From Clostridia bacterium (GTDB lineage Bacteria > Bacillota > Clostridia > TANB77 > CAG-508), in the NCBI GenBank assembly GCA_022796725.1, contig JAAWJE010000017.1:1-50015 (forward strand): a DNA stretch of 50,015 nt. Reading direction: 5' to 3'. Shown here one piece after another: positions 1-50,015 of this stretch. The translations under genes and the position numbers were made by a program. The notes under the pieces were generated by a model. The model was not told where the DNA came from. It saw only the letters and a list, made by a program, of their open reading frames with translations, and made no database searches. Position 1 is the stretch's first letter, and each line of letters opens with the position of its first letter.

Positions 1-81
1 TGTATTATTCGGGTGGATATAAAAGTACAAATAAAAATATATATTATACATTAAATAAATTAAAGGATTTGGAATCATAAA

Positions 82-717
82 ATGAAAGAAAAAGAAGAAG
101 AAAGATTAAAATTATTAAAATCAGATGAACAAAAAATATATGAAACAGAAAATATAGAATATATTGCTGGAATTGATGAGGCAGGACGCGGACCTCTTGC
201 AGGGCCAGTTGTTGTAGCTGCTGTTATTATGCCAAAAGATTCTATGATAGAAGGTGTTAATGATTCAAAGAAGGTTTCTGAAAAAAAGAGAGAAAAGTTA
301 TATGAACAAATAACAAATGAAGCAATTGCTTATGGAATAGGAATTATAGACCAAAAAGAAATAGATGATATAAATATACTAAATGCTACTAAAAAGGCAG
401 TAACAACTGCAATAGCTTCTCTTAAAGTAAAACCTGATTTAATACTTGTAGATGCATTAACAAATATAAATACTCTAGGAGTACCATATAAGTCAATAAT
501 AAAAGGGGATGCAAAAGAGTATAGTATTGCAGCTGCATCAATAATCGCAAAAGTAACAAGGGATAGAATTATGAGAGAGTGGGACGAGATATATCCACAA
601 TATGGATTTGCTAAACATAAAGGATATGGAACAGCAAATCATATAAAAGTAATTAAAGAAATTGGACCATGTATATTACATAGAAAAAGTTTTATAAAAA
701 ATTTTATTCAAAAATAG
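82..717 (+). CDS. rnhB: Ribonuclease HII
   Basis: 211-aa ORF with the N-terminal IAGIDEAGRGPLAGPVV motif typical of RNase HII; SD-like AAAGGA upstream. Confidence 0.9.
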   Translation: MKEKEEERLKLLKSDEQKIYETENIEYIAGIDEAGRGPLAGPVVVAAVIMPKDSMIEGVNDSKKVSEKKREKLYEQITNEAIAYGIGIIDQKEIDDINILNATKKAVTTAIASLKVKPDLILVDALTNINTLGVPYKSIIKGDAKEYSIAAASIIAKVTRDRIMREWDEIYPQYGFAKHKGYGTANHIKVIKEIGPCILHRKSFIKNFIQK

Positions 718-729
718 GAGATTCTAAAG

Positions 730-2037
730 ATGAATATAATTAGCATACTTTCTAAAAAAAGAAAGAAAGAAAAATTATCAAAAGATGAAATTGATTATTT
801 TATAAAAGAGTATTTAAGAGAAACAATAGCAGAAGAGCAAGCATCAGCACTAATTATGGCAATGTGCATAAATGGTTTGGATAAAGAAGAAATAAAAGAC
901 TTAACTAATGCTTTGGTAGAATCTGGTGAAAAACTTGATATGTCAGATGTTTCTGGAAACTTTATTGAAAAACATTCTGTAGGAGGAGTTGGAGATAAAG
1001 TAACACTTATTCTACTTCCAATACTTTCAGCATTAGATATTCCAGCGGGTAAATTTAGTAGTAGAGGAATTGGAATAGGAGGAAGTACAGCAGATAAGCT
1101 TATGTCAATACCAGGTTGTAGAGCTGATATTACAATTGAAGAATACAAAGATAATTTAAAAAATGAAAAAATAGGAATAACTTCTAGCTTATTAGATATA
1201 GCAACTGGAGAAAAGAAAATATATGATATAAGAAGAAAAATAGATTGTATGGATAATTTAGATTTAGCAGCAGCTAGTATAATGAGTAGAAAAATTGCAT
1301 CAGGAGCTAAGAAATTACTTATAAATATACAATGTGGACATGGTTCAACAATTAAAAATTATAAAACTGGTAAGGAGTTTGCAAGAAAGTTAATAGAATC
1401 TGGAAGTTTAGATGAAAAAGAAGTAAGATGTGTAATTTCAAAAATATATGAACCTTTAGGAAGAAATATAGGAAATACATTAGAAATAATAGAAACAGTA
1501 GAAGCATTAAAAGGTAATATAGAAAAAGACGTAAAAGAAGTTGTTATGGAAGTAGGAATACAAATTATTTTAATGTCTGGAAAGGCTAAAAAAGAATCAG
1601 AAGCTAAAAAAATGATAGAAGAAGTAATAAAAAATGGTAAGGCGTTAGAGAAATTTAAAACTTTAGTAAGACTGCAAAATGGTGATATATCTTATATAGA
1701 AGATACAAAAAAGCTAGGAGAAGCAAAATACAAAATGGAAATTAAGGCTAACAAAACAGGATATATTCAAATGATAGATTCAGAAAGACTTGGAAATATT
1801 GCTGTATATTTAGGAGCAGGAAGGAAGTTATATGATGATGAAATAGATAATCAGGCAGGAATAACTTTAGTAAAGAAAATGGATGATAAAGTAAGAAGCG
1901 GAGAAACTATAGCATATATTTACACAAATGATGAATCAAAATTAAAAGGAGCTTCAAATAATTTTTTAGAAGCCTATACTATAGGAAAGAAAATGTTTAA
2001 TAAAGGTAGTGCAGTACTTGGAGTAATGACAAGATAA
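730..2037 (+). CDS. pdp: Pyrimidine-nucleoside (thymidine) phosphorylase
   Basis: 435 aa; KHSVGGVGDKVTLILLP phosphate-binding motif and length typical of the family; AGGAG SD 8 nt upstream. Confidence 0.85.
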   Translation: MNIISILSKKRKKEKLSKDEIDYFIKEYLRETIAEEQASALIMAMCINGLDKEEIKDLTNALVESGEKLDMSDVSGNFIEKHSVGGVGDKVTLILLPILSALDIPAGKFSSRGIGIGGSTADKLMSIPGCRADITIEEYKDNLKNEKIGITSSLLDIATGEKKIYDIRRKIDCMDNLDLAAASIMSRKIASGAKKLLINIQCGHGSTIKNYKTGKEFARKLIESGSLDEKEVRCVISKIYEPLGRNIGNTLEIIETVEALKGNIEKDVKEVVMEVGIQIILMSGKAKKESEAKKMIEEVIKNGKALEKFKTLVRLQNGDISYIEDTKKLGEAKYKMEIKANKTGYIQMIDSERLGNIAVYLGAGRKLYDDEIDNQAGITLVKKMDDKVRSGETIAYIYTNDESKLKGASNNFLEAYTIGKKMFNKGSAVLGVMTR

Positions 2038-2062
2038 TTTATATAAAATATGGAGGGTTAAA

Positions 2063-3826
2063 TTGAGAGAGCAAGAAGAAAATTATAAATATAAAGAACT
2101 TGAACAAAACCTTACTAGAATTATTAACAAAGGAAAAGCAGAATTAGAGGTTGAAAAGTTAAAAAAAATAGCTGAAGAAGAAAAAAGGTCTTTTGATAAT
2201 GATGAGTTTATTTATCAAATTCAAGGACAAATGAATGTACTAGAGCAAAGAGAAAGAAAAATATTAGATATGAGTAGTACTTCTACAAATGAGAAAAAAG
2301 AACCAGAGTATCCAGAGGAACTAGATGATTATACTTTGGAGACTTTATATATTTCACTATTATATGGAAGTCCAAATGCAATATCAAAATATTATTTTGA
2401 AAAAGATACATGTTTTTTTTCAAGCATTATTATAGAGAATTTATATAAAAGTGTAATTTTTAAAGAAGGAGAAAAAAGTGCACCAGCACATTTAAAAGAA
2501 CAATTTAACTTTTCTAAAGCTATTGCAGAGTTATATGAGATAAAAGAGCAGATGAAAAATGCACCTTTATATGAAAAATATGATTTTGAATTAATATATA
2601 GAGAACTTAAAAAATTATTTATACTAAAGAAAAATTATATAAAAGCTCCAACTAAACTAATGCAAGAAAAAATTTTAGAGATAAAAAGTTATGATAGATA
2701 TAAAGATATGTCATCAGAAGAAGTTGAAGCTGCAATAAAACAATTAGAGGTAACAAATAGATTAAGTCAAGCAGTACTTAATAAAGATATTGCAAAATTC
2801 TGGCTTAATGATAAAAGTGATTTAAGAGAAGGAATTACTATTCCATTCGAAATTATGAATAAAGTATTTAAAGGTCATAGAAAAGGCGAAATTATGGCTT
2901 ATGCTATGCCATCAAATGCTGGTAAAAGTAGATTTACAGTAAATTTAGCATGTAATATAGCATTTATTAATAAGAAGAAAGTTTTAGTAGTGTCTAATGA
3001 AATGACAGAAGATAAAATGAGACTTTGTTTGTTAACCACAGTTTTAAATAATCCAGAAATTCAAAAATTTCATAAGCAGAAAATAATAAAAAATGAAAGT
3101 GAACTTTTAGAATTTAAGTTTAGACCAGATGATAAAGATGGAATTTTGTTAGATGAGCAAGGATTTATAAAAAGATTAGATGGAGAAAGTCAAGAAGAAT
3201 TTATTACTAGACTTTCAAAACAATCAACAGAATTTAATAATATTATGGAAGTTACAAAATGGGTAGATAGTCAAATAAATAACTCAGTATATTTTGTTCA
3301 TCTTACAGAATATACAAATAATGATTTACATGAAGTTATATCTAATTATATGTATAAAGATGGTATAGAATATATTTTTTATGATACACTTAAAACTGAT
3401 GTTAATAATATTGGTAATTATGAAGAATTAAAAAAGACAGCAACATTACTTTCTGAACTTACACAGAAATTTAATATATTTATTGGAGCATCACTTCAAT
3501 TATTAGAAAATACAACAAATCCAGTAAATCTAACAATTAATGATTTATCTGTTAGTAAAAATGTAAAAGAAGTATTCGATACATTAACATTATTTAAACA
3601 AATTCAGAGAAAGAATTATAAAGATTACGAATATTCTGATTCAGATAGATTTATTAAATGTAAAGATATAGAAGATTCTGATGACCCAGATGTAAGATAT
3701 TATGCTTGTGTAATTGATAAAAATAGAGCAGGTGCTAAACCAAAGTTATTATTTAGACTTAACTTAGCATATAATGAATGGCATGAATTAGGATATTTAA
3801 GAATGAAAGATAAAGATGAAGAATAA
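2063..3826 (+). CDS. DnaB-family (RecA-fold) helicase-like ATPase with extended N-terminus
   Basis: 587 aa with a TTG start after a GGAGGG SD. C-terminal half has Walker A-like PSNAGKSRF, SNEM (DnaB SLEM-like), Walker B-like IFYDTLK and a KNRAG arginine-finger-like motif. The N-terminus has a ~90-aa charged coiled-coil-like extension. Confidence 0.55.
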   Translation: MREQEENYKYKELEQNLTRIINKGKAELEVEKLKKIAEEEKRSFDNDEFIYQIQGQMNVLEQRERKILDMSSTSTNEKKEPEYPEELDDYTLETLYISLLYGSPNAISKYYFEKDTCFFSSIIIENLYKSVIFKEGEKSAPAHLKEQFNFSKAIAELYEIKEQMKNAPLYEKYDFELIYRELKKLFILKKNYIKAPTKLMQEKILEIKSYDRYKDMSSEEVEAAIKQLEVTNRLSQAVLNKDIAKFWLNDKSDLREGITIPFEIMNKVFKGHRKGEIMAYAMPSNAGKSRFTVNLACNIAFINKKKVLVVSNEMTEDKMRLCLLTTVLNNPEIQKFHKQKIIKNESELLEFKFRPDDKDGILLDEQGFIKRLDGESQEEFITRLSKQSTEFNNIMEVTKWVDSQINNSVYFVHLTEYTNNDLHEVISNYMYKDGIEYIFYDTLKTDVNNIGNYEELKKTATLLSELTQKFNIFIGASLQLLENTTNPVNLTINDLSVSKNVKEVFDTLTLFKQIQRKNYKDYEYSDSDRFIKCKDIEDSDDPDVRYYACVIDKNRAGAKPKLLFRLNLAYNEWHELGYLRMKDKDEE

Positions 3827-3834
3827 ATTTAAAA

Positions 3835-3871
3835 ATAGAATCTTATAAAAAATATAGGGTTCTATTTTTTT
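3835..3871 (+). terminator. Rho-independent terminator after the DnaB-like gene
   Basis: Hairpin atagaatc/ggttctat followed by a T6 run. Confidence 0.6.
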
Positions 3872-3879
3872 ATAAAAAT

Positions 3880-3908
3880 TGAAACCAAAACCTTTTTTAA
3901 ATTGTATT
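3880..3908 (+). promoter_or_regulatory. Candidate ECF-type autoregulated promoter
   Basis: TGAAAC (3880-3885), 17 nt, then TGTATT. This resembles the B. subtilis ECF consensus TGAAAC-N16-CGTA and sits directly upstream of the ECF sigma gene. Confidence 0.3.
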
Positions 3909-3928
3909 AATAGTAGGAGGTAAAATTA

Positions 3929-4411
3929 ATGACTAGTCAAAAAGATATAATAAATATAATAGTAGAAGAATATTCAGATATGGTATATAGAATTGCACTT
4001 ATGAAAGTGAAAACGAAAGAAGAAGCGGAAGATATATATCAAGAAGTATTTTTTAAAATTAGCCAAAAGATGCCTAAATTTAAGTCTGAGGAACATAAAA
4101 AAGCATGGCTTATTAGAGTAACAATTAATATTAGTAATAATTATTTAAAGTCAGCTTGGAAAAGAAAAGTTGTAGGATTAGATGAAAATGTACAAGCTGA
4201 AGAATCAAATGATATAAGTAATGTTTATAGTGAAGTAAGCAAGTTACCAGAAGATTATAAAATAGTAATATATTTATATTATTATGAAGGATATAAAGTC
4301 TCAGAGATATCAAATATATTAGAAAAAAAGGAAAATACAGTAAAAACATGGCTTTCAAGAGCAAGAGAATTATTAAGACAAAAATTAGAAGGAGGTTTTG
4401 ATAATGAATAA
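3929..4411 (+). CDS. ECF-type RNA polymerase sigma-70 family factor
   Basis: 160 aa; region 2 (DIYQEVFFKI, KAWLIRVTIN) and region 4 HTH (YEGYKVSEISNILEKKENTVKTWLSRARELL); GGAGG SD. Confidence 0.85.
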   Translation: MTSQKDIINIIVEEYSDMVYRIALMKVKTKEEAEDIYQEVFFKISQKMPKFKSEEHKKAWLIRVTINISNNYLKSAWKRKVVGLDENVQAEESNDISNVYSEVSKLPEDYKIVIYLYYYEGYKVSEISNILEKKENTVKTWLSRARELLRQKLEGGFDNE

Positions 4412-6377
4412 AAATATAGAAGAATATAAAAATGAAATAAATAAAATAAAAGTAGATGATGATTTAAAACAGAAAACAATTGATAAAATTATAAAAAATA
4501 AACAAAAGAATAAAACAAGAAAATTTATTGTAAAAATTTGTGTAGAAATTGCAGCTGTTTTTTTAGTAGTGGTAACAACAGCATATTTTTCGATTAGTAA
4601 TAAAGAGATAATAAATGAAAGTAATAATAAAGAGATAAAAATATCAAATAGTTCAATAGAAAAAATAGATTATTCAGTAGCCGGAATAGAAAGAATAAAT
4701 AATAGAGAAGAATTAGAGGAAATTTTAAAAAATAATAGAAACAATTATTATCAAAATAAGGAACAAGGGATAATAATTAATGATTCTGTAATAAAGTCAG
4801 AAACTACTAAATCATCTGAAGAGAAGAGTTATAGTTCTAATGAGTATTCAAATACAAATGTACAAGTAGAGAATGTTGACGAAGCAGATATTGTAAAAAC
4901 AGATGGAAAATATATCTATTATTTAAAAAATGATTCAGAAGTAATAGAAATAGTTGATTTAGATGCAAGAAAGGTAATTTCAAAAATAAAACTTGCAGAT
5001 GATAGAGATGTAAGTGGTGTAGAAATGTTTTTACATGATAACAAATTAATAGTAATAGAAAATATTTTTAAAGATAGTACTACTTCAAAAAAAAGATGGT
5101 TATTATGTGAAACATCTGTAGTTATTTATAATATTTCAGACAAAGAAAATATTATAAAGGAAAGAGAAGTGTCTACTACTGGTCAATATATAGATTCAAG
5201 AATGATAGGAGATAATTTATATTTTATAACTAATGAATATATATATTATAGTGGTGATATTACTTTGCCACAATATAAAGATACTATAAAAGAAAAAGAA
5301 TATGAAGAAATTTCATGTCATGATATATATTACTTGAAAGATTCAGAAGATCCATCATATACATTAGTTACAGCTGTTAATATAGAAAATAATGAAAAGG
5401 CAAAAACAAAAACTTTTTTAGGACTAGGTACTACAATTTATTCAAGTGAAGAGAATATGTATGTTGTAAAAACTAAAGTAAATGGAAGATATAATAGAAA
5501 AGAGATTTTTTCTAATTATAATTATTCAACAGATATATTTAAGTTTAAATTAATGAATAATGATATAGAATTGGTTGCTAAAGGAGAAGTAAAAGGTATT
5601 GTAAATAATCAATTTTCAATGGACGAATATGATGGATATTTTAGAATTGCAACAACAGAAGATAAAGGAGATGGTAAAGAAACAAATAATGTATTAGTAT
5701 TAAATGATAAATTGGAACAGGTAGGAAGTATAACAGGAATAGAAAAAGGTGAAAAAATATATGCAGTAAGATTTATGAAAAATATAGGATATGTAGTTAC
5801 TTTCAAACAAGTAGATCCATTACTAGTTATTGACTTAAAAGATCCTGAAAATCCAAAAATAAAGGGGAAATTAGAAATACCAGGATATAGTAGTTATCTG
5901 CACCCTTATGATGAAAATCATATTATAGGAATTGGGAAAAATACAGAAGTTAATAAATATGGAGGAATAACTACAACAGGAATTAAAATAAGTATGTTTA
6001 ATATAAGTGATTTAAATAATCCAAAAGAAATATTTAAAACATCTATTGGAAAAGAATATGCACATTCACAAGCCCTTAATAATCATAAAGCAGTATTATG
6101 TAGTAAGGAAAAAAGAATATTAGCGATTCCTGTGTATGTAAATGATAATAAAAAAGAGTTTAGTGGTGCTATAATATATAAAGTTGACCTAGAAAATAAT
6201 AAATTTGTAGAAGTATCAAAAATAGAAAGTTTTAAGAATAATAAGTATTATAATACTTACTATGATATAGAAAGAATACTATATGTTGGAGATTATTTAT
6301 ATGCTATATCAAATAGAGGTATTAAAATATTAAATATGTCATCATTTGAAAATGCTGGAGAGATAAAATTTAATTAA
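4404..6377 (+). CDS. Membrane-anchored protein with extracytoplasmic beta-propeller domain (putative anti-sigma partner)
   Basis: The ATG at 4404 lies 8 nt after a GGAGG inside the sigma gene and overlaps its stop codon. Short cytoplasmic N-terminus and one TM segment (IAAVFLVVVTTAYF). The C-terminal region (YVVTFKQVDPLLVIDLKDPENPKIKGKLEIPGYSSYLHPYDENHIIGIG) is typical of the secreted beta-propeller family found in Firmicutes and archaea. Confidence 0.7.
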   Translation: MNKNIEEYKNEINKIKVDDDLKQKTIDKIIKNKQKNKTRKFIVKICVEIAAVFLVVVTTAYFSISNKEIINESNNKEIKISNSSIEKIDYSVAGIERINNREELEEILKNNRNNYYQNKEQGIIINDSVIKSETTKSSEEKSYSSNEYSNTNVQVENVDEADIVKTDGKYIYYLKNDSEVIEIVDLDARKVISKIKLADDRDVSGVEMFLHDNKLIVIENIFKDSTTSKKRWLLCETSVVIYNISDKENIIKEREVSTTGQYIDSRMIGDNLYFITNEYIYYSGDITLPQYKDTIKEKEYEEISCHDIYYLKDSEDPSYTLVTAVNIENNEKAKTKTFLGLGTTIYSSEENMYVVKTKVNGRYNRKEIFSNYNYSTDIFKFKLMNNDIELVAKGEVKGIVNNQFSMDEYDGYFRIATTEDKGDGKETNNVLVLNDKLEQVGSITGIEKGEKIYAVRFMKNIGYVVTFKQVDPLLVIDLKDPENPKIKGKLEIPGYSSYLHPYDENHIIGIGKNTEVNKYGGITTTGIKISMFNISDLNNPKEIFKTSIGKEYAHSQALNNHKAVLCSKEKRILAIPVYVNDNKKEFSGAIIYKVDLENNKFVEVSKIESFKNNKYYNTYYDIERILYVGDYLYAISNRGIKILNMSSFENAGEIKFN

Positions 6378-6426
6378 AATAGAAACAAGTAAATTATGAT
6401 AAGTAATTTACTTGTTTCTATTTTTT
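6378..6426. terminator. Bidirectional terminator hairpin
   Basis: 18-bp perfect stem atagaaacaagtaaatta/taatttacttgtttctat, flanked by A-run and T-run. Confidence 0.75.
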
Positions 6427-6583
6427 ATCCTATTTTAGAATTCATATTTTCAAATTCTTTGCATTTTATCTTATATTCCATTTGCTGAGTAAGAAATTTA
6501 TAATACATATATCCTTGTTCATATTGAGTCATAGGATTAAATGGGTCTTGCATATCATAAGGCCAATCATTATTTTTTTCCAT
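6425..6583 (-). CDS. Small hypothetical protein, 52 aa (below the ORF-track cutoff)
   Basis: My translation: MEKNNDWPYDMQDPFNPMTQYEQGYMYYKFLTQQMEYKIKCKEFENMNSKIG. GGAGGT SD 5 nt upstream of the ATG; the stop abuts the bidirectional terminator. Confidence 0.45.
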   Translation of the reverse strand: MEKNNDWPYDMQDPFNPMTQYEQGYMYYKFLTQQMEYKIKCKEFENMNSKIG

Positions 6584-6726
6584 AAAAACCTCCTAAAAAT
6601 TAAAATAACAAATAACAGATATTAATATATATTCAAAAAATGGTAAAAATATTATAAATAATATAAGTTGAGTATGAAATAAAAATGTGATAAAATAAAA
6701 AAGATTTTATAAAAAGGAGGAATACA

Positions 6727-8499
6727 ATGAAAAGAACTGACGTTGAAGAAAAATATAAATGGGGTGTAAACAAAATTTATTCTACAATTGATAAGTTCGA
6801 TGAAGACTTTAAATATGTAAAAGAAAAAATAAATAATATCGAGGATTTTAAAGATAAATTCTTAAATAGTGTAGATAACTTTGTAGAATTTATGGAATAT
6901 AGTGAAGTAATAGATAGAAAACTAGAAAAAATGTACACTTTTGCACATTTAATTGTGGATACAGAACCAAATAATGGAGAGATACAAAGTGCTTTTTCAA
7001 GAATATCTAGTTTATTAGAAGAATATGACAATAAAACAGTATTTGTTAGATTAGAAATATTAAAAAATTCAGATAAAGTACTTGAATTTTTGAAAAATGA
7101 AAAGGCTAAGAAATATGAAATTGCTATGAAACATATTATTAGAATGAAACCACATTTAGCAAGTGATGAAGTAGAAGAAGTAATTAGTTTAGCAAGTGGA
7201 GTACTTGGAGCATCTTATAAAACTTATTCTAATATAAGACCAACTTTTAAACCAGTTATTGTTAATGGAAAAGAAGAGTTTTTAAATGAAGAAACAGCAA
7301 GAATATTTTATAAAAATAAAGATGAAAATATAAGAAAACAAGCTTATGAAAATATAAATATAGAATATAAAAAATTAGAAAATGTTTATGCAAGTACATT
7401 AGAAGGAAATTTGAAAAAAGATGTATTTTATTCAAAAGTAAAGAAGTTTAAAAATTCATTAGATGCTACAACATTTAGTGATGAAGTAAATGAAGAATTA
7501 TTTTATATGATATTAGAAAATGCAAATAAAAAGTATCATAAATATTATATAGAATATTTAGATGCCGTAAGTAAAATCATGGGAAAAGAAAAGCTTGAAT
7601 CTTATGATTTAAGATATCCAATAGTAGAAGAGAGCAATAGCAAATTTACAGTAGAAGAGGCATGGGATTTAATATTTAAAGTTACAGAGTGTTATGGTAA
7701 GGAGTATAGAGAAATATTAGAAAAAGCAAAAAACGAGAATTGGATAGATTATATGCCACATGAAGGTAAAAGACATGGTGCATATTCTAGTGGATGTTAT
7801 GATACTGATCCATATATATTAATGAGTTTCACAGGAGATTTAGATTCTGTATTTACAATGATTCATGAACTTGGTCATTCTGTTCATTCATATTTATCAA
7901 ATCATGCACAAGATTATATAAATAGTAGTTATAGAATATTTGTTGCTGAAGTAGCATCTACTACTAATGAAATGCTTTTAATGAATTATTTGATAAAAAA
8001 TTCATCAAATGAAAATGAGAAGAAATATTTACTTTATAAGAAAATAGACGAGTTTATAGGAACTTGTTATAGACAACCATTTTTTGCAGGGTTTGAAGAT
8101 AAACTTCATAAAATGGTTGAAAATAATGAAGGATTATCAAGTAGTGTTATAACATCTTTATATGAGAAGTTAAGTGAAGAATATTATGGAGGAAAAGTTA
8201 ATCAACATGAATATTCTAAATATAGCTGCTATGCAGTTCCTCATTTTTATTATAATTATTATGTATATAAATATACAATTGGAATGTGCGTTGCAACAGT
8301 TATAGCTGAGAGAATTGGTGAAGGAGATAAACAGCAATTAGAAAATTATTATAAGTTTTTAAGAATAGGCTCAAGCAAAAGTCCAGTAGAATCATTGATA
8401 GTAGCAGGAGTGAATCCACTAGATGAAAAGGTATATGAAGAAGCATTTAATAGCTTTAAAAACGACATAGATGAATTTAAAAAACTTATGAAAATATAA
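6727..8499 (+). CDS. pepF: Oligoendopeptidase F (M3B metallopeptidase)
   Basis: 590 aa; HELGHSVH zinc motif; length and N-terminal EEKYKW region typical of PepF; AGGAGG SD. Confidence 0.9.
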   Translation: MKRTDVEEKYKWGVNKIYSTIDKFDEDFKYVKEKINNIEDFKDKFLNSVDNFVEFMEYSEVIDRKLEKMYTFAHLIVDTEPNNGEIQSAFSRISSLLEEYDNKTVFVRLEILKNSDKVLEFLKNEKAKKYEIAMKHIIRMKPHLASDEVEEVISLASGVLGASYKTYSNIRPTFKPVIVNGKEEFLNEETARIFYKNKDENIRKQAYENINIEYKKLENVYASTLEGNLKKDVFYSKVKKFKNSLDATTFSDEVNEELFYMILENANKKYHKYYIEYLDAVSKIMGKEKLESYDLRYPIVEESNSKFTVEEAWDLIFKVTECYGKEYREILEKAKNENWIDYMPHEGKRHGAYSSGCYDTDPYILMSFTGDLDSVFTMIHELGHSVHSYLSNHAQDYINSSYRIFVAEVASTTNEMLLMNYLIKNSSNENEKKYLLYKKIDEFIGTCYRQPFFAGFEDKLHKMVENNEGLSSSVITSLYEKLSEEYYGGKVNQHEYSKYSCYAVPHFYYNYYVYKYTIGMCVATVIAERIGEGDKQQLENYYKFLRIGSSKSPVESLIVAGVNPLDEKVYEEAFNSFKNDIDEFKKLMKI

Positions 8500-8600
8500 A
8501 AAAGTAAAAAAAATATATTTTTTAAAAAGAAAAGTACAAATTTAAAATAAATGTGTTATAATAGAAAAGTAATAAAAAAATATAGATAGGAATGATTAAA

Positions 8601-8819
8601 ATGAAAGCAAATACTTTATTAAAAGAAAACGTTAGTATATTAAGTTTAAATGATAGTGTTAAACAAAAATTACAAGAGAACAATATAAACAAAATAGGGG
8701 ATTTATGTTCAATGACAAAAGCTGATTTAAGAAATATAAATTTTGAACAAACAGACATAAATGCAATTGAAATTAAATTGCAATTAAATGGTCTTGATAT
8801 AAAGAAAAAGAGATATTAG
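8601..8819 (+). CDS. Stand-alone RpoA C-terminal-domain-like (helix-hairpin-helix) small protein
   Basis: 72 aa from ATG 8601. LSLNDSVKQKLQENNINKIGDLCSMTKADLRNI resembles the alpha-CTD HhH pattern. The start is ambiguous (8592 or 8601). Confidence 0.5.
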   Translation: MKANTLLKENVSILSLNDSVKQKLQENNINKIGDLCSMTKADLRNINFEQTDINAIEIKLQLNGLDIKKKRY

Positions 8820-8845
8820 AACATGTAAACTACATGTTCTTTTTA
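8818..8845 (+). terminator. Rho-independent terminator
   Basis: agaacatgta/tacatgttct 10-bp stem followed by TTTT. Confidence 0.7.
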
Positions 8846-8861
8846 TATAGAAGGTTAAATT

Positions 8862-9497
8862 ATGAAAGATATTTTTAAATTATTGTCAAATGTTAAAGAA
8901 AAAGAATTAAAAGAAGAAATTATATTTTCAAATAAAAATGAATTAGATGTATGTGATGCAAAATTTAGTAATCAAATATTAGAAAATGAAGAATATGAAA
9001 ATATTGAATTTAGAAATGCTATTTTTAATAATTGTAAAATTTCTTCTAAATTTAATAAATTTTATTTTACTAGTGTAGTATTTGATAATTGTGATTTATC
9101 AAATACTACATTTTATGAATGTAATTTTCATAATGTAATTTTCATTAATTGTAAATTAGTAGGAACAATTTTTGATAATGTAGTAATTAGTGATAGTAAG
9201 ATTGAGAGTTCTAACTTGTCTTATACAAATTTTTATAAGGTAAATATGAGGAATGTAATAATATATGAAAGTGAATTTTATGATAGTACATTTAATGAAA
9301 GTAAATTCACAAAATTAAGTCAAGATAGAAATGTTTATAAAAAAGTACAATTTATAGAAACGTTATTATCTGGAATTGATTTTTCAACGTCAAGCATAGA
9401 AGGATTAACAGTTGGAATGAAAGAAATAAAAGGAGGAATTTTTAATGAGTTTCAAGCAGTAGAACTAGCAAAATTATTAGGAATAGTCATAAAATAA
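8862..9497 (+). CDS. Pentapeptide-repeat protein
   Basis: 211 aa; consecutive A(D/N)LxX-like quintets (FNNCKISSKF, FDNCDLSNTTFYECNFHNVIFINCKL). Confidence 0.8.
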   Translation: MKDIFKLLSNVKEKELKEEIIFSNKNELDVCDAKFSNQILENEEYENIEFRNAIFNNCKISSKFNKFYFTSVVFDNCDLSNTTFYECNFHNVIFINCKLVGTIFDNVVISDSKIESSNLSYTNFYKVNMRNVIIYESEFYDSTFNESKFTKLSQDRNVYKKVQFIETLLSGIDFSTSSIEGLTVGMKEIKGGIFNEFQAVELAKLLGIVIK

Positions 9498-9615
9498 TAA
9501 TTATGTGAATATATATATAATAGTAACAAAAATATGGAAAAATAATATTGTATTATTAATATAATAGTTATATAATTAAAATATTAAGTAATATTTTATT
9601 TTTAGGAGAGTTATA

Positions 9616-10479
9616 ATGAAAAAAATATATAAAAATTTATTAGGAAGTTTAATTATAATATCAATGATTATGGGAATAGTTACTAATTTATATATTCCGT
9701 TTTCTTATTCTGCTGAATCAGTAGATAATATAAATGGAGATGTAGCTGAAAAACCAGATGTTAAACCAACACCAAAACCAGCTCCAAAGCCAGTAAAAAA
9801 ACCTACTGTGAAATTAGCTACTCAAAAGGGATATGTTAAAGTTGTTTCAACACTTACTTTAAGAAAGAAAGCATCAACTAGAGGAAAATGGGTTGCTACT
9901 TTAAAAGCAGGTCAACAAGTATATATATTAGGTACAACAAAATCAGGTTGGTATAAAGTAAAAACAACAAAGAAAAAAGTAGGATATGTAAAAAAGAAAT
10001 ATATAGGAACAAAGACAAATAAAAAATATAAATTATTAACAACATATACAACATATTCAAGATATAGTCCATCAGGAAGAAATTATAATATGAAAAAAGC
10101 TGCAAACAAGATAAAGAAAATCACTCTAAAAAAAGATAATACATTTAATTGGTTTAAGGTAGTTGGACCTTGTGGAAAAAAACAAGGATATAAGATAGCA
10201 AATGTTATAATAGCAGGGAAAACTAAGCCAGGATATGGTGGAGGAGTATGCCAAGTTGCAACAACTATGTATGGTTGTTCAAGAAAATTGAAAATGAAAA
10301 AAATAGAAAGGCATAATCATAGTGCAAAAGTTTCATACTTAAATAAAGATAAATATGAAGCTGCTGTATCTTATGGACATAATAATTTAAGATTTAAAAA
10401 TACTACAAAGAAAAATATTGTATTTGATTTATATACATCTAAGGGAAGAGTTGTAGTAGCAGCTTATCAAGTTTTATAG
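9616..10479 (+). CDS. Secreted SH3b plus VanW-like domain protein
   Basis: Signal/TM segment, a PKP-rich linker, an SH3b-like GYVKVVSTLTLRKKAS...GWYKV segment, and a C-terminal GGGVCQVATTMY motif typical of VanW-family proteins. Confidence 0.75.
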   Translation: MKKIYKNLLGSLIIISMIMGIVTNLYIPFSYSAESVDNINGDVAEKPDVKPTPKPAPKPVKKPTVKLATQKGYVKVVSTLTLRKKASTRGKWVATLKAGQQVYILGTTKSGWYKVKTTKKKVGYVKKKYIGTKTNKKYKLLTTYTTYSRYSPSGRNYNMKKAANKIKKITLKKDNTFNWFKVVGPCGKKQGYKIANVIIAGKTKPGYGGGVCQVATTMYGCSRKLKMKKIERHNHSAKVSYLNKDKYEAAVSYGHNNLRFKNTTKKNIVFDLYTSKGRVVVAAYQVL

Positions 10480-10494
10480 AAATTAATAATAAAA

Positions 10495-10528
10495 AAAGAA
10501 TTCAAGGTGTACTTTGAATTCTTTTTTA
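10495..10528 (+). terminator. Rho-independent terminator
   Basis: aaagaattcaa/ttgaattcttt hairpin plus a T-run. It overlaps the upstream part of track ORF 10514, which argues for a later start for the next gene. Confidence 0.65.
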
Positions 10529-10588
10529 TTTTATATTTACAACAGTTATTTAAGGACATATAATAAAATAAAAATGAAAGGAAATAAA

Positions 10589-11143
10589 ATGAAGAATATA
10601 AATTTAATAGAAAAAGTAGTAACATATAGATGCAAATTTAGATTAACAGATAATAATGATATAGATGATGTATATGAGATATTAAGTAGCCCAAATGTTA
10701 TTTGTAACTTAAATATGGATATACATAAAAAAAGAGAAGATACTAAGAAATTATTAGAAAATTATAATACAGAATTTAAGAAAGGAACTAAATTACCATT
10801 AGCCATAATAGATAAAAAAGAAAATGAATTTATAGGAGTTTTTTTAATAAAATTAGACTTATATAATGAAGATTCTTTTGAAGCAACTGTATATTTAAAA
10901 GAGAAGTTTTGGGGACTAGGAATATATTCAGAAATATTACCAGCTATGATAAGATTTGCTTTTGAAGTTGTTGATACTGAAAACTTTAGAGGATATGTTA
11001 TGGATAAAAACATAAGTTCATCAAAAGGTTTTGAAAGAAATGGATTTATGCTAGAAAAAGTATTTGAAGTTCCAAAAATAGAAGGAAAAATAAGAAGTTA
11101 TTTAATGACTAGAAATATGTATAAAAAACAAGAAATAAAATAG
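10589..11143 (+). CDS. GNAT-family N-acetyltransferase (RimJ/RimL-like)
   Basis: Start moved to the ATG at 10589, after AAAGGA. The GLGIYSEILPAMIRFAFE acetyl-CoA-binding-like segment and NISSSKGFERNGF are typical of the GNAT fold. Confidence 0.7.
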   Translation: MKNINLIEKVVTYRCKFRLTDNNDIDDVYEILSSPNVICNLNMDIHKKREDTKKLLENYNTEFKKGTKLPLAIIDKKENEFIGVFLIKLDLYNEDSFEATVYLKEKFWGLGIYSEILPAMIRFAFEVVDTENFRGYVMDKNISSSKGFERNGFMLEKVFEVPKIEGKIRSYLMTRNMYKKQEIK

Positions 11144-11218
11144 TTCTTGTAGCTTGAATAGCTAATCAAAGTATGATAAAATGCAAGCAATAAGAATATG
11201 ATAATGTAGGAGGTAAAT

Positions 11219-11911
11219 ATGATTTATTCACAAGAAGTAGAAAATATGTGTAAAGTAACTAAAGGAGCAAATCACGGACCAGCACCAATTCCAGAAGAAG
11301 GAAAATGGGTAAAATCTAAAGATATAAAAGATATTTCAGGTTTAACACATGGTATTGGTTGGTGTGCACCTCAACAAGGAGCTTGTAAGTTAACATTAAA
11401 TGTAAAAGAAGGAATTATACAAGAAGCATTGGTAGAAACAATTGGATGTTCAGGTATGACACATTCAGCTGCTATGGCAGGAGAAATTTTAGTTGGTAAA
11501 ACAATACTTGAAGCATTAAATACAGATTTAGTATGTGATGCTATAAATACTGCTATGAGAGAATTATTTTTACAAATAGTATATGGTAGAACACAATCAG
11601 CTTTTTCTGAAGGAGGCTTAGCAATAGGAGCAGGACTTGAAGATTTAGGTAAAGGTCATAGAAGTCAAGTAGGAACAATTTATTCTACTGCTGTAAAAGG
11701 ACCTAGATATTTAGAGCTTGCAGAAGGATATATAACAGAAATAGGATTAGATGATAATAATGAAATTATAGGTTATAAATTTGTTAATTTAGGAAAAATG
11801 ATGGAAAACATTAAAAAAGGAATTGAACCTATGGAAGCAATTGAAAAAGCTTCAGGAAAATATGGAAGATTTGATGAAGCTGTAAAGAAAATAGACCCAA
11901 GACAAGAATAA
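11219..11911 (+). CDS. NifU/IscU-like Fe-S scaffold-domain protein (partner of GGGtGRT protein)
   Basis: 230 aa with three spaced Cys in IscU-like contexts (GWCAPQQGAC, GCSGMTHS, LVCDAI); AGGAGG SD. Confidence 0.65.
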   Translation: MIYSQEVENMCKVTKGANHGPAPIPEEGKWVKSKDIKDISGLTHGIGWCAPQQGACKLTLNVKEGIIQEALVETIGCSGMTHSAAMAGEILVGKTILEALNTDLVCDAINTAMRELFLQIVYGRTQSAFSEGGLAIGAGLEDLGKGHRSQVGTIYSTAVKGPRYLELAEGYITEIGLDDNNEIIGYKFVNLGKMMENIKKGIEPMEAIEKASGKYGRFDEAVKKIDPRQE

Positions 11912-11949
11912 TAAAAATAAGATGATTGTAAATTTAAGGAGGTAAAAAG

Positions 11950-12954
11950 ATGGCAGTAACATTTGAAAGTTATGAAAGAAGAATAGAGCAAATAAAACCA
12001 GTAATGGAAAAATACGGAATTAAAGATTTTGAAGATGCTTTAAATATATGTAAAGAAAAAGGATTTAATCCTTATGATATAGTAAAAGGAGTACAACCAA
12101 TATGTTTTGAAAATGCGTGTTGGGCATATACATTAGGAGCAGCTATTGCTGTAAAAAAAGGATGTATTAAAGCAGCAGATGCGGCTAAAGCAATAGGAGA
12201 AGGATTGCAAGCTTTTTGTATTCCAGGTTCAGTTGCAGATGATAGAAAAGTAGGACTTGGACATGGAAATTTAGCAGCAATGCTTTTATCTGAAGAAACA
12301 GAATGTTTTGCATTTTTAGCAGGTCATGAATCTTTTGCAGCAGCAGAAGGTGCTATTGGTATAGCAAATAATGCAAATAAAGTAAGACAAAAACCATTAA
12401 GAGTAATATTAAATGGTCTTGGAAAAGATGCTGCTCAAATAATATCAAGAATAAATGGATTTACTTATGTTCAAACAGATTTTGATTTTTATACAGGAGA
12501 ATTAAAAGTAGTAAAAGAAACAGCTTATTCAAATGGACCAAGAGCAAAAGTAAGATGCTATGGTGCAAATGATGTAAGAGAAGGTGTTGCTATAATGCAC
12601 AGTGAAGGTGTTGATGTTTCTATAACAGGAAATTCAACAAATCCAACTAGATTCCAACATCCAGTTGCAGGTACATATAAGAAAGAATGTATTGAACAAG
12701 GAAAGAAGTATTTCTCAGTAGCATCTGGTGGAGGAACAGGAAGAACATTACATCCAGATAATATGGGTTCAGGACCAGCTTCTTATGGAATGACAGATAC
12801 TATGGGAAGAATGCATTCTGATGCTCAATTTGCAGGTTCATCATCAGTACCAGCTCATGTTGAAATGATGGGATTAATTGGTATGGGTAATAACCCAATG
12901 GTTGGTGCTACTGTATCTGTATCAGTTGCAGTACAACAAGCTATGAATAAATAA
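11950..12954 (+). CDS. GGGtGRT family protein (uncharacterised)
   Basis: 334 aa containing the eponymous SGGGTGRT motif; AGGAGG SD; 38 nt downstream of the NifU-like gene. Confidence 0.8.
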   Translation: MAVTFESYERRIEQIKPVMEKYGIKDFEDALNICKEKGFNPYDIVKGVQPICFENACWAYTLGAAIAVKKGCIKAADAAKAIGEGLQAFCIPGSVADDRKVGLGHGNLAAMLLSEETECFAFLAGHESFAAAEGAIGIANNANKVRQKPLRVILNGLGKDAAQIISRINGFTYVQTDFDFYTGELKVVKETAYSNGPRAKVRCYGANDVREGVAIMHSEGVDVSITGNSTNPTRFQHPVAGTYKKECIEQGKKYFSVASGGGTGRTLHPDNMGSGPASYGMTDTMGRMHSDAQFAGSSSVPAHVEMMGLIGMGNNPMVGATVSVSVAVQQAMNK

Positions 12955-13260
12955 GGGAAGTCTTGAGAATACTAGATTTTTAAATAAAATATGATGAATA
13001 CAATAAGATAATAATAAAGGTGGACAATTACCAAAAATAAGGTTTTGTCCACCTTTACAATTACTTTTGAATATTAATTGTGTTATAAAAAATATTTAAT
13101 TTACTTTTAGTGTAAATTAAATATAATTGGTAATAATTATAATAAGAATATATTAAAAATACCTAATAAAATACTTGCAAAATAAAAAGATATTGATATA
13201 ATAAGAAAGTAAAATTCAATAATAAATAAAGTATATAACATAAGAGAAAGGAATGATATT

Positions 13261-13836
13261 ATGAATATTTGCGTATATGGAGCAGCTAGTAGTGAAATTG
13301 ATAAAAGCTTTATTGATGCTGGAGAAGAATTAGGAAGAAAATTAGTAGAGAGAGGACATGGATTAGTATTTGGTGGTGGAGCTAATGGCATGATGGGAGC
13401 AGTAGCTAGAGGAGTACATCAAAAAAATGGATATATATTAGGAATAGCACCAGGATTTTTTAATGTAGATGGTGTTTCTTATGATGAATGTACAGAATTT
13501 ATTCATACAGATACAATGCGTGAACGTAAACGTTTATTAGATGAAAAGTCAAATGGTTTTGTTATTTCTCCTGGAGGAATAGGAACTTTTGATGAATTCT
13601 TTGAAATATTAACTCTAAAACAATTAGGAAGACATAATAAACCAATAGTTATATGGAACTTAAACAATTATTTTGAAAATATGGAAAACATGATGCAAGT
13701 ATCAGTTGATAAAAAATTTGTAACAGATGATTGTAGAGAGTTATATAAAGTTTGTAATACAACAGATGAAATATTAGATTATATAGAAAACTATGATGAA
13801 AAAGATATTGACTTATCAAAAGTAAAAATAAGATAA
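13261..13836 (+). CDS. LOG-family (TIGR00730-type) nucleotide phosphoribohydrolase
   Basis: 191 aa; GGGANGMMGAVARG and the PGGIGTFDEFFE motif. Confidence 0.85.
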   Translation: MNICVYGAASSEIDKSFIDAGEELGRKLVERGHGLVFGGGANGMMGAVARGVHQKNGYILGIAPGFFNVDGVSYDECTEFIHTDTMRERKRLLDEKSNGFVISPGGIGTFDEFFEILTLKQLGRHNKPIVIWNLNNYFENMENMMQVSVDKKFVTDDCRELYKVCNTTDEILDYIENYDEKDIDLSKVKIR

Positions 13837-13848
13837 AAAATAAAAATG

Positions 13849-13883
13849 ACTTTTACGATAGAAAAGTAAAAGTTATTTTTTTT
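13849..13883 (+). terminator. Rho-independent terminator
   Basis: acttttac/gtaaaagt stem followed by T8. Confidence 0.65.
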
Positions 13884-13952
13884 ATATGTAGACATTTAAA
13901 AAAAATTTATAATGAGATATAATAAAATATATTATATATGTAGGAGAAAAAA

Positions 13953-14363
13953 ATGATATATGAATTTGAAGTATTAGGACCTATAACAGGAAAAGGAAGA
14001 CCTAGATTAAATACATATACAAATAGAGTATATACACCATCAAAAACAAAAGATTATGAAGATTTAGTAAAACAGTATTTTATACTAAAATATCCAAGAT
14101 ATGTGCAATTTGAAAAAAGGATTTATGTTGAAATAGTAGCACAATTTAAAATACCAAAAGCAACAAATAAGTTAGATACAGAAAAGATGATAAAAGGCGA
14201 GATTAGTCCTACTAAAAAGCCAGATATAGATAATATTGTAAAAATAATATTAGATGCACTTAATAAATTAGCATTTAAAGACGATAACCAAATTACTAAA
14301 TTATCAGTAGACAAGATATATGGAAAAGAAGATAAAGTATATATAAAAATTGCAGAATATTAA
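13953..14363 (+). CDS. rusA: RusA-family Holliday-junction resolvase
   Basis: 136 aa; GKGRPR near the N-terminus and PDIDNIVKIILDALNKLAFKDDNQI, matching the RusA catalytic Asp region. Confidence 0.75.
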   Translation: MIYEFEVLGPITGKGRPRLNTYTNRVYTPSKTKDYEDLVKQYFILKYPRYVQFEKRIYVEIVAQFKIPKATNKLDTEKMIKGEISPTKKPDIDNIVKIILDALNKLAFKDDNQITKLSVDKIYGKEDKVYIKIAEY

Positions 14364-14380
14364 AAATAAAGGAGAAAATT

Positions 14381-15103
14381 ATGTTTTTTTCAAAGAAAAA
14401 ATATACAGTAGATAATCCAAATGTATGTTATGATGTAAAAAAAATAAAGAAAGAAGAAAAGAGAAAAAGAAAAGAAGAAAAAAATAAAAGTTCTGAAAAT
14501 AATAATGAAAATGAAAAAACTAAAATAAAATTAAGTAAAAAAGCTAAAATAAGAATATGCTTAGTAATGATTGTAAGTATTATAATCTTGGGAATAATTG
14601 GTCATATAGAAATTCAAAAAGGAGAAAGAGAAGAATTATTTTCTAAATCACTTACTTCGTTTATATATGGAAAATATGATGAAGCAAATAGTAAATTAAA
14701 AGATATAAAGCCTAAAACAGATGATGAGAAATCATATATTGAATTAATAAGTATAAGTAAAAATATTTCAAGTAAAACTCGATATTTTAATGATGAGGAA
14801 ATTATATTAGAATATATTGATATATTAAAACAAATGAAAGAATTAGTAAATAAAAGTGATGGTATTACAATAAAAATTTATAAAAATAAAAAACATAAAG
14901 AAATAACTATTACTGAAGTCCCTTTTAATGATGCAATTAGATATGCTGAAGATAAAATTTTAGAAATTGAAGAAAATGAAACTAATATACTAAATAAAAA
15001 GAATCCTATTACAGCTAAAATAATAGATTCAAAAATGATAGGATATTTTGTGAATATAGTTGATATAAAAGGAAATGGAGATTCATATTATAAAGATGAA
15101 TAA
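14381..15103 (+). CDS. Hypothetical membrane-anchored protein
   Basis: 240 aa; Lys/Glu-rich N-terminus, single TM (IRICLVMIVSIIILGIIGHI); AAGGAG SD; 17 nt after rusA. Confidence 0.5.
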   Translation: MFFSKKKYTVDNPNVCYDVKKIKKEEKRKRKEEKNKSSENNNENEKTKIKLSKKAKIRICLVMIVSIIILGIIGHIEIQKGEREELFSKSLTSFIYGKYDEANSKLKDIKPKTDDEKSYIELISISKNISSKTRYFNDEEIILEYIDILKQMKELVNKSDGITIKIYKNKKHKEITITEVPFNDAIRYAEDKILEIEENETNILNKKNPITAKIIDSKMIGYFVNIVDIKGNGDSYYKDE

Positions 15104-15132
15104 AGAAAATATATAAAATAAAAATTAATCAG

Positions 15133-15161
15133 GCATAATAAAAACCTCTAACGAATACAAT
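15133..15161 (+). promoter_or_regulatory. Candidate sigma-E-type sporulation promoter for spoIIID
   Basis: GCATAAT, 14 nt, then AATACAAT, compared with the B. subtilis sigma-E consensus kmATATT-N14-CATACAmT. spoIIID is sigma-E dependent in B. subtilis. Confidence 0.3.
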
Positions 15162-15193
15162 TAAACAAAGTATTCTTGTTGGAGGTTTTCTTT

Positions 15194-15466
15194 ATGAAGA
15201 ATATATCAATAGAAGAACGTGCTTGTAAACTTGCACGATACATTATAGATACGAAAGATACAGTAAGAGGAGCTGCTAAACAATTTGGAATTTCTAAGTC
15301 AACAGTACATAAAGATGTGAGTCAAAGACTTAAAAGTATAAACATGACACTTTATATGGAAGTACGTAAAATATTAGATGAAAATAAAGCAGTAAGACAT
15401 ATAAGAGGAGGGATGGCTACAAAGCTAAAATATAGCGAAAAACAAAAAAATGATAAAGTAGGATAA
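15194..15466 (+). CDS. spoIIID: Stage III sporulation protein D (transcription regulator)
   Basis: Start moved to the ATG at 15194, 8 nt after GGAGG. IEERACKLARYIIDTKDTVRGAAKQFGISKSTVHKDV is the characteristic SpoIIID HTH; ~90 aa. Confidence 0.85.
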   Translation: MKNISIEERACKLARYIIDTKDTVRGAAKQFGISKSTVHKDVSQRLKSINMTLYMEVRKILDENKAVRHIRGGMATKLKYSEKQKNDKVG

Positions 15467-15469
15467 CTA

Positions 15470-15517
15470 AAAAGAACTTAAATTAAGAATAAATTTCTTA
15501 TTTTAAGTTCTTTTTTA
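15470..15517 (+). terminator. Rho-independent terminator
   Basis: Long hairpin aaaagaacttaaa...tttaagttctttt with a T-run. Confidence 0.7.
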
Positions 15518-15568
15518 AAATTATAAAAACAGTATAGCTATAAACTACACTGTTTTAAAAACTAAATA

Positions 15569-15730
15569 TTAGTTATTTTGATTTCTTCTAGCTTCTTTTC
15601 TAGCTTTTCTGCAATCAGGACATCTTTGAGGTTCATTATCAAAACCTTTTGATGCGTAGAATTCTTGTTCACCTTCTGTAAAAACAAATTCAGCACCACA
15701 ATCCTTGCAAATTAATGTTTTATCAGCCAT
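15569..15730 (-). CDS. Small zinc-ribbon protein, 53 aa (below the ORF-track cutoff)
   Basis: My translation: MADKTLICKDCGAEFVFTEGEQEFYASKGFDNEPQRCPDCRKARKEARRNQNN. CxxC...CxxC ribbon; GGGAGA SD; followed on the minus strand by the hairpin aaaacagt/actgtttt plus a T-run. Confidence 0.6.
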   Translation of the reverse strand: MADKTLICKDCGAEFVFTEGEQEFYASKGFDNEPQRCPDCRKARKEARRNQNN

Positions 15731-15969
15731 TATATATGTTCTCCCTTCTTTAAAGATAATTTAATCTATTGATACTAATGACTCTCATTATTTTATCTAT
15801 AAAGAAAGGTTCAAAAAAGTTTTCAATCGATTTAAATTAGATATTAAAAATATCTATAAGTATTATAACACAAAATAATATAAAAACAATAGATATAATA
15901 AATTATTATGTTTAAAAAAAGATATACTGGAAATAATTTATTTAGAAATATAATTTTGGAGGAATGTGT

Positions 15970-17247
15970 ATGAATAATGAACTTGAAATTGCAGATGTAA
16001 AAGCAATAGAGGTATTAGATTCAAGAGGAAATCCAACAGTAGAAGTTATTGTAAAAACTGCTTTTGGTGATATAGGAAAGGCAATAGTTCCATCAGGTGC
16101 TTCTACTGGTAGATATGAAGCTGTTGAACTGAGAGATAAAGATGAGAATAGATATGCAGGAAAAGGAGTAAAGAAAGCAGTAGAAAACATAAATAAAGTA
16201 ATAAAAAATGAAATAATCGGAATGAACGTATATAATCAAGAAAAGATAGATAAAAGATTAATAGAAATAGATGGCACAGAAAATAAAGAAAGAATGGGAG
16301 CTAATGCTATTTTAGGTGTATCTTTAGCAGTAGCAAAGGCAGCAGCGAATTCTTTAGATATGGAATTATATAGATATATTGGAGGAATAAATGCAGCTAC
16401 ACTTCCAATACCCATGCTTAATATACTAAATGGAGGAAAGCACGCTAGTAATAATGTAAACATACAAGAATTTATGATAGTTCCAGCGAAAGAAAAAAGT
16501 TTTTCTGAGAAAATGCAAATGTCTGTTGAAATATACAAAGAATTAAAAAGTGTATTAGAAAGTAAAAATAAACATACAGGAGTTGGAGATGAAGGTGGAT
16601 TTGCTCCTGATTTAGATGGAGATGAAGAAGCTCTAAAAAGTATATTAGAAGCAATAGGAAAAGCTGGATATAGGGCAGGAGAAGATGTAAATTTAGCTTT
16701 AGATGTTGCAGCAACAGAAATGTATGAAGAAGCTAAAAAGAAGAAAGAAGATGGAAAATATTATTTTTGGAAAACAGGACAATTAAAGACAACAGATGAA
16801 ATGATAGAATATTATGATGATATAACAAGAAGATACCCAATTATATCTATTGAAGATGCTTTAGCAGAGGATGATTGGGAAGCATGGGAAAAACTAACAG
16901 ATTCATTAGGAAAAAAGATAAAACTTGTTGGAGATGATTTATTTGTAACTAATAAAAAAAGATTAAAGAGAGGTACAGAAAATAATATAGCAAATAGTAT
17001 TCTAATAAAATTAAATCAAATAGGAACTTTAACAGAGACACTAGAGACAATAAGATATGCAAAAGAAAATGGATATGAAACTATTATTTCACATAGGTCT
17101 GGAGAAACAGAAGATACTACCATATCAGATTTAGCAGTTGCATTAAATATAGAAAAAGTAAAATTTGGTGCTCCATGTAGAACTGATAGAGTATGTAAAT
17201 ATAATAGACTTTTAGAATTAGAAAATTGTTTAGAAAAAAATAAATAA
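15970..17247 (+). CDS. eno: Enolase
   Basis: [22 protein letters not shown] and other invariant enolase motifs. Start set to the ATG at 15970, 7 nt after GGAGG. Confidence 0.95.
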
Positions 17248-17255
17248 GAATAAAA

Positions 17256-17288
17256 ATAATCTTAGCAAAATGCTAAGATTATTTTTTT
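17256..17288 (+). terminator. Rho-independent terminator
   Basis: aataatcttagca/tgctaagattatt stem plus a T-run. Confidence 0.75.
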
Positions 17289-17335
17289 ATCACATAGTAA
17301 ATATAAAAAACATATTTTATACTAGGTGATAAAAA

Positions 17336-17890
17336 ATGGATAAAAGAAACTTAAGTAGAAATAATAAATGTCTAATTTTACATTTAGATGGAGATATAAA
17401 ATATGCAAGAAAAGCAAGAGCATACTATAATAATTTAGAATTAAAAGCAGTTGTAGAAAGTATTCCTGAATTTAAACAGGCATCTATGATTACGCCATTT
17501 TTAGAAAAGTATAGACCCAATATATTAGTTACTACTGGTCATGATTTGATGCTAAAAAAAGGACAAGGATATTTTAGATTAGACAATTATAGAAATTCAA
17601 AGTATTTTGTAAAAGTAGTAAGGGAAGCGAGAAAATGGAATAGAAATGAAGAAGAATTTGCAATAATTGCAGGAGCTTGTGAAAGTTTTTTTGAAGCCAT
17701 AATGTCAGAAGGAGCAAATTTTGCATCTTCACCAGGAAGGATATTAATTGACTATAAAGATCCATTAATAATTGCTAGCACAATAGCAAAAACTAGTAAA
17801 GATAAGTATATTACTCTTAAAGATATATTACCAAAGTTATCAGATGGAGAAAAAGCAATAGGGGGGACTAGAGCTAGAGGAATGTCATAA
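17336..17890 (+). CDS. yabG: Sporulation-specific protease YabG
   Basis: 184 aa; LHLDGD...ILVTTGHD...IAGACESFFEAI pattern typical of YabG; sits immediately upstream of veg, as in Bacillus and Clostridioides. Confidence 0.75.
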   Translation: MDKRNLSRNNKCLILHLDGDIKYARKARAYYNNLELKAVVESIPEFKQASMITPFLEKYRPNILVTTGHDLMLKKGQGYFRLDNYRNSKYFVKVVREARKWNRNEEEFAIIAGACESFFEAIMSEGANFASSPGRILIDYKDPLIIASTIAKTSKDKYITLKDILPKLSDGEKAIGGTRARGMS

Positions 17891-18005
17891 ATTTTTATAT
17901 TACAACATGTAATATAAATGTAAAATAAAAGTAAAAAACAATAATGTATAGTCTAAAATATTGTAATATCAACGGTTTTAAGAAAAAAACACATTATCTT
18001 ATTTT

Positions 18006-18034
18006 TTGACAATTTTCGAGAGCGATGTTATACT
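18006..18034 (+). promoter_or_regulatory. Strong sigma-A promoter of veg
   Basis: TTGACA, 17 nt, then TATACT with an extended -10 TG (TGTTATACT); A/T-rich upstream region. Confidence 0.6.
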
Positions 18035-18064
18035 GACCTTAACAAAATTGAAGTAGGTGATGTT

Positions 18065-18367
18065 ATGATATATAAATCGGATATTAGTAGTTTAAGAAAG
18101 GATATGGAAGCCCAAATCGGACAAAAGATTATAATAAAAGAATCACCTGGCAAAAGAAGTAAACCGCTAGAAAAAGAAGCCGTTATTGAGCAAGCATACC
18201 CTAATTATTTTAGAGTAAAATTTGATGAAAATGATAGAAGAGGTTCTTATAATTATACTGATATATTTACAAAATCGGTAGAAGTACAGATATTTGATGG
18301 AGAACAATTTAAGACATTAGAACCACCAGCAATAATTTCAAAAAAGAATAGACAAGAATTTGCATAG
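18065..18367 (+). CDS. veg: Veg family protein
   Basis: 100 aa; KESPGKRSKPLEKEAVIEQAYPNYFRVKFDENDRRGSYNYTDIFTKSVEVQIF aligns with B. subtilis Veg as I remember it. Confidence 0.85.
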   Translation: MIYKSDISSLRKDMEAQIGQKIIIKESPGKRSKPLEKEAVIEQAYPNYFRVKFDENDRRGSYNYTDIFTKSVEVQIFDGEQFKTLEPPAIISKKNRQEFA

Positions 18368-18376
18368 CAAATATAA

Positions 18377-18406
18377 AAATTCCCAAATTAATGGGAATTT
18401 TTTTTT
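18377..18406 (+). terminator. Rho-independent terminator
   Basis: aaattccca/tgggaattt stem plus T-run. Confidence 0.7.
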
Positions 18407-18453
18407 AATTTTATAATATACATATAATAACAAATATGCCAAGGAGGAATTGT

Positions 18454-19950
18454 ATGGATATTATAAAAGACAAGATAAAGGTAATGGAATTATCAAATAG
18501 TACGAAAAAGGAGTTTGATATAAATCAAAGTTATATAATTCCAGATATAAAATCAGATATTATAAAAGTTACAAATACATCTGGAAATGTTTTTATTGAA
18601 AAAGAAGAAATACAAAATGATAGAATAAAGATAGAAGGAAGTATATTAGCACTTAGTTTATATCTAGATGGAGAAGGAAATAATAATAGTTTAGATTTAG
18701 AAATGCCATTTTCAGAATTTATTAATATTGATAATATTGAAAGAGAGATAACAAATGATGACTATGAAACTGAAATAATGATAAATAAATTAGAACTTAA
18801 GATTATTAATGAAAGAAAAGTTGAATTAAATGCAAATGTTATTTCAAAAGTAAGAATATATTCTGAAAATGAAGCAGATATTGTAAAAGAGATTAATGAT
18901 GAAAATAATAAAATTGAAAAAAAGGAAAAAAATGTTGTACTTGAAAACTTAATAGGAAAAGGAAAAACAAGATGTTATTTAAAGGAAAATGTAAAAATAA
19001 CAGATGTAGAAAAAGTAATTAATATAGTAAGTTTAAATTATTCATTAGAAAATATAGATACAAAAATTAGTTATAATAAAGTACTTGCTAAAAGTGATGT
19101 AATGTTAGAAATATTATATAGAAATGAAGAAAATAGAATAAATAGAGCGACAGCAACATTTCCAATAATGGGATTTATTGATATACAAGATGTTTCAGAT
19201 AATAATGAATGCAAATTAAAAAATCAGCTTAGAAATATTAAAATGTCAATTAATAATGATAGTACACTTAATTTGGAAATGGAATTTGAATATAAATGTT
19301 ATGTTTATGAACAAATAAATACAAATATAATAGATGATATGTATGGAATAAAAAAATCTTATAATTATAAAAAAAGTAAGATTCAATTAAATGATATGAG
19401 CTTAGAAAAAGTAACAACTAAGAACATAAATGAAAAAGTTTTAATAGATAATATAAATCAATTATATGATAGTAATGTTTCAGTACTAATAACAAACAAA
19501 TATAATCAAGATGGATTAGATAAATATGTTGGAACGTTAGAAGTAAATTATATTTATAATACGTTTGACAGTAATAGTATAGAATCAATGATTCAAAAAT
19601 TTGATTTTGACTTTGAAGTTGAAGAAAATACTGAAATACAAATAAATATATCAAGTAAGAATTTTATTATTTTACCAGATTCAAGTGTAGATAGTAAAAT
19701 AGAATTAAATGTTGAAAAAGTAGCAAATGATACAAGATGTATTGAGGTTATAGATGATATAGAGGAAGTAGAAGAAGAAGCAAGAGAGAGTTATAGTATA
19801 ATAATATATTTTGTACAAAAAGGTGATTCTTTGTGGAAAATTGCTAAGAAATTTAGAAGTACAGTTGAACAAATTGCAGAAATAAATGATATTGAAAATG
19901 TAGATGTAATTGATGTAGGTCAAAAGCTATATATACCAAGGGTAGCATAA
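18454..19950 (+). CDS. LysM-domain sporulation protein (SipL/SpoVID-like)
   Basis: Start moved to the ATG at 18454 after AGGAGG. C-terminal LysM (YFVQKGDSLWKIAKKFRSTVEQIAEINDIENVDVIDVGQKLYIPR). The position after yabG-veg matches the C. difficile yabG-veg-sipL arrangement as I recall it. Confidence 0.6.
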   Translation: MDIIKDKIKVMELSNSTKKEFDINQSYIIPDIKSDIIKVTNTSGNVFIEKEEIQNDRIKIEGSILALSLYLDGEGNNNSLDLEMPFSEFINIDNIEREITNDDYETEIMINKLELKIINERKVELNANVISKVRIYSENEADIVKEINDENNKIEKKEKNVVLENLIGKGKTRCYLKENVKITDVEKVINIVSLNYSLENIDTKISYNKVLAKSDVMLEILYRNEENRINRATATFPIMGFIDIQDVSDNNECKLKNQLRNIKMSINNDSTLNLEMEFEYKCYVYEQINTNIIDDMYGIKKSYNYKKSKIQLNDMSLEKVTTKNINEKVLIDNINQLYDSNVSVLITNKYNQDGLDKYVGTLEVNYIYNTFDSNSIESMIQKFDFDFEVEENTEIQINISSKNFIILPDSSVDSKIELNVEKVANDTRCIEVIDDIEEVEEEARESYSIIIYFVQKGDSLWKIAKKFRSTVEQIAEINDIENVDVIDVGQKLYIPRVA

Positions 19951-19965
19951 ATAAGATTGACTTAA

Positions 19966-20005
19966 AGAGAAAGTGAGAATTCTTCTTACTTTCTCTTGCT
20001 TTTTA
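19966..20005 (+). terminator. Rho-independent terminator
   Basis: agagaaagt/actttctct stem followed by a T-rich tail. Confidence 0.6.
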
Positions 20006-20080
20006 GAAATAATATTAAAAGCTTATGGTATTTTATATATTTTTATACTATAATGTGAAAAAGATTAGGAAATATAAAAA

Positions 20081-20780
20081 ATGAAATTAATAATAGATTC
20101 TAGAATGAGAGAAGAAGAAAAGAGATATATAAATAAATATGGTGAGATAATTGAAATTAATCCAAAATTAGATGTATATGAAGAAATATCAGGACATCCA
20201 GATATTTTCATATGCAAAATAAATGATAAAGTTATATTATCTCCAAATTTAAGAGAAGATAATTATATTAATATAGAAAATTGTGAATATGGCGAAGAAT
20301 ATCTTGAAAAGAAATATCCAAGTGATATAAAATATAATATATGTCAGATTGGAAATAACGTCGTTCATGATTTTAGATATACAGATGAAAGGGTTATAGA
20401 AACTATAAATAAATATAATTTAAATAAGATACAAGTAAAACAAGGTTATTCTAATTGTAGTATAAGTGTAATTAGTGAAAATGCATGTATAACATCAGAT
20501 AAGCGGAATTTATAGTAAATTAAAAAAGAATGATATAGATGTCTTATATATAGATGAGAAAAACATAAAATTATTAAACTCAAAAGGCAAAGAAACAAAT
20601 ATGAGAGGTTTTATAGGAGGAGCTTCATGTGTAATTGAAAATAAGTTTATTTTATTTGGAGATATTGACTATTTAAAAAATAAAGATAAAATTATTACTT
20701 TTTTAAAAAAGCATAGATTAGAATTAATAGATTTTAAAAAGCTAAATGTACATGATTATGGAGGAGTAATTGTTATATAA
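20081..20780 (+). pseudogene. Frameshifted conserved hypothetical gene (about 232 aa if repaired)
   Basis: Frame 1 ends at TAG 20513. A second frame, open from 20493 to TAA 20780, continues as GIYSKLKKNDIDVLYIDEKNIKLLNSKGKETNMRGFIGGASCVIENKF...HDYGGVIVI. There is no SD or start for the second part. The shift lies within 20493-20515. Confidence 0.6.
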
Positions 20781-20792
20781 AATAAAAAAGGA

Positions 20793-21254
20793 ATGGTGAT
20801 AAATATGGTTAATGTGGTAATAGGAGTAATAACAAAGCAAGATAAAATTTTATTAATAAAAAGAGAAAGAGGAGATTTTATAGGTCTTTGGGGAATACCA
20901 GGAGGAAAGGTCGAAGAAAGTGAGCATTTTGATACTGCAATAGAAAGAGAGATAAAAGAAGAACTTGGATTAATACTAAAATTTAATCGACTATTGGGAA
21001 CTGCAACAGAGATAATGCATGATAAAGAGTCTACTACAATATTACAGATTTGTGAATTAGTAATGGATGAAAATCAAGAAATATTAAATCCAGAATTTGA
21101 ATATAAGTGGTTTTCAAAAGAAGAATTTAAAAATTCTAATTGTATTATAGAAAGTGATAAAATTATGATAAATGAATTTTATTATGGTAAAACAAATAAT
21201 TATTTAAAATTAGATTGTTATAAAGATAAAGAGGGAAATTACTTTTGGAGTTAA
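20793..21254 (+). CDS. NUDIX hydrolase
   Basis: Nudix box GGKVEESEHFDTAIEREIKEELGL; the start is ambiguous (20793 or 20805). Confidence 0.8.
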   Translation: MVINMVNVVIGVITKQDKILLIKRERGDFIGLWGIPGGKVEESEHFDTAIEREIKEELGLILKFNRLLGTATEIMHDKESTTILQICELVMDENQEILNPEFEYKWFSKEEFKNSNCIIESDKIMINEFYYGKTNNYLKLDCYKDKEGNYFWS

Positions 21255-21277
21255 CAAAAAATAAAAAGGAGAAGATT

Positions 21278-22060
21278 ATGAAAGTAGCATTAATACAAAT
21301 GGATTCAAAAGATAATAAGAGGGAAAACATAGAAAAGGCAATTAAATTTATGGATGAAGCAGTTAAAAAAGATTCAGATATTATATGTTTATCTGAAAAG
21401 TTTTTATATTGGGGAAAAGATAGAGGAGCTGAAAGTATGGACTCAGACATAATTACTAATTTTAAAGAATATGCAAAGAAAAATAATGTTAATATTATTT
21501 TAGGAAGTTTAGCTATAAAGGTTGAGGGTAGTGATAACATAACAAATACTACACTTGTAATAAATAGAAAAGGAGAAATTATACATAGATATGATAAGAT
21601 TTATATGTATACAGTAGATAAAGATGATTTAAAAATAGATGAGGGAAAAGATACAATAAAAGGAAATAAATTAGGACTTGTAGAAATTGACGGAGTAAAG
21701 ATAGGAATTGGAATATGTTTTGATATCAGATATCCAGAGTATTTTAAAACACTTGCATTAAATGGCGCTGAAATAATATTTTTACCAGCTAATTTTAGAA
21801 AAGCTACAGGAAAACTAGCATGGGATATATTAACAAGAGCAAGAGCAATAGAAAATCAAGCATATTTTTGTGCATGTGATCAAACAGGAGGAATAGCAGA
21901 AAAAGAAAGATGCGGAAATACACAGATAATTTCTTATGATGGTACAATTTTAACTAATATAGAAAAAGAAGAAGGAATTATAGTAGAAGATTTAGACATT
22001 GAAAGTTTAAGAACATTTAGAAAAGAATTCCCAGTACTAAAACAAATAGAAAAGTTTTAG
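21278..22060 (+). CDS. Carbon-nitrogen hydrolase (nitrilase superfamily amidohydrolase)
   Basis: Start moved to the ATG at 21278 after AAGGAG. MKVALIQMD start and GIGICFDIRYPE catalytic Cys motif. Confidence 0.85.
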   Translation: MKVALIQMDSKDNKRENIEKAIKFMDEAVKKDSDIICLSEKFLYWGKDRGAESMDSDIITNFKEYAKKNNVNIILGSLAIKVEGSDNITNTTLVINRKGEIIHRYDKIYMYTVDKDDLKIDEGKDTIKGNKLGLVEIDGVKIGIGICFDIRYPEYFKTLALNGAEIIFLPANFRKATGKLAWDILTRARAIENQAYFCACDQTGGIAEKERCGNTQIISYDGTILTNIEKEEGIIVEDLDIESLRTFRKEFPVLKQIEKF

Positions 22061-22095
22061 TTAAAGAAATAATAAAAGAATAATGGAGAGATTAA

Positions 22096-22812
22096 ATGAT
22101 TAATTTAGAAGGAAAAACAGCAATAGTAACTGGTGGTAGTGATGGAATAGGAAAAGCAATTGCAAATAAATTAAATAATTTAGGTGCTAAAGTTATTATT
22201 TTTGATATAAAAAAGCCAAATGGAGATTTTGAATATTATAAAGTAGATATAACAAGAGATATAGAAATAAAAGAAGCTATTAAGAATATAGAAAAAATAG
22301 ATATTTTAGTAAATAATGCAGGAGTATATTTTGAAAAATATTTAGAAGAAACAACTGATAATGATATAGATTATATGGTAGATATAAATATAAAAGGAAC
22401 TTTTAAAGTCACTAGAAATATGATTGATAAATTAAAAGAAACAAAGGGTTGTATTGTAAATATTGCTTCTTGTTTAGGTTTAGTTCCAGAGTTAACATCT
22501 CCTTTATATTGTACAACAAAGGCAGGAATTATCATGTTTACAAAATGTTTAGCACAGGAATATGCAGATTTAGGAGTTAGAGTTAATTGCGTTTTACCAG
22601 GACCAATACTTACTGAATTATTAGAAAAAAGTTTTGCAAATGAAAATGATAAAAATAAGTGTGGTAACAGAATACCAATGAGAAGGATTGGAACTCCAGA
22701 TGAAGTAGCAAATGTAGTAGGTTTCTTAGCAAGTGATGAATCTTCATTTGTAACAGGAGGAATATATACTGTAGATGGTGGAGTTTCAACATCTAGTATT
22801 TATTCTAAGTAA
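22096..22812 (+). CDS. SDR-family oxidoreductase (FabG-like)
   Basis: TGGSDGIGKAIA cofactor motif, NNAG, catalytic YCTTK. Confidence 0.85.
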   Translation: MINLEGKTAIVTGGSDGIGKAIANKLNNLGAKVIIFDIKKPNGDFEYYKVDITRDIEIKEAIKNIEKIDILVNNAGVYFEKYLEETTDNDIDYMVDINIKGTFKVTRNMIDKLKETKGCIVNIASCLGLVPELTSPLYCTTKAGIIMFTKCLAQEYADLGVRVNCVLPGPILTELLEKSFANENDKNKCGNRIPMRRIGTPDEVANVVGFLASDESSFVTGGIYTVDGGVSTSSIYSK

Positions 22813-22969
22813 ATTTTATATATTTTTATGTTAATAAAATAAGAAAGCTAACTATATTAAAGAATACTTAAGTATAGCTAGCTTTTTATACAATTAAAAA
22901 ATATATATTAATAGTTGATTAAATAAAATTTATATACTAGTCATGTATATATATATAAGTCATTATTAA

Positions 22970-23959
22970 TTATTTTAATTCATTTTTGCATTCTATACCG
23001 TCTAAGACTTCCTTAATATTTTGTAATGTATCACTTGCAATTTTATTTAATGCTTCTTTGGTAAAAAAGGCTTGATGAGAGGTAATAATTAAGTTTGGCA
23101 TAGATAATAGAATTGATAAGTTTTTATCTCTTTTGTAAGAGTTTGTCATATCACGTAAGAAAAATTCATCTTCATCTTCGTATACATCTAGACCAACTCC
23201 ACCAATTTTACCAGTCTCCATTTCTTTAATAAGGCTATTAGTATCAACTAATTTTCCTCTACTACAGTTAATTAAAACAACTCCATCTTTCATTTTGTTA
23301 ATACTTTGCTTGTTTATAATGTTTTCTGTTTCAGGAGTCAAAGGGCAATGCAAAGAAATAATATCAGATTTTTCATACAATTCATCTAGTGATACATATT
23401 CAAATCCAATTTCTTTACTAGCTGATTCATCTTTAAATAAATCATAAGCAATAACATTAGTGCCAAATCCCTTCATAATTTGAATAAATACTTTTCCAAT
23501 TTTTCCTGTACCAATAACTCCTACAGTTTTTCCATGTATATCAAATCCCATAAGTCCATCTAAAGTAAAGTTATACTTTCTAGTACGTTGATAAGATTTA
23601 TATAATTTTCTAGTAATATTTAAAAGTAAAGCTACAGCGTGTTCAGCAACAGCATATGGTGAATATTGAGGAACACGAACTACCTTAATATTACCTTTAT
23701 GTTCTAGATCAACGTTGTTAAACCCAGCACAACGAAGAGCTATTAACTTTATTCCATTGTTTTCTAAAATTTTTAAAGTTTGCTCATCTATTTTATCATG
23801 TACAAAAATACAAACAACATCAAATCCTTTGGTAAGAGGAGCTGTTTCAATATTTAATATAGACTTAAAATAAGTAATATTATAACCATAGTTTTTATTG
23901 TATTCATCAAATAATTTTTTATCATATTCTTTAGTATCAAAAAAAGCAATTTTAATCAT
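22970..23959 (-). CDS. D-isomer-specific 2-hydroxyacid dehydrogenase (D-lactate dehydrogenase-like)
   Basis: GVIGTGKIGKVF NAD-binding motif and a MIKIAFFD start after AAGGAG (start moved from 23977 to 23959). Confidence 0.8.
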   Translation of the reverse strand: MIKIAFFDTKEYDKKLFDEYNKNYGYNITYFKSILNIETAPLTKGFDVVCIFVHDKIDEQTLKILENNGIKLIALRCAGFNNVDLEHKGNIKVVRVPQYSPYAVAEHAVALLLNITRKLYKSYQRTRKYNFTLDGLMGFDIHGKTVGVIGTGKIGKVFIQIMKGFGTNVIAYDLFKDESASKEIGFEYVSLDELYEKSDIISLHCPLTPETENIINKQSINKMKDGVVLINCSRGKLVDTNSLIKEMETGKIGGVGLDVYEDEDEFFLRDMTNSYKRDKNLSILLSMPNLIITSHQAFFTKEALNKIASDTLQNIKEVLDGIECKNELK

Positions 23960-24084
23960 AAAAATAATCTCCTTCATCTAATTTTAAAATTTATTAATAT
24001 TTTATATAATATTTAAATAACTTAAAAGCAAAATAAAAGCAATAATCTAAATAGATTACCGCTTTTGCATATAAAAAACTCTTT

Positions 24085-24489
24085 TTATCTTTTTGAAAAT
24101 TGTGGAGCTTTTCTAGCTTTCTTAAGACCATATTTCTTTCTTTCTTTCATACGAGGATCTCTTGTTAAGAATCCATTTGATTTTAGAGCTGGTTTATATT
24201 CAGAATTTGCTTCTACTAAAGCTCTAGCTATACCATGTCTTATAGCACCTGCTTGACCAGTATAACCTCCACCTTGAACTCTACAAATTATATCATATTT
24301 TGATACTGTATTAGTAGCTGTTAATGGTTGTTTTACTATAACTTTTAATATTTCTGTTCCAAAATATTCATCTAAATTAGTACCATTTACAGTTATTGTT
24401 CCATTACCTTCAGTTAATCTTACTCTAGCAATTGATTTTTTTCTTCTTCCAGTACCTGCAAAAACAATTTTTTCAGATTTCTTTGCCAT
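24085..24489 (-). CDS. rpsI: 30S ribosomal protein S9
   Basis: 134 aa ending in the canonical ...[12 protein letters not shown] tail. Confidence 0.95.
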
Positions 24490-24490
24490 A

Positions 24491-24928
24491 TTAATTTACC
24501 TCCCATACTTCTGGTTTTTGAGCCATGTTTTCATGTTCATTACCTGCGTAAACTCTTAATTTTTTAACCATTTGTCTTCCTAACTTAGTATGAGGAAGCA
24601 TACCTTTTACAGCAATCATCATAGCTTTTTCAGGAGTATTTTCCATCATTACTCTAGCTGTTGTCTCGTGCATTCCTCCAATATAACCTGAATGATGTCT
24701 ATAAATTTTTTGATCTAATTTTTTTCCTGTAAGGATAGCATCTTTACAATTTAATATAATTACATGATCACCTGTATCAATATTTGGTGTATAAGTTGGT
24801 TTGTGTTTTCCACGTAATAATTTAGCAGCTTCAGTAGCAACTCTACCTAATGGTTTATTTGCTGCATCAATTATATACCATTTACTTTCTATTTCGCTTT
24901 TTTTTGCGCTATATGTAGTATTATTCAT
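24491..24928 (-). CDS. rplM: 50S ribosomal protein L13
   Basis: 145 aa; [32 protein letters not shown] signature. Confidence 0.95.
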
Positions 24929-25037
24929 GGTAATAAATACCCTCCATTCATAAATTAATTTTATCTATATATAATTTATAAAATTACCACCGGGGAGAAG
25001 TAATTTATAAATACATATTTTTATATAATGCGTAATT

Positions 25038-25066
25038 ATTCTAATACAAATAAAATCAAAAGTCAA
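25038..25066 (-). promoter_or_regulatory. Sigma-A promoter of rplM-rpsI
   Basis: On the minus strand: TTGACT, 17 nt, then TAGAAT, about 110 nt upstream of the rplM ATG. The leader contains an aaattac/gtaattt hairpin and could be an L13-type leader. Confidence 0.5.
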
Positions 25067-25242
25067 GAAAATTTAATAAAATAACGGTAAAATTTGGTCT
25101 GAAAATGAGATTTAAATTGTAACAGTATATTGATGGAGAAAATAAAATATATAAAATTAATTTAAAAATTTTGAATATATTTATAATAAATACTGAAAAA
25201 TTATCAGAATTTAATAAATATTTTCAAAAAAAGCTCTAAATA

Positions 25243-25271
25243 TTGATAATTTTGTATAAAAATGGTATAAT
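25243..25271 (+). promoter_or_regulatory. Sigma-A promoter of the giant surface-protein gene
   Basis: TTGATA, 17 nt, then TATAAT with an extended -10 TG. Confidence 0.5.
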
Positions 25272-25315
25272 GATAAAAGTAGGAATAGAAACTAAAATAA
25301 AAAGGAAAGGATTTT

Positions 25316-28300
25316 ATGTATAATATGAGTATTAAAAGAAAAGAAAAAAAGTTATTAATTACTGGAATACTTATTATAATATTAAGTTCATTAATATTAT
25401 ATATAGTATTAAATCAATCAAAAATTAATGATGTAAAAGAAATTTTCAAAAAAGAGACAGTGAAACATTTAGATGATACTGGTAAAGAATTAGATCATTT
25501 ATACCTATCAGATATTTCATATAAAAGTGCAAAATCTGGACATGGAAGTATACTTATGGATAAGACAGCCTCAAATACTCAGATTACTTTGATGATTCAT
25601 GGAGCATCTACTGCTTTTGAAAAAGGAATATGGGCACATGCTACATCAGAGATAATATATGATCTTACTAATTATAATGAAAAGTATACATATTTTACAA
25701 CTTATTATGGTGTTTGCACAACTTCTGGAAATAGAGGAAATGGTGTTAAATTCTTTATTCAAACATCTAATGATTTAAAAACATGGACTAATGTAACAGA
25801 TGAATCACCTAAAGCTATGATGAGTTCTTATGATGCTAATTTTGCTAAAATAGATATTAGAGGTGTAAAATACTTAAAATTATATGCTAATGATAATGGT
25901 TCAAATGGAAATGACCATTCTGTTTGGGCAGATGCTAAATTAATAAAAGAAGGATATAAGGAACCAGGAGAAGAATTAGTTCCAACAGTAGAAGAATTAG
26001 ATAATAAAATAAAAACTAAATTTTCAACTGCAGATTTAACAAATAAAGAATATGAATTAACACTTCTTCAAAGAGAATTAATTAATAATGTTGGTCAATA
26101 TGCTTTAAGAAAATTTGTATCAGAGAGTGATTTAAACAAACAAACATATACATGGTTAACAGGAAATTTAGAAAATCTTCGTTTATATATTATGGGTGGT
26201 AAACCAGATGGAGGAAGTTACTATAATTCTTTAAATGTTTTATCTCAATTATATGATAAGTATAAGAGTGATTTTGAAATTAAAACTAAAACAAAGTATG
26301 GTACTGTACTAGGTGATTTATATAAAAGAATGGCAATTACACTTTCACTTACACATTCAAGTAGAGTAGCACTATGGATGCAACCTAGTGCACCAGAAAA
26401 TCAATCTAATGCAGTAACACGTTATCAAATATACAAGGACTTACATAAAAATGATAAGTTTGTTGTTTCAAGTAGACAAGATCATACAAAATGGTTTGAA
26501 GAATTAAAAGTAGAAGAAATGCGTTATGTTTTAAATAACATAATAGATGATGAAGAAATCTTATGGTTAAATGAATATACACAAAAATATATAGATGCAC
26601 ATCCAAATAAAGAAGAAGAATATTTACAACCACATCATTATATGAAATATATATGGCCAAATTATGGAAAAGCTGAATATCATGATGAGGCTAATAAAGA
26701 AATGTGGAGTAAAAAATATGGTAATTTTTTAGACTATGGAGTAACATTTAGACCAGGATTATATAAATTATGGATGAATTTAGACAATGGAGCTGTTTGT
26801 GGTGGTATTTCTAAAATTGGATCTAATATTCGTGCAGTTCATGGTACACCATCAGCAGTTATAGGCCAACCAGGACACGCAGCAATAATTTATTATAGAA
26901 AAGATGCACAAGGAAGAGGATATTGGTCAATAGATAATGATGTAAGTGGTTGGGCTCAATCAGAAAGAGGAGAAAGAAAGCCTCTTGGATGGGGTAATGA
27001 TAGTTATGTAAAAGGATATAATGCAACTTATATAATGCTAGCACAAGAAGCCTTAAACCATTTTGATGAATATGAGAAATCAGAAAAATTAATTATATTA
27101 GCAAGTATATATAATGATAATCCTACTAAAAAAGAACAATATTTAAGAGAAGCTCTTAAAGTTCAATCTTATAATATAGATGCTTGGTGGGAACTTATAA
27201 AATTATATCAAGCAGATAAAACAAAAACAGAAGCTGAATACTTTAGTTTAGCAGAGGAAATGGCTGAGAAACTAAAAGCATTTCCACTTCCAATGTATAA
27301 TCTAACTAATTTATTGAAAACTAATTTAAAAAGCCCAGAATATGCATTTGCATTTACATTACTTCAAAATCGTATTTTAACTGAAGGCAGTGTAGCAACA
27401 TCAGAAACTGTAGATGTTTACCAACCAAGTATTACAAGAACTGTTGCTAAGTATTTATTAGGTCAATTAGATAAAAATCTTGCAACATTCTCATTTGATG
27501 GAGAAAATGCTGGAAAAATTATATTATCAAGTCGTTTTGATGGTTCAGGAGTACGTTGGGATTATAGTTTAGATGGAAAAAATAAATGGAAAGAAGTTTC
27601 ATTTAGTGCAGATGAAGAACATAAATGGCAATTAACAAAAAATGAGATTGATAGTATTACAGCAGATACAGATATATATATTCATATAGTAGGTATGAAT
27701 TATGAAGAAAAAAATATATATAAAATAGATATTACGAAACAAGCAACTCCAACATTATATAATAATGACTTAGAAAATAGAGTAATGGGTACAACAGATA
27801 TAATGGAATGGCGTTTCAAAGATACAGACACATGGACATCTTATGCAAAAGAAGAACCTGATTTAACAGGAGATAAAACAGTACAAGTAAGAAAAGCACC
27901 TTCTGGAACAGGACTTGCAAGTGATATTATAACATTATCTTTTACACAAGATGATAACAATAATAAAAGAAAGTATATAAAAATTGCTCATTTATCAATA
28001 CACAATGTTTCATCTGAGGCGACTTCAAATCAAGGTAATGCAGCGTTTTGTATAGATGGAAATTATAATACAAGATGGCATTCAGCTTGGAATGGAAGTG
28101 ATAATAATAGATATATCACTATAAAATTAGATAAACCAGTTATGCTATCTGCCATGGAATATTTCCCTTGTGCAGGTGGTAATGGTAAAATATTACAAGC
28201 TCAAATTTTAGGAAGTATGGATGGAGAAAACTTTACTGAAATTAAAAATGTAACATGGGCAAATAATGATACAACAAAAACTATTGAATGGGAAGAACCA

Positions 28301-31063
28301 GTTAAGGTTCAATATATAAAATTAGTAGGAACTAGAACTTCAACAGCAGGTGGAGGAAGCTTTATTGGAGCTAGGATGTTTAACTTCTTTGAAGATGTAA
28401 CAGATTCTGACAAAGAAGCACCTACTGCTGATATTCAATATGATATTACTGAATTAACAAATAAAAATGTTGTAGCAAAACTTGTAAACCCAAGTAAAGA
28501 AATAACAATAACAAATAATGGTGGAAAAGATACATATACATTCACAGAAAATGGAGAATTTACATTTGAATTTGAAGATAACTCAGGAAATAAAGGAACA
28601 GCAAAAGCAAAGGTAGACTGGATAAGAAAAACAGCTCCTACAGCAACAATATCTTATAATATAAGTAAATGGACAAATAAAGATGTAGTAGCAACTTTAA
28701 ACTGCAGTGAAGAAATAACAGTAACAAATAATGATGGAAAGAAAACATATACATTCACAGAAAATGGAGAATTTGAATTTATTTATACAGATAAATTAGG
28801 GAATGAAGGAAAAGTTTTAGCAAAAGTAGTATGGATAGATAAAAAAGCACCAGTAGGAACAATAACTTATAACATTAATGATATGACAAATAAAGATGTA
28901 ATAGCAACTTTAAGCTGCAATGAAGAAATAACAGTAACAAATAATGATGGAAAGAAAACATATACATTCACAGAAAATGGAGAGTTTGAATTTATTTATG
29001 TAGATAAGGCAGGAAATGAAGGAAGAACGAAAGCAAAAGTAGACTGGATTCAAAAGAATGCTCCAAAGGCAAAAGTAGAATATGATATAACAGAATTAAC
29101 AAATAAAAATGTAACAGCAACTATATCAAGTGACGAAGAAATAATAATAACAAATAATAATGGAAGTAAAACATATGTATTTACAGAAAACGGAGAATTT
29201 ACTTTTGAATATGAAGATAGAGTAGGAAATAAAGGAAGAATAACAGCAAAAGTAGATTGGATACAAAAAGAAGCACCAAAAGCAATGGTAACATATGACA
29301 TAGAAAGTGCAACAAAAGAAAATGTAACAGCAACTTTAGAATGCACAGAAGATATCACAGTAATAAATAATGATGGAAGCAATATATATACATTTGTAGA
29401 TAATGGAGAATTCGAATTTATTTATACAGATAGAGCAGGAAATGAAGGAAGAACTTTAGCAAAAGTAGATTGGATAGATAGAATAGCACCAGTAGCAAAA
29501 GTTATATATGATAATACTAAACCAACAGCAAATAATGTAATAGCAACTTTAGAATGTGACGAAGAAATAATAGTAATAAACAATGAAGGAAGTAAAACTT
29601 ATACATTCACAGAAAATGGAGAATTTGAATTTATCTATGAAGATAAAGCAGGAAATGAAGGAAGAACTTTAGCTATAGTAAATTGGATAAATAAAGAATT
29701 ACCAGAAGTAAAAATAAAATATGACATAGAAGAATTAACAAGAGAAAATGTAACAGCAACTTTAGAATGTGAAGAAGAAATTACAATATTAAACAATGGT
29801 GGAAGTAACACATATGTATTTACAGAAAACGGAAGCTTTGAATTCCAATATATAAGTAAAGAAGGATTAACAGGATATATAACAGCAACAGTAGATTGGA
29901 TACAAAGAGAAGCACCAGAAGCAAGAGTAGAATATGATATAATAGAATTAACAAATAAAAATGTAACAGCAACTTTAGTATGCGATGAAGAAATAGAAAT
30001 AGTAAACAATGATGGTAATAATAAATATGTATTTACAGAAAACGGAGAATTCGAATTTATTTATACAGATAGAGCAGGAAATGAAGGAAGAGTATTAGCT
30101 AAGGTAGATTGGATAAATAAAAAAGTAGCTATGGCAAAAGTAGAATATGATATAAAAGAGTTAACAAATAAAAATGTAATAGCAACTTTAGTATCAGATG
30201 AAGAAATAGAAGTGACAAATAATGATGGAAAAAATACATATGTATTTACAAAAAACGGAGAGTTTGAATTTGAATATATAGACAAATTAGGAAACAAAGG
30301 GACAGTACTAGCAAAAGTAAGTTGGATACAAAAAGAAGCACCAAAGGCAACAGTAAAATATGATATAAAAACAGCAACAAATAAAGAGGTAACAGCAACA
30401 TTAGAATGTGAACAAGAAATAATAATAACAAATAATGTGGGAAGAAACACATATGTATTTACAGACAATGGAGAATTTGAATTTATATATTTAGATAAAT
30501 TAGGAAATAGAGGAACAGCACTAGCAAAAGTAGACTGGATAGATAAGAAAGCACCAAAAGCGACAGTAAAATATGATATAAAAACAGAAACAAATAAAAA
30601 AGTAACAGCAACATTAGAATCAGAAGAAGAAATAATAATAACAAATAATGATGGAAAAAATACATATATCTTTACAGAAAATGGAGAGTTTGAATTTATA
30701 TTTACAGACAAAGCAGGAAATGAAGGAAGAGCAATAGCCAAAGTAGATTGGATAGTAAAGAAAACAGATACAGATAAAGATGATGACAAGAATGATAATA
30801 AAGGTGATAAAGACGATACAGATAAAGATAATGATAAAAATGATAAAGATAGTAACCAAAACAATAACAAAGACTCAAATTCAAACAGTGATAAAAATTA
30901 TGAAGAAGACAGAGAAGATACAAGTAATAAAATAAAAGTACCATTTACAGGTACATATATTAATGTAACAGCTGTTAGAATAGGACTTGGAATACTTCTA
31001 GTAGTATTAATAGGAATAGCAGTTTATATTTCAAAAAAATTAAAGAAGCATAATAATAAATAG
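25316..31063 (+). CDS. Giant multidomain surface protein (NPCBM-like, Cys/His/Asp module, F5/8 type C, 11 Ig-like repeats, sorting-like tail)
   Basis: 1915 aa with an N-terminal signal anchor. NPCBM-like segment (LYLSDISYKSAKSGHGSILMDK...GIWAHA). Discoidin-like segment (GNAAFCIDGNYNTRWHSAW). 11 tandem 71-72-aa repeats. D/K/N-rich linker. C-terminal VPFTG plus TM plus KKLKKHNNK tail. Confidence 0.85.
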   Translation: MYNMSIKRKEKKLLITGILIIILSSLILYIVLNQSKINDVKEIFKKETVKHLDDTGKELDHLYLSDISYKSAKSGHGSILMDKTASNTQITLMIHGASTAFEKGIWAHATSEIIYDLTNYNEKYTYFTTYYGVCTTSGNRGNGVKFFIQTSNDLKTWTNVTDESPKAMMSSYDANFAKIDIRGVKYLKLYANDNGSNGNDHSVWADAKLIKEGYKEPGEELVPTVEELDNKIKTKFSTADLTNKEYELTLLQRELINNVGQYALRKFVSESDLNKQTYTWLTGNLENLRLYIMGGKPDGGSYYNSLNVLSQLYDKYKSDFEIKTKTKYGTVLGDLYKRMAITLSLTHSSRVALWMQPSAPENQSNAVTRYQIYKDLHKNDKFVVSSRQDHTKWFEELKVEEMRYVLNNIIDDEEILWLNEYTQKYIDAHPNKEEEYLQPHHYMKYIWPNYGKAEYHDEANKEMWSKKYGNFLDYGVTFRPGLYKLWMNLDNGAVCGGISKIGSNIRAVHGTPSAVIGQPGHAAIIYYRKDAQGRGYWSIDNDVSGWAQSERGERKPLGWGNDSYVKGYNATYIMLAQEALNHFDEYEKSEKLIILASIYNDNPTKKEQYLREALKVQSYNIDAWWELIKLYQADKTKTEAEYFSLAEEMAEKLKAFPLPMYNLTNLLKTNLKSPEYAFAFTLLQNRILTEGSVATSETVDVYQPSITRTVAKYLLGQLDKNLATFSFDGENAGKIILSSRFDGSGVRWDYSLDGKNKWKEVSFSADEEHKWQLTKNEIDSITADTDIYIHIVGMNYEEKNIYKIDITKQATPTLYNNDLENRVMGTTDIMEWRFKDTDTWTSYAKEEPDLTGDKTVQVRKAPSGTGLASDIITLSFTQDDNNNKRKYIKIAHLSIHNVSSEATSNQGNAAFCIDGNYNTRWHSAWNGSDNNRYITIKLDKPVMLSAMEYFPCAGGNGKILQAQILGSMDGENFTEIKNVTWANNDTTKTIEWEEPVKVQYIKLVGTRTSTAGGGSFIGARMFNFFEDVTDSDKEAPTADIQYDITELTNKNVVAKLVNPSKEITITNNGGKDTYTFTENGEFTFEFEDNSGNKGTAKAKVDWIRKTAPTATISYNISKWTNKDVVATLNCSEEITVTNNDGKKTYTFTENGEFEFIYTDKLGNEGKVLAKVVWIDKKAPVGTITYNINDMTNKDVIATLSCNEEITVTNNDGKKTYTFTENGEFEFIYVDKAGNEGRTKAKVDWIQKNAPKAKVEYDITELTNKNVTATISSDEEIIITNNNGSKTYVFTENGEFTFEYEDRVGNKGRITAKVDWIQKEAPKAMVTYDIESATKENVTATLECTEDITVINNDGSNIYTFVDNGEFEFIYTDRAGNEGRTLAKVDWIDRIAPVAKVIYDNTKPTANNVIATLECDEEIIVINNEGSKTYTFTENGEFEFIYEDKAGNEGRTLAIVNWINKELPEVKIKYDIEELTRENVTATLECEEEITILNNGGSNTYVFTENGSFEFQYISKEGLTGYITATVDWIQREAPEARVEYDIIELTNKNVTATLVCDEEIEIVNNDGNNKYVFTENGEFEFIYTDRAGNEGRVLAKVDWINKKVAMAKVEYDIKELTNKNVIATLVSDEEIEVTNNDGKNTYVFTKNGEFEFEYIDKLGNKGTVLAKVSWIQKEAPKATVKYDIKTATNKEVTATLECEQEIIITNNVGRNTYVFTDNGEFEFIYLDKLGNRGTALAKVDWIDKKAPKATVKYDIKTETNKKVTATLESEEEIIITNNDGKNTYIFTENGEFEFIFTDKAGNEGRAIAKVDWIVKKTDTDKDDDKNDNKGDKDDTDKDNDKNDKDSNQNNNKDSNSNSDKNYEEDREDTSNKIKVPFTGTYINVTAVRIGLGILLVVLIGIAVYISKKLKKHNNK
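28415..30760 (+). repeat. 11 tandem coding repeats of 213-216 bp
   Basis: Each unit reads roughly (E/K)AP.A.V.YDI.ELTNKNVTATL.C.EEI.ITNNDG.NTY(V/T)FTENGEFEFIY.DKAGNEGR.LAKVDWI.K. The first unit is 72 aa and the other ten are 71 aa. Confidence 0.9.
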
Positions 31064-31076
31064 TAAAATATAAATA

Positions 31077-31114
31077 AAGAGCATTAACAATGAAAAAGTT
31101 AATGCTCTTTTCGT
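31077..31114 (+). terminator. Rho-independent terminator
   Basis: aaagagcattaac/gttaatgctcttt 13-bp stem followed by a T-rich tail. Confidence 0.75.
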
Positions 31115-31148
31115 TGTTAAAATTTAAATAAGAAAATGAGAAAAAGTA

Positions 31149-31177
31149 TTGACAAATGCAAAAAAAAGTAGTATATT
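31149..31177 (+). promoter_or_regulatory. Sigma-A promoter of the infC-rpmI-rplT operon
   Basis: TTGACA, 17 nt, then TATATT. Confidence 0.55.
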
Positions 31178-31184
31178 ATATTAA

Positions 31185-31345
31185 GTTTTAAGAAGAAGTC
31201 ATCCACTTCTCACCTTATCTCTAAGTTAAGGAGAAAGGTAGAAATTTAATATTAGACGTTTTATAGAAATAGATAAATATTTTATTTTAGTGTGTCTATT
31301 AAATTTATATGTGGATTGGCTTGTTTAAAAACAAGTCATTTTTTT
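31185..31345 (+). promoter_or_regulatory. L20-type ribosomal-protein leader with attenuator terminator
   Basis: ~200-nt leader before infC ending in the hairpin tggcttgt/acaagtca plus T7 (31317-31345). Firmicute infC operons are controlled by an L20-binding leader. The assignment rests on position and architecture, not on a covariance model. Confidence 0.5.
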
Positions 31346-31391
31346 ATACAAAAAATGAAAGAGAAAGCACATAGATGTGGAGGTGTTTTAT

Positions 31392-31898
31392 ATAAAACAA
31401 GAATTACCTATTAATGGGCAAATAAAACAAAGTATTGTACAAGTAATTAGTGAAGATGGTGAAAAATTAGGAAAAATGAATACAGGTGAAGCTATTGATT
31501 TAGCTTCAAACAAAGGTTTAGATTTAGTTTTAGTTTCTCCAAATAGTGAAGTACCAGTTTGCAAAATAATGAATTATGGTAAATATAAATTTGAACAAGC
31601 TAAAAGAGAAAAAGAATCTAGGAAAAATCAAAAAGCTGTTGAAATTAAAGAAGTAAGAGTTACTCCAAATATTGGAGACCATGATTTTGAATTTAAGTGT
31701 AAAAATGCAAGAGGTTTTTTAGAATCAGGAAATAAAGTAAAATTCACTGTAAGATTTAGAGGAAGAGAACTAAATAATGTTAAAGCAGGAGAAGTAATAC
31801 TAAACAAATTCGCTGAAGAACTTGAGGAAATATCAGTTATTGAAAAGAAACCTAAATTAGAAGGTAAAACAATGTTTTTAATACTAGCTAAGAAATAG
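31392..31898 (+). CDS. infC: Translation initiation factor IF-3
   Basis: INGQIKQSIVQVISEDGEKLG...VCKIMNYGKYKFE motifs. The likely start is the non-canonical ATA at 31392, 6 nt after GGAGGTG. Track ORF 31377 (GTG) overlaps the SD. Confidence 0.85.
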   Translation: MKQELPINGQIKQSIVQVISEDGEKLGKMNTGEAIDLASNKGLDLVLVSPNSEVPVCKIMNYGKYKFEQAKREKESRKNQKAVEIKEVRVTPNIGDHDFEFKCKNARGFLESGNKVKFTVRFRGRELNNVKAGEVILNKFAEELEEISVIEKKPKLEGKTMFLILAKK

Positions 31899-31912
31899 AA
31901 AGGAGAATTATT

Positions 31913-32113
31913 ATGCCAAAATTAAAAACAAATAGAGCCGCAAATAAAAGATATGGTTTTACAGGTAGCGGTAAAATAAAGAGAACAAAAGCTAATAGAA
32001 GACATTTATTAGTAAATAAAACAAAGAGACAAAAACATACAGCAAGAGTACAAGATGGAATATTAGATAATACATGTAAATCACATGTAAAAAAATTACT
32101 ACCTTATGGGTAG
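31913..32113 (+). CDS. rpmI: 50S ribosomal protein L35
   Basis: MPKLKTNRAANKRYGFTGSGKIKR signature; 66 aa. Confidence 0.95.
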   Translation: MPKLKTNRAANKRYGFTGSGKIKRTKANRRHLLVNKTKRQKHTARVQDGILDNTCKSHVKKLLPYG

Positions 32114-32142
32114 AGAATTAGAAAAAAGGAGTTGATTAATAG

Positions 32143-32493
32143 ATGGCAAGAGTAAAAACAGCAAGAACTACTAGAGCAAGACATAAAAAAGTAATTAAAC
32201 AAGCAAAAGGTTATTATGGTGCAAAACATTATAGATTTAGAATGGCTAAACAAGCTGTTATGAAATCAGGAATGTATGCTTATGTAGGAAGAAAAGATAA
32301 AAAGAGTAATTTTAGAAAATTATGGATAATAAGAATAAATGCAGCAGCTAGAATGAATGGATTAACATATAGTAAGTTAATATCAGGACTTAAGAAAGCT
32401 AATGTTACGATAAATAGAAAAATGTTAGCTGAAATAGCTGTTAGTGATGTTAAAGCTTTTTCACAAATAGCTGAAATAGCAAAGAAAGCATAG
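32143..32493 (+). CDS. rplT: 50S ribosomal protein L20
   Basis: [26 protein letters not shown] signature; 116 aa. Confidence 0.95.
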
Positions 32494-32506
32494 AATTATA
32501 TTATTT

Positions 32507-32538
32507 AAAAGACGATATTTTGATGTATCGTTTTTTTA
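32507..32538 (+). terminator. Rho-independent terminator
   Basis: aaaagacgata/tatcgtttttt hairpin with T-run. Confidence 0.7.
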
Positions 32539-32651
32539 TTTTAAAATTATATATCATTTATATTACTTTTATGTTAGATAATAGACAAACATAATAATAT
32601 TTGGTAATATCTAAAATGATAAAAGAATGGCAAATTACATAGGAGGAAAAA

Positions 32652-33173
32652 ATGAACGAAACAATAAATACGATTTTGAAGCGAAGAAGCATAAGACAAT
32701 ATAAAAATGAGCAAATATCTGATGAAGAATTAAACACAATATTAGAATGTGGAAGTTATGCTCCAAGTGGTATGAATATGCAATCGTATGTATTTATTGC
32801 TATTCAAAATGAAGAGATTATGCATGAAATTATAGATGAGTGTATGAAATTAAGAAAGATAAGTTCAAGTCCATTTTATGGTGCACCTACTATAATATTA
32901 GTATTTGCAAATAGTGAAGTACCAACATATATTAAAGATGCTGTATCGGCCATGGAAAATATACAATTAGCAACTACGTCATTAGGATTAGGTGCTTGCT
33001 TTATTAATTGTGTACAAGATTTATTTGATACAGAAAATGGAACTCAAATAAAAGAAAAATTAGAAATATCTTCTAACTATAAATGTATAGGAGCACTTAG
33101 TTTAGGGTATATAGAAGGAGAGTATCCTGAAGCTAAACCAAGAAAAGAAAACATAATAAAAATTATAAAATAG
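32652..33173 (+). CDS. Nitroreductase-family protein
   Basis: 173 aa; ILKRRSIRQY N-terminal motif and size typical of the family. Confidence 0.8.
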   Translation: MNETINTILKRRSIRQYKNEQISDEELNTILECGSYAPSGMNMQSYVFIAIQNEEIMHEIIDECMKLRKISSSPFYGAPTIILVFANSEVPTYIKDAVSAMENIQLATTSLGLGACFINCVQDLFDTENGTQIKEKLEISSNYKCIGALSLGYIEGEYPEAKPRKENIIKIIK

Positions 33174-33193
33174 ATGTAGTTAGGGAAGAAAAA

Positions 33194-33973
33194 ATGATAG
33201 ATTTAGTAAAAGCAGAAAAAGTATTTAAGTCTTATGTAGATAAATATAATACAGAAGATCAAAAAATAGAACTAAAAATAAAACATACTTATGGAGTAGT
33301 ATCTATGAGTGGATTTATTGCTAAAAAGATAGGATTAGATGAAGAAAATATAGCTCTTGCAAAATTAATAGCATTACTTCATGATATTGGAAGGTTTGAA
33401 CAAGTAAAAAGGTTTGACCGTTTTATAGATACCGAAGATAAAGATAAAGACCATGCAGATTATGGAGTAGATGTATTGTTTGAAAATAATTTAATAAGAA
33501 CATTTATTAAAGAAAAAAAATATGACAATATAATTTTAAAAGCAATAAAAAATCATAATAAATATGAAATAGAAGAAGGACTTTCAGAAGAAGAATTATT
33601 ACATTGTAAAATTCTTAGGGATGCAGATAAAACAGATAATTTTAGAATAAGACAAGCAGAAGAATTTAAAGCGATATTAAATAATGCTACAGAAGAAATA
33701 ATGGAAAATGGAAAAATATCAGATGATGTATATGAAGACTTTTTAAGTCATAAACAAATAAAATGTGAAAATAGAAAAACAGAATTAGATTATTGGGTTT
33801 CATATATAGCTTGGATTTATGATTACAACTTTGATGTTGGAATAAAATACTTAAAAGATAATGAATATGTAGAGAAACTAATAGATAGAATAAAATATAA
33901 AGATAAAGAGACACAAGATAGAATGAAAGAAATTAAAAAATGTGCAAAAAAATATTTAAGCAAAATAAAATAA
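33194..33973 (+). CDS. HD-domain phosphohydrolase
   Basis: H...HD motif (ALLHDIGRFEQ), a downstream HADYG, and RDADKTDN. Confidence 0.75.
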   Translation: MIDLVKAEKVFKSYVDKYNTEDQKIELKIKHTYGVVSMSGFIAKKIGLDEENIALAKLIALLHDIGRFEQVKRFDRFIDTEDKDKDHADYGVDVLFENNLIRTFIKEKKYDNIILKAIKNHNKYEIEEGLSEEELLHCKILRDADKTDNFRIRQAEEFKAILNNATEEIMENGKISDDVYEDFLSHKQIKCENRKTELDYWVSYIAWIYDYNFDVGIKYLKDNEYVEKLIDRIKYKDKETQDRMKEIKKCAKKYLSKIK

Positions 33974-33990
33974 ATTATAGGAGAAAAAAT

Positions 33991-34524
33991 ATGAAAACTG
34001 AGTATGAAGTTAGAGTTTTGGACATTGATAAAGAGAAGTTAATAACAAAATTGGAAGAACTAAATGCGAAAAAAAAAGGAGAGTATAGCCAAAAGAGGTA
34101 TATTTATGATATAATACCAAAAGATGAACATAAATGGATAAGATTAAGAACAAATGGAAAAGAAACAACATTAACTTTTAAAGATGCAACCGTTAAAAAG
34201 ATTGATGGTACTAAAGAATCAGAAATAGTAGTTTCAGATTTAGAAACAACAAATGAAATATTAAACCAAATGGGATATTTTAGTAGATCATATCAAGAAA
34301 ATGATAGAATTAGATATATATTAGATGATGTTGAACTTGATATAGATTCATGGCCAATGATTCCTACATACTTAGAAATAGAAGGAAAAGATGAAAAATC
34401 AGTACTAGATATGATAGAAAAATTAGGACTTAATAAGGAGAAAGTAACAGCATTAGATGTTCAAAGTGTGTATAAAGATATATATGGAATTGATATTTCA
34501 AATATGAAAGAATTAAAATTTTAA
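33991..34524 (+). CDS. CYTH-domain (triphosphate tunnel metalloenzyme) protein
   Basis: Start moved to the ATG at 33991 after AGGAGA. The N-terminal EYEVRV (ExExK-like) motif and ~177-aa size are typical of CYTH/class IV cyclase-like proteins. Confidence 0.7.
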   Translation: MKTEYEVRVLDIDKEKLITKLEELNAKKKGEYSQKRYIYDIIPKDEHKWIRLRTNGKETTLTFKDATVKKIDGTKESEIVVSDLETTNEILNQMGYFSRSYQENDRIRYILDDVELDIDSWPMIPTYLEIEGKDEKSVLDMIEKLGLNKEKVTALDVQSVYKDIYGIDISNMKELKF

Positions 34525-34548
34525 AACATAAGAAAAATATAATAAATA

Positions 34549-34692
34549 TATTATCAAGAGTGGATGAGAGAATCGGCTTTATGACTCCACAGCAACCTGT
34601 ATAAGACAAGGTGCTAATACCGACAAAGCAAAGTGCTTTGAATGATGAGTAAGAGATTTAAACCTTTGCAAAATTTAAGCAAAGGTTTTTTA
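34549..34692 (+). promoter_or_regulatory. SAM-I (S-box) riboswitch with expression-platform terminator
   Basis: TTATCAAGAG...GGCTTTATGACTCC...AGCAACC...AAGGTGCTAATACC...GATGAG matches the conserved SAM-I core. Terminator aacctttgc/gcaaaggtt plus T6 at 34660-34692, immediately upstream of metK. Confidence 0.85.
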
Positions 34693-34725
34693 TATTTTTA
34701 GAAATAGTAATTTAGGAGGTAAGAT

Positions 34726-35871
34726 ATGAGAAAATTATTTACATCAGAAAGTGTAACAGAAGGACACCCAGATAAAGTATGTGATTATATATCAGATAGT
34801 ATATTAGATAGTTATTTGGAAAAAGATAAAAATTCAAGAGTAGCTTGTGAAACAGTAGCAAGTAAAGGTGAAATCATTGTAACAGGAGAGATTACTTCAA
34901 ATGCAGAAGTAGATATTGAGAAAATTGTAAGAAATACTTTAAAAGAGATAGGATATGATAATGAAAATACAGATATAGACTATAGAACATGCAATGTCCA
35001 TATAAATATTTCTAAACAATCAAGTGATATTGCAATGGGAGTAGATAATTCACTTGAAAGTAAAAATGGTATTTCAAAACAAACAGAAGGTGCAGGAGAC
35101 CAGGGAATTATGTTTGGTTTTGCATGTGATGAAACAGAGGAATTAATGCCACTTCCAATTTATTTAGCACATAAATTATCTAAAAGATTAACTACTGTTA
35201 GAAAGGAAGGAATTATTGACTATCTAAGACCAGATGGCAAAACTCAAGTAACAGTAGAGTATAAAGGAAATGTTCCTGAGAGAATAGATACAGTAGTAGT
35301 ATCTACTCAACATAAAGATAATATAGAGATGAATAAATTAAGAGAAGATATAAAAAGAGAAGTTATAGATAAAGTATTACCAAGTAATTTGATAGATGAT
35401 AATACAAAATATTTTATAAATCCAACTGGTAGATTTGTTATAGGAGGACCTCTAGGAGATAGTGGACTTACAGGAAGAAAAATAATAGTAGATACTTATG
35501 GAGGATATAGCCGTCATGGAGGAGGAGCTTTTTCAGGTAAAGATTCTACTAAAGTAGATAGGTCAGCATCATATATGGCAAGATTTATAGCAAAAAATAT
35601 CGTAGCAAATGGATTTGCAAAAAAATGTGAGATACAACTTTCTTATGCAATAGGAGTAGCAAAACCTATTTCAATATTTGTAGATACATTTGGAACTTAT
35701 ACAATACCAGAAGAAGAGATAGTAAAAAAGATATATAAAATATTTGATTTAACACCAAGAGGAATCATAGATTATTTAGAATTAGATAAACCAATTTATA
35801 AGTCTACTACTAATTATGGACATTTTGGAAAAAAAGAACTTGCATGGGAAAAAGTAATAAGTATTAAATAA
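34726..35871 (+). CDS. metK: S-adenosylmethionine synthetase
   Basis: [25 protein letters not shown] and GGGAFSGKD invariant motifs. Confidence 0.95.
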
Positions 35872-35876
35872 ATATA

Positions 35877-35905
35877 TTGACTAATAAAAACAAATGTTCT
35901 ATAAT
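35877..35905 (+). promoter_or_regulatory. dinB promoter with embedded LexA (SOS) box
   Basis: TTGACT, 17 nt, then TATAAT. The spacer contains AAACAAATGTTC (35888-35899). Its reverse complement GAACATTTGTTT fits the Firmicute/Clostridial LexA box GAAC-N4-GTT(C/T). Confidence 0.55.
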
Positions 35906-35921
35906 ATCTATAGGTGATATT

Positions 35922-37109
35922 ATGAAAACACAAATATTACATATAGATGTTAATAATGCTTTTTTATCTTGGAGTGCAGTCAAGAGATTAAAAACAGGAG
36001 AAAAAATAGATTTACGTACTATTCCTTCTATAATAGGAGGAGATGAAAAACAGAGAAAAGGAGTTGTTCTTGCTAAAAGTAATATAGCAAAACAATTTGG
36101 TATTAGGACAGGAGAACCAATATACCAGGCAAGGAAAAAATGCCCTAGTATAGTTGTAGTTCAAGGAGAACATAATATATATAGAAAGTATTCAGATAAT
36201 CTATATAAACTTTTCTGTGAGTATACTGATAAAATAGAGAGATTTTCTATTGATGAATGTTTTTTAGATATGACAGAATTTATAAAACCAAAAGAAGATA
36301 TAATGAAACTAGCAATAGAAATAAAAGAGAAAGTCAAAAGAAATTTTGGTTTTACTGTAAATATTGGTATTTCAGATGATAAGATTCTAGCAAAAATGGC
36401 ATCTGATTTTGAAAAACCAGATAAAATACATACTTTATTTAAAAATGAAATACAAGAGAAAATGTGGCATCTTCCAGTATCAGACCTTTTTATGGTAGGA
36501 AGTAAGTCTATTAATAAGCTTGAAAGATTAGGAATAAGAACAATAGGAGATTTAGCTAAAACAGATAAAAGAGTTCTTATGAAAACTTTTGGGAAATATG
36601 GATATATGATATGGAAATATGCAAATGGTGATAGCAATGAAAAAGTGAATTATGAGGTATCAAAACCGAAAGGCATTGGAAATAGTATAACTCTTCCTTA
36701 TGACTATAATACTTTAAATGAATTATATCCAGTACTTTTAACACTTACTGAACAAGTTGCATATAGACTTAGAAAAGAAAATATGCTTGCAACAGTTGTA
36801 AATGTACAGCTTAAAAATAGTGAATTTGAATTATATTCACATCAAAAAAAATTAAATTATAGAACTAATTCATCAAAAGAAATTGGAAGTACTGCTAAAA
36901 AAGTATTAAGAGAATTATATAAAGGCGATAAAATAAGACTTATTGGTATAAGAGTAGATGGACTTTTTGAGAGGGATGATATGCAAGTATCATTTTTTGA
37001 TAAAGTTCAAAATAATAATATAGATAAAACTATAGATGTTTTAAGAGAAAAATATGGATATAATGTAATAAAAAAAGCTGGTGAAATATATAATCAAAAT
37101 AAGTACTAG
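35922..37109 (+). CDS. dinB: DNA polymerase IV (Y-family)
   Basis: ILHIDVNNAFLSWSA..., FSIDECFLDM and the ISDDKILAKMASD motif. Start set to the ATG at 35922 after AGGTGA, because the upstream part of the track ORF is the promoter. Confidence 0.9.
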   Translation: MKTQILHIDVNNAFLSWSAVKRLKTGEKIDLRTIPSIIGGDEKQRKGVVLAKSNIAKQFGIRTGEPIYQARKKCPSIVVVQGEHNIYRKYSDNLYKLFCEYTDKIERFSIDECFLDMTEFIKPKEDIMKLAIEIKEKVKRNFGFTVNIGISDDKILAKMASDFEKPDKIHTLFKNEIQEKMWHLPVSDLFMVGSKSINKLERLGIRTIGDLAKTDKRVLMKTFGKYGYMIWKYANGDSNEKVNYEVSKPKGIGNSITLPYDYNTLNELYPVLLTLTEQVAYRLRKENMLATVVNVQLKNSEFELYSHQKKLNYRTNSSKEIGSTAKKVLRELYKGDKIRLIGIRVDGLFERDDMQVSFFDKVQNNNIDKTIDVLREKYGYNVIKKAGEIYNQNKY

Positions 37110-37153
37110 TTTCATATAATATATTATAATCTAAAAAATAAGTAGGTGATAAT

Positions 37154-37396
37154 ATGGAACCAGATGTAATAATAAACTGTGGAAGAAAATGTAATGATAA
37201 ATGTAGTTGTATAAGAATAATTATAGCTATCTTAGTTGTATTATTAGCTTTTGTTTTAGGAATAATTATACAATTTGCATTTAATATAGTTGCAGCTTTA
37301 ACATTAGCATACTTTATTGCTATATTAACAGGACTTGCAATTGCTGTAATCTTACTTGCAATATATGTAGCATGTAAATGTAGAAGAAGATTATAG
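37154..37396 (+). CDS. Small Cys-rich membrane protein (hypothetical)
   Basis: 80 aa; N-terminal CGRKCNDKCSC, two hydrophobic helices, C-terminal CKCRRRL; AGGTGA SD; followed by a terminator. Confidence 0.5.
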   Translation: MEPDVIINCGRKCNDKCSCIRIIIAILVVLLAFVLGIIIQFAFNIVAALTLAYFIAILTGLAIAVILLAIYVACKCRRRL

Positions 37397-37405
37397 AAGT
37401 AAAAA

Positions 37406-37441
37406 AATAGTAGGGAGATAGTGTATCTTCCTACTATTTTG
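37406..37441 (+). terminator. Rho-independent terminator
   Basis: atagtagggagata/tatcttcctactat stem plus TTTT. Confidence 0.7.
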
Positions 37442-37528
37442 ACTTATTTTTTTATTATTGTAAATTTAAAAATATTGTGATAAAATTTTATCATAATTAG
37501 TTTTTCTTAGAAGAAAGGATAGATAAAT

Positions 37529-38539
37529 ATGGGAAATATAATAACAGTTGTTATGGCAGCAGGAGAAGGAACAAGAATGAAAACAAATACATCAAAAGTA
37601 GTACATAAAATATATGGAAAAGAAATGGTAAATAGAGTAATAGATACAGCACAAAGAGTTGGTTCAGATGAGATTATAGCAGTAGTTGGACATAAAAGAG
37701 AATGTGTAATGAATGCTATTGGAGACAGAGCAAAATTTGTTGTTCAAGAAGAATTACTTGGAACAGGTCATGCTTTAATGCAGGCAGTACCATATCTTGA
37801 AGGAAAGAATGGAAAAGTTGTTATATTATATGGAGATGTTCCACTTATTAGAGAAGAAACAATAAGAAAATTAATAAAGTTAAGTGAAGATAATAGTGAA
37901 TATGCAACTCTTATAACAGCAGTGTATGATAATCCAACAGGATATGGAAGAATTATAAGAGATATAGATGGAAGAGTTACTGAAATTGTAGAAGAAAAAG
38001 ATGCAACAGATGACCAAAGAAAAATAAAAGAAATAAATTCTGGAATATATTGTTTTGATATAGAAGAATTGTTAAGTGCTATAAAAGAAATAAAACCTAA
38101 TAATGCACAAGGAGAATATTACTTAACAGATGTTATAAAAATAATGAGTAATAAAGGACTAAAAACTGGAGCGATAATTGTTGAAGACAATACAGAAATA
38201 TTAGGTGTAAATGATAGAATACAACTTGAACTATTAACAAGAGTATTAAGAATGAGAATAAATACAGAACATATGAAAAGCGGAGTAACAATTGAAGATT
38301 CTAATTGTACATATATATATGAAGATGTTAAAATAGGAAAAGATACAGTAATACATCCAAATACTACAATAAAATCAGGAGTTACAATAGGAGAAAATTG
38401 TGAAATTGGTCCAAATGCTTATATAGAAGAAGGATGTATTATAGAAGATAATTCAAAAATTGAAAGTTTTACTCAAATTAGAAAAACAAAAGTAAAAGAA
38501 GGTAGTGAAATAAAACCATTTTCTTTTATAGAAAATTAG
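37529..38539 (+). CDS. GlmU-like sugar-1-phosphate nucleotidyltransferase with short left-handed beta-helix tail
   Basis: The VVMAAGEGTRMKTNTSKVVHKI N-terminal motif and LYGDVPL match the GlmU uridyltransferase domain. Only about 85 aa of hexapeptide repeats follow before the stop and a terminator (336 aa, against ~455 aa for bifunctional GlmU). Confidence 0.7.
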   Translation: MGNIITVVMAAGEGTRMKTNTSKVVHKIYGKEMVNRVIDTAQRVGSDEIIAVVGHKRECVMNAIGDRAKFVVQEELLGTGHALMQAVPYLEGKNGKVVILYGDVPLIREETIRKLIKLSEDNSEYATLITAVYDNPTGYGRIIRDIDGRVTEIVEEKDATDDQRKIKEINSGIYCFDIEELLSAIKEIKPNNAQGEYYLTDVIKIMSNKGLKTGAIIVEDNTEILGVNDRIQLELLTRVLRMRINTEHMKSGVTIEDSNCTYIYEDVKIGKDTVIHPNTTIKSGVTIGENCEIGPNAYIEEGCIIEDNSKIESFTQIRKTKVKEGSEIKPFSFIEN

Positions 38540-38559
38540 TAAATTATAAAAATAAAATA

Positions 38560-38610
38560 AAAAAGAAAACTCTTAGATAAAAAGTATATTAAATCTAAGA
38601 GTTTTCTGCT
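38560..38610. terminator. Bidirectional terminator
   Basis: 15-bp perfect stem agaaaactcttagat/atctaagagttttct between convergent genes. Confidence 0.75.
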
Positions 38611-38614
38611 ATTA

Positions 38615-38992
38615 CTACATACCTTGTTCACCAGGAATTATATAATCAATAATTCCATATATAAGAGCACCAATTATTGCTGCCATCCAAGATATTGAAT
38701 AACCACTTACAAAGAATTGAGTTGCATATAGTACGATAACTGCTAATACAAATCCCACAAAACCTTTACCAAACGCCATAGCATGTAAACCTGTGAATTT
38801 AATTATTAAATAATCCATTGCTGTTAAAACAACTGCAGCTAATCCTAAAGCCCATATATTATTAATAGTAAAACCTGGAGTAAAAAATGCTGTTACTGCA
38901 AGAATTATAGCAGCTGCAACAAGTCTACCAATAATTTGTCCCCAAGTTCCAACTGATGAAGCGCTTTGTACATTTGAATCGTTATTACTCAT
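38615..38992 (-). CDS. Four-TM membrane protein of the phage-holin-4-like (YvlD-type) family
   Basis: 125 aa with four hydrophobic segments; the FTPGFTI and IIDYIIPG pattern resembles YvlD/holin superfamily IV proteins. Confidence 0.55.
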   Translation of the reverse strand: MSNNDSNVQSASSVGTWGQIIGRLVAAAIILAVTAFFTPGFTINNIWALGLAAVVLTAMDYLIIKFTGLHAMAFGKGFVGFVLAVIVLYATQFFVSGYSISWMAAIIGALIYGIIDYIIPGEQGM

Positions 38993-39168
38993 TGTTTTAA
39001 ACCTCCTTCTTGAATAGTAAAAATAAAAATGAATTCTAGGTTATATTTTTATTATTTACAATAAAAAATTTTTTATACAAAAAAATAATTAAAATAAATT
39101 ATTTATAGAATATTATTTACAAAAATTGAAATAATATTAACAGAAATAAAAACAAAAGAAGGGAAATT

Positions 39169-39864
39169 ATGTTATTAATTTTTATAAGAACGTTAGTTTT
39201 ATATGGTATTATCTTAATAGTAATGAGACTTATGGGAAAAAGAGAAATAGGTCAGATGCAACCATTTGAATTTACAATAGCAATTATGATATCAGATTTA
39301 GCAACAATGCCAATGGAGGATAGTGGAATTCCTATATCAAATGGAATTATACCAATACTTGGTTTATTAGTTGCACATCTGATGATTTCATATGTAAATA
39401 TGAAAAGTATAAAGTCAAGAGAAATATTATGTGGTAAACCATCAATTTTAATTTATAGAGGAAAAATAGATGAAGCTATTTTATTAAAAGAAAGATTTAC
39501 TATAAATGAATTACAAGAAAGACTTAGGGGAAAAGATGTAACAAATATAGCAGATGTTGAATATGCAATTTTAGAGACAAGTGGTCAAGTAAATGTTATT
39601 TTAAAGCCAGAAAAGCAGAATGTTACAATAGAGGATATGAATTTAACTAAAGAATATCAAGGAATTTCTTATGATTTAGTAATTGATGGAGTTGTAATGC
39701 AGGATAACTTAAATAAAATAAATAAGAATTATAAATGGCTTGAAAAAGAAGTTAAAAAATTTGGATATAAACCAGAAGATGCTTTAATAGTAACAATAGA
39801 TGCAAATGATAATATATTTTTTCAAGAAAAAACTTTTAAGAAAAGTAAAGCCATGAAAGGATAA
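39169..39864 (+). CDS. DUF421 (YetF-like) membrane protein
   Basis: MRLMGKREIGQMQPFEFTIAIMISDLA N-terminal region is characteristic of DUF421/YetF. Confidence 0.75.
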   Translation: MLLIFIRTLVLYGIILIVMRLMGKREIGQMQPFEFTIAIMISDLATMPMEDSGIPISNGIIPILGLLVAHLMISYVNMKSIKSREILCGKPSILIYRGKIDEAILLKERFTINELQERLRGKDVTNIADVEYAILETSGQVNVILKPEKQNVTIEDMNLTKEYQGISYDLVIDGVVMQDNLNKINKNYKWLEKEVKKFGYKPEDALIVTIDANDNIFFQEKTFKKSKAMKG

Positions 39865-39870
39865 ATAAAT

Positions 39871-40260
39871 ATGAAGAAAGAAATTATTATGTCTATAGTA
39901 ATAGTAATTGTAATTATTATAGCTGATATTATAACTGGAAGAATTACTAAAAATATGGTTATAGAAATGACAAATAAATTAGAAGGTTTAAAAGAAATTA
40001 TAAATAAAGAAGAAAGTAACGAAAAAGAAATATCAAATAAAATAAGAGATATAAAAAATACATGGGAAGATGAAAATAAAACATTATCATATTATATAGA
40101 ACATGATGAACTTGAAAAAGTAGAAACAGAATTAAATAGTTTAATAGGACTTAGTAAAGATAGAGATATAGAAGAGGAACTTGCTACTATACAAAGGGCT
40201 GAATTTATATTAGAGCATATTTCAGAAAAGTATAAATTATCTCTTAATAATTTCTTTTAA
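39871..40260 (+). CDS. DUF4363-like small membrane-anchored protein
   Basis: 129 aa; N-terminal TM then a helical domain; sits immediately after the DUF421 gene, the usual pairing in spore formers. Confidence 0.55.
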   Translation: MKKEIIMSIVIVIVIIIADIITGRITKNMVIEMTNKLEGLKEIINKEESNEKEISNKIRDIKNTWEDENKTLSYYIEHDELEKVETELNSLIGLSKDRDIEEELATIQRAEFILEHISEKYKLSLNNFF

Positions 40261-40352
40261 TAAATTAAGTTTGCACAAATAAGATGAAAAAGACATAAAT
40301 TATTATTAAAGGATAATTTGAGAATGATAATTTATAAAGGAATGATAATAAT

Positions 40353-41492
40353 ATGGAAAAAATGATATATTTTGATTATGCTGCCACTACTCCAGTAGAT
40401 GAAAATGTTTTAAGAAAGATGATACCATATTTTAGTAGTGAATTTGGAAATCCATCTTCAGTATATGATATAGGAAAATCTAATAAAGTAGCAATTAATA
40501 TGGCAAGAAAGCAAATTGCAGATGCTATAAACTGTAGTTCTGAAGAGATATATTTTACAAGTTGTGGTAGTGAAAGTGATAATTTAGCGATAAAAGGAAT
40601 AGCTAAAGCAAATAAAAATAGAGGAAGACATATAATTACAAGTAAAATAGAACATCCAGCAGTACTTGAAACTTGCAATAGACTAGAAAAAGAAGGGTTT
40701 AGTGTAACATATATAAATGTAGATAAAGATGGTATAATAAACTTAAATGAACTAGAAAAAGCTATAAGAAGAGATACTATTTTAATTAGTGTTATGTATG
40801 CAAATAACGAAATTGGTACAATACAACCAATTGATGAAATAGGAAGAATTGCAAGAAGTAGAAATATAATTTTTCATACAGATAGTGTTCAAGCAATTGG
40901 AAATATAAAGATAGATGTAAATAAATCTAATATAGATAGTTTATCAATGTCAGCTCATAAATTTTATGGACCTAAAGGAATGGGAGCTCTTTATGTAAGA
41001 AAAGGAATAAATTTTCAGAGGCAACAAGATGGTGGTCATCAAGAAAGAGAAAAAAGAGCAGGTACTGAGAATGTTGCAGGTATAGTAGGAATGGGAGAAG
41101 CAATAGAAATAGCAAATAGAGAACTTAAAGGGCATAATAATAATATAAAATATTTAAGAGATTTATATATAAAGGCTATAGTAAATAGAATAGATGATAT
41201 TCATATAAATGGTAGTTTAGAAAATAGACTTCCAGGAAATGCTAATATTTCTTTTTTAGGAATAAAAGGTGCAAAAATGGTAGAATTATTAAATCAAAAA
41301 GGAATATGTGCATCAAGTGGTTCTGCTTGTAGTGCTGGACTCATAAAACCTTCATCAGTAATTTTAAATACTGGAGCCAGTATTCAAGTGGCAGATAGTG
41401 CACTTAGGACTACTTTTGGAAAATATAATACTATTACAGATGTTAGATATTTAGTAGATTCAATTGATGAAATAGTAAAAAAATATAGATAA
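40353..41492 (+). CDS. nifS: Cysteine desulfurase (NifS-type, class V aminotransferase)
   Basis: PLP lysine context SAHKFYGPKG and the active-site loop SSGSACSAG. Confidence 0.85.
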   Translation: MEKMIYFDYAATTPVDENVLRKMIPYFSSEFGNPSSVYDIGKSNKVAINMARKQIADAINCSSEEIYFTSCGSESDNLAIKGIAKANKNRGRHIITSKIEHPAVLETCNRLEKEGFSVTYINVDKDGIINLNELEKAIRRDTILISVMYANNEIGTIQPIDEIGRIARSRNIIFHTDSVQAIGNIKIDVNKSNIDSLSMSAHKFYGPKGMGALYVRKGINFQRQQDGGHQEREKRAGTENVAGIVGMGEAIEIANRELKGHNNNIKYLRDLYIKAIVNRIDDIHINGSLENRLPGNANISFLGIKGAKMVELLNQKGICASSGSACSAGLIKPSSVILNTGASIQVADSALRTTFGKYNTITDVRYLVDSIDEIVKKYR

Positions 41493-41494
41493 AA

Positions 41495-41526
41495 AATAAA
41501 ATCCAGTATGACTACTGGATTTTTAT
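41495..41526. terminator. Bidirectional terminator
   Basis: aaaatccagta/tactggatttt stem between convergent genes. Confidence 0.7.
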
Positions 41527-41544
41527 ATGTAATAAATTATTCAT

Positions 41545-42486
41545 TTATTCATCTTTTTTTATTTGAGTTTTTCCTTTTTTCTTATCATCAGTTACCACAT
41601 CTTTTAGAGCACCTAAACTTCCTAAAGCTGATGTAGCTTCGAAAGGAATAAATATTTTATTTGCATCTCCTTTTGCAACTTCTTGTAGTGCTTCTAAAGA
41701 TTTTAATTGTACTAATTTATCATCTGGGTTTGAATCTTTTATTGCATCATATACTAATTGTATTTCTTTAGCTTTAGCTTCAGCTACTTGTTTTATAGCA
41801 TCAGCTTCACCAGTTGCTTTTCTTATTGTTGATTCTTTTTGAGCTTCAGCATCTAGTATAGCTGCCTCTTTTCTACCTTCAGCAAGAGTGATTGCAGACT
41901 GTCTTTTTCCTTCAGCTTCAAGAATTAAAGCTCTTTTATTTCTTTCAGCATTCATTTGTTTTTCCATTGCATCTCGTATATCTGCTGGAGGAGTGATATC
42001 TTTAATTTCAACACGATCAACTTTACATCCCCATTGGTCTGTTGCTTCACTTAATATAATTCTTAATCTATCATTAATCATATCTCTTGAACTAAATGTT
42101 TCATCAAGTTCCATTTTACCAACAATATCACGAATAGTTGTTATTGCTAAATATTCAATACCTTTTTTTAGTGATTGAATTTCATAAACTGCCTTTGCAG
42201 GTTCTATTATTTTATAAAATACAACTGTATCTATTGTAATTGTTACATTATCAGATGTAATAACACTTTGAGGTGGTATATCCATAGTTTGTTGTTTTAA
42301 GCTTACAACTGATCTAACTTTATCAATAAATGGAATTATGATTGTAAGACCAGCCTCAGCAACTTTATGAAATTTACCTAGTCTTTCTATAATATATACT
42401 TCTGATTGCTTAACTACTTTAATTGTATGATATGCTACAAAACATATAGCTACTATAAATAATACAAATATTAAGAATCCTCCCAT
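41545..42486 (-). CDS. SPFH/Band 7 (stomatin-like) membrane protein
   Basis: N-terminal TM, IIERLGKFHKVAEAGL, and a long Ala/Glu-rich coiled coil typical of the SPFH family. Confidence 0.85.
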   Translation of the reverse strand: MGGFLIFVLFIVAICFVAYHTIKVVKQSEVYIIERLGKFHKVAEAGLTIIIPFIDKVRSVVSLKQQTMDIPPQSVITSDNVTITIDTVVFYKIIEPAKAVYEIQSLKKGIEYLAITTIRDIVGKMELDETFSSRDMINDRLRIILSEATDQWGCKVDRVEIKDITPPADIRDAMEKQMNAERNKRALILEAEGKRQSAITLAEGRKEAAILDAEAQKESTIRKATGEADAIKQVAEAKAKEIQLVYDAIKDSNPDDKLVQLKSLEALQEVAKGDANKIFIPFEATSALGSLGALKDVVTDDKKKGKTQIKKDE

Positions 42487-42743
42487 AATTTTTTCCTCCT
42501 ACAATTTATATATATTAGAATAATTGTTTATAAAATCTACATTACATTACTATTATAACACAAAAATAGCTTAAAATAAAGAGAATTTTTGAAAAAATAG
42601 AAATTTTATGTAAATTATAATAAAATTTACCAAGTATTTTACAATTAGTTTAAATATTGATAAAAAATTCAAAATTATATTTGTTAAAGTAATGTTTTAT
42701 GATATACTGTTTTTGAAAATAAAATTAAATAGAGGTATAAAAA

Positions 42744-43793
42744 GTGGATAAAAGAATAAATAGCAGAGATAAGAAAAAAAATGCTACTGTAATAAATAAA
42801 GGTTTATTAAGGCAAATGAAAAGAATAGTAATTGTTTTAGTATATTTAATTATAGTATGTATAATACTTAATTATGCAAAAAACTTTATTAAGAGTGATA
42901 AAAAATTAAGAATATTAATAAATAGTAATGATATTACTTTGAAATATGAAGCATTTGTAAAAAATGATGCTTTATATATGTCAGTAGATGATATAGATAA
43001 ATATTTTGGAGCTAATACTTATTCAGAAAAAGATGAAGATGGTAAAGATACTGTTATTTCAATGTCTGGAAATAAAATTTTAAGACTTACAGATGGTGAA
43101 AAAATATATGAAATAAATAATACTACTCAAAGTATAAATCATAATTTTGAAAATAAAAATGGTGTTTATTATTTACCTGTTTCAGAAATAATGGCTACAT
43201 ATAATATTGATATAGAAGAATGTGATAATAAGGTTGTAAATATAGAATTATTAAATACTGAGAAGAAAGTAGCAAAATCAACCAAAAGAATAAAAGTGAA
43301 ATTTAAGGAAACAACTTTTTCTAAAACAATAGATAAAATTAGAAAAAATGAAGAAGTTACAATAGTACAAGAAGGTAAAAAATGGACAAAGATAATGGCA
43401 AATGGTGGATACTTAGGATATGTAAAGACAAAATATTTAAAAGAACCAAGAGTTATTCGTGAAGTATTTGATGATGGAATTACAAGTGAAATAAAAGAAA
43501 AAGATAATGTATTAGAGCTTACAAATGATTACATAAAGGAAAGTATAGATACTATTACTAAAAGTTATGATAAAAGAAAAGACTTTATATTAAAAGTTGT
43601 AGATACAGCAGTAAAAAAGAAATTAAATGCAGTTAAAGTTAATTTTAATGGAGTAAAAAATAAAGAAAACTATTATAGATTTTTAACAGAACTTAGACCA
43701 TATTTAAATGAATATTCAATATCTTTAATTGCAGTAAAAAATGATGAATTAAGTGAAGAAAGATTAAAAAATATAGTAAATGAAATAAAATAA
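42744..43793 (+). CDS. Membrane-anchored hypothetical protein with stalk-like and SH3b-like segments
   Basis: GTG start after AGAGG; one TM; a copper-amine-oxidase-N-like segment (DALYMSVDDIDKYFG, GVYYLPVSEIMATYNI); an SH3b-like segment (GKKWTKIMANGGYLGYVKTKYL). Confidence 0.45.
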   Translation: MDKRINSRDKKKNATVINKGLLRQMKRIVIVLVYLIIVCIILNYAKNFIKSDKKLRILINSNDITLKYEAFVKNDALYMSVDDIDKYFGANTYSEKDEDGKDTVISMSGNKILRLTDGEKIYEINNTTQSINHNFENKNGVYYLPVSEIMATYNIDIEECDNKVVNIELLNTEKKVAKSTKRIKVKFKETTFSKTIDKIRKNEEVTIVQEGKKWTKIMANGGYLGYVKTKYLKEPRVIREVFDDGITSEIKEKDNVLELTNDYIKESIDTITKSYDKRKDFILKVVDTAVKKKLNAVKVNFNGVKNKENYYRFLTELRPYLNEYSISLIAVKNDELSEERLKNIVNEIK

Positions 43794-43816
43794 AAAAGTA
43801 TATGAGAGGAGTAAAT

Positions 43817-44971
43817 ATGATGGATGAAGAAGAGAAAAAAGTAGAAGTAGAAGAAATAGTGTTAGAAGAAGAAACGCAAGAAAAAGAGAAAATGCATATA
43901 ATATTGAAAATTTTACTAATATTAATGTTATTATCAATTGTAGCTGTTGTAGGGGCATATTTTTGGTATACATCATCATTAGAAGCGGTAAATGAAAACA
44001 ATAAAGAAATAAAGACAGTAAAAATAGAGTCAGGAAAAGGTACAGTAGGTATTGCTCAAATATTAAAAGAAAATAACTTAATAAAAAGTGATTTAAGTTT
44101 TAAAATTTATTGCAAAATAAATAATATAACCAAGCTTCAGGCAGGTGAATATGAACTTGATTCTACTATGAGTGTAGAACAAATTATAAAGAAAATGGAA
44201 GCAGGAGAAATAGTAAAAAAAGAAATAAAAATAATGTTTCCAGAAGGAAAGAATATTAGAAAAATAGCAAAGATTATAGGGGACAATACAAATAATACAT
44301 ATAAAGAAGCTATGGATATACTTGAAAGTAAAACTTATGCTAAAGAAATGATTAAAAAATATTGGTTTTTAACAGATGAAATATTAGATTCAAATATTTA
44401 TTATCCACTTGAAGGTTATTTATACCCTAACACATATACTTTTAAAAGTGCAGATGTTAAAGTAGAAGAAATTATAGAAAAAATGTTAAATCAAACAGAT
44501 AAAGTTTTATCAAAATATCAGATGGAAATAAGTTCAAAAGGATATACTGTTCATAAATTTTTAAGTTTAGTTTCAGTTGTAGAAAATGAAGGTACGAATA
44601 CAGTAGATAGACAAGGAATAGCAGGTGTATTTTCAAATAGAATACAAAAGGGAATGGCACTTCAAAGTGATGTTACAACATATTATGCTTTTAAAATAGA
44701 TATGGGAGAAAGAGATTTAACAGCAAAAGAATTAAATACATTTAATAAATATAATACTAGAGGACCTAAAATGGAGGGAGAAATTCCAGTAGGGCCAATT
44801 TCAAATGTAAGTGAGTCTTCAATAGAGGCTACTTTAAATCCAACAAATATAGATGCTCTTTTCTTTGTAGCTGATAAAAATGGAAAAGTATATTTTACAA
44901 AAACAAATGAAGAACATGAACAAATAAAAAATAAATTAAAAGAAGATGGATTATGGTACACGTATAATTAA
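43817..44971 (+). CDS. mltG: Endolytic murein transglycosylase MltG (YceG-like)
   Basis: N-terminal TM, a LysM-like fold region, and the EGYLYPNTYTF and SVVENE catalytic-region motifs. Start set to the ATG at 43817 after GAGGAG. Confidence 0.85.
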   Translation: MMDEEEKKVEVEEIVLEEETQEKEKMHIILKILLILMLLSIVAVVGAYFWYTSSLEAVNENNKEIKTVKIESGKGTVGIAQILKENNLIKSDLSFKIYCKINNITKLQAGEYELDSTMSVEQIIKKMEAGEIVKKEIKIMFPEGKNIRKIAKIIGDNTNNTYKEAMDILESKTYAKEMIKKYWFLTDEILDSNIYYPLEGYLYPNTYTFKSADVKVEEIIEKMLNQTDKVLSKYQMEISSKGYTVHKFLSLVSVVENEGTNTVDRQGIAGVFSNRIQKGMALQSDVTTYYAFKIDMGERDLTAKELNTFNKYNTRGPKMEGEIPVGPISNVSESSIEATLNPTNIDALFFVADKNGKVYFTKTNEEHEQIKNKLKEDGLWYTYN

Positions 44972-44983
44972 AAATATTATATA

Positions 44984-45021
44984 AAAAAGCAAAAGATTAT
45001 TTAAAATCTTTTGCTTTTTTT
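44984..45021 (+). terminator. Rho-independent terminator
   Basis: aaaaagcaaaagatt/aatcttttgcttttt stem plus T-run. Confidence 0.75.
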
Positions 45022-45127
45022 GTGTAGAAAAACTAAGAATTATTTGTTACTTTTTTTAAAGAAAGTAACAATAGTCGAAGATGATTATTTACTACGGAAA
45101 GTTAGATATTAAAAGTAAAATAAGTTA

Positions 45128-45157
45128 TTGACAAAAGAATATGATATTAACTATAAT
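45128..45157 (+). promoter_or_regulatory. Sigma-A promoter of the Fn3 surface-protein gene
   Basis: TTGACA, 18 nt, then TATAAT. Confidence 0.5.
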
Positions 45158-45189
45158 ATTGACAAAACTATGTGAAGGAGAGTGAATGT

Positions 45190-48100
45190 ATGAAATCAAT
45201 TAGTACAAAAAGAATTACTTTAGTCGTTGTACTTTCTATGATTATTTTGTTGTCATTATCTCAAAGTGTATTTGCAGCTAGTAAATCTGTATCAAAAGTA
45301 AAAAACGTAAAAGTAAAGACGAAAACAACATCAAGTATTACAGTAAAATGGAAGAGAAATCCTTACGTAACAGGATACAGAGTATATATGAAAAAACGGA
45401 AAAAATTCAAAATATACTAGAATAGTAACAATAAAGAATAGAAATATAACATCATATAAGAAGAGAGGATTAAAAGAAGGTAAGAAATATTACTTTAAGG
45501 TAAGAGCATATAGACAAACTAGAAACTCTAAAAAATTTGGAGCATATTCAAAAGTTATAAAAGCTCAAACTAAAAAAAGACTTTCAAAACTTAAGTTAAG
45601 TGTAAATACATCTTCAAAGAAATATACTAGAAAAGCTATAAAAACAAAAGTATCAATAAAAGATGGTAAAAAGACATTAAAATATAAAAAAGATTATACT
45701 GTAAGTTATAAAAATAATGTTAATCCAGGAACAGCAACAGTAATTATTAAAGGAAAAGGCAATTATACAGGAACAATTAAAAAGAAATTTAAAATAGTAG
45801 TAGGAAAAATAAGTAATTTAAAGGTAAAAAGCCAATCATCATCTGATGTAACTTTAGGATGGAATAGAGATCCAGTTGTAACAGGATATGAAGTATATAT
45901 GGCAACTAGTAAAGGCGGAAAATATAGTAGAATATCAACAATTACTAGAAATAGTGTAACATCATATAAAAAGACAAAACTAACAAAAAATAAAACATAT
46001 TATTTTAAAGTAAGAGCATATAAAATAGTAAAAGGAAAAAAGAAATATGGCGCATATTCAAATATTGTAAGTGCAACACCAAAAGAAAATGCAGTAGGAA
46101 ACTTAAATATTATGCAAAGTATGATAAAAAATAATACTTTAACAGTTGAAAATAAAACTTACTTAAATGTTACAATTTCACAAGATGTAAAAGAAGATTC
46201 ACAAATTAACTTAAATAATATTACTATAAAAGGAAAATTAACTTTAAATGAACCAAAAAGATATAGATTAAATATTACAAATACAAATTTAAGCAATATG
46301 GAAGTAGTAAAAGTAGCTACAAAGGCATATAATGCAGCAAATGTATATAATCAAATAATTGATGGTCCAACTGTTAATTTTGAAAATTGTAGCAATATGA
46401 AAAAAATAGATATTAATGGAAATATTGAAATTAATGGTGCAAATACAGCAGAAACAATAAATATTAATTCTGGAAGCGAAATATCATTAGGTATTCCTTC
46501 TAATGAAGTTATTGTAAATTCAAATCCAGTAGACTCAGTGATAGCAATTAATAAAGATGTTAAGAATATTGTTAATAAAAAAGATAATGTTAATTTTATG
46601 ATTAATTCTAATATTAATGATATAACAAACAATGGAAAAAATAGCAAAATAATGATATCTACTGATAAAAAAGTAAGCAATTTAGCAAATAATGCTGAAA
46701 ATACATTTATTTCTGGAAAAGGAAGTATTGAGAAATTAACAATTTCAGAAAATGCAAAAAATACAAAAGTTTTTGTTAAAACTACAACTCAGCCAGTAGT
46801 AGAAGCAGATGATACTTTTATATTAGAAGAAAAAGACTTTGCTATACAATCAGTAGAGCCAAAAAGTCAAGGAAATGTTACATTTACTTTAAACAAACCA
46901 ACTTCAAAAAAATTAACTCTTGCAGATGTTTCTATATATTGTGGAAGAGGAAGTGAAACAGCTATCTTTTCTATTGAAAGTAAAGATAATAAGACATATA
47001 ATTTAACAACATCATATTATAAAGATGGTATATTTGGTTTATATGTAACATTACCAAATGGAAATATTATAAGTAAAGATTTTAAATGTGAATATTCAAA
47101 TCCAACAGTTAATAAATCAGTAGTAATAAGAACAGCAAAAGACAAAGCAGAATTAGAATTATATGGTGTTGATGAAGGTGGATATTTATATTATGTTTTA
47201 GAAGCTCCAGGTGCACAAAATATAAATCAAGCTCATATTAAAGCAAAAGGAACAAAAGTACAAGTAAAAACAGAATATAATAAAATTAATATATCTGGTT
47301 TACAAGAAGGTAAATCTTATGAATTATATTATGTAATAGAAGGATTTTATAAAAATACTTCTAGTGTAAAAGGACCAATTGAAGTACCAAGTAAAGTACA
47401 AGAAGTTGATAAAAGTGATATTTTTATAGAATATGCAGCAGAAGAAAGTTGTAATACATTTGTAATTAGATTAAATAAAGTACCTGAAAAGAAACTTGTT
47501 TTATCAGATTTTAGTATTAAATGTCCAACTCAATCAAAATTAACAATATCAGGTGCAAAATTTACAACAAGTGTAGATAGATTAACTTATTATTTAAAAG
47601 TTCCAGATAATTATGGGCATAAAGATAATAAATATACAGTTGAAGTAAATGTTGGAAGTAAAAAAATAAATAAATCTTTTGTTTCACATTTTGACCCTCC
47701 AGCAATTACTGGTGAAAAAATAACTAGAACTGGTAAAAATGAAGCTAAATTAACATTTAATTCTGATGAGCCAGGAAAGATGTATTATGGTGTTTATGAG
47801 TGGAATAGAGGAATATATGTAGGAGATTCTACAACTCCACTTGCAGAAAATGTACTAAAAGCAGTAGCAAATGGAACATTAGCAAAAGAACCACTTAAAG
47901 GAAAAGAAAAGGTTCTTGTAGCAGGACCAAATGATTTAACTGTTGATTTAAGCAATATAGAAATAACAAGAACAACAAGAATATGGGTATTATTTGTTGA
48001 TAATGCAGGAAATTATAGAAATGGTTTTGTTTCACATTTTGGAAGTATTCCAGAATATGTAGGCGGAGGAGAAGAAGAAAATAAAAGTACATTAAAGATT

Positions 48101-48358
48101 ACATCAGTTGATGTTACTAACAAAAGTATTAAAATTAATTTTAATGAGGAAATAGGTTATATGGGAAATTCTGATATAGAATTACAAGGAAGTGGTCTTC
48201 CAGCTAAGATAACTTATAGTACTTCTTTAGAATCTAAGAGTGCATATATTGAATTATTAAACTGTACATTATCAGCAGGAAAATATAAAATAATAATAAC
48301 ACCAACAGATTCAAAGGATAATGTTGTTACATTAGAATATGAATTTGAGATAAAATAG
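45190..48358 (+). pseudogene. Large secreted Fn3/Ig-like repeat surface protein interrupted by a +1 frameshift in an A-tract
   Basis: A signal peptide plus the start of an Fn3 module ends at TAG 45418. The frame open from 45392 continues the same Fn3 module (KNGKNSKYTRIVTIKNRNITSYKKRGLKEGKKYYFKVRAY...) and runs with no ATG into track ORF 45899..48358. The shift window 45392-45417 contains two A6 runs. Confidence 0.7.
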
Positions 48359-48366
48359 AAATGTAG

Positions 48367-48401
48367 GAAATACTCACTAAAAAGTGGGTATTTCTTTTTT
48401 T
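48367..48401 (+). terminator. Rho-independent terminator
   Basis: gaaatactcac/gtgggtatttc stem plus T7. Confidence 0.75.
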
Positions 48402-48411
48402 CAAAATAAAA

Positions 48412-48499
48412 GTGGTGTCAAAAAGATGTAAAATACATTAAAAAATGATATCAAAAAAGTGTAAAAGATATTTGAAAGTGGTATTAAAAAAATGCAAAA
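48412..48499 (+). repeat. Three 22-bp direct repeats phased at exactly 33 bp
   Basis: GTGGTGTCAAAAAGATGTAAAA (48412), ATGATATCAAAAAAGTGTAAAA (48445), GTGGTATTAAAAAAATGCAAAA (48478). Consensus: rTGrTrTyAAAAArrTGyAAAA. Confidence 0.7.
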
Positions 48500-48552
48500 T
48501 AAAATATTAATACTCCTAATAAAAGTTTATGCAATAAATAAACTCATAGTGT

Positions 48553-48581
48553 TTGACAAAAGAGAAAAATCTATATATAAT
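48553..48581 (+). promoter_or_regulatory. Perfect-consensus sigma-A promoter (P-left of the IR cassette)
   Basis: TTGACA (48553-48558), exactly 17 nt, then TATAAT (48576-48581). No CDS lies downstream; the predicted TSS is near 48588, inside the left inverted repeat. Confidence 0.65.
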
Positions 48582-48585
48582 AAAA

Positions 48586-48615
48586 ATAGAAAATGAGAAT
48601 AAGCAGAGTGTGTTG
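48586..48615. repeat. Left arm of the perfect 30-bp inverted repeat
   Basis: atagaaaatgagaataagcagagtgtgttg. Its reverse complement is found exactly at 48862-48891. Confidence 0.95.
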
Positions 48616-48672
48616 TCCGAATAAAACTTAAATAACCGTTTACTCGACCAAAAGCAGAACGGTTATTTTTTA
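48588..48672 (+). ncRNA. Predicted ~85-nt small RNA (candidate antisense/antitoxin RNA)
   Basis: It starts about 7 nt after the consensus -10 and ends at the intrinsic terminator (10-bp stem 48631-48640/48658-48667 plus a T-run). It has no ORF or SD. Its 3' ~40 nt are antisense to the 3' end of the convergent small ORF transcript. Confidence 0.4.
48631..48672. terminator. Bidirectional intrinsic terminator shared by convergent transcripts
   Basis: aataaccgtt/aacggttatt 10-bp stem with a 17-nt loop. T6 follows on the + strand and TAAGTTTTATT on the - strand. Confidence 0.6.
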
Positions 48673-48786
48673 TTGCCTATGTAGTAAAAAACAGATGATG
48701 ATTAACAAGGCAATATTTATGATAGTTACTCCTACTAATCCATAGAGAAGTAGGTATGTAATAGTTGTTATTGATGTTTCTACCAT
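48670..48786 (-). CDS. 38-aa hydrophobic peptide (candidate type I toxin-like membrane peptide)
   Basis: My translation: MVETSITTITYLLLYGLVGVTIINIALLIIICFLLHRQ. SD GGGGGTGG 5 nt upstream of the ATG; one predicted TM; the stop codon abuts the terminator hairpin. Below the ORF-track cutoff. Confidence 0.4.
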   Translation of the reverse strand: MVETSITTITYLLLYGLVGVTIINIALLIIICFLLHRQ

Positions 48787-48861
48787 ATTAACCACCCCCA
48801 TATATCAATCTCACAAACTAAGTTGTGGAGGGTTATGTATAATCTAAGATGTAAAAGGTGG

Positions 48862-48891
48862 CAACACACTCTGCTTATTCTCATTTTCTAT
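48862..48891. repeat. Right arm of the perfect 30-bp inverted repeat
   Basis: caacacactctgcttattctcattttctat is the exact reverse complement of 48586-48615; 246-bp spacer. Confidence 0.95.
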
Positions 48892-48892
48892 G

Positions 48893-48921
48893 ATTATAAC
48901 TATACAACTTTATTATAAGAA
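48893..48921 (-). promoter_or_regulatory. Candidate weaker sigma-A promoter (P-right) driving the small-ORF transcript
   Basis: On the minus strand, TATAAT (48898-48893) lies one nt outside the right IR arm. The -35 at 17-nt spacing is a poor TTCTTA. Confidence 0.3.
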
Positions 48922-49062
48922 ATACAAGCGAACATTCAAAGATTATTTTTATTAATTATAAAAAAGAAAAGAATAGTAAAATATTTAAGAAAGTAATGTA
49001 TGAATAATATCAATAGTGATATTTTCTATAAACAGTTTTCTAAAAGGTAACTTGTATAAATA

Positions 49063-49091
49063 TTGACAATTAGGTAAAAATAGTTTAAAAT
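49063..49091 (+). promoter_or_regulatory. Sigma-A promoter of the aspS T-box leader
   Basis: TTGACA, 17 nt, then TAAAAT. Confidence 0.55.
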
Positions 49092-49139
49092 ATTAAATTA
49101 GCTGAATAAATTAATAAGTACAGCTAATTTAAAAAGTTA

Positions 49140-49340
49140 AATTGATTTGCTATGAAGATGAAAAGTAATAGACAATATTATTTTATAGAGAATAAATGCC
49201 AAGGCTGAAAGCATTTTAAATAATACTATTATGAAACACATTGGAGCAAAGATTATAAGGTGGGAATATATTTCCAAATAGGGTGGTACCGCGGAGGAAT
49301 AATCTTTCGTCCCTTTTATAGGGATGAAAGATTTTTTGTT
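49140..49340 (+). promoter_or_regulatory. T-box riboswitch leader
   Basis: Stem I with AGTA/AGAGA elements. Conserved T-box AATAGGGTGGTACCGCGG at 49277-49294. Terminator atctttcgtccct/agggatgaaagat plus T6 at 49303-49338. Immediately upstream of an aminoacyl-tRNA synthetase gene. Confidence 0.85.
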
Positions 49341-49374
49341 TTCATTCCAAATGAATAAAAAGGAGAGATGAAAA

Positions 49375-50015
49375 ATGAATGAGTACAGAGATTATACATG
49401 TGGAGAGTTAAGAGAAAAACATGTAGGACAGCATATTAAACTTGCTGGTTGGGTTCAGACAATAAGAGATTTAGGAGGAGTAATATTTATTGATTTAAGA
49501 GACCAATATGGAATTACTCAAATAGTTGCATCTGGAAATCAGGAATTAGTTGACTTTGCAACAAAAATACCAATAGAGTCAACAATATCAGTAGAAGGAA
49601 CAGTAAGATTAAGAGATGAAGAAACAATAAACAGAAATATTGAAACAGGAACGGTAGAATTATTTGCAGAAGAATTTAAAATATTAGGAAAAAGAACAAA
49701 GCAATTGCCATTTGAAATTGAAACAAGTAGAGAAGTTAGAGAAGATTTAAGATTGCAGTATAGATATTTAGATTTAAGAAATCCAAAATGCAGAGATAAT
49801 ATAATTTTAAGAGCAAAAATAATTCAATTTTTAAGAAATGAAATGATAAAAAGAGGATTCTTGGAAGTACAAACTCCAATACTTACAAGTTCATCTCCAG
49901 AAGGGGCGAGAGATTATCTAGTTCCTAGCAGAATATATCCAGGAAAATTTTATGCACTTCCACAGGCACCACAACAATTTAAACAATTATTAATGGTATC
50001 TGGAATAGACAAATA
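49375..50015 (+). CDS. aspS: Aspartyl-tRNA synthetase (5' part, runs off the window)
   Basis: YTCGELREKHVGQHIKLAGWVQTIRDLGGVIFIDLRDQYGITQIV, LRLQYRYLDLRN, SSPEGARDYLVPSR and ALPQAPQQFKQLLMVSG match bacterial-type AspRS; AAGGAG SD. Confidence 0.9.
   Translation, partial: MNEYRDYTCGELREKHVGQHIKLAGWVQTIRDLGGVIFIDLRDQYGITQIVASGNQELVDFATKIPIESTISVEGTVRLRDEETINRNIETGTVELFAEEFKILGKRTKQLPFEIETSREVREDLRLQYRYLDLRNPKCRDNIILRAKIIQFLRNEMIKRGFLEVQTPILTSSSPEGARDYLVPSRIYPGKFYALPQAPQQFKQLLMVSGIDK

What the first reader, a model, noticed from the sequence alone, without database searches (positions are those of the whole stretch)
48586..48891. 306-bp cassette bounded by perfect 30-bp inverted repeats, each abutting an outward-lying promoter
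Positions 48586-48615 and 48862-48891 are exact reverse complements (30/30), separated by 246 bp. Each arm begins 1-5 nt downstream of a -10 hexamer lying outside the cassette: consensus TATAAT with TTGACA on the left, and TATAAT with a weak -35 on the right. Both convergent transcripts therefore start with the same ~25-28-nt leader. The interior holds a bidirectional terminator, a small RNA and a 38-aa ORF. I see three readings. (a) It is a site-specific invertible switch that swaps which cargo is read from the strong promoter; the promoter-outside, terminator-inside logic recalls the C. difficile cwpV switch, and the recombinase would act in trans. (b) It is a foldback element: readthrough of either transcript yields a 30-bp intramolecular 5'-3' duplex, like hok fbi-type control and an RNase III target. 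(c) It is a MITE-like insertion. No recombinase or transposase lies in the window, and I see no obvious target-site duplication (flanks taaaa / gatta).
Basis: partly seen in the sequence, partly recalled or inferred. Interest (0 to 1): 0.8.

Follow-up and report, generated by a model that had tools for sequence, protein, structure and literature searches.

The report
Toxin-antitoxin RNA pair with matching leaders
The 306-bp "cassette" looks like a small toxin gene and its antisense RNA antidote, transcribed towards each other from related promoters; the perfect 30-bp inverted repeat is a recent mutation seen only in some strains, not a DNA switch or a jumping element.

Summary
The 30/30 inverted repeat is real. 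The arms are the first ~30 transcribed bases of two convergent genes. One is a minus-strand mRNA for a 38-aa hydrophobic peptide with a masked ribosome-binding site. The other is a ~90-nt plus-strand sRNA. They share a bidirectional terminator, which is the layout of a type I toxin-antitoxin module. I found 47 related loci in uncultured gut Clostridia. Nearly all have homologous promoters and leaders on both sides, but only as an imperfect repeat: the longest exact run is 15 nt or less, against 30 nt here. Ten contigs of the same species all show the same orientation. Eight of them carry a left arm that differs at 48600-48603 (ACA instead of TAAG). That version forms the 5' stem-loop found in 40 of 42 family antitoxin RNAs. 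The perfect repeat is therefore a recent, strain-level cluster of changes copied from the toxin arm (template switch or short gene conversion), and it destroys that stem-loop. Inversion, MITE and a selected 30-bp readthrough foldback are not supported. Newly inferred: the toxin leader is complementary to the loop and 5' arm of its own terminator, and it co-varies with them. The toxin peptide and the sRNA match no Pfam, NCBIfam or Rfam family. Toxicity and transcripts are untested.

The parts
48553..48581 (+). Antitoxin-sRNA promoter: -35 TTGACA (48553-48558), 17-nt spacer, -10 TATAAT (48576-48581)
   Evidence: A 12/12 consensus match. TTGACA and TGTATAAT are nearly invariant at this position in the family alignment.
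48586..48615 (+). Left arm, the 5' leader of the antitoxin sRNA (ATAGAAAATGAGAATAAGCAGAGTGTGTTG)
   Evidence: The predicted start is about 48586-48589, from promoter spacing only.
48600..48603 (+). Strain-polymorphic patch. It reads TAAG here and in 2 conspecific contigs, and ACA in the other 8. ACA restores the stem-loop AACACA-GAG-UGUGUU.
48586..48675 (+). Putative antitoxin sRNA (~90 nt): leader, spacer, terminator hairpin and U-run
   Evidence: Folding. Homologous 84-95-nt RNAs in 42 loci.
48631..48667 (.). Bidirectional intrinsic terminator. The stem is AATAACCGTT / AACGGTTATT; a strong T-run follows on the + strand and an interrupted one on the - strand.
   Evidence: Conserved in the family, with different stems in subgroups.
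48670..48786 (-). 38-aa hydrophobic peptide ORF (putative toxin), MVETSITTITYLLLYGLVGVTIINIALLIIICFLLHRQ, stop codon included
   Evidence: Synonymous differences are in excess in this frame: 37% against 18% and 13% in the shifted frames.
48792..48799 (-). Shine-Dalgarno sequence GGGGGTGG, 5 nt upstream of the ATG at 48786
   Evidence: Read directly from the sequence. GGTGG is invariant in 25 of 25 aligned sequences.
48812..48827 (-). Conserved hairpin in the 5' UTR (CACAA...TTGTG) between the anti-SD and the SD
   Evidence: In the RNAalifold consensus, 4 of its 6 pairs show compensatory changes.
48854..48861 (-). Anti-Shine-Dalgarno CCACCTTT, immediately 3' of the right arm
   Evidence: The consensus structure pairs CCACC with GGTGG in all 25 sequences. 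The SD is masked in every single-sequence fold.
48862..48891 (-). Right arm, the 5' leader of the toxin mRNA
48860..48876 (-). Leader segment AAGCAGAGTG (48876-48867) plus TGTTGCC (48866-48860), complementary to the toxin mRNA's own 3' region
   Evidence: The same duplex topology appears in nearly all loci. The swap test is block-diagonal. A second toxin family shows the same feature.
48652..48677 (-). Target of the leader on the toxin mRNA: CGTTCTGCTT (terminator 5' arm and loop, 48661-48652) and GGCAATA (stop-codon region, 48677-48671)
48899..48927 (-). Toxin promoter conserved in the family: -35 TTGTAT (48927-48922), 17-nt spacer, -10 TATAGT (48904-48899)
   Evidence: Family alignment. This promoter is weaker than the antitoxin promoter.
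48622..48891 (-). Putative toxin mRNA (~270 nt). It overlaps the sRNA by about 54 nt at the 3' ends and is predicted to stop short of the left arm.
   Evidence: Both ends are predicted from sequence only.

Best explanation
The cassette is a chromosomal type I toxin-antitoxin-like module of a family not found in Pfam, NCBIfam or Rfam or in a limited literature search. A weak promoter (TTGTAT/TATAGT) drives a ~270-nt minus-strand mRNA for a 38-aa membrane peptide. A consensus promoter drives a ~90-nt plus-strand sRNA. The two converge on a shared terminator, so their last ~54 nt are perfectly complementary. By analogy with txpA/RatA and bsrG/SR4, the abundant sRNA would pair there and cause degradation or silencing of the toxin mRNA (inferred). 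The toxin mRNA also silences itself: CCACC, just after the arm, pairs with the ribosome-binding site (supported by the consensus fold). The two arms are the 5' leaders of the two RNAs. In the whole family these leaders and their promoters are homologous, but only as an imperfect inverted repeat. The shared parts are AUAGAAAAUGAGAA and GUGUUGCC. Between them the antitoxin has a short stem-loop, while the toxin has AAGCRGAGUG, which is complementary to the loop and 5' arm of the toxin's own terminator. That is the same site the antitoxin's terminator loop recognises, so the leader probably masks or competes for the antitoxin's entry site (inferred). In this strain a 3-change cluster (ACA to TAAG) copied the toxin-arm sequence into the antitoxin arm. 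This is a template switch or short-patch conversion between near-identical inverted repeats. It made the repeat perfect and abolished the antitoxin's 5' stem-loop. The perfection itself is a recent mutational by-product, not a designed feature.
For: Anatomy. Family: 47 loci encode the same 37-39-aa peptide, with two convergent promoters and a shared terminator, and the ORF shows a coding signature. Masking of the SD by CCACC, around a hairpin with 4 compensatory pairs. Leaders are homologous on both sides in nearly all loci, but the longest exact inverted run is 30 nt in the window and 15 nt or less in the 43 other loci. Forty of 42 antitoxin RNAs have a 5-6-bp stem-loop with compensatory variants (AACCAC/GUGGUU, AAUCAC/GUGAUU, AACUAC/GUAGUU); the window RNA lacks it. 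Conspecific contigs: same orientation in 10 of 10. Eight of 10 carry ...GAGAAACACAGAG..., and the rest of the intergenic region is nearly identical. Complementarity of the toxin leader to its own 3' region recurs with the same topology. It tracks terminator changes between subgroups, with own-group duplexes of about -17 to -21 kcal/mol against about -8 to -17 across groups. It also recurs in a second toxin family on the same RNA scaffold. Template-switch mutations that extend the identity of imperfect inverted repeats are an established class (PMC7202029, PMC3820800).
Against: No transcript, toxicity or RNA-RNA interaction has been measured, and all RNA ends are predicted. The peptide lacks the charged C-terminal tail typical of many type I toxins. 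The toxin-leader duplex has only modest z-scores against shuffles (about -0.1 to -4.4), and one locus (L014) pairs poorly. Pairing into the terminator stem would compete with the terminator hairpin. Why AUAGAAAAUGAGAA is nearly invariant at the 5' end of both RNAs remains unexplained. The window toxin has L where more than 90% of relatives have F (position 14), so the module may be attenuated. The converted allele occurs in 3 assemblies, so it is not obviously deleterious.
Confidence: 0.7

Rival explanations
1. Invertible promoter-swap switch. A recombinase acting in trans flips the interior between the 30-bp arms, exchanging which cargo the strong promoter reads.
For: Perfect 30-bp inverted repeats with promoters just outside them.
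Against: The orientation is identical in 10 of 10 conspecific contigs from different samples, and 8 of them lack perfect arms. In 43 other family loci the arms share exact runs of 15 nt or less, and the consensus promoter is always on the sRNA side. No recombinase domain was found in the 20 window ORFs of 250 aa or more that were scanned. Inversion would put the toxin under a consensus promoter.
Confidence: 0.03
2. Readthrough foldback. The arms are selected to form a long 5'-3' intramolecular duplex when either transcript reads through the terminator, giving an RNase III target or an fbi-like lock.
For: The terminator T-run on the toxin strand is interrupted (TATTTAAGTTTTATT), so some readthrough is plausible. 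The family arms keep two conserved blocks that could still pair imperfectly.
Against: A perfect 30-bp duplex exists only in this strain lineage. The central part of the arms differs systematically between toxin and antitoxin in the family. The toxin leader has a nearer, co-varying partner in its own terminator.
Confidence: 0.07
3. DNA operator. The shared AUAGAAAAUGAGAA block at +1 to +14 of both promoters is a binding site for one regulator that co-controls toxin and antitoxin transcription, and the inverted symmetry follows from that.
For: The block is nearly invariant at both promoters across the family and in a second toxin family with the same scaffold. No convincing RNA partner was found for it.
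Against: No candidate regulator is linked to the loci. The exact motif occurs nowhere else in the window, and near-matches are only mildly enriched, 15 against 7.4 expected. This does not explain the rest of the arm.
Confidence: 0.12
4. MITE-like or other mobile insertion bounded by terminal inverted repeats.
For: The family is multicopy in some MAGs, sits in different genomic contexts, and is often at contig ends.
Against: The unit encodes a conserved peptide under purifying selection plus two promoters and a terminator. The 'terminal repeats' are transcribed leaders that are imperfect in relatives. Multicopy dispersal is usual for type I toxin-antitoxin loci.
Confidence: 0.02
5. This is not a toxin. 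It is a benign small membrane protein whose mRNA is regulated by a cis-antisense sRNA.
For: There is no homology to any known toxin. The peptide has only a very short polar tail (HRQ).
Against: The architecture has all the hallmarks of type I modules: a weak toxin promoter against a consensus antitoxin promoter, double masking of the SD, multicopy spread, a frameshifted copy that keeps an intact sRNA, and a sister family with a classic charged-tail peptide on the same RNA scaffold.
Confidence: 0.12

Closest known systems
par (Fst RNA I / RNA II) of Enterococcus faecalis pAD1 and its chromosomal relatives
   Same: Convergent promoters, a bidirectional intrinsic terminator whose complementary loops offer a kissing site, an intramolecular structure that masks the toxin SD, and repeats near both 5' ends (PMC7472228).
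   Different: In par the repeats are direct (DRa/DRb), so the two RNAs are complementary at their 5' ends. Here they are inverted, so the two RNAs carry the same sequence. The peptide lacks the PXXXG motif and charged tail and has no Pfam Fst match.
Bacillus subtilis txpA/RatA and bsrG/SR4 (3'-overlapping type I modules)
   Same: A small hydrophobic peptide, an sRNA that overlaps the toxin mRNA's 3' end by convergent transcription, and a likely degradation-based mechanism (PMC6563280).
   Different: No sequence similarity to the toxins was detected. Shared promoter and leader homology between toxin and antitoxin is not a feature described for those systems in the reviews consulted here.
hok/sok fbi-tac pairing and Helicobacter AapA1/IsoA1 5'-3' long-distance interaction
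   Same: The toxin mRNA's 5' leader is complementary to its own 3' region, and this could mask the antisense target or lock the mRNA. This comparison rests on general knowledge of those systems.
   Different: The partner here is the loop and 5' arm of the terminator itself. There is no mok-like coupled reading frame: the leader ORF is only 10-13 codons in most relatives. There is no Hok homology.
Quasipalindrome-associated template-switch mutations
   Same: A tight cluster of changes (one insertion and two substitutions within 4 nt) makes an imperfect inverted repeat perfect by copying the other arm (PMC7202029, PMC3820800).
   Different: The arms are 246 bp apart, further than in the classic short-hairpin cases, so short-patch gene conversion is an equally good description.
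Site-specific invertible switches (C. difficile cwpV/RecV type)
   Same: Inverted repeats flank a regulatory segment with a terminator inside and a promoter outside.
   Different: There is no orientation polymorphism, the repeats are not conserved among strains, and no recombinase is nearby.

Membership tests
Type I toxin-antitoxin module (generic) | Small (<60 aa) hydrophobic, membrane-type peptide ORF with its own SD | tested here: met
   A 38-aa ORF with one long hydrophobic stretch and the SD GGGGGTGG. It is conserved in 47 loci and shows a coding signature.
Type I toxin-antitoxin module (generic) | A cis-encoded antisense sRNA gene overlapping the toxin mRNA | tested here: met
   A consensus promoter plus intrinsic terminator defines a ~90-nt RNA that overlaps about 54 nt of the toxin's 3' end. 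It is conserved in 42 loci. This is sequence evidence only, with no expression data.
Type I toxin-antitoxin module (generic) | The peptide is toxic when over-expressed and the sRNA neutralises it | not testable with these tools
   This needs an expression experiment.
par / Fst-RNA I-RNA II | Convergent promoters and a shared bidirectional terminator | tested here: met
par / Fst-RNA I-RNA II | Direct repeats (DRa/DRb) transcribed in opposite directions, giving 5' complementarity over the toxin start site | tested here: not met
   The repeats are inverted, so the leaders are identical in sense. No consistent pairing of the sRNA 5' part with the start region was found.
par / Fst-RNA I-RNA II | An Fst/Ldr-type peptide (PXXXG(C) motif, charged C-terminal tail) | tested here: not met
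   The consensus has no proline, the tail is HRQ/HKQ, and no Pfam match was found for any of 27 members.
hok/sok | A 5'-3' fold-back (fbi/tac) in the toxin mRNA | tested here: inconclusive
   A co-varying leader-to-terminator complementarity exists, but its formation and effect are untested.
hok/sok | An overlapping mok-like reading frame that couples translation | tested here: not met
   The 34-codon leader ORF that ends on the toxin start is unique to the window. Relatives have 10-13 codons or no AUG.
Site-specific invertible DNA switch | Both orientations are found in the population | tested here: not met
   Ten of 10 conspecific contigs are collinear with the window. Only assemblies were examined, not raw reads.
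Site-specific invertible DNA switch | The inverted repeats are conserved as the recombination sites | tested here: not met
   The arms are imperfect in 8 of 10 conspecific contigs and in all other family loci.
Site-specific invertible DNA switch | A cognate tyrosine or serine recombinase | tested here: inconclusive
   None was found in the 20 window ORFs of 250 aa or more that were scanned. The rest of the genome could not be seen.
MITE | A non-coding element with terminal inverted repeats and a target-site duplication | tested here: not met
   The element encodes a conserved peptide and two promoters. The flanks taaaa / gatta are not a duplication.

The most novel reading that the evidence does not exclude
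The same-sense leader shared by toxin mRNA and antitoxin sRNA is a functional mimic. The toxin leader carries a copy of the antitoxin's recognition hexamer (AAGCAG) and occupies the toxin's own terminator loop. Access of the antitoxin would then be gated by a cis competitor. The common AUAGAAAAUGAGAA 5' block would recruit one factor (an RNase, a chaperone or a transcription regulator) to both RNAs. Conversion between the arms, as seen in this strain, would then be a built-in way to retune the toxin-antitoxin balance. This would be a mode of type I control not described for par, txpA or hok.
Probability: 0.15. Interest if true: 0.6.

Novelty: new member of a known kind. Interest (0 to 1): 0.35.

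Why it matters
It removes a false lead: the repeat is neither a phase-variation switch nor a mobile element. It also documents a widespread type I toxin-antitoxin-like family in uncultured gut Clostridia that current annotation misses. The toxin was called as a gene in only one of 5.8 billion clustered proteins, and there is no Rfam or Pfam model. Very few type I systems are known in Clostridia outside C. difficile. The family shows an unusual design: homologous promoters and leaders on both RNAs, and a toxin leader complementary to its own terminator loop. The locus also gives a clean natural example of a templated mutation cluster that perfects an inverted repeat and at the same time removes a conserved RNA stem-loop.

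Tried and rejected
1. mok-like translational coupling. In the window a 34-codon ORF starts at the AUG inside the leader and stops on the toxin start codon. In relatives it is 10-13 codons or has no AUG, so the idea was rejected.
2. Trans pairing of the sRNA 5' part with the toxin mRNA. The best duplex sites differ from locus to locus. The sRNA 5' end pairs with codons 12-15 (UUUUCUAU) in about half of the loci, but weakly (-5 to -8 kcal/mol), not in the window, and confounded by codon conservation. This is unresolved and was not used.
3. RNAalifold on MAFFT alignments of the sRNA gave no structure, because the loop lengths put the columns out of register. I used per-sequence folds instead.
4. 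Two metagenome-contig scans returned nothing: one for the antitoxin arm carrying the toxin patch, and one for a 35-nt stretch common to both alleles. The second pattern is present in JGI contigs L050 and L054, so that collection simply lacks these samples and the zeros are uninformative.
5. The phage and plasmid searches gave only a ~53-nt, 80-83% match of the toxin promoter and leader to an intergenic region of C. difficile phages, with E about 3e-3 in the phage search and 8e-3 in the plasmid search. This was not pursued.
6. Rfam, Pfam, NCBIfam and PDB sequence searches gave no family for the RNAs or the peptide. A literature search for the peptide motif gave no hits.

Full report
OBSERVATION. 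The window contains the repeat exactly as described. Positions 48586-48615 and 48862-48891 are perfect reverse complements (30/30). The match extends to 36 nt at 94%, with 246 nt between the arms. A 28-nt core of the arm occurs only at these two places in 50 kb, and none is expected by chance. A 12/12 sigma-70 promoter (TTGACA-17-TATAAT, 48553-48581) ends 4 nt before the left arm. A TATAAT at 48898-48893 abuts the right arm. The interior holds a 38-aa minus-strand ORF (48786-48670) with the SD GGGGGTGG, and a hairpin at 48631-48667 followed by T-runs on both strands.

WHAT IT IS. Read on both strands, this is the layout of a type I toxin-antitoxin module. A ~270-nt minus-strand mRNA encodes a very hydrophobic 38-aa peptide. 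A ~90-nt plus-strand sRNA comes from a consensus promoter. The two converge on one bidirectional terminator, so their 3' ends overlap by about 54 nt. No Rfam family matches the RNAs. No Pfam, NCBIfam or PDB sequence matches the peptide. The peptide has a single relative among 5.8 billion clustered proteins, because such ORFs are rarely called as genes. A back-translated scan of 185,579 species genomes found 47 loci, all in uncultured gut Clostridia MAGs, apparently from mouse, rabbit, ruminant and human samples judging by the record titles. They encode M[VI]E...LLFYGLVG[VI]TIIN.ALL.II..LLH[RK]Q. Synonymous differences make up 37% of codon differences in this frame, against 18% and 13% in the shifted frames, so the ORF is translated and under purifying selection. 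Some MAGs have two copies, one locus has a frameshifted toxin with an intact sRNA, and many loci lie at contig ends. This pattern is typical of type I modules.

THE ARMS IN THE FAMILY. Aligning the region upstream of the toxin gene with the reverse complement of the downstream region shows that the two promoters and leaders are homologous in nearly every locus, with 43-50 identities over about 54-69 nt in the better-aligned loci. The common parts are the -10 region (TGTATAGT on the toxin side, TGTATAAT on the sRNA side), AUAGAAAAUGAGAA at the 5' end of both RNAs, and GUGUGUUGCC. The middle differs systematically. The toxin leader has UAAGCRGAGUG. The sRNA has a 5-6-bp stem-loop in 40 of 42 loci, with compensatory variants AACACA/UGUGUU, AACCAC/GUGGUU, AAUCAC/GUGAUU and AACUAC/GUAGUU. 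An imperfect inverted repeat is therefore a family trait. The longest exact inverted run is 30 nt in the window and 15 nt or less in the 43 other loci.

THE DECISIVE COMPARISON. The neighbouring 819-aa protein is encoded with an identical sequence on contigs from many samples. Ten of these were fetched: JGI, ENA, Logan, and NCBI GCA_949443805.1. All ten are collinear with the window, so none shows an inversion. Only two of them (Logan SRR29686471 and SRR29686445) carry the perfect repeat. The other eight read ATAGAAAATGAGAA-ACA-CAGAGTGTGTTG in the left arm: T48600 is absent, A48602 is C, and G48603 is A. The rest of the ~1-kb intergenic region and the toxin ORF are otherwise almost identical. 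The ACA allele forms the canonical stem-loop AACACA-GAG-UGUGUU (-4.2 kcal/mol). The window allele does not. Because every other family member has the stem-loop, ACA is the ancestral state. Three clustered changes that make one arm identical to the other are the signature of a templated event. That event would be a replication template switch at a quasipalindrome or a short-patch conversion between inverted repeats, and both are documented classes of mutation (PMC7202029, PMC3820800). In the ancestral allele of this species the arms already matched over 14 nt and 12 nt on either side of the patch, which would favour such an event. The allele appears in three independent assemblies, so it is not an assembly artefact.

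HOW THE MODULE PROBABLY WORKS. Shown by comparative analysis: the toxin SD is masked. The RNAalifold consensus pairs CCACC (48861-48857, immediately after the arm) with GGUGG of the SD in 25 of 25 sequences. This helix encloses a hairpin in which 4 of 6 pairs show compensatory changes. Every single-sequence fold also masks the SD. Inferred from complementarity and co-variation: leader nucleotides ~15-33 of the toxin mRNA (AAGCRGAGUG and UGUUGCC) pair with the mRNA's own 3' region, namely CAUUCUGCUU (terminator 5' arm and loop) and GGCAAUA (stop-codon region). The topology is the same in nearly all loci. Subgroups with different terminators have matching leaders: GCAGAUGUGU pairs with ACACAUUUGC in L038, and UGUGAGUGCU or GUAAUGGGUGCU pairs with AGCACCACA(UUAC) in L044 and L048. 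A leader/tail swap matrix is block-diagonal. A second, unrelated toxin (MSFILFLILALMASVTLNVALLTVCYIQYVNKIIDKD) sits on the same RNA scaffold and shows the same feature against its own terminator. The hexamer AAGCAG in the toxin leader is the same hexamer that the sRNA's terminator loop presents to the toxin's loop CUGCUU. The leader may therefore mask or compete for the antitoxin's entry site, in the way hok's fold-back hides the Sok target. By analogy only: the sRNA pairs over the ~54-nt 3' overlap and triggers RNase III-type decay, as in txpA/RatA and bsrG/SR4 (PMC6563280). Unexplained: why AUAGAAAAUGAGAA is nearly invariant at +1 to +14 of both genes. No consistent RNA partner was found for it, so a shared protein or operator site remains possible.

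CONSEQUENCE OF THE PERFECT REPEAT. The converted sRNA loses its conserved 5' stem-loop and gains a single-stranded copy of the toxin-leader segment. This could weaken the sRNA, for example through lower stability. It could also add a second seed against the toxin's terminator loop. The data cannot say which. The window toxin has L14 where more than 90% of relatives have F, but this is shared by all conspecific contigs and is not linked to the allele.

(a) An invertible switch is not supported. There is one orientation in 10 of 10 conspecific contigs, the arms are degenerate in strains and relatives that keep the interior, the consensus promoter is always on the sRNA side, and no recombinase domain was found in the 20 window ORFs of 250 aa or more that were scanned. 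The neighbourhood is housekeeping: enolase, metK, a dinB-like polymerase, SipL, YceG and aspS. (b) A readthrough foldback is right in spirit, as hok-like RNA control, but a 30-bp duplex is strain-specific and the leader's co-varying partner is the terminator. (c) A MITE is not supported. The unit is a coding, promoter-bearing module with no target-site duplication.

COMPARISON WITH KNOWN SYSTEMS. The closest architecture is par/Fst, with convergent promoters, a bidirectional terminator, SD masking and repeats near both 5' ends (PMC7472228). In par, however, the repeats are direct and make the RNAs complementary. Here they are inverted and make the RNAs alike, and the peptide lacks the Fst hallmarks. 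The 3'-overlap logic matches the txpA/bsrG modules, but no sequence homology was detected. The 5'-3' complementarity recalls hok and AapA1, but there is no mok-like frame. I therefore file the locus as a new family of a known kind (a type I toxin-antitoxin-like module). It has one architectural peculiarity, the shared same-sense leaders, whose function is open.

VERDICT. The interpretation as a switch or a MITE is refuted, and the hok-like reading is partly right. The perfect repeat is ordinary in origin, a recent templated mutation. The underlying family and its leader-terminator complementarity are of moderate interest. Interest 0.35. Confidence in the overall explanation 0.7. Confidence that the perfect repeat is a strain-level derived allele is above 0.9. 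Confidence in the leader-masking mechanism is about 0.4.

Noticed in passing
L021:1603-1716 and L031:2568-2681 (with flanks): A second, unrelated 37-aa toxin candidate (MSFILFLILALMASVTLNVALLTVCYIQYVNKIIDKD, with a charged tail) sits on the same RNA scaffold. It has the same antitoxin promoter and AUAGAAAAUGAGAA leader plus stem-loop, a different terminator stem, and a toxin leader complementary to that terminator. This suggests a modular superfamily.
   Followed up: partly
L004:937-1047; L018 about 1780-1912 (minus strand): L004 carries a frameshifted toxin copy next to an intact antitoxin gene. L018 carries two modules on opposite strands. Several MAGs have two copies, and many loci end at contig edges.
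   Followed up: partly
window 34548-34651 (+): A SAM riboswitch (75.8 bits, above the gathering score) lies upstream of the S-adenosylmethionine synthetase ORF at 34726-35871.
   Followed up: no
window 49143-49317 (+): A T-box leader lies upstream of the aspartyl-tRNA synthetase gene that starts at about 49377. It scores 82 bits with E 5e-18, just below Rfam's gathering score of 93.
   Followed up: no
window 48418-48501: A 33-nt unit repeated 2.5 times (76% matches) lies in the AT-rich spacer upstream of the antitoxin promoter. The conspecific contig L056 has a 14-nt deletion there (48440-48453).
   Followed up: no
L001:1501-1554 (Clostridium phage phiCD506 and related C. difficile phages and phage-plasmids): An intergenic stretch whose reverse complement reads TATAATCATAAAATGAGAATAAGCCGA resembles the toxin promoter and leader (80-83% over about 53 nt, E about 3e-3 in the phage search). 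It could be chance or a shared leader motif.
   Followed up: partly
window 45899-48358 (+): An 819-aa ORF directly upstream of the cassette has no Pfam domain, yet is encoded with an identical sequence on contigs from many samples (the index lists it in 44 blocks of the collection).
   Followed up: no
window 48745-48747 (toxin codon 14): The window species has Leu (CTC) at a position that is Phe in more than 90% of family members (LLFYGLVG becomes LLLYGLVG). All 10 conspecific contigs share it, so the toxin may be attenuated.
   Followed up: partly

What the first reader, a model, noticed from the sequence alone, without database searches (positions are those of the whole stretch)
48670..48861. 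Hidden 38-aa hydrophobic peptide gene with SD-sequestering leader: candidate type I toxin
On the minus strand, GGGGGTGG lies 5 nt before the ATG at 48786. The ORF encodes MVETSITTITYLLLYGLVGVTIINIALLIIICFLLHRQ, a single TM helix with a short polar N-terminus and a basic end. That is the size and shape of Fst/TxpA/BsrG-type membrane toxins. Its ~100-nt 5' UTR contains two tracts able to pair with the SD. CCACCUUU lies immediately after the IR-derived leader (complement of 48853-48860). CCCUCCAC (complement of 48824-48831) would pair with mismatches. Its stop codon runs into the terminator shared with the convergent RNA from the stronger promoter. A weak toxin promoter, a strong antisense promoter, 3' overlap and SD occlusion are all hallmarks of type I toxin-antitoxin loci. 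This peptide family and its IR-bounded context are not ones I recognise.
Basis: inference. Interest (0 to 1): 0.7.

Follow-up and report, generated by a model that had tools for sequence, protein, structure and literature searches.

The report
Unannotated toxin-antitoxin-like peptide/sRNA module
A real but unannotated 38-residue membrane-peptide gene faces a small antisense RNA gene across a shared terminator; the pair recurs about 130 times in uncultured gut Clostridia and looks like a previously undescribed family of RNA-controlled (type I) toxin-antitoxin modules, though toxicity is untested.

Summary
The minus-strand ORF 48786-48670, its strong SD, the upstream CCACCUU tract, the consensus convergent promoter, the shared terminator and the inverted repeat are all present.

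Comparative data make it a gene family. I found 132 homologous modules in 130 sequences from uncultured gut Clostridia. In 117 the peptide model matches full-length from an ATG. pN/pS is 0.48 in frame, against 0.88 and 1.41 out of frame.

The whole ~400-nt module is conserved:
- a weak toxin promoter (TTGTAT-17-TATAGT);
- an SD:anti-SD helix;
- a covarying hairpin upstream of the SD;
- a bidirectional terminator with large complementary loops;
- a ~90-nt sRNA from a near-consensus promoter.

Some copies have a decayed toxin gene but an intact sRNA. Several contigs carry more than one module.

No Pfam, NCBIfam, PHROG, PDB or Rfam family matches. The architecture is closest to Enterococcus par (Fst/RNA II), but the 5' repeats are inverted. 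The two RNAs therefore start identically rather than complementarily, and no second pairing region exists.

The 30-nt perfect repeat is unique to this window (7-15 nt elsewhere). It replaces the sRNA's usual 5' hairpin.

Verdict: a likely new type I toxin-antitoxin family. Toxicity and transcripts are untested.

The parts
48899..48927 (-). Toxin promoter: -35 TTGTAT (48927-48922), 17-nt spacer, -10 TATAGT (48904-48899). It is weak because the -35 matches the consensus at only 3 of 6 positions.
   Evidence: Sequence. The same TTGTRT-N17-TATAKT lies at the same position upstream of the ORF in at least 35 loci. No consensus promoter is found there in any of 117 modules.
48878..48891 (-). 5' core motif AUAGAAAAUGAGAA at the predicted start of the toxin mRNA (TSS about 48891-48888). 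The same motif starts the sRNA.
   Evidence: The core is shared by both RNAs in most modules, with 7-15 nt of exact identity.
48863..48876 (-). Leader segment AAGCAGAGUGUGUU. It is complementary to the 5' arm and first loop bases of the toxin mRNA's own terminator (AACCGUUCUGCUU, 48668-48656). This is a candidate long-range 5'-3' helix.
   Evidence: RNAduplex places this pairing at the same position in nearly all loci (median -16 kcal/mol, median z -1.9). Complementarity is subfamily-specific in L037 and in L042/43/47/48. It is not part of the single-sequence MFE folds.
48855..48863 (-). Anti-SD tract UGCCACCUU.
   Evidence: The RNAalifold consensus pairs it with the SD. The helix has 9 pairs and 96.6% of cells paired, against 42-54% in slid controls. 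The tract is present in 99 of 117 modules.
48810..48830 (-). Local hairpin CUCCACAAC-UUA-GUUUGUGAG just upstream of the SD.
   Evidence: The helix has 6 pairs, 4 of them with compensatory double changes, and 97.8% of cells paired.
48792..48799 (-). Shine-Dalgarno sequence GGGGGUGG, 5 nt before the ATG.
   Evidence: An SD of this type is present in 110 of 117 modules. It is predicted paired with P of about 0.5-1.0 in single-sequence partition functions of nine loci, although the partner differs between loci.
48670..48786 (-). 38-codon ORF plus stop: MVETSITTITYLLLYGLVGVTIINIALLIIICFLLHRQ. It is the candidate membrane toxin.
   Evidence: The family consensus is MVExALLxITYLLFYGLVGVTIINxALLIIICxLLHRQ. 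pN/pS is 0.48.
48731..48754 (-). Hairpin inside the coding region: CCUACU / AGUAGG with a 12-nt loop. Synonymous sites here are unusually conserved, and CTA/CTT Leu codons are used in a 25% GC genome.
   Evidence: L039 carries a compensatory C:G to U:A change. The function of this hairpin is unknown.
48619..48676 (.). Bidirectional intrinsic terminator: stem 48630-48640 / 48658-48668, a 17-nt loop, and U runs on both strands. This is the only region where the two RNAs are necessarily complementary, about 55-60 nt.
   Evidence: (I11). No other consistent sRNA-mRNA complementarity was found (median z 0.1).
48553..48581 (+). sRNA promoter TTGACA-17-TATAAT (12 of 12 consensus matches).
   Evidence: The strict form is present in 84 of 123 modules, and a looser form plus the 5' motif in 110 of 123.
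48588..48676 (+). Candidate antitoxin sRNA of about 89 nt: a single-stranded 5' core, then (in this window only) a copy of the toxin leader in place of the family's 5' hairpin, an A-rich linker, and the terminator hairpin with its U tail.
   Evidence: In 33 of 35 distinct family sRNAs the fold contains a 6-bp 5' hairpin with varying arm sequences (for example AACCAC/GUGGUU, AAUCAC/GUGAUU, AACUAC/GUAGUU). No Rfam match was found.
48580..48615 (.). Left arm of the inverted repeat. The right arm is 48862-48897.
   Evidence: The exact shared stretch is 30 nt here and 7-15 nt in the other 119 modules measured.

Best explanation
This is one copy of a previously undescribed family of type I toxin-antitoxin-like modules in low-GC uncultured gut Clostridia. 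Its organisation resembles Enterococcus par (Fst/RNA II).

Proposed mechanism (inferred unless marked as shown):
1. A weak promoter makes a ~270-nt mRNA for a 38-aa single-pass membrane peptide.
2. The mRNA keeps itself untranslated. An upstream UGCCACCUU tract pairs with the very strong SD. The segment just 5' of that tract can pair with the mRNA's own terminator arm, closing the molecule.
3. A near-consensus convergent promoter makes an ~89-nt sRNA, presumably in excess.
4. The sRNA's terminator hairpin is the exact complement of the mRNA's terminator hairpin. The two large loops (15-17 nt) would allow a kissing contact. That contact would extend into a duplex of about 55-60 bp over the mRNA's 3' end.
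5. The duplex would then trigger decay (RNase III-type) and/or lock the inactive fold.
6. When the sRNA is lost, or the mRNA is processed at its 5' end, the SD opens. The peptide is made, inserts into the membrane and arrests growth.

Shown here: gene reality, conservation of every element, the promoter asymmetry, and the consensus structures.

Inferred only: both transcripts, the direction of regulation, the RNase involved, and toxicity.
For: Coding:
- 132 modules were found, and in 117 the family HMM matches full-length from an ATG.
- pN/pS is 0.48 in frame and 0.88 / 1.41 in the other frames. Position-2 entropy is lowest.
- In the 49-locus alignment, length differences between intact ORFs are whole codons.

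Module conservation across different genomic contexts:
- toxin promoter TTGTRT-17-TATAKT;
- sRNA promoter TTGACA-17-TATAAT.

RNA structure:
- The SD:anti-SD helix and a covarying hairpin appear in the consensus fold, and slid controls collapse.
- The SD is predicted paired in nine loci folded singly.
- The leader-to-3'UTR duplex sits at a constant position, with subfamily-specific complementarity.
- The sRNA architecture is conserved.

TA-like population behaviour:
- Frameshifted, start-lost or 5'-truncated toxin genes sit next to an intact sRNA gene: L032, L045, L038, L041, L003b.
- Two modules lie on one contig in L003 and L017, and the two in L017 belong to different subfamilies.
- Many copies lie at contig ends.

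The general organisation matches published descriptions of Gram-positive type I systems (PMC7472228; PMC8594479).
Against: - There are no expression, toxicity or membrane data.
- The window's own 5' UTR fold is not more stable than shuffled sequence.
- Single-sequence folds choose different SD partners in different loci.
- The SD:anti-SD helix shows only one-sided changes.
- The leader-to-terminator helix is not in any single-sequence MFE. Its per-locus z-scores are modest.
- The peptide lacks the long charged tail typical of Fst-type and many other type I toxins. Its net charge is 0.
- The window's sRNA lacks the family's 5' hairpin. The window peptide also carries a substitution at a nearly invariant position (F14L). 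This particular copy may therefore be atypical or attenuated.
Confidence: 0.72

Rival explanations
1. The module encodes a non-toxic small membrane protein, for example a stress-responsive or accessory subunit-like peptide. A cis-antisense sRNA tunes its expression. The RNA anatomy is the same as in the main explanation, but nothing is addictive or toxic.
For: - Everything shown here is about gene reality and RNA architecture. Nothing measures toxicity.
- The peptide has no long charged tail and no similarity to any validated toxin.
- Several copies sit among housekeeping genes rather than on mobile elements.
Against: - More than one copy can lie on a contig, and divergent subfamilies sit side by side.
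- Toxin-gene decay is repeated while the sRNA is retained.
- A very strong SD is kept occluded, and a weak-versus-consensus promoter asymmetry is preserved in every module.
- These traits are typical of type I TA loci and unusual for an ordinary accessory protein.
Confidence: 0.17
2. The inverted repeat at the two transcription starts is a recombination site (an inverton). Inverting the ~250-bp segment between the arms would swap promoters. The consensus promoter would then drive the toxin and the weak one the sRNA, giving a phase-variable switch.
For: - A repeat core (ATAGAAAATGAGA) sits exactly at both predicted starts in nearly all modules.
- The arms co-vary within loci: L075/76, L059, L001, L029, L034.
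- This window shows a gene-conversion-like tract between the arms.
Against: - No consensus promoter is found upstream of the toxin in 117 modules.
- All 60 strict sRNA-promoter matches that belong to a scored module lie downstream on the opposite strand.
- No other locus joins the strong -10 to a toxin-type leader.
- No conserved recombinase gene lies nearby, because the genomic contexts differ.
- The core is short.
Confidence: 0.03
3. The region is a non-coding repeated or mobile element (MITE-like, bounded by inverted repeats), and the ORF is fortuitous.
For: - An inverted repeat is present, the element is multi-copy, copies are often found at contig ends, and insertion contexts vary.
Against: - The substitution pattern is frame-specific and the ATG, SD and stop are conserved.
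- The repeat arms lie inside the conserved module, next to the -10 boxes, and not at its boundaries.
Confidence: 0.03

Closest known systems
par of Enterococcus faecalis pAD1 and par-like loci (Fst toxin / RNA II antitoxin; Fst/Ldr superfamily)
   Same: - Convergent promoters.
- A shared bidirectional intrinsic terminator whose complementary stem-loops can start the RNA-RNA contact.
- A small antitoxin RNA (about 65-90 nt) that overlaps only the 3' UTR and not the body of the ORF.
- An intramolecular stem that sequesters the SD.
- A candidate 5'-to-3' intramolecular helix.
- A toxin of about 30-40 aa with a single TM helix.

The par features are taken from PMC7472228.
   Different: - In par the 5' repeats DRa/DRb are direct in the DNA, so the RNAs are complementary at the toxin's translation start. 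Here the repeats are inverted, so the RNAs are identical there. No second complementary region exists.
- The peptide lacks the [PDST]xxxG motif and the highly charged C-terminal tail.
- It does not hit Pfam or NCBIfam Fst models, and hhalign probability is 0.6%.
- The leader helix does not include the extreme 5' end.
Bacillus subtilis 3'-overlapping type I systems (bsrG/SR4, txpA/RatA, bsrE/SR5, yonT/SR6)
   Same: - Convergent genes, with antisense pairing at the 3' end of the toxin mRNA.
- An SD partly buried in mRNA structure.
- BsrG is also 38 aa and has an Asn in mid-helix. This is from my own knowledge, and the sequence was recalled from memory.
   Different: - In those families the antisense RNA is longer and overlaps the ORF (PMC8594479). 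Here it reaches only the stop codon.
- There is no peptide homology: hhalign probability is 1.9% for BsrG and 0.4% for TxpA.
- Those systems sit in prophage-like regions. Here the contexts examined are housekeeping genes.
hok/sok of plasmid R1 (fbi-tac 5'-3' fold-back)
   Same: The candidate pairing of the toxin mRNA's 5' leader with its own 3' end resembles the fold-back that keeps full-length hok mRNA inert. The hok mechanism is established knowledge. The candidate here rests.
   Different: - Gene organisation, antisense position (5' in hok) and peptide family all differ.
- The helix here is short (about 13 bp) and competes with the terminator hairpin.

Membership tests
Type I toxin-antitoxin system (general definition) | Small (about 20-60 aa) hydrophobic protein encoded on a short mRNA | tested here: met
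   A 38-aa ORF with one TM-length hydrophobic stretch. Coding is supported by pN/pS of 0.48 and by 117 of 132 modules matching the family HMM full-length from an ATG.
Type I toxin-antitoxin system (general definition) | An antisense RNA gene whose product is complementary to the toxin mRNA | tested here: met
   A convergent near-consensus promoter and a terminator define an ~89-nt RNA that overlaps the mRNA 3' end by about 55-60 nt. The transcript itself has not been observed.
Type I toxin-antitoxin system (general definition) | Toxicity of the protein on expression, and neutralisation by the RNA | not testable with these tools
   This needs inducible expression with and without the sRNA. The only indirect hints are decayed toxin genes next to intact sRNA genes.
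par / Fst-RNA II family | Convergent promoters sharing a bidirectional intrinsic terminator with complementary loops | tested here: met
   The feature list is from PMC7472228.
par / Fst-RNA II family | Direct repeats (DRa/DRb) transcribed in opposite directions, which make the antitoxin complementary to the toxin's translation initiation region | tested here: not met
   The repeats at the two 5' ends are inverted, so the RNAs are identical there. RNAduplex of the sRNA 5' part against the mRNA gives no consistent site (median z 0.1).
par / Fst-RNA II family | Intramolecular stem sequestering the SD (5'-SL) | tested here: met
   The consensus helix pairs UGCCACCUU with GGGGGUGGU, with 96.6% of cells paired and slid controls at 42-54%. 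Changes are one-sided only, so the support is consistency rather than covariation.
par / Fst-RNA II family | [quoted passage not shown] | tested here: inconclusive
   A leader-to-3'UTR helix is predicted at a constant position with subfamily-specific complementarity. It leaves the first ~13 nt unpaired and is not in the MFE folds.
par / Fst-RNA II family | [quoted passage not shown] | tested here: not met
   The family consensus lacks the motif, and the tail is only H-R/K-Q. An aromatic residue (F/W/Y) at position 33 is the only resemblance. No Pfam or NCBIfam hit was found even at E up to 10. hhalign probability is 0.6%.
TxpA/RatA and BsrG/SR4-type families | Peptide homology, and an antisense RNA overlapping the ORF 3' part | tested here: not met
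   hhalign probabilities are 1.9% and 0.4% against sequences recalled from memory. The sRNA ends at the stop codon. The organisation criterion is from PMC8594479.
Any Rfam antitoxin or sRNA family | Covariance-model match | tested here: not met
   cmscan at E up to 1 over 47800-50015 returns only the neighbouring T-box and chance-level hits. The best hit on the sRNA is STnc240, at 25.5 bits against a gathering score of 55.
Invertible promoter element (inverton) | Both orientations of the segment between the repeats present in populations | tested here: not met
   None of 117 assembled modules has the swapped arrangement. Read-level data were not available, so rare inversion is not excluded.

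The most novel reading that the evidence does not exclude
The identical 5' ends of toxin mRNA and antitoxin sRNA may be a functional shared 'handle'. The core AUAGAAAAUGAGAA is conserved at both transcription starts across about 120 modules, and the two arms often carry the same variant within a locus.

One common factor could act on both RNAs or both promoters at once. Candidates are an RNA chaperone or RNase at the A/G-rich 5' tail, or a DNA-binding regulator at +1 to +14. That would couple the synthesis or decay of toxin and antitoxin in a way not described for type I systems.

A more radical version is that the repeat mediates rare inversion, which would swap the strong and weak promoters.
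Probability: 0.15. Interest if true: 0.7.

Novelty: new variant of a known kind. Interest (0 to 1): 0.55.

Why it matters
[quoted passage not shown] T1TAdb lists 24 families, mostly from cultured model species (PMC8594479).

This family is essentially invisible to annotation:
- One protein-database homologue was found by word search.
- Only 23 representatives were found among 1.84 billion proteins, and many of those are mis-called as longer ORFs.

Despite that, it is present in many uncultured Clostridia from human, mouse, rabbit and ruminant guts.

If the peptide is toxic, the family would add a new membrane-toxin fold-class and a compact sRNA-controlled switch from abundant gut commensals.

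It would also be a natural comparison for par. The chassis is the same (convergent promoters, bidirectional terminator, SD-sequestering stem), but the second pairing site is replaced by identical 5' ends. That arrangement raises a specific, testable question about how the antitoxin blocks translation from the 3' end alone.

Tried and rejected
1. Known-family searches. Pfam, NCBIfam, PHROGs, PDB sequence profiles and Rfam gave nothing above chance.
2. hhalign of the family profile against BsrG, Fst and TxpA, using sequences recalled from memory. Probabilities were below 2%.
3. A par-like or SprA1-like second pairing site between the sRNA 5' part and the toxin mRNA. No consistent site was found (median z 0.1). 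A 6-8 nt match of the 5' core to the loop of the coding-region hairpin was noticed. I dropped it as too short and AU-rich to test.
4. A conserved upstream mini-ORF starting at the AUG in the 5' core (MRISGVCCHL). I rejected it because the AUG is lost in several loci and the stop position is not conserved.
5. RNAalifold on the MAFFT alignment of sRNAs gave a meaningless consensus (-0.12 kcal/mol), because indels misalign the hairpins. Per-sequence folds were used instead.
6. RNAalifold on whole mRNAs was noisy.
7. The MITE reading. The repeat arms are internal to the conserved module.
8. The inverton reading. No swapped arrangement was found in 117 modules.
9. A regex tabulation of arm-to-arm covariation failed technically. 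The examples are used only as anecdotes.
10. Phage origin. Only one IMG/VR contig carries a module. It lies near the contig end, next to Spo0E-like, HTH and DUF5780 genes, so phage origin is not supported.
Full report
**What is there**

On the minus strand an ATG at 48786 opens a 38-codon ORF that ends at TAA 48672-48670.
- GGGGGTGG (48799-48792) lies 5 nt upstream of the ATG.
- The product is MVETSITTITYLLLYGLVGVTIINIALLIIICFLLHRQ. It is a single hydrophobic helix with E3 at one end and H-R-Q at the other (GRAVY 1.63).

On the plus strand there is a 12-of-12 consensus promoter, TTGACA-17-TATAAT at 48553-48581. It points at the ORF's 3' end.

Between the two lies a palindromic terminator:
- The stem is 48630-48640 / 48658-48668 with a 17-nt loop.
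- T runs follow it on both strands.
- The plus-strand run overlaps the stop codon.

A 36-nt inverted repeat (48580-48615 / 48862-48897) starts at each -10 box. The longest exact stretch shared by the arms is 30 nt, and a 29-nt core matched twice against 0 expected. Both convergent RNAs would therefore begin with the same ~30 nt.

The genome has about 25% GC. The neighbours are housekeeping genes (YceG, an SPFH protein, an aminotransferase) and a T-box-controlled class II Asp/Asn-type tRNA synthetase gene.

**It is a gene family**

Finding relatives:
- A word-indexed protein search found one homologue, P0001 at 76% identity. Its locus conserves the whole ~370-nt module in a different genomic context, after a spo0A-like gene.
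- Back-translated pattern scans found 47 loci in GTDB species representatives. All are uncultured Clostridia or Clostridium MAGs from mouse, rabbit, human and roe-deer guts.
- The same scans found one IMG/VR contig and 80 metagenome contigs.
- An HMM of the peptide finds 132 modules in these 130 sequences.

Evidence that the ORF is coding:
- In 117 modules the HMM matches full-length from an ATG.
- An SD of the GGGGGTGG / GGAGGTGG type is present in 110 of 117.
- In the 49-locus alignment, length differences between intact ORFs are whole codons.
- pN/pS is 0.48 in frame, and 0.88 and 1.41 in the other two frames. Codon position 2 is the least variable.

The consensus peptide is MVExALLxITYLLFYGLVGVTIINxALLIIICxLLHRQ. 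A shorter subfamily ends in ...ILSK.

Exhaustive HMMER over 1.84 billion representative proteins finds only 23 relatives. Many are called with spurious N-terminal extensions. The family is therefore effectively unannotated.

**The RNA module is conserved as a whole**

*Toxin side*
- The promoter is TTGTAT-17-TATAGT.
- The leader begins with AGAAAAUGAGAAU, followed by AAGCRGAGUGUGUU and then UGCCACCUU.
- After a variable spacer comes a hairpin, CUCCACGAC/GUUGUGAG, and then the SD.
- RNAalifold on 30 distinct leaders pairs UGCCACCUU with the SD and predicts the hairpin.
- Pair counting for the named structure gives 96.4% of cells paired, against 42-54% when partners are slid.
- The SD helix (9 pairs) shows only one-sided changes.
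- The hairpin (6 pairs) has compensatory double changes in 4 pairs.
- Single-sequence partition functions put the SD in a paired state in all nine loci tried. The preferred partner varies: the CCACCUU tract, the CCUCC of the hairpin, or a tract near the ORF's 3' end.
- For the window alone, the leader fold is not better than shuffles.

*sRNA side*
- A strict TTGACA-N16-18-TAnAAT promoter is present in 84 of 123 modules. A one-off variant plus the 5' motif is present in 110 of 123.
- None of 117 modules has a consensus promoter on the toxin side.
- The sRNA is about 85-100 nt. It consists of a single-stranded AUAGAAAAUGAGA, a 6-bp hairpin, an A-rich linker, a terminator hairpin with a ~15-nt loop, and a U tail.
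- The 6-bp hairpin's arms vary in concert: AACCAC/GUGGUU, AACAC/GUGUU, AAUCAC/GUGAUU, AACUAC/GUAGUU, AGCCAC/GUGGUU.

**How the two RNAs can meet**

The only dependable complementarity is the overlap at the bidirectional terminator, about 55-60 nt in the window. RNAduplex of the non-overlapping sRNA 5' part against the whole mRNA gives no consistent site (median z 0.1).

This differs from par. There, direct repeats make RNA II complementary to the fst initiation region (PMC7472228). Here the repeats are inverted, so the RNAs share sequence instead of pairing.

**A candidate 5'-3' helix**

The leader segment AAGCRGAGUGUGUU is complementary to AACCAUUCUGCUU. That target is the 5' arm plus the first loop bases of the mRNA's own terminator.
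- RNAduplex finds this duplex at the same place in nearly every locus (median -16 kcal/mol, median z -1.9).
- In divergent subfamilies both partners differ but still match. L037 has AAGCAGAUGUGUG with CACACAUUUGCUU. L042/43/47/48 have ...GUGAGUGCU with AGCACCAC....
- Cross-subfamily energies are clearly worse for those leaders.
- The helix would abut the anti-SD helix and close the mRNA, in the manner of the par upstream helix or the hok fbi-tac fold-back.
- It competes with the terminator hairpin and is absent from the MFE folds. I treat it as inferred.

**Population behaviour**

Some copies have a decayed toxin gene next to an intact sRNA gene:
- frameshifts in L032, L045 and the second copy in L003;
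- 5' truncations in L038 and L041.

L023 has its start codon changed from ATG to ATA, but its contig ends before the sRNA gene. L017 and L035 have lost the promoter and leader.

Two contigs carry two scored modules. L003 has them in tandem. L017 carries one copy of each subfamily. Many copies lie at contig ends. These traits are typical of type I TA loci.

**The inverted repeat**

Across 120 modules with both flanks, the exact repeat is 7-15 nt, with the core ATAGAAAATGAGA. The window's 30 nt is a unique outlier.

In the window, a copy of the toxin leader has replaced the sRNA's usual 5' hairpin. This most simply reflects gene conversion between the arms. No other locus joins the strong -10 box to a toxin-type leader.

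The arms carry the same variant in several loci: L075/76, L059, L001, L029 and L034. That suggests conversion, or selection for identity.

I considered an inverton (promoter swap). No swapped arrangement was found in 117 modules.

The role of the shared 5' core remains unexplained.

**Comparison with known systems**

No Pfam, NCBIfam, PHROG, PDB or Rfam family matches. Profile comparison with BsrG, Fst and TxpA is at chance level.

Functionally, the module works most like par-type loci: convergent promoters, a bidirectional terminator, an SD-sequestering stem, and a small RNA that overlaps only the 3' UTR. It fails two defining tests for membership. It has no DRa/DRb complementarity, and it lacks the Fst peptide signature.

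It also differs from the B. subtilis 3'-overlap families, whose antisense RNAs cover part of the ORF (PMC8594479).

**Verdict**

The locus is best described as a member of a new, unannotated, par-like type I toxin-antitoxin family of gut Clostridia (confidence about 0.7). Toxicity, the transcripts and the mode of antitoxin action are still to be shown.

This particular copy is atypical. Its sRNA lacks the family's 5' hairpin, and its peptide carries F14L at a nearly invariant position.

Noticed in passing
window 48408-48506: Three tandem 33-nt A-rich repeats (AAAAGTGGTGTCAAAAAGATGTAAAATACATTA and two copies at 76% and 79% identity) lie between the terminator of the 819-aa ORF and the sRNA promoter. 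They were not seen at the other loci I read. Their function is unknown.
   Followed up: no
window 49063-49375: A near-consensus promoter (TTGACA-17-TAAAAT, 49063-49091) precedes a T-box leader at 49143-49317 (82 bits, below Rfam's gathering score of 93, E 1e-17). The T-box has a terminator-like hairpin at 49301-49333. It lies upstream of a class II Asp/Asn-type tRNA synthetase gene that starts at 49375.
   Followed up: partly
window 45899-48358: An 819-aa ORF immediately upstream has no Pfam domain at E<=1e-5. It is rich in repeated beta-strand-like segments, which suggests a surface protein. It ends with its own terminator at 48365-48396. A 1915-aa ORF at 25316-31063 was not examined.
   Followed up: no
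L017 1590-1950 (minus strand) and L003 780-1170: Second modules lie on the same contig. L017 carries a copy of the short ...ILSK subfamily about 1 kb from a main-type copy, in the opposite orientation. L003 carries a frameshifted second copy about 860 nt downstream of the first.
   Followed up: partly
window 48731-48754 (minus strand), inside the ORF: A hairpin CCUACU/AGUAGG lies inside the coding region. Synonymous sites there are almost invariant and rare CTA/CTT Leu codons are used. L039 keeps the pair through a C:G to U:A double change. This suggests an RNA-level constraint within the ORF.
   Followed up: partly
P0008, P0016, P0020: In some database entries the family peptide runs on past the normal stop into 30-120 extra residues of low-complexity sequence. 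This suggests stop-codon loss or assembly errors in those copies. Other entries (for example P0002 and P0015) are N-terminally extended mis-calls that start in the 5' UTR.
   Followed up: no
window 48745-48747 (codon 14, CTC): The window peptide has Leu at position 14. In the codon table of 33 distinct ORFs, 31 have Phe. Together with the sRNA's missing 5' hairpin, this copy may be functionally altered.
   Followed up: no
L049 (IMG/VR contig, module at about 3840-4230): The only viral-collection hit lies about 280 nt from a contig end. Its neighbours are a Spo0E-like gene, a Cro/C1-type HTH gene and a DUF5780 gene. It may mark a prophage border or a misclassified bacterial contig.
   Followed up: partly
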